The notes under the pieces were generated by a model that saw only the letters and a list, made by a program, of their open reading frames with translations, was not told the origin of the DNA and did not search any database. From positions 1 through 64,000 of the forward strand of contig JAHLWZ010000093.1 of the NCBI GenBank assembly GCA_020536535.1: a stretch of 64,000 bases of DNA. The letters are read 5' to 3'. Made by a program: the position numbers and the translations under genes. This document shows positions 1 to 64,000 of the stretch, piece by piece. Origin of the DNA: Pelomyxa schiedti (Eukaryota; Protista; Evosea). Each line of letters opens with the position of its first letter. Position 1 is the first letter of the stretch.

Positions 1-600
1 GGTTGTGATCAGTGTGTCTGCACTTTAATCAGTTAGTTGTGTCATAGGGGGCAGCAGAACTCATCACAGTATGTTGGATGAACCGGGATGCCATTTGGAG
101 AGAAGCTCAAGCAGATGTCACATTTGAAGAATTATGGGTTTGACTGGGTGGGTTGGCAGAATGGTATTAGTACATGTAGAAAGCTGTAAGAAACGGGTAC
201 CATGCGTAGGTTACGAAACTCCTTGTAAATATTCGGCCGCCTATTCTAGGTTAGTTGTAAACTGCGGTACTAATGTGCATAAGTTACAAAGCTGAAGAAC
301 TAGTCCCTTTCATCAAGAAAAACAGCAGTAAACGAGACTTGACTTTCTTTTTGTTAAGTGTTTGTAGGGCCAGATAGCTTTAAAGTGCAGTTCAAATAAG
401 TAATTGGCGGAAAATCTGCAGTGCGCAGTTCTATATTCCACTATATTAGGGGATGGTAAATTGAGTGTGAAGTTTGTACCTTTTCTGAGTTTACCACGAT
501 GCAATACAAACCGTTAGTAATAAACCTGAGGAAGATTCCTGTCTGAAAGACAGAACAGTGTGTTTGCCGGATGAACTCATGAGCAGTATATGTAATTGGA
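1..600 (+). other. Possible 3' exons of an unidentified intron-containing gene cut by the window edge
   Basis: Several short open segments bounded by GT/AG (e.g. YKAEELVPFIKKNS at ~283-325); no recognisable motif. Confidence 0.2.
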
Positions 601-611
601 ATACAAGTACA

Positions 612-690
612 ACCGTAGTTGCCGGGAATCGAACCCGTAACAGCAGCCTGGGAAAGCTGCTATGAATCCATTTCACCCAACCACCACGGC
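612..690 (-). tRNA. Degenerate tRNA-like element (Gly/Glu-like; pseudo-tRNA or SINE head)
   Basis: Minus strand folds as acceptor GTGGTTG/CAACTAC, D-arm TGAA-ATGGA-TTCA, stem AGCAGC/GCTGCT with an 8-nt loop TTTCCCAG, and T-arm CGGG-TTCGATT-CCCG (canonical B-box GGTTCGATTCC). U8 is missing and there is no nearby T4 terminator. Confidence 0.45.
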
Positions 691-871
691 ACCATGACCA
701 GGTCGACTATTCATTGGTTTGGTAAACCTTATTATCTTGGGCAAACCAAAAAGTGGGCCATTTTGACACTTGGAGTGTCCACTTGTCCCCCATTTGGAGA
801 AAGGTAAACCCACCAGCCATCGGATGGAAATCCAGATGAAAAAAAAACCCAGAGAGGTGTGTCGGGAAGCT

Positions 872-887
872 GTCCCACCGGTGGGAC
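872..887. repeat. Perfect 16-bp palindrome GTCCCACCGGTGGGAC
   Basis: Sequence equals its own reverse complement; intergenic, between the tRNA-like element and the Rab gene. Confidence 0.9.
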
Positions 888-1261
888 TCGTGGGTGCGCC
901 CCCAACGGCGGCGAACACCTCCCGGCCAACTTGGCGCGAACCCAAGATCCTACGACAGTAGTTGAGTTCCTGAGATCGAACTCGTTGCGTTCTCTTTTTT
1001 TTTCGTTTTCTCCCTTGCCATCACAGTTGCTGAATGGGAGGAAACGTCGGCTCCTGAGACTTCTCAGATTCAGGGTGTTGGCTTTGGCAAGGACACTGGC
1101 TGTGGGTCTAAGAGTCTTAGAGGTTCCTCCTTCAAGTGCCCAGATTTTTGAGAAAAACGAATCTGTGTGGTACTTCGTAGACAGCTACGCCGTTGTGACA
1201 AATACAGATCGTGCAAACAAGTACCCGTTTGGTGTTGAAGTAGCGTCGGTACAAGTTGGTT

Positions 1262-2291
1262 ATGGGACAGTGCAAAAGCAAGGAAGAACCACACGACGGT
1301 GAGCCCGAGGAAGATGACGACGACGAGAGGAGAGGTAACCCCTAAAGGAAACATGCACATATATAGCAAAAACAAACAGAGTCAACATCAAGTAAATTAA
1401 GTAAACAAACGAATAATAAAATAACAAAAAACCAAAAGTGAGGGTTAAGAGGAAGGGAGACCCTGGATATAAAATTGTGCTACTGGGCGAATCAAATACT
1501 GGCAAGACGTCCTTAGTGTCACGCATCACACGGAACACGTTCGCGAGCGACCAACCAAACACAATTGGGTACACTTAGACTTTTTTTTCCTTCAACCAAG
1601 TTCACAACTTCCAGAGCAACATTTCAGGTCCACAACGCCACTGTAAATGGTAAAACATACAAATTAGAAGTATGTGCGTAAAATGTGACTCCTTTACCAT
1701 ATTAATATTGTAATAGTTATGGGATACTGCAGGTCAAGAAAGGTTTTTTTTTTTTTTTTTTTTTACCTCTCAATTATTTAATTCACCACTTCTCATTCGC
1801 AAAGATATCGCTCACTCACTCCAATGTACATGAGAGGCGCACATGCCGGAATTATTGGTATCCTTTTCCTCCGTGATTCCAGTTCACTAATTTCTTTTCT
1901 CCCTATCAGTGTATGATATAACCAGCAAGGTACGCTCTTCTTTGGTTTTTTTATTCTTAAATTTCACACATATGTACAGGCTTCCTTTGATATGATGAAA
2001 CAGTGGGCCGACGACCTCAAAGCCACAGCTTCCGGTGGTTGTGTTGTTGCTATTATGGGCAACAAGTCCGACCTTGAGGACAAACGCACCGTAGAAAAAT
2101 CTCTATGCGAGGAGTATATCAAGACAATAGACAGCAGCCCCCCAGACCCAAATGGTGGCTTTCTACGTTTTTCAGCATTCTCGGAGGTCAGTGCCATGAC
2201 TGGTGAAGGAGTTCAGGAAACATTTGACTTACTTTGCCAAAAACTAGTATCTGTGCACTCACCCTCCTCCTCTGTAACAACAAAGTCCTAA
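1262..2291 (+). CDS. Rab-family small GTPase (Rab5/21/22-like), multi-exon, N-terminal MGQCKSK motif, no C-terminal Cys motif
   Basis: Spliced model gives YKIVLLGESNTGKTS (G1), [24 protein letters not shown] (G3), GNKSD (G4), EVSAMTG (G5). ATG at 1262 joins in frame via intron 1335-~1438. Confidence 0.85.
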
Positions 2292-2464
2292 AAACCCAAC
2301 CCCAATGCACACTGCAACCAACAACAACCCAAATTGTAACACTTCTGCTAATTCTTTCGTCTCTTCTATTTTTCCATTTTCTTTCTAAACACAACGAAAA
2401 TTAATCAATTTGGCGTTTTGCCCGTTGATCGTCGTAGCACGAGCTAGGGTTCACGCTTTGACAC

Positions 2465-5400
2465 ATGACGACGCAGGGGAGTGGTGTCGGCGCCAACTTG
2501 GTTTCAGGTGGTGACAGCGTAGGATCTTACAGATCGTTTTTGTCCCTGGCCGGCGCCGCCCAGAGTGTGTCTATGTCAAAATTTAATTTAATGAAAGAAA
2601 TCCACACCAATAGAAATGACAATTACTACGAACTTATTTAGTTATTCTATCTTTATTTTGATTGCCTAACTCTGGGAACAGACAATTTCATGTCTAGGTT
2701 TTGGACCTCCACCAGTTTGTTTTTTCCATCCCTCTTTTTTCAATCTAACTTGAGTGAATAAGGTGGGAGCAAAACGATTGATGAGAGTCCACAAGTCCTC
2801 AATGAAGTGTTCCAACACTCAGGGGAATCAATCAACTTGAAAGGTGAATCTCTGGTACCCTTGGCACTTGTTCTTAGACCTAATAACAGGTCTAAGCTAT
2901 GGTGAGGAAGGAGCTAAAGCTTTTGCAACAGTTATTGCGGGAAAGCTTGATCTCACCACATTACAGTTGGGTGGAGGTAATAAGTTCCAAAGAAAAATCC
3001 AATTCACAAAGTTAAGGTCTTTTCCCGATCGAAATCGTAAGAACAATATCTTCAGCTCTATGCTGCAGCAATTCTCTTACTGATCTCTCTTTCACAGGTT
3101 TCATTTCATCTCTTGTGTTCTCACTCAAAACCATATTAAATAGATGGGAACATTGGCTTTGACGGTGCCAAGGTATTGTCAACAGTCATTACTACCAAAA
3201 AAATTCTTAGAAAGTTCAATATCTACGGTATGAGAACCAAGTAATGGTGCATTTTTAATTTGCATGTTGACAGGCAACAACATAGGGCCTGAGGGTTCTG
3301 TGGTGTATGCTTACATACTCCAAACCAACTCCTGCCTCAAGACTATAAATCTTGCGCGTATGACAATTTACAGCAACTCCTAACTGGAATAAGTGTATTT
3401 TAGGGAACAATATTGGTCCAGATGGCATGAAACCATTTATTGATGCATTAAGAGTCAATACTACGCTTACTGAGCTGGATTTAGAAGGCAATCCATATCT
3501 TGTAATCCTTGTGTTTTTAAAAAGTTGTAGGAAATAACATTGGTGACAGAGGTGCAACCTATCTTTGTACAGGATTGAAAGCAAACAATACAATTACCTC
3601 ACTAAATCTGTCAAGTATATTCTGACTGACCTCTTGAAAAAATGAATAACAGTCACAGAAAACAATATTGGAAATGATGGATCTCTAGTGCTGGCCAATG
3701 TATTACAGCACAATACATCCATTACTTCACTACTTCTGGGAGGTAAATCTTTGAACCGTTTCCCATTCGTTTAATGATGTGTAGAAAACAAGCTCGGACC
3801 GATTGGTGCCAGAAACATTACTACTACACTTGAGCAAAATGCTACATTGACATCCCTTCATTTGGAAGGTTTTTGTCACTTTGTCGGTTCACAGTTATAT
3901 TCAACAGTTCCCAGACAACAATATTGGCCCTGAAGGTGGGAAAGCAATATCCGATTGTCTCAAGTCGAATGACGAGCTCTTAGAACTAGTTATCGATAGT
4001 TGAGAAGTGGTTTTTATTTGATTGAATAATTGTAAGCAGAGAATAATATTGGAATTGGAATTCAGCACATTTCTGAGGCCCTTATAATGAATTGTACACT
4101 CACTAGCCTTTCATGTGCCTGTAAGTGAGACCTTTATGAATGGCGAACTTATATCACCAGGCAATGCAATTGGACCTGATGTCGCAATGGGACTAATTTT
4201 TGCACTGAAGTTGAACAGCACTCTAACTTTTCTTGATGTTCAAGGTAACAACTACCCACCAAATTCTTCTTTTCCCCACATCAAATCAAGGAAACGAACT
4301 TGGTGTAGAAGCTCGTAATTTTCTCACAGAAACTTTGCGATCAGGCAACAGTACCCTGACAGCTTTGTCTATTGAGTGTACTTTTTTTTAAATTTTACTT
4401 TATGCTGAACATTCTCAGCAAATCAGTGCGACCCTACCGTTTCAGCACTCCTTGCAGCAAATGAGGCATTTTCACGAAGTATCGCAGCTGAATTCACTGT
4501 GCCAGAAGAGACACTATGCCAGAAAGAGGGAGCGGATTGCCGGAGCCTTTTTTCTGAAGCTCTGTGGAGATGCGTTCTTGCTGCAGATGTACCTTCTGTA
4601 ATTGCCCTCCTCAACTTGTATACGCACCACATTGCCCACTGGGGGTTAACCTCTGAGCAATGTGTGAACAGAACTCCAAAAAGAGTTGTCACTATCATAG
4701 ATTCATCGGCCACATCTTATTCCCTGTTGTGGCACGCATGTGAGCATAGTACGACTTGCATACATACGAGCTGTGCTCTGGTGCGGGCACTTCTTGTGAA
4801 AGGAGGCGTGGATATCTCTCATTTTGATACTCATGCGGCAGGCGAGCTGGTTTTGATGCTGTCCAAGTTGTCTACTTCACATCAACATTTCTGTAAATCA
4901 GTAGGTGACCCTCACGGTTGTGGTGCGGGAGCACCTTTTGACCTTGAATGGACAGCAGTGAGAATATGGGCCAGAGCTGGCAATTGGGCTGCCGTTTCTG
5001 AGGCACTTTCTTCCCACAGAGGACCTTCAATTTACAACAGACAAGTTGCCAATTTATCACACTTGCATCTTTCTACCCTGCCAAAAGCTATTGCCGAGAA
5101 ATTAGTCTGTCAGGGTTGGATGACCATTGACCTTTCTGGAAATCACTTGAACTCGCTTCCATACTCTCTGCACCTCACTCGGAATCTCCATGTTGAAGGA
5201 AATCCTCTCTCTGAAATTCCTGCAAATTACCGATCGGGAGACTACCCAACTCGTTCGCTGCAACACTGGCTTAGATTTGGCGGTCCTCCTTCGGAGGTAT
5301 GATAAGCCCATTTGTAAAACTTCTAATCTACAAAGTGGGTTCACCGGAAACTGGTGATAGTTGGGGAAGAGAATGTAGGGAAAACTACACTCCTGCAATG

Positions 5401-8400
5401 TCTCTCCAAAGGAAAGCCCATTAAATCCAAGAGAAGTGTAGCTACAAATGGAATTTCTATACACTCACCTTTCCAAATGAATAAAAACAGTGCTTTGAAG
5501 TGGGTTGCCTGGGACTTCGGTAAATCTCCCCTCTGGTATTTCTCGTTTCACATTTTTCAGGTGGCCATGAGGTCCTTTATCCATCACACCAGGTTGAAAT
5601 GTACTTTTTCCCCACTTTCACGTGACTTCTTCCATTACAGTTTTTCTTGGGAAGTAACTCTGTCTTTGTTGTTGTGGTAAATGCTGCCACTCTTGTAACT
5701 CCCAAGACGTCGGAGCTCCCTCTCTCTTACAAGCGAGTTCAATATTGGTTGAATCAAATACATGCATCCCAGCGGCAAATCGTTGGTGTTGGCGGGGTGG
5801 GGGGAATCACTGGTGGAAGTAATATAAGCTTTACACCTTCAGAGGGCTTTGGTGGCGGAAGCTCTACAAAAATAGTACTTGTTGGCACACATGCTGATGT
5901 AGTTGGTGTAGATACTGCGGCCGAATCTCTCCTCAGCGTATTTGATAATGACAATACACCACGAGAGGCTTTACGCTGTGTCTTTGTATTGAGCAGTTCC
6001 ACTGGGGAAGGAAGATGTGTGCGCAAAGGTGGAAACCATGGTGTTGTGCATACTAATGAATCTACTTCATCCAGTTCCAATGCTATCCAGCTACTATGCA
6101 AGTATATTGAAGAATTGGCATCAGAAAAAGTGTATGTCCCTGACCGCTGGGTGATTTTACATGATAGATTGGCTGGAGGTTCAAGTGGAAGTAGTTCAGC
6201 CTCCCCTCCCAAGGGAGCTGCAACCGGCACTGCAGAGCAAGAGCCCATCATGCAGTGGAAACATTTTGCTTCAGTAGCATCTCTATGTGGTGTTAGTTCA
6301 GATGAAGATCTTTTGTGGTGCTCTAACTTCCTGAGTGATGCCGGTACTATTATCCACTTCCGTAAGACTGTTACTGCGACAGTACTTGAAGAAGCCGTTG
6401 CAAGCGATGTTGTAAGTGTTACAAGTAACGACCATGGCGGTCTCGTATTACAAAGTAACCCCAGTGATGCACCTATTGACCTGGAGGATATTGTAGTATT
6501 AAATCCACTGTGGCTTTCCCGCGTTATGAAATCTGTTATAACCATCGGAAATAACAATTCCTGGATCAAACTAGGATTCCTACAATCTTCCAATGTACCA
6601 CATCTGTTTGCTGAGTTCCCAAAGCCTACCCACCACGCTCTTCTTCAATTACTACAGCAGTTTGAAATCGCTCAAGAAATGCATGACAGTTCTTTCCTCT
6701 TTCCCTGCTTGCTTCCCCCAACTCCTACACCCCCTCCTACATCGCCATGGTGGGTCGTACCAGCGTCAAGCTCTGACCCTTCTCACACGACAGATGCCGA
6801 AAGAGGAATGTTCATGGGAAGAGTGTTCCGGCTTCAGTTTATTCCTGTTGGATTTTTCTCTAGATTGATGTCCAGAATTCTTAGTGTTAATTCTGTGCTA
6901 CCAGGCTTGCTGTGGAAGGGGGGCATTACCGTTCTTCATAGGACCCCTCGCCAACAGAGTCAGTTGCCATCTGTAGCACTTGTTACTTGCGATGACAGCC
7001 AGTTTGTCTACATTCACGTTTACTCTACAATGTCTCCATCAAAGGAGATTACCACTACTGCATCAAGTGAGAGTTCTATATCGGAAGCTGACCCTTCTGC
7101 ACTACCCCACTCCACCCCGCCCTCGTATTCACGCTACGACATTAATAGTGGGGGAAGTATATTTTTGGGTCTAATTGTCAGTGTGGTTACAGCATTTGTC
7201 AAAAACCAGTATCCTATTCTGTTTCAGGATATTTCTCAACACTGTGCTTGCCCTTACTGCCTTACAAAGACATATCTGGGTGAAACACACTCCGCTGAGT
7301 CTGCCCCTGTCGGTGCTTTCTCTCCTACACCGTCATCTGCCCATCACTTTCACTTGCGGGAATGTGTTGATCTTGTCCGACGTGGAGAAACGACTCTGTT
7401 GTGTCCAACACAACATTCGGGATCGCAGCAGGTTCCCGTGTCATTACTGGCACCGGATATCGTACTTCTTCCATTAATCGACCCATCGGAACTGCAAGTG
7501 TTCAGTTCACAGGAGACCTCGACGGAAAAAGTCAAAAATCCTCAACCCAGTACACAGGCTTTCTGCCAAACAGGGGCTTATGGCAAAGTGTTTAAAGGAT
7601 TGCTGAGAGGAAATCAAGTAGTGGCGGTAAAAGAGTCACTTTCAGAAAGATTGCCAAGCTTTGTGGACTTGGCACTTGAGTGTGAGGTTATGTGCCGCGT
7701 TCCACCACATGATAATCTTGTACACTTCTGGGGAGTATGTTTACAACCTCGCTTACGTGTTATCATGGAATTTATTTTCCCTGCTTATTGTCCAAGGTTG
7801 GAGAGTGTTCTTGGGGGTGTTGGTATTGTTGGAAGTTCTGCTTTGAGCAGCCCAGATCTGATGAAACTTATTACGGTTGTGGCTAATGCCTGCACTAAGT
7901 TGAATCCAGAAACCGCAACTGCGGGTAAGCCTGGTGCAAGCAATTCTGTTGGAATAGCTGGCGTTAAAATTGAAGATGAATGTACTCTTATAAAATACCG
8001 AGAAACACTGGAGTATGTCATTCCAGTCCATTTGCGAAAGAAGATTCTTCTGGATATTGCACAGGGCCTTAACCACCTTCATACACAATCACCATCTATT
8101 GTTCACGGAGACTTGCATTTAGGTTTTAACAATCTTTTTTTTTTTAATTAACAAAAACACATAGGCAATATTCTAATATGCTCTCTGGACCCTACTGGTG
8201 AAGGACCTTGGGCAAAGGTTTCCATAAAAAACGCCTCAGATTGTTCTAATTTTCAGCTAGATCACCGATTTTGGCTTGGCCCAGTATCTGTACGTTTCTA
8301 TTTTGCCTCTCATTACCTTAACGAGGCCAGGTATGGAGGTGCAGCTGTAGATAGAAGACAACGACTTCCTGTTAATGTATTTGCCCCCGAAGGTTTGTCA

Positions 8401-10933
8401 AATATCAGTCCCACAGCAACTCATTTCCACCTAGTCATCCGGGGTTCAAAAATTGACACCAAGGCCGATGTTTGGAGCTATGGTTTTGTCTTGAAATTGT
8501 TTCTTTTTTTTTGTTTACACATGTAGGCATGTGCGTGCGACATTTTATTGACCCCTTTACACCAGTCTTCAATCCTTCCGAGGTTTCTCATTTCAACATT
8601 GTTTGTAACTAACCCCATAGTAGATAGGTACTGATGATTTGGAAGCGCGGGAGGCAGTTGGCTCAGGAAGAGCGGTGCCGCACCCTCCACCTCATAGTCC
8701 TTCTGGTTGGACCTGTCCCCCATGGGCATCCACTCTTATGACCTGGTGCTGGGCTCCAGTTTCTAAGACAAGACCAACATGTGCCCAGATGATTTCTTAC
8801 TTACAAAGGTAACAGTTACTGCCTTGCCATTACTGATTTTTCCCAGTGGCTACACTCCATTTAAATTTACCTTGAACAAACCATGCTATAGCACACACTT
8901 TGTGACACCTGAATCGCAACAACAACCGGGAATTGTTCCACTCCCTCCGACTCCCGGATTGACATCCGCTTCTTCAGCTCCATCAATCCCAGAAGGCTAT
9001 CAGGCACACCCACGCTGTCATGTTGTTGCATGCGTGGGAACGCGCTTCTGGTGTGGATTTGTTGATGGAACTATACTCGTTTTTGAGCACTGCACCGAAA
9101 GTGCGCAGCCTAATTCCGATTGCACCACTCCCAAAGCCGTACAACCTCCAGCAACTGGAACACCTTCTGTGGAGCCTCTACAGTGTCATAATACAAGTGT
9201 TGTCTGGCAGTGGACTGCTCACTGGGGCCGTGACCCTGGTGTTACCTCGATCATTTACGTCAAGCACGCCTTGGTTGCCATAAGGTATTTTACCATAGCA
9301 CTACAGGGAATTTCTTACTGTATGTAGTGCCTCAATGAGTGGGCAAATAAAAGTTTGGCATTCACAGACGTTCTCCCTTGTATGCCAGGTCACTCAGCAA
9401 AGTGCTTTACCCCTTCCTCCCCTGACGGCCCCACAAATTCCAACAGCACCCCCAAACCCTATTGTCAGTCACACACCGCCTCCACCACCCCCATCAACCC
9501 TTAGCAGTATACTAAGCACTACAGCCAGCCTATTCTCCCTCACATCATCAAGTTCATCATCGCAACCTGCAACTTCCAGCACTTCACAGAGACGTGCACC
9601 TGGTGTAGGGTGCCTTGCTATCTGTGGTGAGGTTGGCGGAACGGGATCGGCACAACAGTTGTGGACAGGTGACGTCCGAGGCAACGTATGCGTTTGGGAC
9701 TGCATTGATAGCGGCGTGGGTTTCAGTATCTGCTACCACACCACATTCTCTGTATCCAACAAGGTCGAAATCGCTTACACCACTCTTCCAACTCAATCCA
9801 CATCGTCATCCCACAGTGCATTTCGGAATGCACTTCCAACAGATGGAACTCAGCCACACACCTATTCTCCTTCATTACTCCCATCACCAGTCGAAGCAAC
9901 GAACACAGACTCCTCAACCTCCGACGCACCACTCGCTACCGCCTCTCTTCCCCCACCCCCCACACTCTTGCCAAGCGGTGAAGTCATCTCAATGGCATCA
10001 CTATACAATACCATGCTAGTTATCTGCAAACGGGGAGCCGTCATAGCCTTTGACACCAACTCACTCACACCCCTCGCCCTCTACACCCACACATCACTCG
10101 ACTTGAGCAAGCAGTCACTATCATGCCTGATAGTTGCCGCATGCCACAACATGCACCACCCGCAGCAAACGGAAAGGAAGCAACCCACCGGCAAAATGAT
10201 ATCACTTTGCGAGCACCGGCTACCCAGCTCCCAATCCCAAGCACCAACACCAACACAAGAAACCACCGGGCCCAACGCAGCATCGCCGGCGACGCCCCTC
10301 AGTGTGTGGATAGGAACCAAATGCGGAACAGTGGCCGGGTGGAGGGTCACACACCAACCCGGCGATGTTCCCCCATACACACTCACACCAACATGCTCAT
10401 TCAAAGCCGGAGACGAAATGGTATCTGACCTGAGCTGCGCCTGCGTATCCTCTCCCTCCCACAATCCTCTCCCAGCAACATCAACATCAACTACCACCAC
10501 CACCACAACAACCTCCAGTCCGCGTCGCTCCGGTTCCTCATCATCATCCACATCCACATCCACATCAGCATCATCATCGCCGGCATCCTCAGTATCATCG
10601 GCATCATCACCCAGTGACCATCACTACGCATCGACATCGTCGCGAATCCACCGGCATGTTGTTGTTGGGGCTCTGATGAGCAGCGGATTCTCGTGCTGGG
10701 ACGCACAGCTTTTCACGCCGGTGTGTAGCTCAGGGCCTATTCACAAGGGGTTCGCTCTTCGGCGGGTGGCGATTGGGCCTCCTGGGGGCGTGTGCCACCA
10801 CCCACACGCCACAAGCGTAATTGTGGGAGCGGACCAGCTGGCCCTGTCGACCATTGCTACGATGTCTGACAGGAACACCCTCCACGTGTGGTGCACTGAA
10901 CCTCAGGAATCTACAACAAAGTCATTCCTATAG
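2465..10933 (+). CDS. Roco protein kinase: RI-type LRR array - ankyrin-like - LRR - Roc - COR - TKL kinase - WD40-like C-terminus (multi-exon)
   Basis: About 12 NNIGxxG LRR exons; GEENVGKTT P-loop; WDFGGHEVLYPSHQFF; COR motif IVVLNPLWLSRVMKSVIT; kinase GAYGKV, VAVKE, HGDLHLGN, ITDFG, APE, DVWSYG; beta-rich tail (VWDC, VWIGT, VWCT). 5' start is inferred. Confidence 0.9.
2890..4376 (+). repeat. Array of ~12 LRR exons of 81-87 nt (mostly 84 nt) separated by ~40-55-nt phase-1 introns
   Basis: Counted exons such as GNIGFDGAKVLSTVITTKKILRKFNIY and NNIGPEGSVVYAYILQTNSCLKTINLA, each 2 nt + 27 codons + 1 nt. Confidence 0.85.
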
Positions 10934-11110
10934 CTCTCGAATAGAACTAGAATATAAGTTCCTTTTTTTTTTAATAGCTTCCAAAAAAAGAAAGATCTCA
11001 TGAGATTAAAGAGTTGGGTATCCACAAACAGGGTTGTTATTCAAGTTACTTGATGGTGCTTGTTTAGTAATACAAAAAAGATACAAGAGAAGAGAATAAT
11101 AGCGGGTGTG

Positions 11111-12963
11111 TCAAGGAGTGGAGGTGTACACTCTGACCAAATTGTCCCAGGACGCCGTGAATAGTGCGTCACCCGAGGGATTCAGAGACACAGCTGTAAG
11201 CCTGCCCAAGGCACTTGTATCTCGCCAAGCCATTCTGCTGGACAGAACTGACCAGGCTATTAGCACGCCATCGTCGTAGCATGCAAATAGACTGTGCCCG
11301 CTCGCGGAAAATGCAACGCTGGTGATTACACGTAATGTTGATTCGCTTTGAAATACGGCAGCTGCACGGGTCGACCGCCGGTCGTATACACGGCAAATTG
11401 GTTCGTCTGTTCATTGTAAGTGTGGCTAAGTCGATGGAATTAATTCAACAAAACCTCCGGCAGCTGCGAATAGAATTCCATTGCCGGAAATACATACGGA
11501 ATAGATGTCACTGTAGGCATCGCGCCATGTGATGACTGGATTTTGGTCCCGTATGTCATAAATTCGCGTTCTTGCATCCGTTGCTCCACTCGCAAATTCA
11601 TTTGGATTTGTGGGGCAAACTGCCACTGACATCACATCACCCTGCAGTTTGTTTAGTTTGATAACTAAACAAGAACAGAATATTTTGGAATCCTACGGTT
11701 GAACCTGTGAATTTGGTGATTGCGGTTCCCGTTTCCACATCCCACAAAATGCAGGTTCCGTCTCCGGAGCTGCTCACGAGTCTTTCCGTAGTGTTCATGA
11801 ATCGCACTGTGGAGACATATCCTTCGTGCCCAAGAAATTCTTGGCACGGGTGACCACTTCCTGTCTTCCAGTCATACAAACTGACAACGTCTAAAGTGGT
11901 ATTAGATCATCCATAAACCAAAAAAAAAAACGAATGTGAACACTTACCGTCAAACCCACCACATACGGCATATTTGAGACATGGCGAAAGGACACTTGTA
12001 AGAATATAACTGGAGAGATGAGGAATTCCTAAAACGAGTGACAGTTTATGTTTCTTGGAGTTCCATTTCTAAGAAGATGAGTGATCATCATGTGACGTTA
12101 ATGGGAAAACAGCCACTCGTACCCATAGTCCTAATCTCGCATCTTTTGAGTTGGTGATAACAGTGTCATCGTTTCCGGCATACATGCCGTAGATATAGTT
12201 TGTGTGGAATGTTCCTTGTGCACTCAAGTGGAGATTCTCGTAGGATGGCTGGCGAATATTGAAGGGTCGGGTTGATGGTGAGCTCCCGAAGGATGGGATA
12301 ATTGAATGAAGTCTTGTAAGAAAGCTCTGTGGTTGCCGCTTTGGAGTGATCAGGGGGTCATTACACAGAGAATAGTTGCTAAGAACACACAACCCGCGGC
12401 CAGGAGGTCCCTTGAAAATACTGTACACCTACTCCAGTGAGTAAGTGAGAAGTAAACATACAGTATGTAATGAACAAGGGAAGACTCACCAGAGTTTTCC
12501 ACCTTTTGCACACCAGACAGCAAACAACAGCAGGTTTCACTCTCAGCTCATATAGAGCCACACCAAGCATGCACAAAGATACCTCAGCCCTCACTCCAGT
12601 ACCTCCAGAAGAATGAGAACAAGAATCAAGATACAATTCGCAGGATTCCACAGTTGTGCATGCACCAAATATGCCTTGAGCAAGTTCGAAATAGTCGATA
12701 GTCTGCGCTGTCACATTTGCGTAAGTGTTCGAGGATGCTTTGGTTGTGACAGCAGTTCCCGGCGGCGGAGGCAGCGAGGGCGGCGTGTGAGCGCGGTCAC
12801 CCACGTAAGGCGATAATGGGACGCCCAACGACGAGGAGTCAATTGGACCCGCAGCACCAAACGTAAACCCAAAGACCACCAACATGGGTTCGTCGGGCAA
12901 ACATGTCACAGATGTAACCGCCCTCGCTGCTCCCTTGTTTCTCCTTCTGTCTGATGACGCCAT
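11111..12963 (-). CDS. Split-F-box + G-protein-beta-like WD40 protein, copy B
   Basis: N-terminal LPDEPMLVVFGF...CLVCKRWKTL. WD blades match G-beta: LGHEGYVSTVRF, LVSSSGDGTCILWDVETG, GDVMSVA, ASGATDARTRIYDIR, LFTASWDNLVRVY. Stop at 11111-11113. Confidence 0.85.
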
Positions 12964-13056
12964 AACACCACACCGTTCGTGCGGTACGTTTCAATGACAT
13001 GGTTTCGTCGAACCATCAAATTTATTGTTTTTCATCTTTTCGGAATAGTGGCTTTG

Positions 13057-14872
13057 TCATGGAATGGAGGTGTACACCCTGACCAAATTGTCCCAGGATG
13101 CCGTGAATAGTGCGTCACCCGAGGGACTCAGAGACACAGCTGTAAGCCTGCCCAGGGCACTTGTATCTCGCCAAGCCATTCTGCTGGACAGAACTGACCA
13201 CGCAACTAGCTCCCCAGTCAGATAGGATGCAAATAGACTGTGCCCGCTTGCTGAGAACTCGACGCAGGAAATTCCAAGGTTTAGTGAATCGTGTTTGAAA
13301 ACCGCGGCAGCGCGGGTCGAACGCCGGTCATACACACGGCAAATTGATTCACCTGTTCATTTGAAATTGTGTGTTAGTTGATGACCAGTAGAGAGTAATT
13401 CAACAAAACCTCCGGCGGCTGCATATAATGTTCCGTTGCGGGAAATACATACAGAATCGATGTCGTTCTCCGCGTCGGACCAGGTGATTACCGGCTTTGG
13501 GTGCCGTATGTCATATATTCGGGCTTTGGTATCAGTTGCTCCGCTCACGAATTCATTTGGGTTGGTGGGGCTAATGGCCACTGTCATTACGTCACCCTGT
13601 AGTTGTTTAGCCGGGCGGCAAGATTCATTTAGGGGTACTACGGTGGAACCTGTGAATTTGGTGATTGCGGTTCCCGTTTCCACATCCCACAAAATGCAGG
13701 TTCCGTCTCCGGAGCTGCTCACGAGTCTTTCCGTAGTGTTCATAAATCGCACTGCAGACACATATCCTTCGTGCCCAAGAAATTCTTTGCACGGGTGACG
13801 ACTTCCTGTCTTCCAGTCGTACAAATTGACAATGTCTAAATTAATAATAAGAAATCTATGATACAATAAAACCAATGACTTACTGTCAAGTCCACCACAT
13901 CCGGCATATTTGAGACATGGCGAAAGAACACTTGTCATAATATAACTGGAGAGATGAGGAATTCCTAAAACGAGTGACAGTTTATGTTTCTTGGAGTTCC
14001 ATTTCTAAGAAGATGAGTGATCGTTAATGGGAAAACAGCCATCCGTACCCATAGTCCTAATTTCGCATCTTTTGAGTTGGTGATAACAGTGTCATCGTTT
14101 CCGGCATACATGCCGTAGATATAGTTTATGTGGAATGTTCCTTGTGCGCTCAAGTGGAGATCGTCGTAGGATGGCTGGCGAATATTGAAGGGTCGGGTTG
14201 ACGGCGAACTCCCAAAGGATGGGATAATTGAATGCAGTCTTGTAAGAAAGCTCTGTGGTTGCCGCTTTGGAGTGATCAGGGAGTCGTTACACAGAGAATA
14301 GTTGCTAAGAACACACAGCCCGCGGCCAGGAGGTCCCTTGAAAATAGTATATACCTATCAGTAGTGAGGGAATACAGGACAAGGAAACACGGAGAGAACT
14401 AGGGACGGCTCACGAGAGTTTTCCACCTTTTGCACACCAGAGAGCACACAGTAGCAGGTTTCGCCCTCCATTCATGCAGAGCCACACCCAGCATGCACAG
14501 GGATACCTCAGCCCTCACTCCAGAATAACCAGAGCCGGAATCAAGACACGATTCACATGATTCCCTGCCTGTAGCATTCAAAGTTGTGCATGCATCGAAT
14601 ATGTTTTGAGCAAGTTCGAAATAGTCAATAGTTTGCGCTGTCACATTTGCATAAGGTTTCGAGGATGCTTTGGCTGTGGCAGCAGTTCCCGGCGGCGGAG
14701 GCAGCGAGGGCGGCGCGGACGCGCCGTCACCCACGTAAGGCGATAATGGGACGCCCAGCAAGGAGTCAATTTGTCCCGCAGCACCAAACACGAACCCAAA
14801 GACAACCAACATGGGTTCGTCGGGCAAACATGTCACGGACACCACCCTCGCTCCCTTGCGTGTTGACGCCAT
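13057..14872 (-). CDS. Split-F-box + G-protein-beta-like WD40 protein, copy A
   Basis: Tandem paralog of copy B with similar exon layout: SSYIMTSVLSPCLKYAGCGGLD, LGHEGYVSAVRF, GDVMTVAISP, LFTASWDNLVRVYTSIP. Confidence 0.85.
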
Positions 14873-15050
14873 AACCCATAAGGCACCACCACGAGCACCC
14901 GTTGGTCGTTTGACGGCACAAGTTAGTTAGAGGTGAAACAATTCAAAGAGTACATTAAAAGCACAAAAAAGAAGCAGAAGTGCACACTCAGTTGAGAAGT
15001 AAGTACTCCTGTCCGTGTGTGGTGATCGTCATTCAGAAACAAACGCGGAA

Positions 15051-16814
15051 ATGTTTTTCAAGAAGAAGCCGAAACCAACAACACCGAGTGCCAGTGCCAC
15101 TTCAACTGCCCCCCCAAAGGTAATGAGTCGAACCAATTGTTGGTAGTTGTTGAATTTTGTGTTCTATTGTGTATTAATAAAGTAAATTGGCAGGTTGGGA
15201 GGGTGTTTGGCACCACGTGGGTTGAATCAGCATTGAATAGTGACCCCGATGGGTTGGTACCGGCTCCTCTGCGCCATGCTGTTGGGTATGTACACTGCCT
15301 GCGTGCGAACCAGCTGCTTTTTGGTTGTAACCCACTTATTATTAGCTACATTGAATCAAACGAAGAACACATGAGGATGGAGGGAATATACAGGACTTGT
15401 GGGTCGCGTGCCAGAGTGGATGAATTAGTAGGTACCGCATATGATTTAAATTCCATGTCTTAAATTTTATTGTGGGACAGAGATGATTGAGGCCGGGAAG
15501 GAGCCTGACTGGAAGGTGTGTCTTGAAATTTTGGAAGCGTGACAACTTTTAGGAGTGGGAAGTAGAATCAGCTACATCTCTCATAATCCGGCTGATAGCA
15601 ACAACGGAGACTATATGGGGTGATGTTAAAGAGGCCATGGTACAGAACTTCGACAATCTACCAGTACTTGGGGAGATATTTTCCACCCTTCCGCTACAAA
15701 ATAAGGAATCTATAAGGTCGCCTTAAACTCTGAATCTCTTTCCCATACTCATTCCCCAAAGGTTCTTGGCACAGCACCTAAATCGAATTTGTTGTCGCTC
15801 AGCCTACAATCGCATGACAGTTGAAAATATCAGCATTTGCTTTGGGGGATCATATGCGTTGCTCTTGCCGATCTTCATCTCAAACATAGATACTGTATCC
15901 TTCTTATTCCTTGATCCCCCGCTAATATTATTTTACAGTACTTTGCACATAATAGTACAGTTGTATTTGGCATTAGCCTGCAGGAGGCCGCCGTGAGAAG
16001 TGACCCTGATGGACTCATACCAAGTCCACTGAAGGTATCCCTGGACTTCCTGGATAAACACGCTGGAACTCCGCTACTGTGGCAACAGTCCGGTTCCTAC
16101 TCCAGAGTAAAAGAACTTCGGCTATTGTTCAATTCCGGTCAACCTGTGAGTTTCCGCTCCTCCCAACCCAAAAAAACCAACCTAAGCACTTCTTATCACC
16201 TAATCAACTAAACAAACATAAACCATTATACAAATACTAAAATAAAACAGGTAAAATACCGCCCGGAGGAAGTGTGTGAAGCCACCAGCCTCGTTCTTCA
16301 GTTCTTCCGGGACACCACCGATCCCCTCTTCGACTATCCCCTACTCTCCGCTATCTCCGCACTGCCCCCCGCTCGCGGCGGCCCCCTACACTCCCTGCTC
16401 CCTCCACCACTCCCTGCTAGCTCCTCTACCACCACTACTACAACTGCATCCTCCTCTGCATCCCCTTGCACATGCACATCCGCATCCGCATCCACAACTA
16501 CATCGGATTCGGCGTCATCGACCACGAATACAGACATAATTGCGGCCATCCGCACGGCGCTGGGGCACTTGCCGCCCATAAACCAGGCCGTCACTCGCCG
16601 TATCTCGCAGCACCTGTTCCTGGTTGTGCAGGCGCGCGTGGCTGCGCATGCACCACCCACTGGTGGGCCACCGTCACAGCATAGTGTGATACTGGAGTGC
16701 AGGCAGCTGTGCGGGTGCCTGGGCGCCACCTTCAGCGATGTGTTCGCGGCAATAGTGGCAAACTATGACGGCATAATGCAGCCGGGCGGCGGTGACCCAC
16801 CGTCGTCCTCCTGA
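15051..16814 (+). CDS. Tandem RhoGAP-domain protein (second domain appears catalytically degenerate), multi-exon
   Basis: Domain 1: VFGTTW...SDPDGLVPAPLRHAV...MEGIYRTCGSRARVDEL. Domain 2: SDPDGLIPSPLKVSLDFLDKHAGTPLLWQQSGSYSRVKELR...VLQFFRDTTDPLF. Confidence 0.75.
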
Positions 16815-17112
16815 GATCAACCAAGCACACAAACGTAACCCGATCTCACTGTGTATCTCGTGCTAAATCCGTCTAGGTTGGGGTTGATAAAAACAACAGA
16901 ACGGAAAATGAAAACAAAAATTGTCAAACAACAGAAAAAATTAAATAAAAATGTAACTTCGTGTTTCGGTTTAAAGCGACATTACTACGAGACTTCACTT
17001 ACAAACGCAACGCGATGGCGTTTTTCGTTTGTTTGCGTTGTGTTGCACCTTTTTTTTTTTCCCTTTTGTCGATTTAAGTCGGTAGGCCGGGGCACTCTAA
17101 CTCGTGTGTTTT

Positions 17113-19804
17113 ATGTCAACAGGAGGCACGCAACAGCCGCCGCAACAACCACCAGCCAACTACGGCGGGTGGTCACAGCCTCCGCCGCAGCAGCAGTACC
17201 AGCAGCCGCCCCCACCGGGCTATCCCCCCTACGGCGGCTACCCCCCTCCCGGCTACCCTCCCTATGGTGGATACCCGCCTCCCGGCCCGCAGCAGCCCGG
17301 GCCTAATCCCAATCCCGGTGCCTCGGCCACCCCTGGATCTAAGAACCCCTCCGCGTCCCAGCAGAACCCCCAGCAGCAGCAGCCGCCATATGGAGGGTAC
17401 CCGCCCTATGGGTATCCCCCGTACGGCTACCCCCCGCCCCCGCAGCAACCCTACGGGTACCCGCCCTACCCGTACCCCCCTCCAGGCCAGCAACCACCTC
17501 CTGGCCAGCCACAACAGCCCGGGCAGCCGGGGCAGCAGCAGCCGCCTCCTCAGTACCCGCCCTACGGATACCCCCCGTACGGCTACCCCCCTCCCCCGCA
17601 GCAATGGGGCCCACCCCAGCCGCAGTGGCCCGGCCAGCAGCAGCAACAGCAGCAGCCCAACCCCTACCAGCAGCCGCCTCAGCCCGGCCAACCACAACCC
17701 GGCCAGCCAGGACCAGGCCAGCAGCAGCAGCCGACACAGCCTAATCAGGGACAACCTCAGACGATGCAGCCGGGGATGCAACCGCAGCCAGGCCAGCCCC
17801 AGCCCCAGCCCACGCCGCCAACACAGCCACAACCCCAGCCCGGCATGCCAAACCAGGGCCAGCCGATGCCAGGCCAACCAATGCCAGGCCAACCAACGCA
17901 GCCGGGCCAGCAGCAGCAGCCACCAATGACGGGGCCTCAGCCAACCCCCACGCCAACAACAAGCCAACCGACCCCAACAACCCCAGGGCAGCCAAATCAG
18001 CCAACGCCGGGACAGCCAACTCCAACTCCTACTCCCGGGCAGCCTACTCCAACTGCTACGCCTGGCCAGCCAACTCCGGGACAACCAGGACAACCAATGC
18101 AGGGGACACCACAACCGGGTCAGCAGCAGCAGCAGCAGCCAGGGTACCCTCCCCAGCCTGGATATCCTCCTCAGCCGGGGTATCCTCCCCAGCCTGGATA
18201 CCCACCTCAGCCCGGGTACCCTCCTCAGCCTGGCCAGCCAGGGTATCCTCCTCAACCGGGGTATCCACCACAGCCTGGATACCCACCACAGCCCGGTTAC
18301 CCTCCTCAACCTGGCCAGCCAGGGTATCCTCCTCAGCCTGGTCAGCCAGGGTATCCGCCACAGCCAGGACAGCCAGGATACAACCCTGATCCAAAGGCAA
18401 GTGGCCCAAAGCCTGGTCAACCTGGATTCAATCCTGATCCTCGCGCAACTGGACCGCAGCCAGGTCAGCCAGGATTTAACCCTGATCCTAGAGCTACTGG
18501 TCCACAGCCTGGCCAGCCGGGTTACAATCCCGATCCTCGCGCAACTGGACCGCAACCAGGGCAGCCGGGTTTCAATCCCGATCCCCGCGCTACTGGACCC
18601 CAGCCAGGGCAACCAGGATTCAACCCTGACCCTCGTGCTACTGGACCACAGCCAGGTCAGCCGGGATATAACCCTGACCCTCGTGCCACAGGTTCTATGG
18701 CATATCCCCAAGGCCCCCCACCTCCTGGCGGTTATCCTCCTGGTACTATGCCACCTGGCGGTTACCCTCCAGGTGCTTATCCCCCTGGTACTATGCCCCC
18801 TGGTGGTTACCCTCCAGGTGCAATGCCTCACGGTGCCTATCCTCCTGGTGCTATGCCCCCTGGTGGTATGCATCCCGGTGGCATGCACCCTGGTGCGCAG
18901 GCCCTTCAGGATAGAGGTCTCAAGTTCTTCAGCAATTTAGCTGCAGCTTTGACTCGCGATTATACCCTGTGAGTTTCTGACCCTTCCATTTGAACTGCTT
19001 CTTATCACACTTCTAGGATCATAGATAAGAGTGGTTCTATGAATTGCACCGCACGAGGGTTTGTACTTTTTCTTTCAATTCCCAAGTTAATTTCCTTCCC
19101 AGAAAGTCTCGCTGGCAGGAAGCAAGAGAAGCTGTTGGTGTGTCTTCTAAATCAAAATCTTGCTTATTTCTTTGCCCTAATTGCACCCAGAAATCCTAGC
19201 TCCGGCCGTGTGCAAAGCAGACCCTGATGGAGTTACTGTCTACTTCTTCTCTGATAAAATTACCAGGGAGACAGGCGTGAGGGGTATGCCCCAAAACTTT
19301 TCCCTCCGCCCGCCCCAATGAATGATTCCTAACCGTCACCCATAATCGCCCAGATGCGAGCCGCGTCCAGCAGCTTTTCCGATCGTACAGCCCCGGGGGC
19401 AGCACCGACCTCGCCGGCGTCCTCCGCCGAGCATTCAAGGCCCACTTTGACAACGGAGCCAAGCCCGAGACCATCCTGGTGATAACCGACGGCGTCCCCG
19501 ACAACGGCCTGGCCGTCGAGCGCGAGATAATAGATTGCACCCACCGCCTGCGCGACGACGACGAGCTGTCTGTGTCTTTCATCCAGATCGGCGACGACCC
19601 GAGCGCCCGGACTTACCTCAAGAACCTGGACACTGAGCTCACTAAGAAGCACGCCAAGTTTGACATTGGTACGTGGCCCGGTTTTCGCCTGTTGGGGAGG
19701 ACACTTTGAGGCTAACTAACATTCACGCAGTTGACACCAAGACATCTGATGAAATGAAAGGAATGGATTTCGCCACCCTCATTTACAAGTCCATTACCAG
19801 CTAA
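17113..19804 (+). CDS. Pro/Gln/Gly/Tyr-rich repeat protein with a C-terminal VWA domain (intact MIDAS)
   Basis: Long N-terminal low-complexity exon, then spliced [13 protein letters not shown]...[55 protein letters not shown]; stop 19802-19804. Confidence 0.85.
18142..18695 (+). repeat. Coding tandem repeats: GYPPQP(GQP) hexamers, then 6.5 copies of the 16-aa unit [15 protein letters not shown][F/Y]
   Basis: Read directly from the translation; units differ at third codon positions. Confidence 0.9.
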
Positions 19805-19884
19805 ACCACACCGCGTAGTCTAAAACAATGTCCATCAAGTTCTTGGAAACACGAATTTTGTGAATCATTTGTTGAGGCAATCAA

Positions 19885-21324
19885 TTAAATGAGAAAGGAG
19901 TGGGCGATTGGGGGTATTGTGAAGTTGTGTCCCAGTGACAAAAGGTGTCTCCCTGAAGTTGGTTCAGTCACTTCCAAGCTCCTTTTTGGCTTCCCTGTGG
20001 CGTCTGGTGTAGGTCCAATTATGTTGAACATGAGGCCACCCTCAAAGAACACAGAATCCCAGTCACAAATAGATGAGCAACCAACATCGACACATCCCAT
20101 TGCACCACCACCAGTGTTGTTGATGTCCCAGATTTCCAACCGGGGTTCAGAGCCTGAAACACAGAACATAGATTCGCTCATCTGCCAAATTGCTCTGACC
20201 TTATTGTGGCCTGACTGCAGGTGATCGACGTGAGCATCTGTGGACCCCTCCTCAACTTGTACGATGACGAAGCGGGAGCCTGTTTGTGGTCCACTTCCAT
20301 CACTTTGGCCGACAGACAGAATGAATGAACGAGTGCCATTCTTCTTGTTGAAAACGAGGGCTACTGCTACTCCTTCAATGTCCTGTGCACGGAACTTTGT
20401 GGAACTCAACACAGCCAGTCTCTTTGTTGCCCATGACTCCTCACATCGAAACACAGTGACCTCTACGATGACCTTGGATGCCTGTCCCCAGCACTCACAC
20501 AGTATCACTTCATCGGGATTGAGGTTGTTGAAAAAGAATGATACACGGTCAGAAACTTCTTGGCTTGGCATTGTGACTTTGTGTGACACAATCCCCTCAG
20601 AACAGTTCTCCCTCTGTGAAATTTTGCCAATGAACGCAACGTTTGAGTCTCCCACAGTGTTTCTGTAATCCAGGTACACCCACCACTTGCCATTGGAGTA
20701 GCATTGCAATGCTAGTATTTTCATTATTGAACAACGATCCACGAGGCGCCATTCCTGCCCAGTATCCAAGCTCCTGATGCTGAACGAGCAAAACGGAAAA
20801 CGCACACACAGTCCCAGTGCGTTGTGCATGTGGTCAACAGAAAGCATCGTCCATCCCGTTCTATCCTCCCACCAGAACTCCACGTTTCCCACGATGGATC
20901 CCAGAACAGCCGACACTCTGAACGTGATGACACCCGATGACTTGGCAAGGTCCACACACGACATATAGAAGAACCTCGTAGGAGACGATGAATGGCACCA
21001 ATCCCACAGCAACCTGACAACCGCGATCTTCTTCTGCGGCTCGATTGATGGCGCGGCATTGCCGCCGCAACGAGGGTGCGCCGCCATCGCCAGCGCAGCA
21101 AGTTGGTCGCGAGATGAAAGCAGCACCGATGGCGAAACCAGATCGGGGCGAAGCTGAGGGTCTTGTTGCTGTCGACCAAGCGGCTGGGCACTGGGGGATT
21201 GTGGGAGCCGTGGAACGGTCGCGTGCAATTGTGGTGAGGCGACGTCGTTGCGGGGTGCCTTCTGCTGGTGGTTTTTCTGTTTCACCGCCGCGGTGTGGCC
21301 TCCCCTGTGCTTCCTCTTTCCCAT
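19885..21324 (-). CDS. Intronless 'ARDQ...HPRCG' family hypothetical protein, array copy 1
   Basis: Single ORF; likely ATG at 21324 (the track start at 21384 is TTG). Shares SRDQLAALAMAAHPRCG, NGKWWVY, FFNNLNPDE, SESMFCVSG, EIWDINN and FFEGGLMF with its neighbours. Confidence 0.8.
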   Translation of the reverse strand: MGKRKHRGGHTAAVKQKNHQQKAPRNDVASPQLHATVPRLPQSPSAQPLGRQQQDPQLRPDLVSPSVLLSSRDQLAALAMAAHPRCGGNAAPSIEPQKKIAVVRLLWDWCHSSSPTRFFYMSCVDLAKSSGVITFRVSAVLGSIVGNVEFWWEDRTGWTMLSVDHMHNALGLCVRFPFCSFSIRSLDTGQEWRLVDRCSIMKILALQCYSNGKWWVYLDYRNTVGDSNVAFIGKISQRENCSEGIVSHKVTMPSQEVSDRVSFFFNNLNPDEVILCECWGQASKVIVEVTVFRCEESWATKRLAVLSSTKFRAQDIEGVAVALVFNKKNGTRSFILSVGQSDGSGPQTGSRFVIVQVEEGSTDAHVDHLQSGHNKVRAIWQMSESMFCVSGSEPRLEIWDINNTGGGAMGCVDVGCSSICDWDSVFFEGGLMFNIIGPTPDATGKPKRSLEVTEPTSGRHLLSLGHNFTIPPIAHSFLI

Positions 21325-21372
21325 CCTTTTGGTTTTGTTTTTTCCCAGCCGACTCCCATCCCACTTCGATCG

Positions 21373-21386
21373 GTTTGGCGCCAAAC
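21373..21386. promoter_or_regulatory. Palindromic E2F-like site GTTTGGCGCCAAAC ~50 bp upstream of ATG 21324
   Basis: 14-bp perfect palindrome containing TTTGGCGC on both strands; related TTGGCG hexamers precede several other ATGs. Confidence 0.4.
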
Positions 21387-21442
21387 GGATGGGATAGGCT
21401 TAGAATAGCTTTTTATGGGATAGAACAACAATAAAGAGGGAG

Positions 21443-21894
21443 CTAAAACGGAATTTCATTGTATGAGCACTGCGGTGGCAATGGAACGACGTCGAGAGCA
21501 AGCGACAGAATGGGTGTCCTCGTTGTTGGGTCTGTCACATCAATCCTCGTCTCCATTTTCTCTGGCGATTTGCGTGCAACGGGTGTAGTGACTGTGTACC
21601 TCAAACAAGGTCTGCAACACACTTCCACAGCGTTGTTCATGTGGTCAACAGCAATCATACAAGTTGGTCGCGGGCAGAAAGCATTACCGAAGGGGAGACC
21701 AGATCCGGGCGATTCTCGGGGGTCTGGGGTGGCTGCCGCGGGTACTGTGCTGGGGCCGAACTGCGTCCGCTGCGGGATTGTGGGAAGGCAACACAGGGCC
21801 AGCAGGAGTGTTGTGGAACGTCGTCTTGAGGTCGGTGACTAGCCTTCTGTTTATTGTGTCGATGCCGTTCTTGTGCTTTAGACTGCTTGCCCAT
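21443..21894 (-). pseudogene. Doubly internally deleted relic of the ARDQ/HPRCG family
   Basis: N-terminus (LVSPSVMLSARDQ), a middle fragment (AVDHMNNAVE) and the C-terminus (RIDVTDPTTRTPILSL) lie in order within ~450 bp, with a frame break at ~21658. Confidence 0.75.
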
Positions 21895-21987
21895 TCCTGG
21901 ATTTATTTGTTTGTTTGCTTGCATTGAGCGCGATTTGTTGCCGCAATGGCACAACCCTTTTGGTTTGATTAAATGCCAGGAAATCAA

Positions 21988-23376
21988 TCAGATTAGAAAT
22001 GAGTGGTGACTGGGCAATGGGGTTAGGTTGGTTGACAGTGAGAGAATCTGAGTCCCAGATGATGGTTCCGTCAAGGCAATCAGATTTTTTGCAAGGCTGT
22101 ACGTTGTGCTGAACATGAGGCCACCTTCAAAGAACAAGGAACAGCAGTTTGAGGCACTTGGGACCTCAACAACACGCAAGGACCCACTCAGGTTGTTGAC
22201 GTCCCAGATTTCGAAGATTGGGTCATTCCCTGAAACACAGAATAGTGATTCACTCAGCTGTGAGATTCCTTGCACACTGTGGAGTACTGAGTGTAATGGT
22301 GTCCCTTCATCATAGGTAGTACAGCCTTCATCAATGTTGACGATTTGAAGCTTGGGAGGTAGCATTGGGTAGACTTCTTTGAGCCATGGGAACCTCCCAT
22401 TTTTCTCAATAGCTACAATGAAGGAAACAATGCCAGAGGATTTTTTGAGTACGAGAGCATCTGTGAAACTTGCGATGTCAGGGTCACAATGCCACTCCGT
22501 TTCGTTCACCTGCATAAATTCCTTGTGTGCCCACGACTCCTCAAGTTGGATGACAGTCAATTCAACTTCATAGAAGTGTCCAGTACTGCCACAATTGCAC
22601 AGGATTCCTTCATCAGGATTGAGGTTGTTGAAGAAAACAGAGGTACCCTCATAAAAAAACATTCTTGGCAATTTAACCTTGTGTGCCGCACCAACTTCAT
22701 CCCCAGTGGGTGCGCAACTTCCAGTCAACTCTAAGTTGTGAATCCACAGAGAGTTGTAGTCAAAGTACACCCACCACTTTCCATTGCTGCCACAGTACTG
22801 AGGGAAATCACAGCTCCTCACCACACACTGGGTGCGTCCAGTCTCAAAGTTCTTGACATTGTAATTCAAAGAAGGTATACAGAATTCCATCGCGTTGCGC
22901 CTATGGTTAAGAGACAGAAACATGCATTCAGGATTATCTTCCCACCAGCACTCCAGCTCACCTCTGATTGACCCAAGTAGAGGTGACACCTTGAACCCAA
23001 CAACGCACGAAGCTCCATGGTCAAAAAAAGCCAGATAGAAGAACCTTGCAGCCGAGTCGCGGCACCAACCCCACACCAGCCCCACAGCAAGGGCAAATGC
23101 ATTTCCAAATGACGTGGTGGATGTTGCAGTTGCAATGTTTCGCCCACAACGAGGGTGCGCGGACATCGCCAGCGCAGCGAACTGGTCACGTTCGCAAAGC
23201 GAAATTGATGGCGACATCCGATGAGCAAAACACAATTGGGACTCCTTCTGCCGGTTTTGCAGCGCGATCTTCTCGTCGACGTGGGGCGGGTTTGACGACA
23301 ATAGATCCTGAAGACTGTTGTTGTGCCGACACTTTTTGGTGTTGGGCGGTGTTGCTGTAGCATCATCACCGTCCAT
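21988..23376 (-). CDS. Intronless ARDQ/HPRCG family protein, array copy 2 (most divergent)
   Basis: Single ORF, likely ATG 23376 (MDGDD); ERDQFAALAMSAHPRCG and the other family motifs present. Confidence 0.8.
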   Translation of the reverse strand: MDGDDATATPPNTKKCRHNNSLQDLLSSNPPHVDEKIALQNRQKESQLCFAHRMSPSISLCERDQFAALAMSAHPRCGRNIATATSTTSFGNAFALAVGLVWGWCRDSAARFFYLAFFDHGASCVVGFKVSPLLGSIRGELECWWEDNPECMFLSLNHRRNAMEFCIPSLNYNVKNFETGRTQCVVRSCDFPQYCGSNGKWWVYFDYNSLWIHNLELTGSCAPTGDEVGAAHKVKLPRMFFYEGTSVFFNNLNPDEGILCNCGSTGHFYEVELTVIQLEESWAHKEFMQVNETEWHCDPDIASFTDALVLKKSSGIVSFIVAIEKNGRFPWLKEVYPMLPPKLQIVNIDEGCTTYDEGTPLHSVLHSVQGISQLSESLFCVSGNDPIFEIWDVNNLSGSLRVVEVPSASNCCSLFFEGGLMFSTTYSLAKNLIALTEPSSGTQILSLSTNLTPLPSHHSFLI

Positions 23377-23444
23377 CTGTTTTTTCTTTATTATTTGTTT
23401 AAAAGAAACGTTCGAAACAAGAACGTTCTGTCTTGAATTTTCAA

Positions 23445-24914
23445 TCAGATGAGATAGGAGTGGGCGGTGGACCAAGGTGTCACGTTGAGTCCCAATGACA
23501 TAATGTGAGTCCTCGTTGTTGGGTCAGTCACTTCCATGCGCGTTTTCGCTTGCCCGACGAAGTTTCGTGCAAGCTCAATTGTGGTGAACATGAGGCCACC
23601 CTCAAAGAACACAGAATCCCAGCGACAACCAGACGATGAGCAACCGACGTCAACACATCCCATTGCGCCACCACCAGTGTTGTTGATGTCCCAGATTTCC
23701 AACAGAGGCTCCGCGCCTGAAATGCAGAACAGTGATTCGCTCATCTGTGAAATTCCTTTGACGGGGTTGTGGCATGACTGCAGGTGAATGACTTGTGCAT
23801 CTGTGGATCCCTCCTCGACTTGTATGATGACGTCGTTCTTTGGTTCTGTTGCGCTTTCACATTTCTCCACGGAGAGGATGAATGAACGAGAACCACTCTT
23901 CTTTTTAAGGAGGAGGGCCTTATTTACTCCTTCAATGCTTTGAGCGCGGAAGCTTGTGGAACTCAACACAGCCAGTTTCCTTGTGGTCCAAGATACATCA
24001 CACTGGAAGGCAGTGATCTCAATGGTAGTACTAGGTCCATCCCTCCAACTCTCACACAGTAGTCCTTCATTGGGATTGCGGCTGTTGAAAAAGAATGATC
24101 CACCATAGGGGGGCACTTGCTGCTTCGGCAATGCCACCTTACGTGCCTCAATTCCTCCAGAACAGTTCACCTTCTTTGAGACATTGCAAATGAACACAAC
24201 GTTGGTCTTCTCCGCTCTGCGGGATTCAAAGTACACCCACCACTTCCCGTTAGTCCTGCTCCGCTCGTACGAAGAGTGGTCCACAAGGCGCCACGTCTGG
24301 CCAGTATCCAAGCTCCTGATGATGTACATGGAAGATGGGCGGTACAGCTCCACGGCGTTGTGCGTGTGATCAACAGCCTCAAGCAAGCAATTATGGCTCT
24401 CACTCCACCAGCACTCCACGTCACCCATGATTGACCCAAGAAGAGGTGACTCCCTGAACGTGACAATGCATGAAGCCTCGCTCGCCGATTCAGCAAACGG
24501 AAGGAAGAAGAACCTCAGCAGCGACGAGCACAGCCCCCACACAAGCCTCGCAACCATAATCTTCTTCTCGCTACCGAGCGACGGCGCGGCGTGGCTCCCG
24601 CAGCGGGCGTGCGCCATCATCACCAGGGAACCAACTTGGTCGCGGGCAGAGAGCGAGACTGAGGGGGACACCAGGTTGGGGCGGCGCTCGGGCGGTTGCG
24701 GGTGCTGTCGCCGTTGCGGGGAGGTGGGAGGCAGGTCTGGATTGTGGGATTGTGGGGGGAACAGAAGGGACGCGACGGTGAACGACGACGCCGGCAATTG
24801 CTGCTGCCGGTCCGAAGTCTCGAGGGGTTGATGTTGCTGCCTGCACTTTTGTTTTTTGCGTCGTTGTGGTGCGGTTACGTCACCCCTCTTGTTGTTTGGC
24901 CTCCCTTTGCCCAT
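23445..24914 (-). CDS. Intronless ARDQ/HPRCG family protein, array copy 3
   Basis: 489-aa ORF; ARDQVGSLVMMAHARCG and family motifs. Confidence 0.8.
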   Translation of the reverse strand: MGKGRPNNKRGDVTAPQRRKKQKCRQQHQPLETSDRQQQLPASSFTVASLLFPPQSHNPDLPPTSPQRRQHPQPPERRPNLVSPSVSLSARDQVGSLVMMAHARCGSHAAPSLGSEKKIMVARLVWGLCSSLLRFFFLPFAESASEASCIVTFRESPLLGSIMGDVECWWSESHNCLLEAVDHTHNAVELYRPSSMYIIRSLDTGQTWRLVDHSSYERSRTNGKWWVYFESRRAEKTNVVFICNVSKKVNCSGGIEARKVALPKQQVPPYGGSFFFNSRNPNEGLLCESWRDGPSTTIEITAFQCDVSWTTRKLAVLSSTSFRAQSIEGVNKALLLKKKSGSRSFILSVEKCESATEPKNDVIIQVEEGSTDAQVIHLQSCHNPVKGISQMSESLFCISGAEPLLEIWDINNTGGGAMGCVDVGCSSSGCRWDSVFFEGGLMFTTIELARNFVGQAKTRMEVTDPTTRTHIMSLGLNVTPWSTAHSYLI

Positions 24915-24974
24915 CTCCTTCAGAATTTTCTACCAAAATGCAACTGATCAACATTTCTTTTCCTTTCCAAAGAA

Positions 24975-26417
24975 TCAAATGAGATAGGAGCAGGGGGTGA
25001 AGAAAGGGGTGATATTCAGGCCCAGTGACATAATGTGAGTCCTCGTTGTTGGGTCAGTAACCTCCATGCGTGTTACTGTTGCACCTGGGAGGTTTCGGCA
25101 TGGTCGAACTGTGGTGAACATGAGACCTCCTTCAAAGAACACAGAATCCCAATAAGCAAGAGGTGATGAGCAACCAACATCAACACATCCCATTGCGCCA
25201 CCACCAGTGTTGTTGATGTCCCAGATTTCCAAAATAGGCTCTGTGCCTGAAATGCAGAACAGCGATTCGCTCATCTGAGACACTCCTTTGATGGGGTTGT
25301 GGCATGACTTCAGATGCATCACGGGTGCATTTGCCAGTCCCTCCTCAACTTGTATGATGACACAATTGTCTGGAAGTTCATGGAACCGCTTTCGCATACG
25401 AGGCAGTTGGCTCTCACTTTTCAACACTGAGAGGACAAAGGAACGAGCACCATCCTTCTTTTTGAGTGCGAGAGCTTCTGCTACCCCGTCAACGCATTGA
25501 GCACGGAACTTTGTGGAACTCAACACAGCCAGTCTCTTTGTTGCCCAGGACTTCTCACATTGGAACACAGTGACCTCAACAGTGATCTTGCCTGACTTGC
25601 CCCAAGTCTCACACAGTATCACTTGATCAGTATTGAGGTTGTTGAAAAAGAGTGATACACGGTCAGCAACTCCTTGTCCTGGCATTGCCACCCTGTGTGA
25701 CACAATTCCCTGAGTTCGCTTCCTCTGTGAAATTTTGCCCAGAAGAATTGATTGGTTGTCAAAGTACACCCACCACCTCCCATTTGTATCACTTCGCTCC
25801 ATTTCAGCACAGTCCACAAGAAGGCTCCAAGTCTGCCCAGTATCAAAGCTCCTGATGCCACAAAAGTAAGGATCCACACAGAACTCCCCGGCGTTGTGCA
25901 TGTGATCAACAACAAAGAGGATCCAGGATAGTCTGTCATCCCACCAGCACTCCACTCCTCCCATGACTGATTCAAGAAGAACTGACACACTGAACGTGAC
26001 AACACATGATGACGTCCAACCATAATCAGCTGAAAAAGGCAGACAGAAGAACCTTGTCAGCGACTTGCACAGTTGCCACACCAGCCTCAGAACCATAATC
26101 TTCTTCTCGGCCCCCATTGCCGGCACAATGTTCCTCCCGCAGCGAGGGTGCGCCATCATCATCAGTGAAGCAACTTGGTTGTGCGCAGAACGCAAGACTG
26201 TAGGCGAAATCAGGTGAGGGCGGCTCTCGGCCCGTTGCGGCTGTTGTGGTTGTAGTTGTGGGGGTTGTGTGCAGGTGTTCGGTGTGCCACGGGATTGTGG
26301 GAGTGCAGGTGCCGGCTTCGGGGCTACTGGGAGGTCACCGCGATGCGCAATTGTATGGGCTTGGCGTCTGTGTAGTGGGGTCGGGTCGACTATCATGTGT
26401 TGTCGCCCTTTGCCCAT
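24975..26417 (-). CDS. Intronless ARDQ/HPRCG family protein, array copy 4
   Basis: 480-aa ORF; AHNQVASLMMMAHPRCG and family motifs. Confidence 0.8.
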   Translation of the reverse strand: MGKGRQHMIVDPTPLHRRQAHTIAHRGDLPVAPKPAPALPQSRGTPNTCTQPPQLQPQQPQRAESRPHLISPTVLRSAHNQVASLMMMAHPRCGRNIVPAMGAEKKIMVLRLVWQLCKSLTRFFCLPFSADYGWTSSCVVTFSVSVLLESVMGGVECWWDDRLSWILFVVDHMHNAGEFCVDPYFCGIRSFDTGQTWSLLVDCAEMERSDTNGRWWVYFDNQSILLGKISQRKRTQGIVSHRVAMPGQGVADRVSLFFNNLNTDQVILCETWGKSGKITVEVTVFQCEKSWATKRLAVLSSTKFRAQCVDGVAEALALKKKDGARSFVLSVLKSESQLPRMRKRFHELPDNCVIIQVEEGLANAPVMHLKSCHNPIKGVSQMSESLFCISGTEPILEIWDINNTGGGAMGCVDVGCSSPLAYWDSVFFEGGLMFTTVRPCRNLPGATVTRMEVTDPTTRTHIMSLGLNITPFFTPCSYLI

Positions 26418-26665
26418 CGTCCTCTAGATCTTTGGTCCTCTAGATCGCCTCACCACTGAAAAACTTTTTGCCTTTCCAAAAAAAAGTGGCATTCCCAGAA
26501 TGATCCGTGGCGGCTCTCGCGTGCTCTGGCCCTGGGAGTTTGACAAACTGGACATACCCAAAATCAGTCAACTGACTGGTGAAGGATCAAAAATCCTGTA
26601 GTCGGAGCCAAGAACAGTGATGTCGCATAAACAAGGAATCAAGTTCTACTCTGTCATCTAATCGA

Positions 26666-29399
26666 ATGTCTACTGGTCACACAGGTTTTCCTGATGAGGC
26701 CCGCGACGCGTCTGTGGCGCACGTGGTGAGTGTCTCGCGGGCGGTGTGGCAGTGGGTTGTCGAGCCAGGGTGGCTCACCTGGCACCCCGCCGAGTCCGAC
26801 GCCGACCCCTACACGACGGCGGACGAAGCGGACTACGCGGCGTCCCTGAGGACGGTGCTGAGCGTGGGCGAGGGGCTGTTCCCGCTCGTTGGGCTGGTGT
26901 GCAGGCTGCTGGCGGGGCGGGGGTTCCCCAGGGAGTCCAGGCACACTCGGCTGAGGTGGGCCGCACGCGTCGGCGCCACTCGGTGCGTGCGGTGGATGGT
27001 GGCTCATCAGATCCACGGCGTAGGATGTGCCCAACAACAAGTGGAAAGGCAAGCTGCGTGTGTGTATTATGGGACTGGTTTGATTTGTTTGGGGAATGGT
27101 TAATATTTTTAAAAAATAAATAAATTTAATGAATAAATTTATTTATTTATTTCTTAATTTAGTACCAGTAATTTTTTTTCACAAGGAATAAGAAGGCATG
27201 CACGGAAATCCTGAATGGGCTACTGTGTGGTGGGCACATGGATTTAGTGGTGAGACANNNNNNNNNNNNNNNNNNNNNNNNNNNNNNNNNNNNNNNNNNN
27301 NNNNNNNNNNNNNNNNNNNNNNNNNNNNNNNNNNNNNNNNNNNNNNNNNNNNNNNNNATTTATTTATTTATTTCTTAATTTAGTACCAGTAATTTTTTTT
27401 CACAAGGAATAAGAAGGCATGCACGGAAATCCTGAATGGGCTACTGTGTGGTGGGCACATGGATTTAGTGGTGAGACATGTAAATAGCGGTAGCAGCGGC
27501 GTCACAAAGGTCAACTCTGTAGCTGTTGGTGGGGTGGAGGGAAACTCAGAAAGCTGGTGTGAGCTGGGATTGAGGTGGCCAGGGGAACCTGGGTCTCAGG
27601 AGGATGCTGACATGAGGGAAGATATAAGAGGGAGCAGGAGATTTGCCTGGGACCTGTGTAATTGCGTTGACACACCAGTTGAGTCTGTGAAGTGGCTCGT
27701 TGGGTGGCTTGGGCTGAGAGAGCCTTGGGAGTTGTGGTACATGGCACAGGCGTCAGTGATTGGAAACGCGCCTGTGGCACAGTGGTTAATGACCACCTTC
27801 AATTTGGTTGAGGTGCTTAGTGTCTCTGAATCAACTGTAAGGAACCTGGCTGAAGCTTGCGCAAGAGGTAGGTACCCAGCACTTCTGAAGTGGTGGATTG
27901 AGAGCTTCCCCTTTCCACAAGGAGTAGATATAATCTTTGCTGACCTGGTGTGCAACAAGCACAGCACTGTTGAGCTATGTGAGTGGGTCAGGGGCCACTT
28001 GGATATTGCTGGAGAAGCTGTAGGAGGATTTCTGGAGAACCTATCATACAATCCACATTGCCTAAAGTGGGCAACAGAGGCTTTTTCCCTTTCCCCAACA
28101 GAGTCCTGGTTGAACAGCCTATGTGAAAAGACTGGGAATGCTGAAGTTATAAAGTGGATGGTTACTGAAAAGTCTATTGCACCCACTCGGAAAACATTCC
28201 TTGCAGCGTGTGGTTCTAGGAATCAAAATCTGGAGCTTGTGCAGTGGTTGTCAACGAGGGTGATACTTTCACCTGAGCATGTTCTGGATTCCCTTCAGAG
28301 GGCTCTTTCACGCAACAACGCTGACATTGCAGATTGGATTGACAGCACCTTCAAAGCTACGAATGCATTGATTTCCACGCCTGATAGACTGAGCACCACT
28401 TTCCTCAACGTTTGCCATAGAACCACGAAAGGGGTTGATGGTGTGAAATGGCTCATGTTACACATCGACATCTCCCAAGTTCCAGTGGCGTGGGTGGAGA
28501 AAAAGCTCATCGGGATATGGAGCATGCAGGTACTCTTCATGCTTATTAAGGCATTCAACATTTCCCTTCAAACCAACTTGAAGCTGCGCCGCCACGTACT
28601 CAGTGTAGTTCTATCTAATGGAACCATTTATGACGTGAGGCAGCTCCAATCAATTACTGTGCTAACAGTGGAGGATGTTGCAGAGTTCATTTACCAGGGA
28701 AGGTATCTGACAGTTTCCACCTCAAAGACAGCAAAGTGGCTTGTCACACATGTTGGTTTGGAGGTCTTAAAGCAAAGGGGCCTTCCCTTCAAATTGCTTG
28801 AGGATGTTCTCTATAGAGACAATGCACAATGCACGATGTGGTTAATTGACACACTTGACATCCAGATTGAGCCGGTGTGTGAAAACCAATACCACACAAT
28901 ATTCATTTCCTCACTCAAAAAAGATCCTTCAGAGTTTACATCCCCACTGCCCTTCTATGGCCTTGCGAACATGGAAACAACTGGTGAGCAGGTGTCCATC
29001 AATGAATGCAGAGACAATCAGAGCCAAGTGCGGAAAATTCATCACAGACACGCCGTTCATAGCAGAGTGGTCAATGGCGAGGTTCTCACTCTGTCCTGCT
29101 GACATCAAACTTTGCTGTGATGAGCTGGAATCCNNNNNNNNNNNNNNNNNNNNNNNNNNNNNNNNNNNNNNNNNNNNNNNNNNNNNNNNNNNNNNNNNNN
29201 NNNNNNNNNNNNNNNNNNNNNNNNNNNNNNNNNGACAATCAGAGCCAAGTGCGGAAAATTCATCACAGACACGCCGTTCATAGCAGAGTGGTCAATGGCG
29301 AGGTTCTCACTCTGTCCTGCTGACATCAAACTTTGCTGTGATGAGCTGGAATCCGCTCTGGCTCCACCAATGAGCTTGTGGGTGCAACAGAAATGTTGA
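26666..29399 (+). CDS. Degenerate ankyrin-like helical repeat protein (one likely intron; frameshift near 28960; spans two gaps)
   Basis: Exon 1 (26666-~27060) joins KACTEILNGLLCGGHMDLVVRH. Repeated motifs ACxxxxxxxxKW and TFLAACGSRNQNLELVQWL. The C-terminal part (LRTWKQLVSRCP...) is in another frame. Confidence 0.5.
27258..27357. other. Scaffold gap (100 N) with an identical 121-nt sequence on each side
   Basis: 27137-27257 is repeated at 27358-27478. Confidence 0.95.
29134..29233. other. Scaffold gap (100 N) with an identical 121-nt sequence on each side
   Basis: 29013-29133 is repeated from 29234. Confidence 0.95.
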
Positions 29400-29663
29400 T
29401 CTTCTTTCCCTCAGATCCGCACCCACAAGTGGTTTTGTGTCTGGAATTACAGGTGCTGGTAGGTTGTCTGTCCCTTTTTTCTAGCTAACACTATGATGAT
29501 AACAATTCTTTCCCCGTATGACGCCGGTGATTTCCAATGACCACGGCTGAGTTTTTTTTGGCTCCGAGAGCTTGAGTCAACGGTGAGTCTAGTTGATCTG
29601 CTTCCGACACGGTGATTCCGTTTCGTTCACGTAATCTCTAAGTAAAGCAAGGGGTATCTGTGG

Positions 29664-30715
29664 ATGCCGATCAAGGCGGTACCAACCAACCCACAATAAC
29701 AACCCAACAACAACATACGCCCATACGAACGCACGCGTAACAAATTTTTAACTGAAGAACACTTCACACAAACTAACGGACACACAGTTGGTGTGGGACT
29801 TGGGCGGAGTTGTTTTTCGCGATGGAAAGGAGGTTCCTTCTCACTCTCCGTGGTTTTTTTTGTTGTTGTTGTTGTTGTTGTTTTTAACCCCACTCCACTT
29901 AGTGCTTACTTACTGCTTTATTGAATATTAATAATAATAGGTAGCGTACCCAGAGCTAGCCAAGAACGGATTTGAAACCAAACTGGTGAAGTCACTCCTT
30001 ACTAGCTTTGAAAGCAACCAAGTCCGGAAGGGACTCATGGGTGTGTACATGCCTCGCGCGATTTTCACTCTCGCTAACTGTTCCGAAGACGAGGATCAAT
30101 TTTGGTCATGGACAGAGCAGGTTGTCCGGCTTTTTTTTTATTTCCCCCACTAACAATCTCATTACACTCCTGGTGTAGCAATTGAGAGAGCATGGGCAAA
30201 ACACTGATACGGTGTTCTTGAAGAAGACATGGTACGAGTCATACCTCCCAATTGAACCGGTATGGGACCTCATGCGGAGAGTCAGATCACACTACCAAAT
30301 GGTAAAGCACTGTTGCATATTCCTCTGGAACCTAAACCGCTTCCTAGGTATGTTTTACTGGGAACATTCCCTCCCGTATAGCATATCTCCAACAGAAATA
30401 CAACTTTGAGGAGCTCTTTGATTTGAAGGTAGGCTATATTGTTGATGTCATTAATAATTTTATTACATTACATAGGCAAACCTCACTAACTCTCAACAAT
30501 AGCTCTACTCATATGATTACCATATGAGCAAATCCCAACCGCAATTCTTCCAGGCCCTCATCGAGAAATGTGGGTGTGCTCCCAATGAGATTATGCTTCT
30601 GGATGATGAGGAGAAGCACAAAGTCGTTGCCAATTCTGTTGGAGTCAACTGCATTGTGTTCAAGGGTGATACTGATGACATGATTCGCCAACTGGCTGAA
30701 TTTGGTGTTAACTAG
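29664..30715 (+). CDS. HAD-superfamily hydrolase (YihX-like phosphatase), multi-exon
   Basis: Spliced MPIKA-LVWDLGGVVF (motif I), CFTGN (II), MSKSQP (III), IMLLDD (IV). Confidence 0.8.
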
Positions 30716-30854
30716 ATAAATAATAAAATAAATACCTTTTACTACCCTTGTCGTCCCCTCTTTCCCCATGTTCCATCGACCAACTTCGGTCTCATCAAAT
30801 TCACTGAATTGCCTTTTTTTCCAAAAGGAAGGATACAATAACAACAACCAGAAG

Positions 30855-32107
30855 ATGAAGACGACATTCAACCAACGTGGGGACACGACGTCTCACAAAC
30901 CACCAACAGCCACGAAACACAGAAGAATTCATCGAGACAACGCTGTGGCGGAATTGCACCCTCCCGACGGTCTCGATGTGGTCCTCCCCCCGGCAGTGCT
31001 GGACGAAATTGTGGGAATGCTAATGTGGCCTCCACACCCTCGGGTTGTGAACCGCAACTCCAACACCCACCAGGAAATGCAACATTATGGGAGTGCCAAC
31101 ACAGTGGCAACAGCACACAGTGACATTGAAAAAAATGTTAGTGATCATGGTGAAGCTTTCAACGGAATTCGGTGCCTGTTTCAGTTTGCGCTTTGTTCCC
31201 ACAAGTGTCTCGAGGCCTGTGAGCGCGTTAGTATCCTGTTTGATGTGAGGGCTACGTTTTCCACAAAAAACCACACAACAAGCCGGAATGGTTCTGGGCT
31301 ATCTGTTGCAGTACTGCAAAGGCAATTGGCGGAGATGAAGGCCCTGTATGCATTTGCAAAAGTGAATCTGGTTCGAAAGAGGTGGGAACTGCAAGTGGCT
31401 TCTTCACACCCAGCAGAAATGGTCTATGATATGGGGACTCTGCTGATGATTCCTGTTGACGATGTTACTGCTCAGAGACTGGTTGCCTTTAACGCACGCC
31501 TACAGTCTGTGGCTGACAACCACAAAAGAGATAAGTGCTCTGGGGTAGTTTCTTTCGTGACTTTGGACGGTTCAAAGAAGGTATTCCTGTTCTGCTCTGG
31601 CGCAAAGGAACGAATGCAAGTTGGGTTTTGTGTAGCAAACTGTGACTCCCCAATACTACAACCACCACCCTCGAGGGTACTGACATCCAGTGATCCACCA
31701 CCCCCATGGATTCCACTGGCTCAAATGAAACCCAGCAAGTACTGGGAACCATGGCTGACTATGCAGTAGTCCCCTTCCACTCATTAATATACACTGATTC
31801 CAAAAACAGCGCTGATCATTATGTGCTTCTGGAACTTTCACCCTACATGAACTCAGTAGCAGGGCTCGCTGATTGCTCTTGTCTTTCCCTTCAACATTGT
31901 TACTGCTTTCTTGACCTTGTGTTCCTTTGCTGTGGCCGTGGGTGCTCTGAACTTCTGAGGGCTTTTCACGTAACTAGTTCCCCCCTCTATTGCCCTTCTT
32001 CTCCACACTATTCCCCTTCTTCCCCTTCTTCCCCCCACTCCCACTATTCTCCCCCCGTCTATTACCCTTCTTCACCACACTATTCCCCTTCTTCTGACAA
32101 CGAATAA
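30855..32107 (+). CDS. F-box-like protein with C-terminal Pol II CTD-like heptads (predicted 59-nt intron 31677-31735)
   Basis: VLPPAVLDEIVGML...LFQFALCSHKCLE. A GT-AG intron joins ORFs 30768 and 31706 in frame. Tail reads YCPSSPH YSPSSPS...YYPSSPH YSPSS. Confidence 0.55.
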
Positions 32108-32210
32108 ACCATTTTTCCATTTCCCCCCTATCTCGCCTCCCACAACCCTGAACAAGAACATACAACACATAGCAATCAACTTTGAGTTGCACACACAGCC
32201 TGGGCCTTCC

Positions 32211-33131
32211 ATGCTGCCTCAAACAACCCCACACCCCCCGCCACCCCTGTGTGTGGGTCCCCGGACGCCACGAGGCAGTTTTGATTTCCGAGAGAAAGAA
32301 AAGGCCGTCATGTCAGGGAACAAATGTTTGGCAACAACATTCTGCACGCTGTGGTTGAGGATTCGTCGATGGTGTGACTGTGTGCATTGTGCTAGCCTGT
32401 TCTTTTGCATTTTGAGTGTGACGTTAGCTGGGTATGGTGTGTGGGCTCTAATGCAGAGATACGACCCCCTGGTCACACCTGCCACCTGCTACACCTTGGA
32501 AAGTCGTAAGTAATTGTTACTATTGCACACGCCACCCTAACTGTGCCCCGCACAGAGGTTTTCTATTATGGTGAAAAATGCTGTGCACAATGGAATGTTG
32601 ATATCACTGCCAATGTAACACATGAGGACGGCACAACAGCCCTTCAAGTGTACGCACAGGAATAATAATAATAGTAGTAGTAGTAATAACAAGGGCTGGG
32701 GTGTGGGAACACTAACATCACATTGGGAAACCGTAGTTTCAATGGGAAAGCAGCACTGGCTGATGCTGATGCTGGGGCATGGGTTGATTGTGAGTATGCC
32801 TGGCGTGATCTGCATGACTGGCCCGTTGGACAGAATCACACTTGCTGGTTCAACTCAGATGAAAGTTAGTATACTTTATTATTATACTTAGTACGATATT
32901 AGCAGTTTTTTAAAAAGAGACACACATAGTACTAACACCATTTCACTTCAAACAGTTAAAATCTACCGAACCATCCCTGATGTTTATGGAAAGGGCCAGA
33001 TTAACTATGCCTGGTATCATCCTGGTGATTTGGCTTCAGCTTCCAGTGACTTCATCATCGGAGTTTCATTTCTGGTCCTGGGTGTGCTTGTACTACTCTC
33101 CTGGTGGATTCTTCAAAAAGTTCTATTATAA
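32211..33131 (+). CDS. Two-TM membrane protein with a Cys-containing extracellular loop (BK-channel beta/KCNMB-like topology), multi-exon
   Basis: TM1 SLFFCILSVTLAGYGVWALM; loop PATCY...KCC...WPVGQNHTCWFN; TM2 FIIGVSFLVLGVLVLLSWWIL. Confidence 0.55.
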
Positions 33132-33403
33132 ATAATTCTATTGTTGTAAAAGGATAAAAAAAGGAGTGTAAATCTCACATGCAATTGGAAGATTTATTGA
33201 AAGTGCCACCTGATTGCACCTGGGATGTTGTTCACTTCTGTGGGCTCGAGAATGAGTCCCACAGAGGAAGAAAAACAAACCTCCTGCCAGCTTCTTATTG
33301 CTGTATAGCACATACAGCAGCGTTGTGCGCTTATCAGTACCTGTCTCATTCTGGTAAGAATGACAAAGTGTGGACCGTTGATTTCCCCTAAATAACAGTC
33401 CTG

Positions 33404-35177
33404 ATGATGAGTGGAGTACCACCGGTTGGACAACCCAGCCGTTTCGTTTTGGGTTTTCCCTCATGGTGGGGAAATAGGACACCTAGATGCATCATAGTGT
33501 GGGCCCTTCTGATTGTTTTTGTCTCGTCGTCGATTTTGCTCGACGTCGTCGGTTCATCACCATCACCAGCCCGTGGCCCAACCGTCCCATCATCGCAACT
33601 TGCCCCACATCGATTCCCACAACCACTTCGACACCTCCACCCAGGCACTTTTACAACAACAACAACAACAACAACAACAACACCAGAACTCGTACCCGCC
33701 AGTAGCGCCGTCGTCAGTGTTGATGATGGGAAGAGTGACAGTGACAGCGACGACGAGGGGGTTTTGGAGTGGAGCCGGGTGATTATGTTTTGCTGCGGGA
33801 GTATGTCAATTGTGTGCTGCTTGTTCATCATGACCACTTGCGTGGCCTTTGGGAAGCACCGGTTGGTCTACTTCAGGATGGTAGTCGGCCTGGCTGTCAG
33901 CGACTTCATAAGCTCGGTTTCCTTCGTGTGTTTCCTCTTGTTTGTATTGATTGCGGACGCGTTAATTGACCGTGAATAGATATTGGCAGCTACTTGGGTA
34001 AGAGAAAGTGATACTACCGCTTGCACGGTGCAAGGTTAGTTTTAGATGTTGAACCACTAGCTGACTGTGTTACAGCAATATTGCTGCAAACTGCGGATAT
34101 TACTGGTATATGCTATTACTTTGTCATTGCCCTATACTTGTGCATAATAGCAGGCAATCACTTTTTTCCACAAAATTGTATACAATTTGACCGTACCTAG
34201 GCACTGATCTCACACTCCCGTTCCCCGTCGAAATATGTGTTCACTCATTTCTATGGCTTGCTGGGTGGACAACAGCAATGATTCCACTGATGCCGGCCAC
34301 ACTTGTAACCTATTCTCTGTCGGACGTTGGATGGTGTTGGGTGGATGAAGAACCAACCTATGCACGATATGTGGGTGAGTTTGTGTTGTGTCTGTGTTGC
34401 TATTGCGGGATTCCATTTAACTAGTTTTTCTTCAGATAATGTTTTATGCCTATAACTGGGTTATCTTACTAGTTTTGCCCGCAGTGTATATTATAGCTGG
34501 TGTGAGATTTCGCAGACGGTGAGTTGGAAACTTTCCAGTACTTTCAAAAGGTTTACTATGTTAGGTTCGTCTCCCACGGAGGCTTCCGAAACCTCAAGCA
34601 GCGGGCAGTGGTATCAAAAGTGGCCCATCAAACTTGGTTGTACCCTCTTGTACTATACCTTGTCTGGATCCCCTGTTCCATAAATAGGGTACTCGAAGAT
34701 GTAACCGGAGGTACAATACCCAATTCCGTGCAGATAGAAATACTTTTAGACACTCAATAAACACATCAAATCCCAGAATTAAAATATCAAAACATGTAAT
34801 ATAGCATATTGCCAAACATAATTAAATAACCCCCGGTCACAGAGACCAAGCGGGTGGCCGGATACATGGAACTCACTCTGCTGCCACTTATGGGATTCTT
34901 CAACTTCCTCATTTACTTCTTCACGGCGGAACTCATCAGTGACTTTGGCAAATTGTTCACGCGAGTCCGATTGCGCCGCGGCACCTCCTCAATGTCAATA
35001 GCAGTCAATGTACAGAACAAGAAGAACCCCAAAAACAAGGACAAGATTCTCGCAAGTGACCCCGATGGCGAGCACCCTGAGGAAAAACAGCCACTGGTGA
35101 TTGATGGAGAGACTGACAACAAGCCCGTGACCCTGGTTGTGGACACTGTACCTGACCCTGAGTACGACGATACTTGA
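33404..35177 (+). CDS. cAMP-receptor-like (CAR/Crl-type) GPCR with an extra N-terminal hydrophobic segment and Thr-rich stalk
   Basis: YFRMVVGLAVSDFISS, ACTVQ, GWCWV, YPLVLYLVWIPCSINR, LLPLMGFFNFLIYFF across spliced exons. Confidence 0.75.
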
Positions 35178-35304
35178 GATATCTATCTGCCAGTCCTCCA
35201 ATAATTCTCGTGTAACAGATAACAGATTATTTCAATTAAACCCGTTAGAAGGGCCTTTTTAATTGGCGTCCGGGGTCGGGTGACACCGTGTGTTGTTGGC
35301 GTAA

Positions 35305-38300
35305 ATGAAGTTGAGTTGCAAAACAAAAAAATAAGTTTTATTTGGGTTTTTTTTTCCTCTTCTACCATTAGTAGTGACTGAGTATGTAACAACAAGGTTC
35401 AATGTGGAAGAACTTGAAGTGCTATTCCCGTACCCATTTGTGTACCCTGAGCAGTACAAGTACATGTTGTACTTGAAACGTGCTCTTGATGCTTCGGTTT
35501 GTTGAGCTTTTTCTTTCTGATATTAAAATATTAAATTAACAGGAATGAATCCTTTTTTTCTTTTTGACCCTCTTTAGGGAACGTGCTTGTTGGAAATGCC
35601 ATCAGGAACTGGTAAGACTGTGTCACTTCTGTCACTTTGTACGGCATTTCAGGCCGCTCACCCGCGTGAGGCCCAAAAAATTGTATACTGTTCCAGGACT
35701 GTATCTGAAATTGAGCAGGTACTCTCTGAAACTTTTTTTTTAAACAAATGGGTGGGCAGCAATCTAACTCCCATGATTGGCAGGTTATGGAAGAAGCAAG
35801 ACGCGTGACTGGATACAGGTCATCTGTGCTTGGTGAAGCCACCCCATCTACACTCAGTATTGCTCAAAGTTCGAGGAGGAATTTGTGTGTTCACCCACAG
35901 GTAGACAGAAGCTCTTGCTATGTGATGTTTAACAGTATTCTGAAAGGTTAGTGAAGAGAAGGATGGAAGAAAGTGCGATGCTATGTGCAGAGATATCACT
36001 GCTTCATGGGTCAGGGAAAAGGCGAAATCAAATGCAGCTGTGGAAATTTGCCCTTACTACAGAGGTTTTGAGGAAAGAGGTACACAAACTGTGCTGTATG
36101 GCACCTATTCATTGGAGGATTTACGGAAATATGGGAGGTATAATGATTTTTCAATTTGCTTGAGATAAATTTTGAACTGCTGCAGGGAACATACAATTTG
36201 TCCTTACTTCCTTGCGCGACATCTTGTTACTATTGCTACAACAGTAGTGTTTAGCTACCAGTACATCATTGACCCAAGGATTTCTGAGTTAATTACTAAA
36301 ACCTTTGCACCAAATTCCATCATCATTTTCGATGAAGCTCACAACATCGGCAATCCTTCCTTTTTTTATGCACCAAAATAGTTAACCCACCCACAGACAA
36401 TGTGTGCATTGAAGCTTTAAGTATAGATATCACACTACAGCAGACTCTTGAAGCAGCCTCCCGTAATATTAAAAAAATTGAAGCCGCCATTACTGTGTAT
36501 GTATAAGAGATTTAACATCTTGTAAGGATAAAATAGGACAAAAACTGCAGATGCAGAAAAGCTGAAACGAGAATATTTAAGGCTTGTTAACGGTGCGGGA
36601 CTTTGTTGCACAGAAATCGTTCTGATGCTCAATTATAGGACTTGCCCGACCGCAGGACTTACCTATGTCAGATGACACCCGCGCAGATCCAGGTGGATTT
36701 CATTTTTCTGTTTGTTCCGCAAGTTGAGCATTTCCAGTCCTTCCTCCAGACGTAATAAACGAAGCAGTACCTGGAAATATTAGAAGAGCGGGTAAAAGCA
36801 TTCCCGCTCTTAAGTTTTAACTGCTACACAGAGCACTTTATGTCTGTGTTACGGAGATTGGTGGAATACTTAAAGGTACAACTGTGGATAACTCCCACTG
36901 CTTAATATTGCGTTTACAGATGAGACTGCGGGGACAAACTGTTTCTCAGGAAATTCCTGTACGATTCCTTCTTGATCTCTATGACAAAGCAGTTCTTGAG
37001 CCTAAGACTCTAAAGTAAGAAGAAACATATTTTTTCTATTATGCACACCAGACTAGATTTTGTACATCACGACTGAATTCTCTTCTTCGTTCACTTGAAC
37101 TTTCTGGAATGAACGAATATTCTGCGATTTCTTTAGTCTGTGAATTTGCAACACTTGTATCGACATATTCAAAAGTAGTGCTATTCTGCAAATTGGATAT
37201 TATAATTGTGGGTAGGGATTTACACTTCTCTTCGAGCCTTTTGCATCATATGGCGGCTCTTCTTCTTCAGTCCTTCATTTTAGGTTTTTTTGTTCCCATG
37301 ATGATTTTGTGTTAATTTTCTTAGTTGCCTTGATGCCTCTATAGCGCTAGCACCCATACTTGAAAAGTATCGGTCTATTGTGATAACTTCTGGGACACTT
37401 TCTCCGATTGACATGTATCCTCGCATTCTTAATATCAGACCTGTGCTATCAGAGAGACTACCTATGTCACTGGCAAGATCATGTATTTGCCCTCTAGTAT
37501 GCTTCTTCATGAATTTCAGCGTTATTAAGTGAACGTACTCCAGATTGTGGGAAGAGGAAGTGACCAAGTTGCAATCACAACCAGAATGGAGAACCGAATG
37601 GACCAATCTGTCATGAGGAATTTCGGTTCATTATTACAAGAAATGTCTGCTGCGGTTCCTGGTATGGAACGACAGCTCTATTACAACTTACATTTTGTAG
37701 ATGGGATAATTTGTTTCTTTACCAGCTACGCCTACATGGAACAGATTGTCACAGCATGGTATGAAATGCGTATTCTCAACAATATCTTGGCGAACAAACT
37801 CATTTTTGTTGGTACACTTCCTTTTACTGGTTTTCTTTCCTGTTAACACCATTCAGAAACCCCTGACGGGACTGAAACGAGTCTAGCACTTCTAAATTAC
37901 AAAAGAGCGTGTGACAGGTATTACATCCAAAAATGAACTGGAATCCCTATAATCCTTGAAGTGGTCGAGGGGCTATTTTACTGGCTGTGGCTCGCGGAAA
38001 ATTATCAGAAGGAATAGATTTCTCAAACCATTACGGGCGATGTGTCATCCTATTCGGGATTCCCTTTGTTTATACTCAGAGTTATACATTGAAGGTTTAT
38101 GCTTTTTTTTTTTTTCTTCATTACACCCGGTCTTAACACTATGCAGGCTAGGTTAGAGTTTCTATCCGATTGTTATAGAATCAAAGAACAAGATTTTCTC
38201 ACTTTTGACGCCATGAGAACTGCCTCACAATGCGTGGGACGAGCAATTAGAGGCAAAACGGACTACGCGTTAATGGTTTTTGCAGACAAGGTTAGAAATA

Positions 38301-38745
38301 ATATTTACTAGATTCCGCACCTCTCCTAATGATTCCACATAGAGGTACGGCCGTGCCGATAAAAGAGGGAAACTTCCGATGTGGATTCAGAGTTCTTTAT
38401 CCGGCGAGTTCATTGATGTATCAACTGATACAGCTGTCACAAGCTCAAGGCGTTTCTTGCGTGCAATGGGCCAACCGTTCCCAAAAGTAATATCAAATAC
38501 CAATTCCATTAATAAAATAAAACCTTTCACAGGAAGTTCAACTTGGTGTATCCCTGTGGTCTCTGGAGGACCTCAAGGCCTTTCAAGCAAAGGAAGCTCA
38601 AGATAGAGCTAAGCCAAAAACACAAGTTCAACAGCAAGTACAACAACCAACACAACAGCCTCCATTACAACAACAAGCACAAGCACAAACAGCAACTGCA
38701 CCAGCACCACCGGTAATAGTGATTCCATCAAGAAAAAGGGTGTAA
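35305..38745 (+). CDS. ERCC2: TFIIH helicase XPD (Rad3/ERCC2), multi-exon
   Basis: [33 protein letters not shown], Fe-S Cys (RNLCVH, CDAMC, ICPYY), [53 protein letters not shown]. Confidence 0.95.
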
Positions 38746-38763
38746 ATGCCTACCCCAGTATTA

Positions 38764-41700
38764 TTAATAGAAGGCTTGTTGTTGATATGTTCCCATGTTC
38801 ATTCCTGGTTGCTGTGGGTATGTCATGGTGGGTTGCTGTTGGTATGGAATTCCGGGCATAGTGGACATTGTATTCTGTTGCTGCTGGAAGGGCATGCCCC
38901 CCATTGGAATTCCCGGCATTGTGGGTGTTTGCTGTTGGAAGGTATTATTTGGTGGGTATTGTTGCTGTTGGTAGGTATTGTAGCCGGTATTAGTCATGGG
39001 AATCTGTTGTTGTGGGTAGGCTGTGGTATTACTGTTGTACATTGGGGTTTGTGTGTTCATCATCATTCCGGTGTTCATGCTGTTGTTGTATCCCATCGGT
39101 GTGCTGGTATTATAACCGGATTGCATTGGAATTTGTGGTTGTGTGTAGGGCTGAGAGGAAGTATTGGAATAGGAGTTGTATTGATTGGTGGAATACGTGT
39201 TGTTCATAACTATGTTGAATAAATTAATGCCGGACTGAAAAGGGCAGAGTACCTTGCGGGGATCCATATGAGCCATACGACTCATAGGTGACGCAGGATT
39301 TGCTCTTAAAGTTGTGTCAATGTAGAGTAGGGAAAAGAAGAAGGTTTACAGCCGTCCAGTTCGTGGGTGAGTTCCAGTCGAAGTCAAAGGTCTGTGTGAA
39401 TTGTTATGAGTAAAATGAAGAAGGTGGGAAACCTGAGAGGTTGATGGGGGGGCCTGATAATAAGAATTCGTGGGCATACTTGGTGTAGAACCATAAGTTG
39501 TGCTGGGGTACGGAGAGGCGTAGGTATTAGAAGTTGGGGTGGGGGTGTAGGTCATTGGGCTGATTGCTGGATTTGGAGGACTGACAGTGGAAGGCGTGAA
39601 GGCAGTTGGTGATGGGATAGTCGGAACTACACGCTTGCTTCCCCCAGGTTGAATTCTTCCCGGTTCGAACTCCTAAAGAAATTAGGTGTGGCAAAAAGTT
39701 ACCTTTTTGTCATACTACGGAAGTTGCCTTTCCTACTTCTCCGATTTGTAGAGTTTGTAGACAGAATGCCGAGAAGACAAAACTGCATTCCTCATTCGGG
39801 TCAAATGTGGCAGGGAGAACGATATAACTGGTTTGTGGGGCCAAGGTAATCTCTCTTCCAACTGGATAATTAGATGGAAAACCGTGTCGTTGCATAAACA
39901 CCTTCTCGGCTGTTAATATAACTCTCTGATCTACTGTGAAGTGAGGCCTTGGAACCAGCTTTGATTCGTGTTGAGGTATCTACACAAAATTGATATGACA
40001 AGGATATGAGGTGACCAGCACCTGCAACTTTGAAAACAAGGAGACCAATACTAAATAGCTCAGCGTCACTTACAGTACTAGTCGGACTTCTTATCCACCT
40101 TCTGTCCTCTTGTGAGACAGAAACCTGAAACAAATATGGGAAGAGAATAAAAAGTGACATCATACAAATGCTGTAACTTCAGAGGGATTGGGATTTGTCA
40201 TAAAGAACCTTTCAATATTAAGAAATTTCAAGCAGGTGACCAGAATACTGAGGGTTGTTTATCCAGGAAGTATGGTTTTGGCATCCACCAGCAGATGTGC
40301 CTTTCCACGCACCATAAATCCTCCATGCATTCCAGATGTCACCAACAGCATCTTGGTATAAGTGACAGATGATGAGCTGGAACCAGTGAGAAGAATCGAA
40401 AAAAGAAACTGCACACTTTCGTGAAATTTCTCTTGAAGTCTCGCCAGGACATCCTGGATTGAGGTAAGCACAATAGAACACCTCAAGGATCCAACCAAAA
40501 TGACCCGTCATCTTCGAAAGTGACGGGAATTGCAATCTGTCTCATCACATCTTGGGTCCACTCAGAGCTATTATCACTCCACGCTCCTGCGTATACTCAT
40601 AAGTAAAAGAAAAAAAAATAGAGCAAGATCAACCCTTCCATTCTCTTTCTCCCCATGGATTTCTCAACTTAATCAACCTGATGGAAGATTTTTTATTTAA
40701 CGGGCTGTTTGATTTTTCTGTACCTTTCCCTTGGTCTTGTTATTTCTTGGGCATAAATAATGGAGTACGCATGATTTGCTAATAGCTACACATATAAGGG
40801 AATTTGTTAATAAGTGTATTTGTACCCCAGTAGCGCGAATTTCGGATTCTGGTTTGGCTGTAGTCGAAACTGCTGAGCATCCAAGCAGCCAGCCTACTTA
40901 GGGTTAGTCTCAACCGCGGAAAAGAAATTAATACATTCATTGAGGGCCTTCTGAATCGCTGACCACTCATCACCTTGTGGAGACATATCGTTATTTTCAC
41001 AAACACCTCCAGTCAAATCCGCAAAAGCAACTTCATTGGCGGTAAGAGCGGGTGCCAACTCAATAAGAAAACTTACATGCGATAGAACCCGATGCTATTG
41101 CATTGTAGCTGCCATGTAACTTCGCATAGGCTAAACAAGTAAATTTGTATAGCAAATAAAGTAAAAGGTAAACCTTTTTCAATGAGAGGTACCCACAACT
41201 CGTTTACATCACTGCAACTGGCAAATATTGGACGATTATTCCGCGTTGGAATGAAATCATCAATGAAAACTAGTCTAAGAATCTAAGATGAGAGGGAATC
41301 GCATAACGGGGTTTACCTCCATGCACCTTCCTTGAAAAATTTGAATATATAGTAGCCCATTTCAGGGTGCTCAGCGATAATGAGTTGTTTTATTCTAATG
41401 TACGAATTCAGTCTACTTAAAGAATGAAGGAAAGTTGTACAGGTCAGCCCTATTTGCAATTGTAGCCAGAGCACCCAGGAACCAACAATCACCTGAAAAG
41501 GTGTTAAAAAAAATGGAGTTAAGCACAACGAAATTGACCCAAATCTCCTTGAATAACATCATCTGCACAAGTGCCACTCAAAAACATGTTTGGATTCTTT
41601 GCGTACTGACATGGTCGCTTCCAAGTTACACCTGTTTCACAGTCAATACACATTACCATATGCACTCACAGCATTAGAAACAAACCAGAGGTGTCAGTCT

Positions 41701-41988
41701 GGCAATGAGCCTGCAGTGATGAACTGCCTATGATTGACCTCTCCACTGGAGGGAAGTCCTGATCCCTAAACTTTCCATCTCCCTTTTTAATACTACAGTA
41801 AGTGCACTCAATAGCATTGTGAAAGGGAGAACAAAAAAAAAAATAACACAGATAACGTGCACACAAAAATTCAAGGGCATTATTGTCACGTCACCAATGA
41901 CTTGTGGGAATCGTGTACACACCGAAGACGAGCAGACATAACGAAGTTGTGTCTCCAACTGACTTAGTGCACTCACTGGTTGCCACAT
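38764..41988 (-). CDS. Calpain-family cysteine protease (CysPc + C2L domain III + low-complexity tail); 5' end uncertain
   Basis: FRDQDFPP, QGDL-GDCWFL (Cys), NHAYS (His), LRNPWG (Asn), AGGCQN...NNPQY, YIVLPATFDP; S/T/P- then Q/M/P/Y-rich tail. Confidence 0.85.
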
Positions 41989-42164
41989 GTTGTCCTTGTA
42001 TCACAATAATTGATGTGAAACTACCCACGCGCCAACGTTCGATTTGACGAATCGTTACTTTTGGTATTGTTTGGGAAAAAGCAAAGAACAAAGGAACAAA
42101 GGGGAAATAACTACTGTGCAAAAAAGTACTTGTTGATGATGATGTGAAGTGTGTTGTGGTGGGT

Positions 42165-42972
42165 CTATGGGCCAGAGGTGGAGCCAGAGGTTTCCTCAAC
42201 ACCGCAGTATGTGTCGTTCTTGCCGGTGAGAAGGATGGCTACGATCAGTCCGTACAGGGCAAGGGCCTCACTGAAGATCAGGATCAGCACCATGGCAATG
42301 TACAGTCTTGGCTGCTGTGCTGTAGCGCGGACACCGCTGTCTCCAACAATGCCAATGGCCATACCTTAATTATGCGCGTGAGTGAGGTGGCCAATTTATA
42401 GAGGTAATATTCGTAGTTTAAGTGGGTAATTGAAAGCCTACCGGCAGCCATTCCGCTCAGACCTACAGTGAGACCGGACCCCAGGTCAAGGAAGGCGCGC
42501 ATAAGAGTGTAGTTCTTGTCGGGGGAAACTGCACATCGTTAGACACAGTTTGCATAGAGTGATTGCATACTGTTGCCCAGCACGATGACACAGACGATCA
42601 GTCCATAAATACCAATGACACCAGCAAAAATGACAGGGATAATGGCCTTTATCGATATTAGAGAAAAGAACACTGTCATGAATGAGGCTCGCCTTCATGA
42701 CAAGTTCTGGTTTCATAACTCCCATACTGCTAATGCCAACGCTAGCCTTGGCGGTGCCGTAAGCAGCACCAACGACTAGAAAAGAGAGTGTTAGTGATAT
42801 TGCATTGACGGAATAGTGTGGTTGAGTTAGGCAAAAAAGATCAAGCGGAGTGGAACGCACCACAGAAGACCAGTGATGCCGTGACTCCCATACTGCCAAA
42901 GAATGGGGCGTAGGCTGGGCATGCATCGTTTATTGTTCTACCAGCAAGTGCGAGGAGAAGTGAGAGTAACAT
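42165..42972 (-). CDS. ATP6V0C: V-type ATPase 16-kDa proteolipid subunit c with an N-terminal signal-like extension
   Basis: [77 protein letters not shown] (essential Glu present). Confidence 0.95.
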
Positions 42973-43388
42973 TCTTCGGTGCAATAAGTAAAACTACAGA
43001 CAAAAAAAAAAAAAAAAAACCGACATAACAACACAAACAACGCATGTATGACAAAAACACGGCGGGGGTCAGTCAACCTTGTACGTAGATCTGCGACGGG
43101 CTGTGTGCACTACCTTTTTGCTTTGATTTTTATAACAGAATGCACGGAACACAAGTTTGCACTGAACGTCAACCTGCGCAGTTGCACTATCTTCTAGAAA
43201 GAAAAATAGAAATTTAGAGCCAGGCATCTGGAACCATCACCTCAACGAACACCGTTCGGCCCTGGAGATCTCCAGAAGGTACCCTCAATCTTCTTCTCCC
43301 TCCCCACCCACCAAAGAGATGCGCACAGCTTGGCTGATACCCCCCAACAAAAAGTGATGGACAATTTTTCCTTGTTATTTGCTCGTGG

Positions 43389-46283
43389 ATGTTTTACACA
43401 CAACAACCACGCAACACTCCACCACCGCCCAACACCACCACCAATGCTAGTAACCCAAACACCCATCATCATCAGCAGCGAGGGTACGCACCTCTCGGCC
43501 TCTACCAGCCACAGCAGCTGACCATGCCCCCCGCCGCAGCGCTGGCCCAGACCGCATCGCCCCCGCCCCCGCTGTCTGTCATGGGCGCCATGCCCATGTC
43601 CCTCAGATCCACACAACAGCAGCCACCACCCCCCACCACAGCAACGACAACCACAACAGCTAGCAGGGGATACAACAACAGCAACAACTACCCCCAACTG
43701 GGAATGGGAATGGGATCGGGACTGGGGATGGGGCCGATGCCCCCACGCCAGATGCCACTCCAGCTGCAACAACAACAAGTGGGGGTTGCCGACATGACAA
43801 TGACCACGGGGATGGGGAGGGGAATCGAGGGTGCCAGTGAATTTGATGGCTGCGGGGGGGGAGGGGGAGAGGGGGACAACGCAGCGGGGGGCACGGGGAC
43901 GAGGACGGGGGAGGAGGCGCCGCCTGGGGTGCCATTGACGTCTTTCTTACATGGTGCGTGGTTGGGGGAAGCCCATCGATTTGATTACTGCTGTTTGTTG
44001 TCGTTGAGTTGACATCCCATTAGTTGACCAATCGTCGTACCACTTGCTGAGGTTTGTTCATGAAAAAGTGGTCAAGGGGAAGAGCACGGTGGACCCACTG
44101 ACCTGGGCCAATCCTGTTGTGCTCGAACGCGATGCGACTGATATACAGCATGCTGCTAGGCAACGACTGGGGGCTGCAAAGCGTGCTGCAAAAGTTGGTC
44201 CCCTCCTCTTTTTCTCTATTTGTTTAGTTTTTGTTTCGAAGGCATCAAAACTTTTCATTTTTTTTTTTTTTTTGTAAAAAGATGTTATTCTATTGTAAGT
44301 AAGTAAAAATAGTTTCTGCCTTAGTTTACGACTTTAATGATGTACCCGCTAATGGAATATTGAGGCACTAGAATTCAATCCAAGGCTGAAAGATACAGAG
44401 GAGGCTGCACAAAAGAAAAAGGAGGCCGATATTGCTCAATACACAGTGGATCACCTTCCCGAGACTATAAAGAACGGTGTTCACGAAAGAACAACAAAAC
44501 AGGAGAAGGAATTGATACAAACGTTGCCTATGGTCCTTCATGATTCTGCTGATAATCAGTTTGAGGGTATTCACTAACATTACTGACGACAAAACTCATC
44601 AAATCTGCACCCCCCAGGTCGTGCAGAGGAGCAAAGTGGTAGTTATGTCTTGTTTGTTGAAAAGAACACCGAGAAAGGACGTACTTTATTTGTCGTTCCT
44701 GTTTCACAGTGGTACACCTTCAAACGAAAGTCAAAGGTCATACCAATGTCTCTGGATGAGGGTATTCTGGTGTTTGATTTTCTTCTTGTTACTCACTTTT
44801 TTTTTCAGCCGAAATGAGGATGAAGGACAAGTGTTAGTCTATACTCTTATTCACTCTTCTATGTGACTAGACTTTCTTATTATGGTACAGTTAAGCTCAT
44901 TCCAGTGGGACGCAGTAAAGAAAAAGATGCAAATGATGAGGACCCAGCCCCCAAAAAAGCGTCATCCGAGCAAGTGGATTTCACAGTCGATGCCAAGGAT
45001 GACGCAGAGGACTACGAACTCAGAATGTCAGTTTTTGGGGACGACCTGGACACAACTGGCTATGATGAAGAGGAACAAGAAGAGGAGAATCAAGAAACGT
45101 TATCACGCAAAAATTATCTGAGAGAAGTAGCCCAAGAGCGAGAAGACGCTAGTGAGTATCCCGGAAACATAATCTGTTACTGACCGCACCCAGATAAGCA
45201 AGTGGGTGAATCCAAGCCCCACAAACTGGAAAAACCAGCTGATCAAGCAGATGATCCTGAAAATGCAGCAGATGTTGAACCTGAGTGGGATGACGATAAG
45301 GAGGGCGAGGATGATGAGGGTGGTGAAGAAGTAACGCCACTGCTCTATGTAAAAACAATTTAACAAGAACCAGGGTGAGAATAAAGAGAAAATCCCTACA
45401 ATGGGTGGTACTCTAATTTCCCAAACTGTCCAATCTGTACCTCTTCTCAAAGCTGGAAAGGAAATACACCGTACAGTAAAGAAGCATACAGTGAAAGGTA
45501 CTACATTGACACACTATTCTATTGTTACCCTAAGGGCACACATCTCCAGATAAATCCAGTGAAGTACCTCAAGAAAATGGAGTACAAACATTATCTTCTG
45601 TAGACATAAAATGACATTACAATGCAGGAAACAGCAAGTGCAGCAAGCAGCTCTGCTCAGAACAAAAGTGCGGAAGCAATGGCAGCCCTACTTGCGCAGA
45701 AAAACATAGACCCAACAACCGGAAAACGCAAGCGAGGGAGACCAAGAAAGGAGGTACGAATTCCCCATCCCTTAAGTGTTTAAATTATTATGCCAATCCA
45801 TCCGATCCAATCCATCCGATCCAATTCATGTTTAATGAATCCCTTGAATATAAGATAAACGCTAATCACTCACCAAAGTACTAATCAATTTCCGCTACAG
45901 CACACACAACCTACACCAAGCAAGACGCGGAAGAAGGCACCAGGAGAATCACCAACGGCCGCCAAGTCCGGCGATACTCAACCGGCTACAGCACCCACCC
46001 CCGGCTGTGATATCTCTGAAGAAGATATAAGGAGAATATTCGTGGAGTTCAACAACAGTATGTCCTTGACCACAATGAAAGAACAATTCGCCAAATACAT
46101 GACCACGGCAGAAAAGAAAACCAGGTACCCCCCCCCAACAAACCCGGAATAAATCCCTACTTGAATTACAAGATCAACACTTACAACACGGATTCTCACT
46201 CTCACCTTAGTGTCATTGCTCTTATAAAACGAGTTGCCAAGCAGGTAGAGAAAGGCGGAACCAAATTCTACACCCTGCGCTGA
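43389..46283 (+). CDS. GTF2F1: Transcription factor IIF large subunit (RAP74/Tfg1)-like, multi-exon
   Basis: QFEG...SYVLFV...FVVPVSQWYTFK motif, acidic central region, C-terminal winged-helix-like ISEEDIRRIF...LIKRVAK...FYTLR; P/Q/G-rich N-extension. Confidence 0.65.
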
Positions 46284-46393
46284 CACCAAAGCGCCCCCCA
46301 CCCTCAAACACATCGCAATTTTTGGCAGATTGGAAAAATTAGATCTCGCTCCCCGATTACGACTGTTAATTAAGAAAACTACCCCGACTGTGC

Positions 46394-48658
46394 ATGAACG
46401 ACGACATCGTAGCACTACTTTTTAACCACATGAACACACCACAGCACCACCACCACCAGCAGCAGCAGCAACCCAAAGCCCAACCGGCAGCCTCCACGCC
46501 CCAGCAGACGACAAGGAACGCGGCGGCGGCCTCTGCGGCGGCCCCCCCACGCGCGTCGCCGTCGCAGCAGCAACCTCCACCGCCCCCCCGTGGCGCCCTT
46601 CCCCCACACCCCGCGCAGCAGACGCCCCCTACGACCGCAACGCCGCCGCCGACGCAGCTGCAGCAACAGCAGCAGCATCGCAGCGTGGTGGGCCGCGATG
46701 CCGTCGGGGTGATCGACCTCACCGACGAGGAGATCCCCCCGTCTCCCCCGACCGACGCCGTGGGGGGTTTCCCTCCCACGCCCCCCCTCAAGCATGAGCA
46801 GCCCCCACCGCCACCACCACCACCACAACAACAACCACAACCCCAGCAGCAGCAGCAGGGGCCACCAGCAGAACGAGGAGGGGGACGGGGAGGGGGAGGA
46901 GGAAGGGGAGGGGCGGGGGGGGAGCTGGGGGCGGCGGGGACAACAAGCGCGGCGACAGGGGGAAACACCGTCGGCGGCGCGGCTAACAACAACAATAACA
47001 ACAACAGTGACACAGGGACAGGGACAGGGAGAGGGGGAGGAGGAGGAGGGGATGTTGCGCACCACAACCTGTTGGCAGCATTTATGGTTGCTGCTGCTGT
47101 GGGGGGTGTTGGTGTTGCTGCTGCCCCTGTTGGTGGCGGTGGCGGGGTTGGCCTTGGGAATGTATCCTGTGTGGGTGGTGGAGATACTGTTCCTTCTACT
47201 ACAACAACTACCACTTCACAAAAGAGAAATGAACTTGAACAAAAGGCAAATGTAGAGGAAACCATGGAACCCCCGCCGTCCCATCATGATTCCACAAGAG
47301 CAACTACAACAAACACTGCAAGTCAATTGAACGCAATCAATCAAATTCCCAATCAGAAGCGAAACCATGGTACTGGCACTGTGAATAACAACACCGAGGC
47401 GCCAACTAGTAGCACTACTACACCAGAGAGCCAAATGATGCCCCCACCAAAGGGGCCTCTCCAGTCAAGCACCGCTGCCGCAGCACCACCAGACCCGGAA
47501 AGTGACACTCCTTTGGCTGTCTGAATCCTGTTCTTCCTATTCACTTTGAACCTAACTTCTGCTACTAAAGGGAACTAAGAGGGCAAAAGAATCTGACCAA
47601 CCTCGTGGCCCTCCTGCCGGCCCCAAAAAAGTGTGTCGCATATCTTCCAACTGTGACTTATTACTTATAAACAACATAGATGAAACGAATACAACTGACT
47701 ATGGGTAAGTGCCTTTGCCTTTCTTTCACCTGGAATACTTAAACCCATCTTAGGTGCAGTATTGGCGAAAGTGGGAGAAAGAATTGATGAGACTGAACAA
47801 ACTTGTGTAAAAAGCACGCAAAAAGCTTTTGGGGAGATGATGGAAGCCTTCAATCAGGCGCATCCACCCGGTTTCTTTGATGAAGTATAAACTGAATATT
47901 AACAGTCTAAACAATACAGCCACCCAACAACGCGTAAATGACTTGCAACATGTGGGGACAGTGATGGAGCAGCTTACAAAAGTTTGAGTCAATTCTACTC
48001 TCCTGACAACTAACATATCCAAGACCCTTCAACTTTTTAAAGCACGGCGAGCATCTGGTTGTTTTTCACATATTTCTTTTATTTGCTTACAACTTAACCA
48101 GGTGGAACTGCCAAATTGGATGAAGAAAGAGCTAAACGGGTGGAACTAGAAGCCAAACTTGTTGAATCAGAAAACAAACGGGCTGAAGCGGAAGCCAGAG
48201 TCGAGGAGATGTCCACCCAGATGAAAGAAACACTGGCAAAAGTCCAAGAATTGCAGGCCCAACTCGCGGATGTAGGAACACAGCTAAAAGGTTCCTCTTT
48301 TCCCTTGTGCGCCGCACATTAGTTAACGGCAATTGCAGAAGTAGTTCTCCAAAAATCCGCTGCAGAAGAAAGAGTTAAGGTGAAATCCCAAGAAGCCGAG
48401 ACTGCCCAAAAGCAACTAGGTAATTGCCCTTCTAATTTCCGAGATAATCATACACTGATGCAGCAACCTCACACACTTCCCCCTTCACACTACTTACAAC
48501 AAATAGATATGTTTAAATCATTTCTCAGTCAAGTAAACACGGCACTGGGTGTTGCACCACCAGGAGCAAATACTGCCACTACAGCAACCACTTCAACAAA
48601 AACAACTGCAACCCCTGCTCCTGAAAAGGACAAGGACATGACTACTGACAACTCCTGA
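46394..48658 (+). CDS. Low-complexity, SIM-containing protein with a C-terminal coiled coil (multi-exon), function unknown
   Basis: 376-aa Q/P/G/N-rich exon containing VIDLTDEE; downstream exons with heptad-like LDEERAKRVELEAKLVESENKRAEAEARVEEM. Exon joins are inferred. Confidence 0.55.
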
Positions 48659-48913
48659 TACAAAACAAAAAACCTTGAGAAGAAAATACAAAGACACATT
48701 GCTGAACAAGCTTTATTGTGTTTTTACAAAGACAAGACAGGGCCATCAGTTCTTCGAAGGACGCTGAAGAAATTGGGGAGAGAACAGGAACCGGGTGACT
48801 CGCAAAACCGGTCTTTCTGTTGTGGAAATGTTGACAGTGGTTCCCTGCGTCTTCCCTTTATAAATTGTCTGTTGGCGTAGTGGTAGATTGTCTATCTATT
48901 CCTCTTGAAGCAG

Positions 48914-49662
48914 ATGCATCCCAGTACCACCAACTCAGTGCCATTCCTTTTTTTATAACACCTGTACAGTTACAGTACTAGTTATTTGCACCCTTTCTAC
49001 GTTTCTGTTCTCATTTGCAAGTATAATGTTGCTCGCAAACCATACCACTTTTTAACAACATATATATCTCCCAGAAAGTGATGTTGAGCCCGGCTATCAG
49101 TATCACATTAGGGTCTATGGCGGGGTGGAACCGCAATGCAGATCACTAGTTAGCGCATATCCTGACGGCACCAATACCGAGCTGGCATCAAACGACGACG
49201 GCACCGGCAGACAAGTACCCCCAAATTAACTTATCTTTCTTTTACTTACAACAATCACGAAATCACTGATCCCAGCTGTGGCGATTCGAAGCAATTCCTA
49301 GAGTACCTGACCTGTTCTACATACGCGTTGATGGAGGCATCTCTAACAACCGGTCGCTGCTGAGCTCACCAGCGTCTGGCTGGGGGGATATAGAACTGTG
49401 GCCTCAAGACGACAACACCGGCAGACAGAAGTGGTACGTGAGGCCAATCTCGGGAACCGACAGCGTATACCACGTGATCAGTGCTGGTCCAACAAACTGT
49501 ATGACTTTCCACTACCCTTCTCCAATAGCTTACATTGTGGATCTAGATCCGTACAATATCATGAGCACACCGGCAGATGGGATCCACGTTGACATGTGGG
49601 TGGAGGATGAAGGCAGCGGCCGGCAGAAGTGGGTCATTTCAAAAAGAGGCTTCTGCTTCTAA
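48914..49662 (+). CDS. Secreted ricin-B-like beta-trefoil protein
   Basis: Spliced signal peptide MHPITVLVICTLSTFLFSFA; three repeats ending DDGTGRQ-W, DDNTGRQKW, DEGSGRQKW. Confidence 0.7.
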
Positions 49663-49768
49663 TTCCGGGTCCAGCACAACCAAATCTTTCTGTGATGTAG
49701 TAAAAGATTATTACATGTGAAGTAGGGATAAGGATTTTCTTAGCATCTAAAAAGAAAGAAGTTGCCTT

Positions 49769-51079
49769 TCATTCTACAAAAATCACATGTTGTTGCTCGT
49801 ATACATGCCAGTCCGGGGTGTATTCCAGAGCCAGGACAACAAAACCAGAAAGAGCATCCACCACACTCATTTCCTTGTTCGTGCCCTTTTCTGTGATTTG
49901 AAGCAGGAAGCCGCGGTCCACACCAATTACAAACGCCGTGGTATGCACAACCCTCAACGGTTGGCCTGTGTCATTGCAATCCCACAGTTCGTACTGCGAC
50001 TTCCAGTAAGAAATGCAGAAGAGTGAGTCACTCAATCGTGATAGGTCAAGGCCCTGTCCACGCTCAAGTGGGGTCACTTTGCCACTGGGATTCATCTCCA
50101 CAACAAATATCTGAGTGGAGTGCCCCATGTGTTGGTCCTGTATATACACTTGCAGAACACAAACCAACACTCCAGGTGTTCTTGTGTACAAAATGAACCC
50201 CTCCCGAGTGGTTCCTGTAGGCAAATCCCTGGCCACAGAGCACACCACGGTGAGGCTTCCACTTGAGAATGTCTGTTGCGCATCCACAACAAGGATCCTC
50301 TTTTCGTGTGTGGTGCCTGATTCCGCTGACCCCGGACGAATCAGCAACAACAGTTCGTCCGGGTTTGTCTTGCCCATCCCCAGAAACTCCGCACTCTCCG
50401 GCTTCGCTGTTACTCCCACAATCACACTCTGCGGTGCCGGCAGATCCCCACCCACGCCCTTCATCGGTCTCACCACGAGGCTCTGCAGGCACATGCGCTC
50501 CCTGTCCATGTCCAGCCCGCACCACCACTTCCTGTTGCAGTAGTAGCTCCCGTGGATCCCCCACGACGTCCCGCCCTCGGGGTACTCTAGCAGCAGCACC
50601 TCCACCCCGCCCAGGGTCGCGTACCCCCCCAGCCCCCCCGCGTCTGCCCGCCGGCGCGGCAGCCCCCCGGCGCCAGCAGCCATGTCCCTCAGCGCGTAGC
50701 CGGGGACCGCGCCCCCGGGGCGGCGGGCGATGTGGTGGTCGGCGTCGGCCCAGCTGGTGCCCTCGCTGCCGTCGTCCTCCAGGGTGGGCACGACGCCGCG
50801 GGGGGTGACGCTGAGGAGCAGCGGGGACACCCCGGCGTGGTGCACGAGGTTGTGGCGGTCGCCGCCCACGGGGATCACGAGGCGCCGCTCGGTGGAGGCC
50901 ACGCAGAGGTCCCACAGCATGCGGAGCAGCGGCTGGGTGAGGGCCCGCGGGGGGCTGCGGGAGCCGCACCGCGGGTGGGTCGACGTCGCGAGGGCGAGGA
51001 ACTGGTCGCGGGCACGCAGGGCAACGGTGACAACGGGCCGCGGTGCCTCCTTGTGGGATCTAAGTGTTGTGTTGCCCGT
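49769..51079 (-). CDS. Intronless ARDQ/HPRCG family protein; the conserved N-terminus lies upstream of the first ATG (possible ACG start at 51079)
   Basis: The frame is open from stop 51089-51091 through RARDQFLALATSTHPRCG to ATG 50920; LSRLSDSLFCISY, ELWDCN, VVDALSG match the family. Confidence 0.7.
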   Translation of the reverse strand, partial: TGNTTLRSHKEAPRPVVTVALRARDQFLALATSTHPRCGSRSPPRALTQPLLRMLWDLCVASTERRLVIPVGGDRHNLVHHAGVSPLLLSVTPRGVVPTLEDDGSEGTSWADADHHIARRPGGAVPGYALRDMAAGAGGLPRRRADAGGLGGYATLGGVEVLLLEYPEGGTSWGIHGSYYCNRKWWCGLDMDRERMCLQSLVVRPMKGVGGDLPAPQSVIVGVTAKPESAEFLGMGKTNPDELLLLIRPGSAESGTTHEKRILVVDAQQTFSSGSLTVVCSVARDLPTGTTREGFILYTRTPGVLVCVLQVYIQDQHMGHSTQIFVVEMNPSGKVTPLERGQGLDLSRLSDSLFCISYWKSQYELWDCNDTGQPLRVVHTTAFVIGVDRGFLLQITEKGTNKEMSVVDALSGFVVLALEYTPDWHVYEQQHVIFVE

Positions 51080-51233
51080 TTTCGTTTCCTACGAAAAACC
51101 GTTGAAGTTCCACAGTGTGGAAAATTGACAGGCACAACGAAGGTTCGCAAGGGTGTCTTCCAACCTGTGTGTCTCTCTATTTGTCTCATTTGCACCCAAG
51201 GCCACATCACTGAGTGAAAAAAACCATCAACAA

Positions 51234-54200
51234 ATGGGGAACAGCAACCAAAGCACCAAGGCGCCTCCGTCTCCGCCTCCGACACCCCCGCCACGTTCTC
51301 GGAGCGTCGTTGTTGGTTACGATGAGTTCCAGAGATCCATCCGCGACCGCGACGCGTTCTTCGCGAGGCTGGGCCAGTCCGCCACAGTCAACGACGTGCA
51401 GAACTCGACGGGGAGCGTGGTCGTGGCAAAAAACTTCGAGCTCGTGAGATGCATCTCACACGGTTGCAGCGGTGTGTGTGTGGCTGTGACAGTCCCAACC
51501 AATCCAACACAATGAACAGATCACACACTCACACAAAGTAAGTAATTAAGTAATGATTTTATGTGAATACTGTGGGCACACCCACTACGACTGGACTCTA
51601 GACTGAGGACCCAACCTGGCTCAAGAGTCAAGAGATCCAACATCCAGAATAGCACGATAGCCGTGACGTCAGTTAGCACCTGCAACGCAAACAATAACCA
51701 GAGTAAATGAAGAATAATAGATACCCAAAGTTATCCCACTTTATTCCTTAGAAGACCGTCGACTACTACAATACGTATGTTAATCTTAATTACGTATTCA
51801 CATGTCGCACCACGGGTGCGATGACAGGGATTGTTTATGAGGTGAAGTGCATTGGGGAGGGGCACCCTGTGTTGTTCAGGGAACAGTCTTACGTCCTCAA
51901 GGCTCCCTTCAATTATGGTTTCACAACAACAAATATACTCAGTGCCTTTGAGGTATTTTCTATTCTTGTTTTACTGACTTTTTGTGTGTTAAACTGCTTT
52001 TGTATTATCTCACCTTGGTTTATGTGACTGTGCCGTCTTTGTTATGCCCTGTCTTTCTTTTTTCCTCCAGCACACAGAATGAATACATTGTTGCATCAAC
52101 ATTGGAGCCACACCCAAACATCAACCGATACTTCTGTCACTTCACAGACCGCATCCCACAAGAGTATTACAACCACCTCCCACCAGCTGCCAAGGAGCTG
52201 GCCTTCGACCCAGTTCAGAACAGGATGCATGCATGCGTGTGGGTTGTCCTCGAGCATCACTCTGAGACATTGGAACAGTTCCTGGCACACATCAACACCA
52301 TCACTTCTCCAAACAAACTTTCCCCCCAAACAACCACACCGTGGCCCATTGTTCACAAGTATTCAAGGGATATCTGTGCGGCTCTTGTTCATCTTTTCAT
52401 GAACCAAACCATTCACTTTGACATCAAACTGGACAACATCGTTGTCTCTTCTGTGAGTTACTGTTCCCCCCCATCTCATTTCGCACTTCCAAACTATGTC
52501 TTCCCCACAACTCAAACAACAACAGAACAAAGAACAAGTGATTCTGATTGACCTTGGCTGTGCAACAAAATTTCCAAGGGCCAACTCCAAAAGAAGGCAA
52601 TTTGAGATCAAAACACAGTCTGTCATTTCAGCAACAGGGAACCAAAGTCACAGAGCACCTGAGATCATCAATGGAATCGCACGATACAGGCAGAACCCTG
52701 ATCACTCTTCAACACTGTGCTGTGACAAGGTATTTTTGATTTAATAATGTGAAACGTCTCTCATGAACAAAACACAGCAACCATCATTTGAACTTGGGTG
52801 CATCCTGTTTGAACTTGCCATGTGTGGGAAGCACCCACTTCCAGGATACCCTGGTGGTTATGGCCCAAGCGGAAAGGTCACGTTCTCATTTGAGAGTGAG
52901 GAGCTGTTCCCCATGAAACCACCACAGTTCCCAAAGGAGTTCTGTGACATCGTTCATTCGTTGCTGCAGTGCGACCCAGAGAACAGAATGCCACTCTTGG
53001 AGGCATTTGATGTTTTGTTGAACATTGAGTCACCAAGCCCTTCTGAACTCCTCTCATTTTACTCTTGGGTTGTTCCTCTGACAGATGACGCAGGTTGCAA
53101 TACCTTTTGATTCTAAGATACAGAAGCACCCAACCCACCATACTTTTCCACTGACATTTGCAGGAACACTGACAAGCAAAGCAACATGTCAAATTCTTTG
53201 TGGTTCCCCCACAGAAGACTGTGTTGACACCCTCCACAAAGCACTTGATGTTGATCCCCTTTTTTCACCTGCTTTGTTGCTTTTGCATCATCTCTCTTCA
53301 TCATGTGACCAGCCTAAGAAGACTGACAGTCGTCATCAACAGGCAGCAGTTGAAGCATCACTGAGAGGCAAGACAGCATCGTTCACAGCCACAGACGTGG
53401 AGTTAACAAGAGCGGTCATCAACAAGAAACACAGAAACACACTCCCTGAATTGGTTTTGACAGCAGTCTGGACAAGGCACATTTCACTTGATTCTGAAAG
53501 TTTCCACAACGCCACCTTGTTGCTTTTGAAAAAGTACCCAACGACAACAGCAAGAGCAAGAGCAATCCAGCAGCAAGAACAACACCATCAACCAGTGGCC
53601 AACCTCTCCATTTTTCTGAGGAGCGTGATCAACACACGAAACAAGATGATGCTGGAAGCACTTTTTGAGTTGCAAGTTGGAAACATCGACTCTGCCCTTG
53701 CTCTTGTTGCCAATGCGTTCTCCCTGTTTGAATCCGAGATGATCAGCGCCACTGGTGTGCCCACCCACATTTTTTTTTCGTCCAACCACAAATATACCCA
53801 CAGATCGTAATTGTTACTGTGATTACCTGCCTGCTCTGTTATTCCTTGTTTGTCTCCGTCGTGTCATCAATGACCACGTGTCACTTCGTCAGCACATTCC
53901 AACATGCCTGTTGCCGGCTTTCTCTCGTGCTCTCTCCTCCTCAACGGAGGAAACGAGAGCACATTGCGTGCTTGTGCTGAATGAAACCAACGTGACACAA
54001 GCCCCACAGCAGCAGGAGACTCCATGCCACAACAAAGAATGGACAGACCTTGTGTCAACAGCATCATTGAAATCCAACATTCAACATCAATCAGCATCAT
54101 CCGCAACAACAGGTTCAGCCGAACAGTCGTGGTCCTGCATGTACTTTGTTGCACTGTGGGTCCAATTCGCTGGGGTTCTGTCACATCTCTGGGAATCTGC

Positions 54201-55079
54201 CATGAGTTTGGTGTTGGTGGTGTTGAGAAGGACACTCACAAGGCAGTGACACTTTATCAGAGGGCTGCTGATGCTGGTGATGCCATGGCAATGTGCATCC
54301 TTGGTCTGTGTTATGACAATGGTGATGGTGTCGAGAAGGACATTCACAAGGCAGTGACACTTTATCAGAGGGCTGCTGATGCTGGTAATGCCAGGGCAAT
54401 GTTCAACCTTGGTGTGTGTTATCAAAATGGTGATGGTGTTGCGAAGGACATTCACAAGGCAGCGACACTGTGGCAGAGGGCTGCTGATGCTGGTAATGCC
54501 ACGGCAATGTTCAACCTTGGTGTGTGTTATCAAAATGGTGATGGTGTTGAGAAGGACATTCACAAGGCAGTGACACTGTGGCAGAGGGCTGCTGATCCCG
54601 GTGATGCTCAGGCAATGTGCAACCTTGGTGTGTGTTATCAAAATGGTGATGGTGTTGAGAAGGACATCCACAAGGCATTGACACTTTATCAGAGGGCTGC
54701 TGATGCTGGTAATGCCATGGCAATGTTCAACCTTGGTCTGTGTTTTAAAAATGGTGATGGTGTTGAGAAGGACATCCACAAGGCAGTGACACTGTACCAG
54801 AGGGCTGCTGATGCTGGTCATACCACGGCAATGTGCACCCTTGGTGTGCGTTATCAAAATGGTGATGGTGTTGCGAAGGACATTCACAAGGCAGTGACAC
54901 TGTGGCAGAGGGCTGTTGATGCCGGTAATGCCAGGGCAATGAACCACGTTGCATGGCATTACTACAATGGAACTGATGGTGTTGACCAAGACGTAGACAA
55001 GGCAGTTGGATTGTGGCGTCGGGCAGCTGCCCTGGGTCATCCTGGTGCCACTGCCACACTGAAAGATCTCCGGCTTTGA
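51234..55079 (+). CDS. PINK1-like protein kinase fused to a helical region and 8 Sel1-like repeats; probable frameshift near 54170
   Basis: MGNSNQS start; ISHGCS, VLKAPFNY, EPHPNINRYFCHFTD, HFDIKLDN, IDLG, RAPE, ELGCILFE; C-terminal 36-aa LGxCYxNGDGVEKD repeats. Early exon structure is unresolved. Confidence 0.7.
54180..55070 (+). repeat. Eight Sel1-like repeats (108-nt unit)
   Basis: NLGVCYQNGDGVEKDIHKAVTL[Y/W]QRAADAG consensus; the middle units are near-identical at DNA level. Confidence 0.95.
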
Positions 55080-55378
55080 ACCAACAACACCTGAATACAA
55101 CAACCACAAAGGTAAGGATGCAAACTCTCTACTGGCACGCTTTGCACCCAGTGTATTTGTGTCTAACAAACTTAAACAGGTGATATGGCCTGCTGTGAAA
55201 CTTAGTAATATCAGCATGCATGATGAACAACCAGATACTTCGCCTTACCAGAGTAACCCTCCGCACGGGGTAAAGCCGTTTTAAGAAAGAACTTAAAGAA
55301 AACATTAAAAAATTCCTTTTGTTAATACACAAAAACGAGCACTAGTACATGGAAATTTACTAGTACAAATGAAACACC

Positions 55379-56016
55379 TCAGAGGAGGTTGCATCCACCC
55401 TTCTTCTTGGTTGCGGTCTTGACTGGGGGTGCAATCACACATCTGATGGCTTCGTCGAAGACTTCCTTGAGACCTTTCTGTGTGAGGGCCGAGCACTCCA
55501 TGAACTTCACGGCGTTTATCTCCTTGGCCTTGGCGATTCCTTGCTCGTAGGTTATGGGAGTGGCCTTGATCTTTGCGCGCTCGCGGGCCTCTCGGTCATC
55601 ACGCAGATCGGTCTTGGTACCAACGAGAAGGCAGGGGGTCTTGGGGCAATGATGGGATATCTCGGGGTACCATTTGCTGCTCACGTTCTCGTATGATGGA
55701 GGGCTAATCACTGAGAACGCCACGAGGAACACATCAGTCTGTGGGTATGAAAGTGGCCTCTGTTGCATAAATTGAGTCGATAATGAAAAGTAGTTAATTG
55801 GCAAGTCAAACATACGAGGCGGTCGTAGTCCTCTTGGCCGGCGGTATCCCACAAGCCGAGGTTGACGGGCTTTCCGTCGACCATGACGTTTGCGCTGTAG
55901 TTATCAAACACGGTGGGGATGTACTCAGTTGGGAAGGCGTTTGTTGTGTAACTGATGAGGAGGCATGTCTTGCCGACGGCTCCGTCTCCAACAACGACGC
56001 ACTTGATAGCTTGCAT
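55379..56016 (-). CDS. RAC1: Rac-family Rho GTPase, one intron
   Basis: [50 protein letters not shown], polybasic tail + CaaX (CNLL). Confidence 0.95.
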
Positions 56017-56215
56017 TTTTGTTTGTTGCTTTTGGTTTTGCGGTACAACCTCCGGTGCTGCTTTGTTGTTTTTTCTTTATTTGTTGTTGATTTTTTTTCG
56101 TCTTTTGATTAAAAAGGCGAAGATTAGACAAGGAACGGGACGGACTTGAACTGCGTTTCAATAGAAAACTGGAAATAGGCCCGAAACCAAATGGGGAAAA
56201 GATTGAATCTCGTGT

Positions 56216-57330
56216 TCAAAGTGTCAGGCGCTGGTACAGGTACCAGACACCACAGATTGTGAAAATTAGAACCCCGGTCGCTGCGTCGCAGACGCTAAGT
56301 TCGTCAGCGGTTGTCTTGTGCAGAACCAGCTCATCACATAAACTCATGACTTGGTTCTCCACATTGAAAGAACGAAGGGGCGTGTGAGGGTTCCTCACGT
56401 CGTGTATGGTGCAACTGTTAGTGTTTTTGTCAGTGACGGCAAAGTAGCAATGCCCGATCGGGATGACCATCTGGAGTCCTAGTGCGAGTAGCTTCTGGCC
56501 GGTAGTGGCACATAGGACCATGCCCTGGTGCTTCGCATCGACTGCAAACAAGTATATATTCCCAGCAAAGGACCAGGCGCGCTTTGCTTGCAGTATTTCG
56601 AAGGTGTTCTCCATTACAATGGACATTTTTCCTGTTTGTTGAGACTTGGCCAGGTCCACAACAGAGATGAACTCGTGTCTGCCAACCACAATTAAATTGT
56701 CATCCACAAGGTCGGCAATGTTATACCCGTCGTAGAAAGGCACGGTCGTGGGCGGCAGAAGCAACTTGCCGGAATTCCACAGCAGCATCTTCCTGAGGTC
56801 CAGAACGACGACCCACTCCCTGCTGCACAGCACAGACACGCGCCTCACAGAGCTGTGCAACTCCACCTCCTCCATCCCGTCCAACCCCACGTCTGCTCCC
56901 CGCGGCATAGAAGCCATTGCCCACTCCTTGTGTCCTTCCTCCTCGGTCCATTCCACGTCCCTTACTGCCAGTTGGTACATGCGGCCGTCGCGGATCTCTA
57001 CGGCGAGCCTGTGGCCCGGCCCAGTCCAGCCCAGCGGGCGCGGGACGCACTCGCACACGAGGCGGGGGCCCCCGCCGAGGAGCCCGAGGGTGGGCGACAC
57101 CGCGAACGCGACGATGGTGGGGTGGCGGCTGCCCTCGATGCCCACCTCCACCGCCACCTCGGGCCCGCCGCCGCCACCACCCAGCGGCGGCCGATTTCGC
57201 TGAGCAGCGAGGGGGCGAGGGACCCGGCGGGGCTGCTGCCGGCGCCGCGGCAACGTCCCACAATCGAGGCCGCCCCGAGGGCCACAAACTGGGACCGCGC
57301 GTCGATCCGCACTAGGGACGGGGCCCTTCA
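56216..57330 (-). pseudogene. ARDQ-type family member with a frameshifted 5' end (pseudogene or assembly indels)
   Basis: IDARSQFVALGAASIVGRC...SEIGRRWVV is in the 56998..57312 frame, while EVAVEV...FAVSPTLGLL...VCDAATG is in the 56216 frame. In-frame stops lie just upstream of the motif. Confidence 0.55.
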
Positions 57331-57392
57331 TCAATGGAGGGTTCGGAGAAATAGCCTCAATTCATTGACAAAATTGATTCATGATACTGGCA

Positions 57393-59867
57393 CTATGATA
57401 TAAGTACCAGGCCACTGGCACCATGGCCACCCGTGTGTGAACCGCCACTTAATTCCCTGGGCGCACCACCTTGTCCAACTGTGATGTCCAGCACCTGCCC
57501 AGGAGTCACAGGGTGGTCCATGACTGTCGAGTAACCCCCTCCACCTCCCCCACTGCTTCCCATTGCGCCCCCGCCACCGCCTCCAAACCTCCACCCAGCC
57601 TGAGCGTCCTTGGTGAATGGCGGCATTGCCCCATTCCCACTTTGTGAGGGTGGTGAGTTATCTGAGCAAAAGGAACCTTTGCTTCCACCGCATCCTGCAT
57701 AGTCGAACGTGGCTGCACCACCTGTGCCTCCATTCCCTGGTGCTCCCCCAGCACCCCCACCACCTCCACCTTCTGAGCTTCCATCACCTCCCTTTGCCCT
57801 AGAGCCCTGGCCACCACTGCCCCGTGAAGAGCCTCCACATGCTACCAGAATCCCCAGTATGCATGAGTCTCCACCATTTCCGCCATAGCAGCGATTTCCG
57901 CACCATGATGCTCCTGCACCGCCGCCACCAATGGCAATTGCATTGATGGTTCTCAGGCCTTCTGGGACTGTGAATTTGTATCTGCCTGGCTCCATAAACG
58001 CCTTTATTGGCATAGTAAAACTTATTTCACTCCAGTCAGAACTCATGATCATATCCTGTTCTTTTTTCATTGAGGAAACGTGGGAAAAGGAGATACCTGG
58101 CCGATTCCACCCACTATGAACATTGCTTTTACTCGCGTTATGTATCTGGTTCCTGGCTGCAGTGAGGTGACCTTAGTTTCTTTGTCTTGTCCAAAGTACA
58201 CTTGTGTGAAGTCGCAGTCTTGTTGTGCTAATTGAACCTCGAAGGTAGGTGGTACAGTCCAAGGAGTGTTTGCTGGAAGTTTAGACGTTATGGTGGCAGC
58301 GGAATTGGAAGCTATGTCCAGGCAGACTTTAACTTGAGGTGCTGGGAAAGATAGAACTGAAATTCTTCCCAAATGGGGCACTGAATTGCTAATCCGGGTT
58401 TTGTCTATTGCGAAATCAAACCAGGGTCCCTCTGCCAACTGTGATTCACAGTGCTTTGGTTGGAGATCATAGCTGTTTCCAAGTGTATTGAGACCGGATA
58501 TCACCTGCAGGGTGGTGAATGTGTTGGGGAAATTGACTGTGTGAAGGAGCGAGCCATGCAACACTTTGGAATCCGTAACAGAGAATAAAGTTCTGCCTTG
58601 TCGGTTGTCAGCTAATTTAAGGCATTTTGTTTATTTTGGCATACTTGTTTGTTGAGATAGAGCAAGTAGAAGCTCGGATTCTGAGGTGTCTAAGTGAGTA
58701 CGTAACTCCGATTCCCTCTTGGAGAGTGCTTCGCGGAGACTGGAGAATTCTTCCTGGATTTGGAGTCTGATAGTATCGGCTTCCAGTTTCACCTGAGCTG
58801 ATGCATTCTGCAACTCTCTTACCTTATCTTCATTTGATTTCAGATTCTCCACAACTTTGCAGGCTGCATCCAGGAAACTTTCTCTGGCAGTGCTACAGGC
58901 ATCATCTCTGACCGATATTTTGTGCCCTTTGTGGCTTCCGGATTCTTTACAGATGTGGCAACACAATTCCTAAAAGAATAGTAGGTGAGGAAAAGGTTTG
59001 ATGGACGAAGGTACACACTTTATCATCTTCGCACCAAAGAACGAGGTCTTTTCCGGAGTGAACTTTGCATTTCGGCTCATGCAATGTAAGTGCCGGTTTA
59101 TTTCCAATCGGAACTCTCACGTGAGATTGTGTGATACGAAACGAGTGAGTTGCCCGGTCGCACTCAGCGCACAGCGAAGTCTCTTCCTTCTCGCACCACA
59201 CAACGGCACCATTCACCTCGCACTCATCACACATAACCGCGTTGGCGTAAGAAGGTCGGGAGATAGAAGCAACAGAAGAGCTGCAATTAGACTTGGTACT
59301 ATTCCCTTGTTGCTCCGGCCCCAGGGAATCGCCTTCTTCTTGTTTAATTGTAATCGTTTTCCTTGACGCATTGTCCGGCATTCCCGCAATAGGGCAACCC
59401 AAGGAGTCCATCAGCGTGAGCACATCCATCAGCAGCGTGTGCTCTTTCTCACATATAACTGAGCACCCGCATGCCGGGCAACGATACCCCGGATTCTTCC
59501 CCACTGCAGAAGCTGTACCAGTACTAGTAGTAGTAGTAGTAGTATTAGAGCTAGTAGCACATGGCCGGTGCTCAGCCGAGTTCGTTGTTGACGATGCAGA
59601 CCAACACGCACGGCAGACGTGGTGGCCACACGGCGAAAGCAGCACGGGGTACCGTCTCACTTGTTCGCCGTGAACCGCCGCCATCTGGGGATTATGGGTT
59701 GGCTCGTCCCTGCGTGGCCTCTTCGTCTTTGGTGGGGTGGTAGATAACGATGCGGTTGACGACGCCCCCCGTCGTAGGAGGAACGGGGTACCACAGCATG
59801 CACACTGCAAAGGGATGTATGGCTCAGTCAGAGTGCCGGCTACACTCACTTCCGGCTTCTCCGTCAT
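57393..59867 (-). CDS. TRIM-like RING - B-box - B-box - coiled coil - FN3 - glycine-rich domain protein (multi-exon)
   Basis: CACC...PCGHHVCRAC...CPAC RING with insertions; CDEC..CEKE..CAECD..H; CKVH..CEDD..CHIC..H..H; coil; VYFG...LQPGTRYITRVKA; Gly-rich C-terminal domain. Confidence 0.8.
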
Positions 59868-60030
59868 TTCACGAGCCAATCTGGGATTGCGTCGATTGGC
59901 GCTGAGAAACTCATTTTTTCAGGGCACAAAAACTGACAACAAACAGGATCGGCTGCTATTAGGCCCCCTCAGGAGCTCAATGCTAATGATTTGCCAAAGA
60001 AAGAGAAATTTTATTCAGTTAATAAACAGG

Positions 60031-61289
60031 TTAATGGCCGCAGCATGAGCAAGAACCACCAGTGCAACCCATTGTGGCCTTGAGCTGTGTCATTTGTTCT
60101 GGTGTCAGCTTCATTGCAAGGAACTTGTGGAAGCATTCCTTCTGCTCAGGGGTGAATGCAGCCGCAGCGGCCTTGCACCTTGCAATGCTCTCAGCACTGA
60201 AGTCACCATCAACGACTCCCTTGCAAGCTGCCTTCTGCTCCTCAGTGAACATTCCGCAGCACGATGAAGAGGCACCACCAGAGCAGCATGAAGATGGCTT
60301 CTCAGCACCCCCGTGGCATGTGCACTCGCCTGTGCAGTGGCAACCCATCGCGGCCTTGAGCTGAATCAACTGATCCGCACTCAGCTTCATGAACAGGAAC
60401 TTGTGGAGGCATTCCTTCTGCTCCGGTGTGAATGCTGCAACAGCGGCCTTGAATGTGGCAATGCTCTCAGCACTGAAGTCTCCAGAAACAACTCCCTTGC
60501 ACGCGGCCTTCTGTTCCTCATTGAACATGTTGCAGCATGACGAATCACCACCAGAGCAGCATGATGAAGCACCAGTTGTAGTCCCGTGGCAAGTGCACTC
60601 TGTGCCGCTGCAGTGACACCCCATTGCGGCCTTGAGCTGGGTCAATTGCTCCGGTGTAAGCTTCATGGCCAAGAACTTGTGGAAGCACTCCTTCTGCTCA
60701 GGGGTGAATGCAGCCGCAGCGGCCTTGCACCTTGCAATGCTCTCAGCACTGAAGTCACCATCAACGACTCCCTTGCAAGCTGCCTTCTGCTCCTCAGTGA
60801 ACATTCCGCAGCAGGATGAAGAGGCACCACCAGAGCAAGAGCACGAGGAAGTACCAGTCGTAGCACCACCAGAGCAAGTGCAAGGCTTATCAGCAGTAGT
60901 AGCACCACCAGAGCAGCAGCAGGGACCCCAAGCAGCCTTGAGTGCTGCTTGTTGTTCTGGTGTGAACTTGGTCTCAATGAACTCGTGCACCTTGGCCTTC
61001 TGCTCTGGCGTAAATGTGGAACACACACTCTTGAACCTAAGGATTTGTTTTGTTTCGTTTAGTCAATGGAAATATAATATATTATTATGAATTGAGTTTA
61101 TATATGTACTTTGCAATAGCATCAGCAGAGAAGTCACCAGTGATGACTGGTTTCATGGCTGCCCTTTGTTCCTCGCTAAACATTGCTGCGAATGGGCATG
61201 TGCTTGCACAACACTATACAAATGGAATTAACATTAACTTAGTGAGCACTCAGAATAATGGTACTTACTGTTGGTGTTGTTGTTGCCAT
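60031..61289 (-). CDS. Four-module helical repeat protein with metallothionein-like Cys-rich linkers (2 introns near the 5' end)
   Basis: Spliced MATTTPT-CCASTCPFAAMFSEEQRAAMKPVITGDFSADAIAK-FKSVCSTFTPEQ..., then three near-identical modules MFxEEQKAACKGVVxGDFSAESIA...FTPEQKECxHKF...LKAxMGC. Confidence 0.85.
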
Positions 61290-61650
61290 TTGTTTGTTAT
61301 TTCTTTATTGGTTTCTTGCTTTGTTGTTTGTTTCTTTTCTATCGTCGATTATTTTTATTTTTTTCTTGTTTCTTTTCTGATCACCTTTTCGGTTTTTATG
61401 GTTTGAAGGACGAAGAATTTGGTGGCTACGCATCAGATTTTTTGAGCGTGGAAATTACGCTCGTCTCTACGAGATTCAATAAACATTTGTTGGCGTTTCG
61501 GTTGGCGCAACCAAAACTAGGGAATAAAATAAATATAAAAAAAAAAAAAGATAGTTGTGATAGTGTGTTATTATGAGACGGGAAGTGTGACAGGGTTTGC
61601 TCAAAACTTACAATGCTAGTAAAACATACAACAGTGGACAGAGTGCCTGG

Positions 61651-63070
61651 TCAGGTTTTTTCACCTGAGGAGGGCCTGGGTGTACTGGTGGGCGTTTTCT
61701 TGCTTCGCGGTGTTGTGCTGGTGTTGCTACGGGCTGAGAGTCTACTGCTGCTTTCGCCTTTTGTGTGTTAAGAAAAAAAACCAGTTGTATTAACTTATTT
61801 TAAAATTAATTTACAATACCTTGGTTGCGCCACCCTAAGCGAAGTTTTTTGGCAATGAACTTGTAGTGCGTCATTACTTCTTCATAGCTGAGACACCCGT
61901 CTCCGTTCTACTTACAAGTTAGAGGGGACATGGAAAAGTCAGTGAAGGTTACTTCATCAGCTTCGTGAATCAACAGAGTAACGATGAGCTCCGGTTGAAT
62001 GTCGAGTTCAAGGCCGTCAAGGTGCTGTTGTTCGTGCAGAGCTTTAACAAATAACATCAACTCGTCAAACTGTTGGGTTTTTTAGTAAATATGTTTCGAT
62101 AATGAGCCAACCTGTAGTGCTCCATCACCGTTTAGATCAAATAAATCAAAGAAAAAGCTCAATTGCTCGTGAACACTCGAGTTATTCAGAGCGTTTAGAA
62201 CTGTTAATACAAGCCAACACACGGTAAACTGAAGATCGAAAATCTACAGAAATTAAGGCTACAATAGTGTTGTTGTTAGTTACCTCTTGCTCGGACAAAT
62301 CGGTCTTTTTTACAGAAAGTAGTGGTATTTCCGGTACGGGGATAGTGGAAACTCTGAGCTTAATAGATGATGTGGGGGTGGAATTTATGGAGGTGCCAAG
62401 AGGAGGGGTTGTCGCCGGTGTTGGAATTCTTGGGGAGCCACACTCCGACTCACAAAAACTCTTGTGAAGCCCGGAATTCACTTTTGGGAGCATTTTTTCT
62501 ACAATCCAACGGGAAATTTGCTCTAAGGCATTAATTAAAAGGAGCACAAAAAACCTCGAGATAGGAAACCTCCAATTCCATTTTCCCGTAGAAAAGAAAT
62601 AATCATGTGCTTTTCTGGAGGCATAGGCAAAGTCTGACATACTTTATAGCATTCAGAAACCTCAGTCAAAGTGAGTCCTGCCTCTTTCTGCAGCTTTGTC
62701 AACCTCTCGTCTTTCTATAACGGATTAGTATTGTGAGACATTGCGGCGTAGTTGTTTGGTAACAAACCTCAAGCGATAAGACGCGAGAAATGGCGAGCTG
62801 CGTCGTTTTGAATACTACAGTTTTGGTGGATTTCGTTCCGGACCCGGAGGTCCCTGGTGTCTTTAAAACACCGCTCAGCCGTTTCTCGCCGGCCGGGCTC
62901 GTCGGCGAAGATGCGCTTGCGCTCCTCGACCGCGGGCTCTTGAGAGGCTTCGAGTCGCCGTCGGAACAGGACGACGGACTTTTCCCCTTCACTTTAGGCA
63001 GCCTTTTCGCGCTTCCGTTCCTCGCCGTGTTCGCCGCAGTCGTATTCGCACCAACACACGCAGATCCCAT
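61651..63070 (-). CDS. EF-hand protein (calcineurin B / NCS-like) with a disordered N-terminus, multi-exon
   Basis: EQLSFFFDLFDLNGDGALQ-FDELMLFV canonical EF-hand; LTLTEVSECYK; MGS start. Exon joins are inferred. Confidence 0.6.
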
Positions 63071-63437
63071 TCACTACAAAAATGCCCAATGCGCAAACAA
63101 CCGGTGTCCCGTCGCCGACGACACTCAGATCTCGCCTCGCGTCGTTGCCTCGCTCGTTGGTTTTTTTTTCTTTTTGTTTCCTGTTCCGTGTTGTTTTCTT
63201 TCTTTGTCAACGTTCGCTTCTTTGATCCAATTTCGCCAGCGAAATGGTTTCGCAGAGCTGATGTGGCAACAACACACAAAAACTTCGTTTGATTTCTTTG
63301 TTCTAAATGTGTTTTCACCCCTTGCCGTTCGCTGTGATGAGGCACCTCTTTTGGTGAGTGCTTTTTAGTTAGATACATGTCATAAAGCCGGAAGCATCTT
63401 CTTGGTCTCTTTTGTGTGTGGGCACTATTCTTTCATA

Positions 63438-64000
63438 TCACAAGGTCACATGATGCAACATCACAGCATTGGTTTGGTGGTTGGTAAATGTGAGAGTGAT
63501 TCTTTTGCTCGTGTGGTTGTTGGTGTTGTTGGGTGTTTTTGTTGTGGAATAGGTAAGTGAGGTGTGAGTGTTGTTAGAGGGATGAGGACATGAACTTGCA
63601 CATGTGTGATGTGTGGGTGCACTCGGCAAGTAGTTTGGGGTCTTTGAGGGTGGGGATGATGGCCTCGAAGGCTGACCGGGCTTGTTGTACGCACTGCTGC
63701 GCCATTGGGCCGGGGCTAAGATATGGTATCAGCTTCTCTAGCCATTTCACCTTGGGGGTAGTGTGATAATCGAGCTATTGTTCCGGAAAGGGTATTACTT
63801 TAAGCTCTGTTTCTGTCTCGAGGGCTGTTGACAATTGCCGTATAACTCCAGTTATTGTGGGCTGCGAGAGTTGTCCCGATGCCAAGACCACGGCTGCTTC
63901 AACATGTTGGCATACCCATAGCACTAAGCTTGGATCACCCCTTGATAGAGCCTAGTGTTTTCAGTTTGTAATTATGCATTTCATATAGCTCACAAAGGCA
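63438..64000 (-). CDS. EDC4: C-terminal part of an EDC4/Ge-1/VARICOSE-like decapping enhancer (gene continues beyond the window)
   Basis: GDPSLVLWVCQHVE...LSQPTITGVIRQLSTALETETELK-VKWLEKL resembles the conserved EDC4 C-terminal helical domain (alignment from memory). Confidence 0.55.

Follow-up and report, generated by a model that had tools for sequence, protein, structure and literature searches.

In the anaerobic amoeba Pelomyxa schiedti, two adjacent genes, both expressed, encode proteins whose WD40 propeller is derived from the beta subunit (G-beta) of heterotrimeric G proteins, not from generic WD40 repeats, and whose N-terminal region of 215 aa carries LPDEPMLVVFGF, followed 131-145 residues later by LVCKRWKTLV. 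FBXW proteins likewise have an N-terminal motif, then a linker and then a WD40 propeller, and a putative role of these G-beta-type proteins as SCF adaptors (FBXW-style substrate receptors) is plausible, at a confidence that we place just short of even.

The two genes lie in tandem on the minus strand of the window (the whole 64,000-nucleotide stretch of DNA that was analysed), and six-exon models built from the DNA bear out the two copies of the preliminary description. Copy B (13057..14872; exons 14872-14414, 14354-14049, 14004-13884, 13835-13642, 13596-13410 and 13352-13057) encodes a product of 520 aa identical to the public protein P0151, and copy A (11111..12963; exons 12963-12490, 12428-12123, 12068-11948, 11890-11697, 11641-11455 and 11406-11111) a product of 525 aa that is 84-85% identical to copy B and differs from the public P0021 only in that the public start is Met27. 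Each gene has five GT-AG introns of 44-61 nt. A third paralogue on another contig, P0152, has the same six-exon structure. GenBank names these proteins 'G protein beta subunit'. The family appears to be restricted to Pelomyxa and comprises three full-length genes plus a truncated copy.

The propeller (copy B residues 216-520, 13057..14168; copy A residues 221-525, 11111..12242; both on the minus strand, introns included) matches the Pfam family WD40_Gbeta (PF25391) with 187.5 bits in copy B, 184.0 bits in copy A and 199.4 bits in P0152, against a curated cut-off of 150 bits and 110 bits for the second-best family. The motifs GHEGYVS, SSSGDGTCILWDVETG, GDVM and SWD are present, together with GGLD in copy B, where copy A has GGFD. 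AlphaFold predicts 28 strands for the copy B propeller (pLDDT 85-98); the best 50 Foldseek matches in the PDB are all G-beta-1, and the fold superposes on GNB1 with an rmsd of 1.4-1.9 Å over about 300 columns. By sequence, too, GNB1 is the closest PDB match (HMMER alignment over its residues 54-339), and the propeller is 33-38% identical to canonical G-beta of many eukaryotes. A tree separates the clade of G-beta, GNB5 and the Pelomyxa family from 12 generic WD40 propellers with an SH-aLRT of 100; the Pelomyxa family falls inside G-beta, its exact place there being unresolved, and has a stem 3.69 changes per site long. The earlier claim of a G-beta-specific propeller stands by motif, family model, structure match and phylogeny. 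When a piece of the propeller was searched against all representatives, multi-repeat WD40 proteins crowded the results, of which only the retrieval of P0021 was of use.

G-beta is among the most conserved eukaryotic signalling proteins and is thought to need G-gamma for folding and function. The N-terminal helix that binds G-gamma is absent from the Pelomyxa proteins, because the match to PF25391 starts only at profile position 54 and runs to position 339 of 340, with positions 1-53 unmatched. The alignment to GNB1 likewise begins at H54 and the sequence before it is unrelated to G-beta; the one helix that the full-length AlphaFold prediction places ahead of the propeller, at residues 187-196, is short and of low confidence. 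The preliminary description had the helix replaced by an F-box-like region: its replacement holds, but the F-box identity of what stands in its place remains below the Pfam cut-offs.

The N-terminal module of copy B is exon 1 (14414..14872, minus strand; 153 aa), which contains both F-box-like motifs with an Ala/Ser/Gly/Pro-rich insert between them and has a dN/dS of 0.31-0.41. The candidate F-box helix 1 is LPDEPMLVVFGFVF (14786..14827, minus strand; residues 16-29), and the candidate helices 2-3 are VCSLVCKRWKTL (14414..14449, minus strand; residues 142-153), which match Pfam F-box and F-box-like at E 0.004-0.03 over profile positions 23-36 and lie within residues 119-153, where dN/dS is 0.11-0.27. 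Their counterparts in copy A are LPDEPMLVVFGFTF (12859..12900, minus strand; residues 22-35), the LPDEP part of which precedes the start codon of the public model, and VCCLVCKRWKTL (12490..12525, minus strand; residues 147-158). Both motifs are invariant in all three paralogues.

F-box and F-box-like are the sole Pfam families matched by the N-terminus, at colinear profile positions and with E-values of 0.0013-0.14; the best scores, 18.9 bits for F-box-like (PF12937, curated cut-off 24.3 bits) and 17.2 bits for F-box (PF00646, 20.5 bits), leave no F-box domain above a curated cut-off in this region, and the match is confined to the domain's second half (from profile position 7 or 16 to 36). 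From LPDEP to CKRW the distance is 131 residues for copy B and 145 for P0152, against about 25 between an LPDEP-type motif and CKRW in a normal F-box; a helix lacking LP, AEVSLCMLGVAL, is found at the normal distance. The LPDEP piece alone (21-33 aa) had no match in Pfam and is probably too short for the HMMER filters. When the PDB was searched with a profile built from the three N-termini, no F-box protein came up at E up to 10. The matches were designed repeat proteins and a cutinase (E 0.03-1.4), and phmmer with exon 1 gave only chance matches in the PDB, to NDUFA3 (E 0.7) and an SH3 chimera (E 0.88). With residues 1-240 of P0152 as the query, a search of 5.8 billion proteins at E up to 10, which covers those of about 300-950 aa, brought up the three paralogues and nothing else. 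AlphaFold gives pLDDT 28-51 for residues 1-210 in the full-length prediction and 46 for a box-plus-linker piece, in which helices over SLRILGVALN and PAVVCCLVCKRWKTLVYTIFN are drawn without confidence from an alignment of three sequences. Most language-model neighbours of residues 1-60 belong to F-box clusters (score 0.70), and F-box clusters are the dominant named neighbours of each of two non-overlapping segments, residues 1-60 and 138-200, although scores of 0.70-0.82 in this atlas are often reached by shuffled sequences. Taken together, the sequence evidence is consistent with an F-box but sub-threshold. Comparison by HMMER, which had been proposed as a check of the F-box assignment, does single out the F-box families, but only at scores under their cut-offs; with no F-box found in the PDB and a low pLDDT besides, a working F-box is not established.

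How such a family could have arisen may be pictured as follows. A gene for the beta subunit of a heterotrimeric G protein would have been duplicated and then have diverged very fast, the propeller retaining the G-beta fold and many of its signature residues while the coiled-coil helix for G-gamma was lost in favour of an extension of about 215 aa with a split or degenerate F-box. In this F-box, helix 1 would correspond to LPDEPMLVVFGF and helices 2-3 to the segment ending in VCSLVCKRWKTLV, with a presumably disordered insert of about 105-120 aa between them. The most probable function would be that of a receptor which attaches to Skp1/Cul1 by its N-terminus and recognises its targets with the G-beta-type top face. 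For these targets the three paralogues may have different preferences, because the top face is where they differ most. The FBXW proteins (beta-TrCP, Fbw7/Cdc4 and Dictyostelium FbxA) similarly have an N-terminal LPxE...CKRW-type motif, a linker and a C-terminal WD40 propeller; unlike theirs, the candidate F-box of Pelomyxa is under the Pfam cut-offs and split by the insert, no helical linker domain is predicted, and the propeller belongs to the G-beta lineage and not to the known FBXW lineage. If the N-terminus docks on Skp1, the proteins would join an F-box to a bona fide G-beta, a combination for which a literature search found no description and of which the Pelomyxa genome paper makes no mention.

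Residues of the propeller were numbered by HMMER alignment to GNB1 in its native numbering (7d76_B and 1gg2_B, residues 54-339). As the preliminary description had it, Y145, D186, M188, D228 and W332 are kept in both copies of the window, W99 is Tyr and C204 is Thr. Y59 is also retained; K57 is replaced by Tyr, as W99 is, in all three paralogues, and three blade histidines are lost. Of the 14 top-face hot-spot columns for binding of G-alpha or effectors whose conservation in canonical G-beta is 90% or more, copy B keeps nine, copy A seven and P0152 twelve, a retention no better than that of other conserved G-beta columns (52-58%). Among the Pelomyxa paralogues no surface is less conserved than the top face, which in canonical G-beta is the most conserved one: 53% of its positions are identical in all three paralogues versus 77% elsewhere (Fisher p 7e-5), and dN/dS between paralogues is 0.35-0.51 versus 0.14-0.22. 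All regions of the genes are under purifying selection (dN/dS 0.07-0.53, exon 1 included), and the divergence of the top face fits diversified ligand binding better than conserved capture of G-alpha. The suggestion that these proteins capture G-alpha is weakened by the loss of K57 and W99, by hot-spot retention no better than background and by a top face that is the fastest-diverging part. It is rather improbable that the proteins are genuine SCF receptors of which at least one has kept the ability to recognise G-alpha-GDP or G-beta-gamma effectors by the retained hot-spot; the best candidate would be P0152, with its 12 of 14 residues. Were such an SCF receptor to exist, heterotrimeric G-protein signalling in this amoeba would be wired directly to ubiquitin-dependent degradation.

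The strongest alternative, to which we give about a third of our belief, is a divergent G-beta-like scaffold unrelated to SCF, with an extension that is a lineage-specific, largely disordered region for regulation or partner binding, F-box-like motifs that are chance or decayed remnants, and a propeller that serves as a G-gamma-independent interaction platform. Such a protein might still act in G-protein signalling, as G-beta-5 does with RGS in place of G-gamma. The sub-threshold F-box scores, the N-terminus without relatives beyond three paralogues in a search of proteins of about 300-950 aa, its low-confidence predicted structure, the G-beta family model passed with 7-12 of 14 hot-spot residues kept, and the GenBank annotation as G-beta all agree with it. 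On the other side, two separate motifs each point to an F-box, and both are invariant and under purifying selection; the G-gamma-binding helix is missing, every copy has K57 and W99 substituted, and the top face has diversified among the paralogues, as would not be expected with a conserved partner. The comparison with G-beta-5 and the R7-RGS proteins holds insofar as a G-beta paralogue with an N-terminal extension has abandoned classical G-gamma, but in G-beta-5 the helix is still present and the partner is a G-gamma-like (GGL) domain, and the tree does not place the Pelomyxa proteins with GNB5. Relative to GNB1-type G-beta, which they resemble in the seven-blade propeller and the retained residues, the Pelomyxa proteins lack the coiled-coil helix, carry the unrelated extension and stand on a very long stem branch. 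They are a family with a G-beta propeller, no G-gamma helix and a new N-terminal module, which has multiplied and whose normally frozen top face has diverged; even if the N-terminus does not dock on Skp1, this is a clear G-gamma-independent re-use of the G-beta scaffold, and the current database name is in need of correction.

The Pelomyxa proteins might instead, or in addition, be substrate receptors of a CUL4-DDB1 ligase, as mammalian G-beta is reported to be, which we consider improbable. Y-D-I-R and Y-D-R-R are kept at the positions of W211-D-V-R214 and F253-D-L-R256 of GNB1, which we take to be candidate DDB1-binding motifs of the WDxR type. According to PMC8946067, which cites Zha et al. 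2015, G-beta is reported to be a substrate receptor of DDB1-CUL4 (CRL4) for GRK2, which it recruits to CUL4A via DDB1; this is a precedent for the SCF reading as well. A G-beta propeller would be the target-binding subunit of a cullin-RING ligase in both cases, but canonical G-beta docks via DDB1, whereas docking in Pelomyxa would use a covalently attached F-box-like module, a conserved module that the CUL4-DDB1 explanation leaves unaccounted for. If the N-terminus does bind Skp1, the reported CRL4(G-beta) ligase would have a natural counterpart in these proteins.

Slightly less probable again is a membrane-tethered surrogate of G-beta, in which the hydrophobic stretch MLVVFGFVFGAAGQIDSLL would insert into the membrane in place of the lipid anchor that prenylated G-gamma normally brings. 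The Kyte-Doolittle maximum over 19 residues is 1.76 in copy B (residues 21-39, a window begun by the LPDEPMLVVFGFVF region) and 1.61 in P0152, at or just above the classical threshold of 1.6, and the sole weak PDB match of this stretch is a transmembrane helix of NDUFA3, a subunit of complex I. The unbroken hydrophobic core is only about 13 residues long, however, and contains three glycines, and the stretch also matches the hydrophobic pattern of F-box helix 1. Basic residues precede it, and under the positive-inside rule the WD40 propeller would implausibly lie outside the cytosol.

In contigs of an RNA-like run, X4, copy A lacks intron 4 as well as intron 1, the latter lying between exon 1 and exon 2, and copy B has introns 3, 4 and 5 precisely excised; the exon 1-exon 2 junction in copy A, together with the six-exon third paralogue, upholds the joining of the F-box-like exon to the WD40 exons. 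That exon 1 is a separate small gene, or that the copies are decaying duplicates, as intron 1 of copy B retained in one X4 contig (which would stop after 157 aa if translated) and the chimeric contigs might suggest, is very improbable, having been largely refuted by the precise excision of intron 1 in copy A, by phase-compatible GT-AG introns at the same positions in three of three paralogues, by exon 1 indels that are all multiples of three, and by the purifying selection on every region. The chimeric contigs, which join copies A and B, were made by the assemblers.

The minus strand of the window, which is eukaryotic DNA with short introns from the anaerobic archamoeba Pelomyxa schiedti (assembly GCA_020536535.1, contig JAHLWZ010000093), was read to build two gene models from the DNA: copy B (14872-13057, 520 aa) and copy A (12963-11111, 525 aa), arranged head to tail 93 nt apart, each split into six exons by five GT-AG introns (44-61 nt) whose positions and phases match between the copies. 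The sequences are already public, named simply as G-beta subunits. The public protein of copy B (P0151) is identical to its model, as is that of copy A (P0021) except that it starts at Met27 and thus lacks LPDEP, the first of two F-box-like motifs in the N-terminus. The upstream start (MAS...) is kept in all paralogues, indels near it are multiples of three, and the annotated start of P0021 is probably too far downstream; the 26 conserved residues left out of it, LPDEP included (12886-12963, minus strand), are in frame and kept in copy B and in P0152. The latter is a third full paralogue, 68% identical, encoded on a different contig by a gene of 2479 nt with the same six exons; its intron 5 (L001 9586-10180) is 595 nt long with a (CA)n microsatellite, the counterpart in copies A and B being 48-57 nt. 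Another protein named G-beta, P0153 (290 aa; L002 5503-6754, contig JAHLWZ010000199), comes from a truncated duplicate of the P0152 gene that has only its 3' part, from exon 4 onward, at ~94% DNA identity; the annotated N-terminus is unrelated, and the copy is probably a pseudogene or gene fragment.

The propeller of copies A and B is truly G-beta, as the preliminary description had proposed. Its pieces match Pfam WD40_Gbeta best, and the full-length proteins, P0152 included, reach 184-199 bits with that family (curated cut-off 150), other propeller families being far lower. The best 60 phmmer matches among all PDB sequences are GNB1; AlphaFold predicts a confident propeller of 28 strands at residues 220-517 (pLDDT 85-98), whose 50 best Foldseek matches in the PDB are G-beta-1 without exception (rmsd 1.4-1.9 A across ~300 columns). 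When placed in a tree with 45 sequences of G-beta and GNB5 plus 12 WD40 propellers of generic type, the Pelomyxa proteins group as a single clade (support 100). A split that itself has support 100 puts this clade with G-beta, on a stem so long (3.69 changes per site) that the exact sister cannot be named. Alignment to GNB1 in native numbering agrees with the residues earlier reported as kept (Y145, D186, M188, D228, W332) or replaced (W99 by Tyr, C204 by Thr), and adds K57 to Tyr in all copies. The alignment starts only at H54, so the G-gamma-binding helix is indeed absent.

The suggestion that this propeller might capture G-alpha fared less well. The G-alpha/effector hot-spot includes 14 of the columns that canonical G-beta conserves to at least 90%; copy B retains 9 of these, copy A 7 and P0152 12. 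Other columns of that conservation level are 52-58% retained, so the hot-spot is not specially preserved, except perhaps in P0152. With residues classed by strands and loops of the predicted model, no class is more conserved in canonical G-beta than the top face (0.84), and none is less conserved across the Pelomyxa paralogues: 53% of top-face positions are identical in all three versus 77% elsewhere (Fisher p 7e-5), with dN/dS of 0.35-0.51 versus 0.14-0.22. This pattern fits relaxation of the top face, or paralogues whose ligands differ; it is at odds with a conserved G-alpha partner common to all.

The N-terminus, earlier called F-box-like, consists of LPDEPMLVVFGF, an Ala/Ser/Gly/Pro-rich insert of variable length (about 105-120 aa), RAEVSLCMLGVAL...VCSLVCKRWKTLV and, lastly, a linker of 60 aa that is well conserved. 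A search covering proteins of about 300-950 aa detected no relatives of residues 1-215 beyond the Pelomyxa family. F-box and F-box-like are the sole Pfam families matched (E 0.0013-0.14), with colinear profile positions, all under cut-off and confined to the second half of the domain; F-box clusters dominate the named language-model neighbours of residues 1-200, 138-200 and 1-60, as leads only (scores 0.70-0.82). Weighed against these are a PDB profile search that found no F-box, low AlphaFold confidence and a distance between the two motifs that is abnormal for an F-box. On this balance F-box homology is probable, and binding of Skp1 is about as likely as not.

The family would combine two known kinds of protein, G-beta and FBXW, an architecture of which no description was found in the literature searched, including the P. 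schiedti genome paper. On the best reading, the new N-terminal docking module of these G-beta-derived, G-gamma-independent propellers is probably a split F-box, which would make them likely SCF substrate receptors. The chief alternative is a scaffold outside SCF whose F-box resemblance is coincidental or decayed. A CRL4-type role is conceivable by analogy, since a G-beta/DDB1/GRK2 case is published (cited in PMC8946067). A membrane anchor, for which the hydrophobic stretch has Kyte-Doolittle values of 1.6-1.76, is a weak candidate.

The genes are expressed and under selection. The locus is present in four public runs of one sample. Three look genomic and have the introns in place; run X4, the fourth, whose type is not on record, is taken as RNA because its contigs are spliced. 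Introns 1 and 4 of copy A and 3, 4 and 5 of copy B are exactly excised there, and an additional paralogue-chimeric contig is spliced at intron 2. The F-box-like exon is therefore joined to the propeller exons in copy A, as first proposed; for copy B the sole X4 contig across intron 1 (14355-14413, minus strand), of 422 nt in a run otherwise spliced, retains that intron. Retention could reflect carry-over of genomic DNA, RNA not yet spliced or a true isoform; translation, if it occurs, would end after 157 aa and yield only the N-terminal module. Public contigs also fuse copies A and B at homologous positions (11209/13156 and 12123/14004), and owing to such chimerism expression cannot be reliably assigned from reads to one copy in exons 2-4 (95% identical). 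Pairwise dN/dS lies between 0.07 and 0.53 throughout, at dS 0.22-0.9 (exon 1, 0.31-0.41; the part with the second motif, CKRW, 0.11-0.27), and introns and flanks are 56-78% identical versus 79-95% for exons.

Upstream of the copy B start codon, 123 bases (14890-15012) are swapped for six (GAGCAC) in contigs of runs X2, X3 and X4; the difference is an indel of haplotype or assembly origin and not an intron, because its ends are CA..GT and genomic-looking runs carry it too. The tandem pair is flanked on the plus strand by a RhoGAP gene (15051-16887) on one side and by a Roco-type gene (LRR-Roc-COR-kinase; 3057-10933, 2424 aa) on the other, the last exon of which is the open reading frame at 9335-10933, Ser/Thr/Pro-rich with WD-like motifs.

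Follow-up and report, generated by a model that had tools for sequence, protein, structure and literature searches.

In our reading, to which we give a probability of about 0.8 as a whole, the gene at positions 51234 to 55079 of the forward strand of contig JAHLWZ010000093.1 belongs to a PINK1-like family of Pelomyxa schiedti whose members carry, behind the kinase, a TPR-like domain and then a C-terminal module that varies, and this copy is frameshifted between the kinase and its repeats. By its sequence the kinase is related to PINK1 and is not a PINK1 ortholog. The family counts at least 60-75 copies and is specific to P. schiedti, an anaerobic amoeba, as the first-pass annotation of the sequence had guessed of the host. 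The window, meaning the whole stretch of DNA analysed, is 64,000 nt long.

Gene Structure and Domain Organization

The gene model consists of seven exons separated by six GT-AG introns with consistent phases (Table 1), a pattern common to about 29 paralog loci, and the NCBI spliced models of paralogs have identical junctions. Exon 1 is a conserved block at 28 paralog loci and is separated from exon 2 by a GT-AG intron of 356 nt, with the same junction as in the spliced paralog models, while exon 7, preceded by a GT-AG intron of 49 nt, encodes a peptide (…YLPALLFLVCL…SWSCMYFVALW) conserved among the paralogs. Cluster look-ups found no NCBI protein for the gene itself. Downstream of the kinase, Pfam PF08238 identified eight Sel1 repeats (E = 1.6e-91, 297.9 bits against a cut-off of 30.7), the DNA of which produces self-matches in the window at 88-91%.

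Table 1. Features of the kinase gene on contig JAHLWZ010000093.1.
Feature	Position	Strand	Content
Exon 1	51234..51471	+	ATG, MGNSNQS, Pro-rich stretch, predicted N-terminal helix, start of the glycine-rich loop (ISHGCS); ends in phase 1
Exon 2	51828..51952	+	beta1-beta3, invariant Lys (YVLK), FNY motif, start of helix C
Exon 3	52078..52452	+	Helix C Glu, PHPNI, beta4-beta5 insertion, beta5, helix E, catalytic loop HFDIKLDN
Exon 4	52526..52729	+	DLG, activation segment, GN-x-x-H-x-APE
Exon 5	52778..53093	+	C-lobe helices F to I
Exon 6	53164..53754	+	All-helical middle domain (~290 residues), first two thirds
Exon 7	53804..54249	+	Frame 1; remainder of the middle domain, then 30 out-of-frame codons and TGA (54247-54249)
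Deletion junction	54154..54162	+	CTGTGG microhomology; frame 1 to frame 0; from paralog DNA alignment, split matches and frame bookkeeping
Eight Sel1 repeats	54159..55079	+	Frame 0, stop at 55077-55079; open, but off the kinase frame in this copy
Tandem array	54218..54941	+	108-nt unit corresponding to one Sel1 repeat, present 6.7 times with 90% likeness; Tandem Repeats Finder

The motifs on which the first-pass annotation had based its kinase call can all be read in the sequence, two of them across exon junctions: ISHGCS|G-IVYEVKC spans exons 1 and 2, and YVLKAPFNY...ILSAFE|NEY spans exons 2 and 3. The window gene also contains PHPNINRYFCHFTDRIP, alongside HFDIKLDN, DLG, and APE, and the set formed by the beta3 Lys, helix-C Glu, HxD Asp, catalytic Asn, DxG Asp, and APE is complete. 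Alignment of individual exons among the paralogs bore out the claim that the catalytic residues are intact. K25 is invariant in exon 2 (27 copies, alignment A2), as are F114, D115, and N120 in exon 3 (25 copies, A1) and G11, A44, P45, and E46 in exon 4 (25 copies, A3), where D9 is nearly invariant; in exon 5 the mean column identity is 80% (24 copies, A4). The kinase exons have Ka/Ks values of 0.13-0.31 against their nearest copies, showing that the catalytic residues are conserved under purifying selection. Because these residues are invariant or nearly so in 24-27 paralogs at such Ka/Ks values, the motifs are not due to chance.

Exon-by-exon searches of Pfam and PDB gave a family-specific signal for exon 3 only. 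The Pkinase profile (PF00069) recognized paralog P0001 above its cut-off (61.9 bits vs 31.7), and the single exons of the window gene fell below it. Exon 4 gave a sub-cut-off match to profile positions 134-176, and neither it nor exon 2 showed a family-specific signal in these searches; exon 5 gave a weak, mixed result, with a weak Pkinase match and PDB profile matches to GAK and then PINK1, all of them weak.

Relationship to PINK1

A family profile built from 13 annotated paralogs (NCBI spliced proteins; A5) was searched against PDB, and its top seven matches were all PINK1 (E 3e-15 to 5e-13, profile positions 10-324). GAK came next (E = 3e-12), so that PINK1 led by only ~10 bits with this profile. 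Exon 3 alone found Pediculus PINK1 as its best PDB match (E = 4e-4), aligned with one gap through the insertion. Foldseek with the AlphaFold model of a paralog (pLDDT 83) returned PINK1 for each of its top 22 matches, GAK/AAK1 appearing at rank 23. Sequence profiles and fold ranking thus agree with the earlier proposal of a PINK1-related kinase, as PINK1 is the nearest known relative by both. The equivalent of PINK1 insertion 3 is also present, as a stretch of ~25 residues between beta4 and beta5 that contains F-x-DRIP and aligns to Pediculus PINK1; in the paralog model the strands at 143-150 and 177-184 enclose two short helices in this region. GAK/AAK1 (NAK family), the second-best solved relatives, matched in the C-lobe only (profile positions 122-337) and lack both the beta4-beta5 insertion and any of the N-lobe motifs.

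Several other searches were less informative. The middle-domain profile had no match in PDB, a language-model atlas search returned generic kinase clusters only, a word search with the intermediate-family alignment found generic kinases only, and substituting the read-through open frames of paralogs for spliced proteins gave no useful matches. A search with the DNILVELDP-type region recovered 11 close relatives and no PINK1.

Outside Pelomyxa, the proteins closest to the family are uncharacterized PINK1-like kinases from metagenomes and a sponge (P0025-P0121; for example, XP_062506567.1 of Corticium candelabrum). Of 1.84 billion proteins, the exon-3 profile retrieved only 121 at E<=1e-3, and these relatives gave E values from 1e-15 to 1e-3 when exon 3 alone was used; with the family HMM their median was 110 bits, compared with ~15 for ordinary kinases. 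When the non-Pelomyxa relatives themselves served as the profile (A7), 12 PINK1 entries came first (177 bits, 3e-51), followed by Aurora A (125 bits, 2e-35). These relatives and the Pelomyxa family both have a non-RD loop (H-L/F-D-x-K-L-D-N), and they share C-x-x-x-G-x-P after beta2, FNF/FNY, PHPNI, G-N-x-x-H-x-APE, K-Q-x-x-F/W-E-L-G, and H-P-L-x-x-Y-P. However, most of the relatives have 300-550 residues, are intronless, and lack Sel1 arrays, and they have kept DFG. One metagenomic relative carries a ubiquitin-family domain together with a SPRY domain. We found no name or published description for these relatives, and no account in the literature of PINK1-like families in protists or of the kinase-Sel1 family of Pelomyxa; the genome paper of P. 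schiedti says nothing of Sel1, and the kinases that appear in it are all metabolic enzymes.

The resemblance to PINK1 could instead be superficial, with the family being a fast-evolving offshoot of another ePK group in which long branches and a chance insertion in the same loop imitate PINK1. This is improbable, since the intermediate family, which was retrieved specifically from the 1.84 billion proteins, places PINK1 first by 50 bits, all 22 of the top Foldseek matches are PINK1, and the insertion has the same position, a nearly equal length, and the F-x-DRIP motif.

Comparison with PINK1 (kinome Other/NKF2; Pediculus 6EQI/7T4K, Tribolium 7MP8/5OAT, human 9EIH) also bears on whether the gene is the true PINK1 ortholog of the amoeba, having lost its mitochondrial targeting and moved to other membranes. 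Apart from PINK1 being the best solved-structure match, the two share a glycine-rich loop of the form G-C-x-G/A-x-V-Y-E, K-x-x-FNY after beta3, PHPNI, a beta4-beta5 insertion of ~25-30 residues that starts with F-x-DRIP (insertion 3 in PINK1), D-x-G-C after the Mg-binding Asp, G-N-x-x-x-x-APE, and a helix before the kinase domain. However, PINK1 is a single-copy RD kinase (HRDLKSDN) with DFG, whereas the Pelomyxa family has a non-RD HFD catalytic loop, DLG in place of DFG, and at least 60-75 copies, alongside which stands another PINK1-like family with 35 copies or more. PINK1 has a presequence and a membrane segment, whereas the Pelomyxa proteins have an MG start and neither segment. Exon 1, for which the lack of a mitochondrial presequence had been noted from the start, reads as a Pro-rich stretch followed by an amphipathic helix, with no Arg-rich presequence and no hydrophobic or membrane segment. 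After the kinase domain, PINK1 ends in a short helical C-terminal extension, in contrast to the TPR-like domain of ~290 residues and the Sel1 repeats of the Pelomyxa family; the middle domain looks TPR-like and, in the profile search of PDB, showed no sequence similarity to that extension. The family also scores far higher against the uncharacterized PINK1-like kinases than against PINK1. Orthology is therefore very improbable, and the proposal of a redeployed PINK1 gives way to that of one among at least 60-75 non-RD paralogs, standing nearer to uncharacterized PINK1-like kinases than to PINK1 itself.

A Frameshift Separates the Kinase from the Sel1 Repeats

The range 51234-55079 given in the first-pass annotation implies one reading frame, which does not hold for this copy, as exon 7 uses frame 1 and the Sel1 array uses frame 0, the two meeting at 54157-54161. 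By DNA alignment with paralogs and by split matches to the two nearest of them (C406 and C418), the window copy lacks 145-154 nt (3n+1) that both of them have. A deletion of 3n+1 at 54159 shifts the frame, and the kinase and the eight Sel1 repeats are therefore unfused. Translation from the ATG runs for 764 codons to the TGA at 54247-54249, ahead of any Sel1 repeat. In this reading the copy carries a recent microhomology-mediated deletion, which took out the linker and put the eight repeats out of frame. Its product would be a kinase of 764 residues at most, lacking the Sel1 repeats, unless the copy is a young pseudogene.

Another reading is that the copy is intact, the assembly being wrong by one base within the GGG run (54158-54160) or the mRNA recovering the frame; an alternative acceptor at 54126, for instance, would skip exon 7 and keep to the Sel1 frame. 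The assembly was made from Nanopore reads of amplified DNA (PMC8887013), and with one added G the two parts would read through as …FVALW-GPIRWGS…; in addition, the 351 open codons of the Sel1 frame contain eight good repeats, and the AG at 54125-54126 would be in phase with exon 6. However, an Illumina RNA-library contig from another sample is identical to 53914-54244 with zero differences or gaps and spans the junction. The deletion is 3n+1 relative to both nearest paralogs, and among the RNA-library contigs no joint skipping exon 7 was reported for this exact copy. An intact gene is consequently unlikely, and the deletion is the reading that we retain. The match of a second RNA-library contig ends exactly at 53803. 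The evidence of transcription comes from these library contigs, and such a library can carry DNA.

An intron that would repair the frame was also considered and rejected, as no GT…AG pair of 3n+2 spares the conserved coding sequence and the RNA-library contig shows no splicing at this place. Since nothing interrupts the frame of the repeats, some mechanism other than those observed could rescue the copy.

Taken alone, this copy is of minor importance; it documents the decay of a family member through a microhomology deletion between kinase and repeat array.

The Family in Pelomyxa schiedti and Its Possible Roles

Exon 3 has 75 matches in the 52-Mb genome, and the paralogs that the first-pass annotation had left to be counted number at least 60-75. 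The window copy has the seven-exon layout and the motifs of the family, and the continuity between exon 7 and the Sel1 repeats is broken in this copy only. The fusion of kinase and Sel1 repeats that had been proposed is thus a property of the paralogs, at least ten of which have exon 7 and Sel1 as one ORF and for which the NCBI models join both, and does not apply to this copy.

A similar division concerns the N-terminus. The myristoylation-type start recognized earlier, MGNSNQS, is present, but it misses the consensus, having Gln (G-N-S-N-Q-S) where a small residue is wanted. The PROSITE-type pattern after Met is G-{EDRKHPFYW}-x(2)-[STAGCN]-{P}, with a small residue at position 5 counted from Gly. 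An MG start is found in 16 of 28 paralogs, and most of those fit the consensus (e.g., MGNSQST, MGNSNSS, MGNRAST, MGSSTST).

The family would consist of cytosolic, probably N-myristoylated, non-RD Ser/Thr kinases of the PINK1-like type, each with a TPR-like helical domain behind the kinase and, at the C-terminus, a module that varies but is usually a Sel1-repeat solenoid. We infer that the Sel1/TPR solenoid may bind ligands or partners as a sensor or scaffold, bringing substrates to the kinase or regulating it, and that the N-terminal lipid could tether the protein to membranes. The fast-changing repertoire, with its variable repeat numbers, swapped C-terminal modules, and half-kinase decoys, would then be devoted to lineage-specific signaling, which, by analogy with the non-RD receptor kinases of innate immunity, may include the surveillance of prey or of obligate prokaryotic endosymbionts.

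PINK1 is regarded as a single-purpose mitochondrial damage sensor of animals. Here, about 70 non-RD PINK1-like kinases with Sel1/TPR solenoids occur in an organism with mitochondria reduced to anaerobic organelles, and an unnamed PINK1-like group links them to PINK1, showing that the PINK1 fold and its special insertion also serve other purposes. PINK1 acts on ubiquitin Ser65 at damaged mitochondria. It is conceivable, although a speculative and rather unlikely prospect, that this family and the wider PINK1-like group have kept the chemistry of PINK1 and phosphorylate ubiquitin or ubiquitin-like domains. The conserved equivalent of insertion 3 and the ubiquitin-family domain of the metagenomic relative are hints in this direction. 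If true, phospho-ubiquitin signaling would be older and broader than mitophagy, and an amoeba with only reduced mitochondria would have made of it a repertoire of about 70 sensors, with Sel1 arrays that select where or on what each one acts. As a set of natural variants, the family lends itself to probing insertion 3 and the non-RD loop, and recombinant paralogs could reveal whether ubiquitin phosphorylation exists beyond mitophagy.

Comparison with Other Repeat-Bearing Proteins

The plant LRR-RLKs (FLS2/Xa21) and IRAK/Pelle are non-RD receptor-like kinases with repeat sensors. The Pelomyxa family resembles them, as a functional analogy, in its non-RD loop, in the repeat solenoid placed on a kinase, in its big lineage-specific expansion, and in its fast repeat turnover. 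However, the receptor-like kinases belong to a different ePK group and are not homologous to it as a family; the Pelomyxa proteins have neither a signal peptide nor a membrane span, and their repeats are Sel1/TPR-like instead of LRR and are cytosolic. With the Sel1-repeat proteins (PF08238), such as SEL1L/Hrd3 and the bacterial LpnE, EnhC, and HcpA-C, the family shares the same canonical 36-residue repeats, forming an alpha-solenoid of the protein-binding type. The known members of that group are adaptors without a kinase, whereas in the Pelomyxa family the array is the C-terminal module of the kinase itself.

Structure of the Kinase-Sel1 Gene

The kinase-Sel1 gene on the plus strand of the window (51234-55079) reads as a split eukaryotic gene with six introns (356, 125, 73, 48, 70, and 49 nt), all of them GT-AG and of consistent phases. 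Its exon junctions are those of the NCBI spliced paralog models, and tblastn with each exon peptide recovered exon-sized blocks, with their order kept, in about 29 of 33 paralog loci; the gene model was searched exon by exon. All motifs quoted in the first-pass annotation are found in the gene, namely ISHGCS-G-IVYEVKC, YVLKAPFNY…ILSAFE-NEY, PHPNINRYFCHFTDRIP, HFDIKLDN, DLG, and APE. The claimed Sel1 repeats were likewise recovered, eight in the window (PF08238, E 1.6e-91), encoded by a 108-nt tandem unit with copies 90% alike. The proposed myristoylation-type start holds only in part: the product does begin with MGNSNQS, but G-N-S-N-Q-S misses the consensus kept by the paralogs, 16 of 28 of which have an MG start, mostly MGN-x-x-S/T.

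Exons of the kinase-Sel1 gene and neighboring features of the window
Feature	Position	Strand	Basis
Exon 1	51234-51471	+	sequence reading
Exon 2	51828-51952	+	sequence reading
Exon 3	52078-52452	+	sequence reading
Exon 4	52526-52729	+	sequence reading
Exon 5	52778-53093	+	sequence reading
Exon 6	53164-53754	+	sequence reading
Exon 7	from 53804	+	sequence reading
Rac/Rho-type small GTPase, two exons	55379-56016	-	first exon Ras family, E 1.4e-24
Long ORF	49769-50920	-	no Pfam match
Long ORF	56216-57334	-	no Pfam match

The small GTPase gene and the kinase gene converge, the former beginning about 300 nt past the Sel1 stop codon. The two long ORFs flanking the kinase gene may be members of a lineage-specific family. 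Close to the 5' end of the first of them, at 50500-50999, the G+C content is as high as 76%.

Loss of the Linker in the Window Copy

That kinase and Sel1 repeats form one protein, as first annotated, is borne out in the paralogs: of the 12 examined, at least 10 have a single ORF running from exon 7 through the Sel1 array (…SWSCMYFVALW-(~50-residue linker)-G-x-I-x-W…SLG-I/L-CY…); NCBI paralog models also join the two parts. The window copy, however, is out of frame, with exon 7 in frame 1 to …FVALW (W codon at 54157-54159) and the Sel1 part in frame 0 from GPIRWGSVTSLGICHEFG (G codon at 54159-54161). When aligned with the paralogs, this copy proves to have lost the linker between two CTGTGG-like microhomologies; the missing piece is 154 nt relative to the copy on contig C406 and 145 nt relative to that on C418, the two nearest copies, both lengths being 3n+1. 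Reading from the ATG stops at TGA 54247-54249 after 764 residues and includes no Sel1 repeat. The most that the window copy can encode is a kinase devoid of Sel1 repeats, and it may instead be a young pseudogene.

An Illumina single-cell RNA library from another sample yielded a contig identical to the window over 53914-54244, which argues against both an assembly error and splicing at the junction. A second RNA-library contig matches 53803-53943 exactly, the match ending at the predicted intron 6 acceptor, and looks like a spliced message. Expression of the window gene is suggested, with the proviso that RNA libraries can carry DNA. The other three sequencing runs include intron sequence and represent DNA, probably the source of the assembly. 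An RNA-library contig of a paralog, from run X1, starts with the Smart-seq template-switch oligo at window position 53453, inside exon 6, which marks either a cDNA 5' end within the transcript or degradation of the template.

Size, Conservation, and Modularity of the Family

Exon 3 alone gave 75 matches in the 52-Mb assembly, most of them whole-exon and with 50-97% identity; one paralog, KAH3764441.1, is named 'sel1 repeat family protein' (Pelomyxa schiedti) by NCBI. Among 24-27 aligned copies, the catalytic Lys, HxD Asp, Asn, DLG, and APE vary hardly or not at all, and comparison of the window copy with its nearest relatives gives a Ka/Ks of 0.13-0.31 over the kinase exons. The members of this kinase-TPR-like-Sel1 family (family A) are kinases kept functional by selection, not repeats in decay.

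The C-termini vary, with Sel1 arrays of differing lengths in most members. The 1015-aa P. schiedti protein P0004 has, in place of Sel1 repeats after its family-A kinase, a dynamin-family GTPase (PF00350, E 1.4e-13), and in P0003 (KAH3763395.1; G000 C386:56581-57585 and upstream) that kinase is followed by a second PINK1-like kinase of another type. This second kinase (…VALKMMLNY…HCDIKLDN…) is of an intronless type with at least 35-50 genome copies, scoring closer to an unnamed PINK1-like group outside Pelomyxa than to family A. Half-kinase paralogs (L031:3277-5817 on G000 C960, L032:3322-5655 on C402, L033 minus strand on C463, and L034:3076-4803 on C396) have an MGN start upstream and join the N-lobe to beta5 (…VWVVLEHHHSETWDQF…) straight to 13-20 Sel1 repeats in a single ORF; since the C-lobe is absent they cannot be kinases, and may be decoys or adaptors. 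P0017 (KAH3761753.1; G000 C508, L004/L035) is annotated 'GNAT family N-acetyltransferase' yet belongs to the kinase-Sel1 family, its model probably merging a kinase-Sel1 gene with GNAT-like ORFs downstream in L035.

Across the family, a PINK1-like non-RD kinase module, intact and conserved, follows an MG start and is joined to a long alpha-solenoid of a TPR-like domain and Sel1 repeats. The solenoid could bind partners or ligands, and the kinase would signal from a membrane. Family size, repeat-number variation, module swaps, and half-kinase variants are consistent with a set of sensors that evolves fast. P. schiedti harbors obligate prokaryotic endosymbionts (PMC10579272), so that the sensors might plausibly monitor symbionts or prey.

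Relationship to PINK1

The best match of window exon 3 alone was Pediculus PINK1 (E 4e-4), in an alignment spanning PHPNI, F-x-DRIP, and the beta4-beta5 insertion. A profile of 13 annotated paralog kinase domains placed seven PINK1 entries on top, nearly full length (E 3e-15 to 5e-13), followed by GAK (3e-12), which matched in the C-lobe only. Among 1.84 billion representatives, an exon-3 profile retrieved only 121 proteins at E<=1e-3, 24 of them Pelomyxa paralogs, with unnamed kinases of metagenomes and of one sponge making up the other 97 or so. With a profile of 36 of these non-Pelomyxa relatives, twelve PINK1 entries ranked first (152-178 bits) and Aurora A next (125 bits); the Pelomyxa family HMM gave the outside relatives a median of 110 bits versus about 15 for ordinary kinases. 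For residues 1-720 of paralog P0001, modeled with AlphaFold (pLDDT 83, pTM 0.79), the 22 top Foldseek matches were all PINK1. Between strands 143-150 and 177-184 the model has about 25 inserted residues, two short helices among them, in the position of PINK1 insertion 3, the element singled out for checking in the first-pass annotation.

By the profile, HMM, and Foldseek results the link to PINK1 is genuine, though indirect: the Pelomyxa family falls within or next to the unnamed group, whose nearest characterized relative is PINK1 and with which it shares a non-RD loop (H-L/F-D-x-K-L-D-N) and G-N-x-x-H-x-APE. One group member, the 836-aa P0048 (metagenome contig, L055:1001-3511), has a ubiquitin-family domain (PF00240; score 28.6 bits, cut-off 25.4 bits) together with a SPRY domain after the kinase, and SPRY genes adjoin it on the contig. 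Since PINK1 is a ubiquitin kinase, a relative that contains a ubiquitin-like domain itself deserves further attention.

The P. schiedti genome paper (PMC8887013) mentions neither Sel1, mitophagy, nor a kinase-Sel1 family, and a literature search covering part of the journals found no description of PINK1-like kinases in protists. The initial observation is partly confirmed and its interpretation partly supported; the window copy matters modestly, the family more (moderate to high). The kinase is PINK1-related, in a new architecture and with a large expansion. The label "PINK1-type" stands in that PINK1 is its nearest characterized relative, but the family-A kinase is not a PINK1 ortholog, because of its copy number (the paralogs, left to be counted at first, come to at least 60-75 copies), its HFD catalytic loop and DLG in place of DFG, and, unlike PINK1, the lack in the window gene of a hydrophobic segment and, as first noted, of a mitochondrial presequence.

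Follow-up and report, generated by a model that had tools for sequence, protein, structure and literature searches.

Introduction

Metallothioneins are polyphyletic and arose repeatedly. In plants, the type 1-3 proteins comprise 60-85 aa, with Cys-rich ends on either side of a Cys-free spacer of ~40 residues that contains aromatics. The metallothioneins of ciliates (MTTs) carry CCC, CC and CxC motifs and are, to our knowledge, Cys-rich throughout, without folded helical domains. Helical proteins can bind metals as well: Csp-type copper storage proteins are long four-helix bundles with many Cys directed into the core, and ZraP, a member of the LTXXQ (CpxP/Spy/ZraP) family, is zinc-binding and periplasmic.

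The most widespread Cys arrangement in metallothioneins is CxC (PMC4755600). It is used extensively in two fungi, as CnMT1 and CnMT2 of Cryptococcus neoformans and TmMT of Tremella mesenterica consist of tandemly amplified Cys boxes with spacers between them, in the case of CnMT1 and CnMT2 as 7-Cys regions separated by spacers (PMC4755600). With 57 Cys in 257 aa, TmMT is the longest metallothionein known according to this paper from 2016 (PMC4755600). Ciliate metallothioneins, such as MTT of Tetrahymena, also have a modular primary structure and range from 96 to 181 aa (PMC4755600).

Pelomyxa schiedti is an anaerobe that lives with methanogens (PMC8887013, PMC10579272). Its genome paper makes no mention of metallothioneins or cysteine-rich proteins (PMC8887013), and for the Archamoebae we found no description of a metallothionein in the literature. 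Here, we analyse a gene from this amoeba, located in a window of 64,000 nucleotides (positions 1 to 64,000 of contig JAHLWZ010000093.1). Judged by its sequence, the encoded protein belongs to no described family, and nearest to it in kind are the modular metallothioneins.

Results

The sole long open frame under the gene, 60031-61026 on the minus strand, encodes 331 aa, and upstream of it an ATG at 61289 and two short GT..AG introns are visible. Reading this upstream sequence and translating the exons one by one yielded a gene of three exons (61289-60031, minus strand), in which both introns are GT-AG and the summed exon lengths are divisible by three (Table 1). The product is 376 aa long and contains 41 Cys and 9 His, close to the ~370 aa and about 40 Cys of the initial annotation. 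The exon-wise translation is identical to the public record KAH3766954.1 (P0005; "hypothetical protein Pelo_1175", Pelomyxa schiedti, on a contig of 124,525 bp), which we took as the full-length product. The gene is already deposited and annotated, though merely as hypothetical, and is uncharacterised.

A profile search of the P. schiedti genome with module and linker identified three loci of this family and no fourth one: the window gene, a partial copy on the same contig and a three-module copy on contig C561 (Table 1). Within the partial copy, a run of N cuts into the second module, probably because the repeats left a gap in the assembly. In the paralogs, both introns occupy the same codon positions, and the intron sequences differ, as does the length of intron 1. 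Since the exon model equals KAH3766954.1 and the intron positions are kept in spite of the differing intron sequences, we conclude that this is a real, spliced gene. Besides, two ENA proteins (P0001 and P0004, 281 aa each) represent a complete C561-type paralog and stem from contigs of 936 and 975 bp. The genomic C561 gene spans 1013 nt (849 nt coding plus 164 nt intron), and because both contigs are shorter than this version we infer that they are spliced cDNA, that is, transcripts of the C561 paralog rather than direct support for the window copy. Compared with the C561 copy in the genome, P0001 and P0004 lack one residue and P0004 has three substitutions besides; these differences could represent alleles or further unassembled copies.

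Table 1. Coordinates of the gene, the segments of its product, the conserved upstream block and the paralogous loci. Nucleotide positions refer to the window unless a contig is named.
Feature	Position	Strand or location	Remarks
Exon 1	61269..61289	-	ATG at 61289, 7 codons; start same as in KAH3766954.1
Intron 1	61214..61268	-	55 nt, GT..AG; C561 paralog has a 91-nt intron at the same position
Exon 2	61110..61213	-	104 nt; N-terminal CC-x3-C cluster and helices one and two of module 1
Intron 2	61037..61109	-	73 nt, GT..AG; splits codon 42 within module 1; paralog intron at the same position
Exon 3	60031..61036	-	1006 nt including stop at 60031-60033
N-terminal cluster	aa 1-17	-	3 Cys, 0 His
Helical module 1 (predicted)	60925..61183, aa 18-79	-	split by intron 2; divergent copy; 1 Cys, 1 His
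Linker 1	60805..60924, aa 80-119	-	9 Cys, 0 His; CCC, CTC, CSC, CC
Helical module 2 (predicted)	60619..60804, aa 120-181	-	3 Cys, 1 His
Linker 2	60529..60618, aa 182-211	-	8 Cys, 2 His; CHC, CTCH, CC, CC
Helical module 3 (predicted)	60343..60528, aa 212-273	-	2 Cys, 1 His
Linker 3	60253..60342, aa 274-303	-	8 Cys, 2 His
Helical module 4 (predicted)	60067..60252, aa 304-365	-	3 Cys, 1 His; DNA 95% identical to module 2
C-terminal cluster	60034..60066, aa 366-376	-	4 Cys, 1 His
Conserved 5' block	61400-61470	-	about 110-170 nt upstream of the ATG of the window gene
Partial copy	G000:C93:112257-112712 (L003 1357-1806)	same contig, ~51 kb from the window gene	KAH3766975.1, partial in GenBank
Three-module copy		contig C561	KAH3761152.1, 282 aa

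Translation and AlphaFold both bear out the architecture that had been proposed at the outset, namely four helical modules alternating with Cys clusters, and all motifs named there are present (CCC, CTC, CSC, CC, CHC, CxCH, AACKG, KECxH and [F/L]T[P/E]EQ). The length of the modules has to be corrected from ~55 aa to exactly 62 aa each. The segments between them are rich in S/G/T, and every module is flanked on both sides by such a segment with 3-9 Cys and up to 2 His. Accordingly distributed are the thiols, with 32 of the 41 Cys falling into the 128 non-helical residues (25%) and nine into the 248 aa of the helical modules; 30 of the 32 non-helical Cys sit in CC, CCC or CxC motifs. For the whole protein this amounts to 10.9% Cys, whereas the remaining long open frames of the window have a median of 3.2%. 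The 376-aa protein further contains 23 Phe and 1 Trp, and helix is predicted with confidence for two thirds of the chain. As the highest 19-residue Kyte-Doolittle mean is just 0.91, there is no signal peptide, as annotated before, and no membrane span.

In the AlphaFold2 model of the 331-aa exon-3 product, the modules reach a pLDDT of 70-83 and the linkers, modelled without metal, stay below 50; together with a whole-chain pTM of 0.31 this indicates independent beads on a flexible string. A single 92-aa repeat was predicted as four helices of 10-14 residues each (residues 4-14, 20-30, 35-48 and 51-60; pLDDT 85-90, pTM 0.62), along with short beta strands of low confidence in the CHC..CTCH segment (pLDDT about 60). 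Every helix begins after an [F/L]-[T/S] pair followed by x-E-[Q/S] (FTEEQ, FSAES, FTPEQ, LTPEQ), and because the TPEQ-type motif sits at each helix start, four times per module, it looks in the model like a generic helix N-terminal cap. A Cys is found eight residues past the leading Phe in helical units 1 and 2 of the module, and unit 3 has a Cys at +7 and a His at +9. Module 1 does not keep the helix Cys of the other modules. The fold check on one module that the initial annotation had recommended returned this four-helix model and no significant match in the PDB: Foldseek gave a best E of 2.2 for the single module and of 0.39 for the whole model, with a list led by armadillo and PUF repeat scaffolds, all at E >0.3. 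Using VIA-align with the module over 48,161 chains, the best Z was 4.7, and the matches were designed miniproteins and generic small helical bundles.

At the DNA level, TRF detected two repeats: a unit of 276 nt, present 2.8 times (score 1031), and a 39-nt sub-repeat located in the first linker. Linker 1 is made of these 39-nt (13-aa) sub-repeats, which are of the type C-x-C-S-G-G-A-T-T. The near identity of modules 2 and 4 noticed earlier was reproduced, as the corresponding repeat copies 1 and 3 share 95% identity over 221 nt, with copy 2 at 79%. Grouped by dS, the modules fall into two types, with the paralog's last module joining modules 2 and 4 of the window gene and its middle module joining module 3, which indicates that the window gene gained one module. 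In linker 1 of the C561 paralog there is one 13-aa unit fewer, leaving 7 Cys versus 9 in the window gene. The paralogs differ in having 3 or 4 modules and in the presence or absence of this one Cys sub-repeat; the protein was built by tandem duplication and represents a lineage-specific gene grown via module duplication.

The helical modules are under strong purifying selection, with dN/dS of 0.05-0.25 at dS of up to 1.06 (Nei-Gojobori, 62 helical codons). They are also better conserved than the linkers and contribute 47 invariant columns to the alignment. None of the 8 Cys and 2 His differs among the three linkers of the CHC type, in which about half of the other positions vary.

No relatives outside P. 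schiedti were found in any search, and on this basis the protein is a lineage-specific orphan at thresholds below which very distant single-module relatives would score. A word-index search over 5.8 billion proteins returned a paralog of P. schiedti as its sole match. The proposed HMM search for homologs recovered only the partial paralog (E 7.7e-57) among 1.84 billion representatives and otherwise nothing at E up to 0.001 (HMMER). Neither the exon-3 product nor one module gave a usable match in the ESM Atlas, no NCBIfam model came close to its cut-off, and back-translated pattern scans of metagenome contigs and 185,579 prokaryote genomes yielded no confirmed relative. In the PDB, no sequence match fell under E 0.29, the top one being a designed helical repeat with an LTPEQ-type motif. 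Considering characterised families, Pfam-A contained no metallothionein family that matched even at E up to 10, and no zinc-finger, CXC or knuckle family in Pfam matched. The initial description of the protein as undescribed stands after HMMER, Pfam, PDB, ESM Atlas, metagenome and prokaryote genome searches. Csp-type copper storage proteins were rejected as a match because the helices of the module are short (10-14 residues) and carry at most one Cys each; no Pfam family of this type was listed and no Csp chain was among the fold matches listed.

The suggested kinship to the LTxEQ hairpins of Spy, CpxP and ZraP did not hold up. Scores for Pfam PF07813 of 33.4 bits (exon-3 product) and 39.2 bits (full protein) exceed the gathering cut-off of 24.3, but they are the sum of weak matches of ~17 residues, restricted to positions 79-97 of the 100 profile positions, with no stretch significant alone, and one module by itself reaches 18 bits. 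When the entire assembly was searched with PF07813, the gene was not picked up, although positive controls responded in E. coli and three other genomes. When aligned by hhalign to CpxP and ZraP of E. coli (sequences from NC_000913.3), the module profile A1 reached probabilities of 0.3% and 1.3%, respectively, over 19-20 columns, and no CpxP, Spy or ZraP chain was among the Foldseek and VIA-align matches listed. The feature in common is the short [L/F]-T-x-E-Q motif that starts helices. Since the designed repeat in the PDB bears the same LTPEQ-type cap, the likeness appears to be a shared short capping motif. LTXXQ proteins are periplasmic and form a long bent alpha-helical hairpin, in contrast to a eukaryotic protein without signal peptide and with four short helices predicted per module. 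We therefore rejected membership in this family, as the match is confined to the motif, the hhalign probabilities are negligible, an N-terminal hydrophobic stretch is missing and the model contains no long bent hairpin.

Compared with metallothioneins, the picture is mixed. The high Cys content in the form of CxC, CC and CCC that marks this class is found in the non-helical segments of the Pelomyxa protein. In other respects the protein departs from metallothioneins, which are small, have few aromatics and lack regular structure without metal: it comprises 376 aa, has its 23 Phe and single Trp, and is mostly helix by prediction. Assignment to a described metallothionein family failed, both in Pfam-A and by the absent fungal family-8 pattern. 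Like CnMT1, CnMT2 and TmMT, it is a long protein of a unicellular eukaryote with tandem CxC-rich Cys boxes, and it shares with them short exons and extra Cys at the N-terminus, and in both the box number varies (PMC4755600). It exceeds TmMT (257 aa) in length. Whereas the spacers of the fungal Cu-thioneins are short and Cys-free, those of the Pelomyxa protein are conserved 62-aa domains with four predicted helices, and the Cys content of the fungal proteins is at least 22% versus 10.9%. Direct reading of the sequence did not show the fungal pattern X2-CXC-X5-CXC-X3-CXC-X2-C-X3, and HMMER and Pfam revealed no sequence similarity to these proteins. Tetrahymena MTT is also a modular protist protein; no similarity to the Pelomyxa protein was detected by the word-index search or HMMER. 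Plant type 1-3 metallothioneins are single small proteins in which the spacer is not a repeated conserved helical domain, and the plant metallothionein families of Pfam gave no match.

Discussion

We give about an even chance to the interpretation that the gene encodes a Pelomyxa-specific, cytosolic, metallothionein-like metal-thiolate protein with folded spacer domains, which would act in metal buffering, storage or detoxification. The four 62-aa four-helix domains would then be arranged as beads on a string between flexible Cys segments. In the reduced cytosol of an anaerobe, the 32 thiols and 5 imidazoles of the flanks would most likely form clusters with Zn(II), Cd(II) or Cu(I), and thiophilic metals could thereby be buffered, stored or detoxified. 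As the number of helices is even, the two flanks of a domain may meet; with the N- and C-flank side by side, each domain could have a single cluster of some 8 Cys and 2 His, possibly joined by the conserved helix residues C10, C26, C40 and H42. A metal role is favoured because the flank motifs and the growth by a variable number of boxes match the modular metallothioneins. The flanks consist to a quarter of Cys in CC, CCC and CxC, the last of which is widespread in metallothioneins (PMC4755600). The invariant linker Cys and His amid variable residues, the number of modules and boxes that varies among paralogs as it does in modular metallothioneins, and the lack of a signal peptide or membrane segment are likewise consistent with this reading. 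On the other hand, there is no homology to a proven metal-binding protein or, in Pfam, to any metallothionein family, and with the overall Cys content given above and two thirds of folded helix rich in Phe the protein is unlike canonical metallothioneins. Moreover, module 1 is without the conserved helix Cys, and the modules are conserved better than the linkers, which means that the main function may lie there, for instance in the binding of a partner. A more far-reaching version, which we regard as quite unlikely, would be a structured metallothionein of de novo origin in Pelomyxa, each domain templating a discrete cluster from its flanks and C10, C26, C40 and H42; such a protein might act as a buffer of Ni, Co, Zn, Fe or Cu in a cell filled with methanogenic and syntrophic endosymbionts of high metal demand.

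The strong conservation of the helical modules is also what speaks for a scaffold or adaptor, an unlikely alternative in which the 62-aa domains would bind a partner or ligand and the Cys/His segments would be structural zinc knuckles that stiffen the connections instead of a metal store. The short beta strands that AlphaFold places in the CHC..CTCH half of the linker would be knuckle-like, and the Foldseek list is topped by armadillo and PUF repeat scaffolds; yet the fold matches are insignificant, Pfam recognised no zinc-finger, CXC or knuckle family, and CC and CCC runs as well as a number of Cys boxes that varies between paralogs are unusual in structural zinc sites. Similarly doubtful is a thiol redox or sulfur buffer, with the 41 thiols taking up oxygen, peroxide, sulfide or persulfide without metal, either sacrificially or in a recyclable manner, in an oxygen-sensitive amoeba of sulfidic sediment. 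The density of thiols without a signal peptide and an anaerobic host living with methanogens (PMC8887013, PMC10579272) would fit, but CxxC redox motifs and a thioredoxin-like fold are lacking, nothing specific argues in favour, and the conserved His beside Cys (CHC, CTCH, CCGH) point to metal ligation over thiol chemistry alone. For an Fe-S scaffold role there is no specific support. That the protein is a divergent eukaryotic LTXXQ member acting as a zinc-dependent chaperone is very unlikely and largely refuted, as the whole-protein PF07813 scores above the cut-off are opposed by the narrow profile region matched, the low score of the single module, the hhalign result, the four short helices and the lack of a signal peptide. 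Finally, as the locus is repeat-rich and of low complexity, has long open frames in several further reading frames and is without relatives elsewhere, it could be suspected of being non-functional, namely a contaminant, an annotation artefact or an open frame derived from repeats; this is extremely improbable and is contradicted by two canonical introns at conserved positions in three loci, cDNA-sized spliced contigs for the paralog and strong purifying selection in frame.

Conserved, apparently folded helical domains alternating with Cys clusters would be an unusual design and offer a tractable system for asking how a folded domain could template a metal-thiolate cluster. Independent of its function, the gene is a clear case of a lineage-specific gene enlarging through module duplication, with copies of three or four modules. 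If the metal-handling role is true, it bears on the management of thiophilic trace metals in an anaerobic amoeba of an obligate methanogen consortium. If not, the protein is an orphan repeat protein, and orphan Cys-rich repeat proteins are not rare among protists.

Two further observations concern the surroundings of the gene. The 5' flanks of all three loci (window, L002 and L003) are divergent except for a conserved block, GCGTAA ... GAATT[C/T]TTCGTC, which may be a shared promoter or regulatory element. The downstream neighbour (57393-59879, minus strand) is a TRIM-like gene, whose frames match RING and B-box zinc fingers, a TRIM coiled coil and, weakly, FN3.
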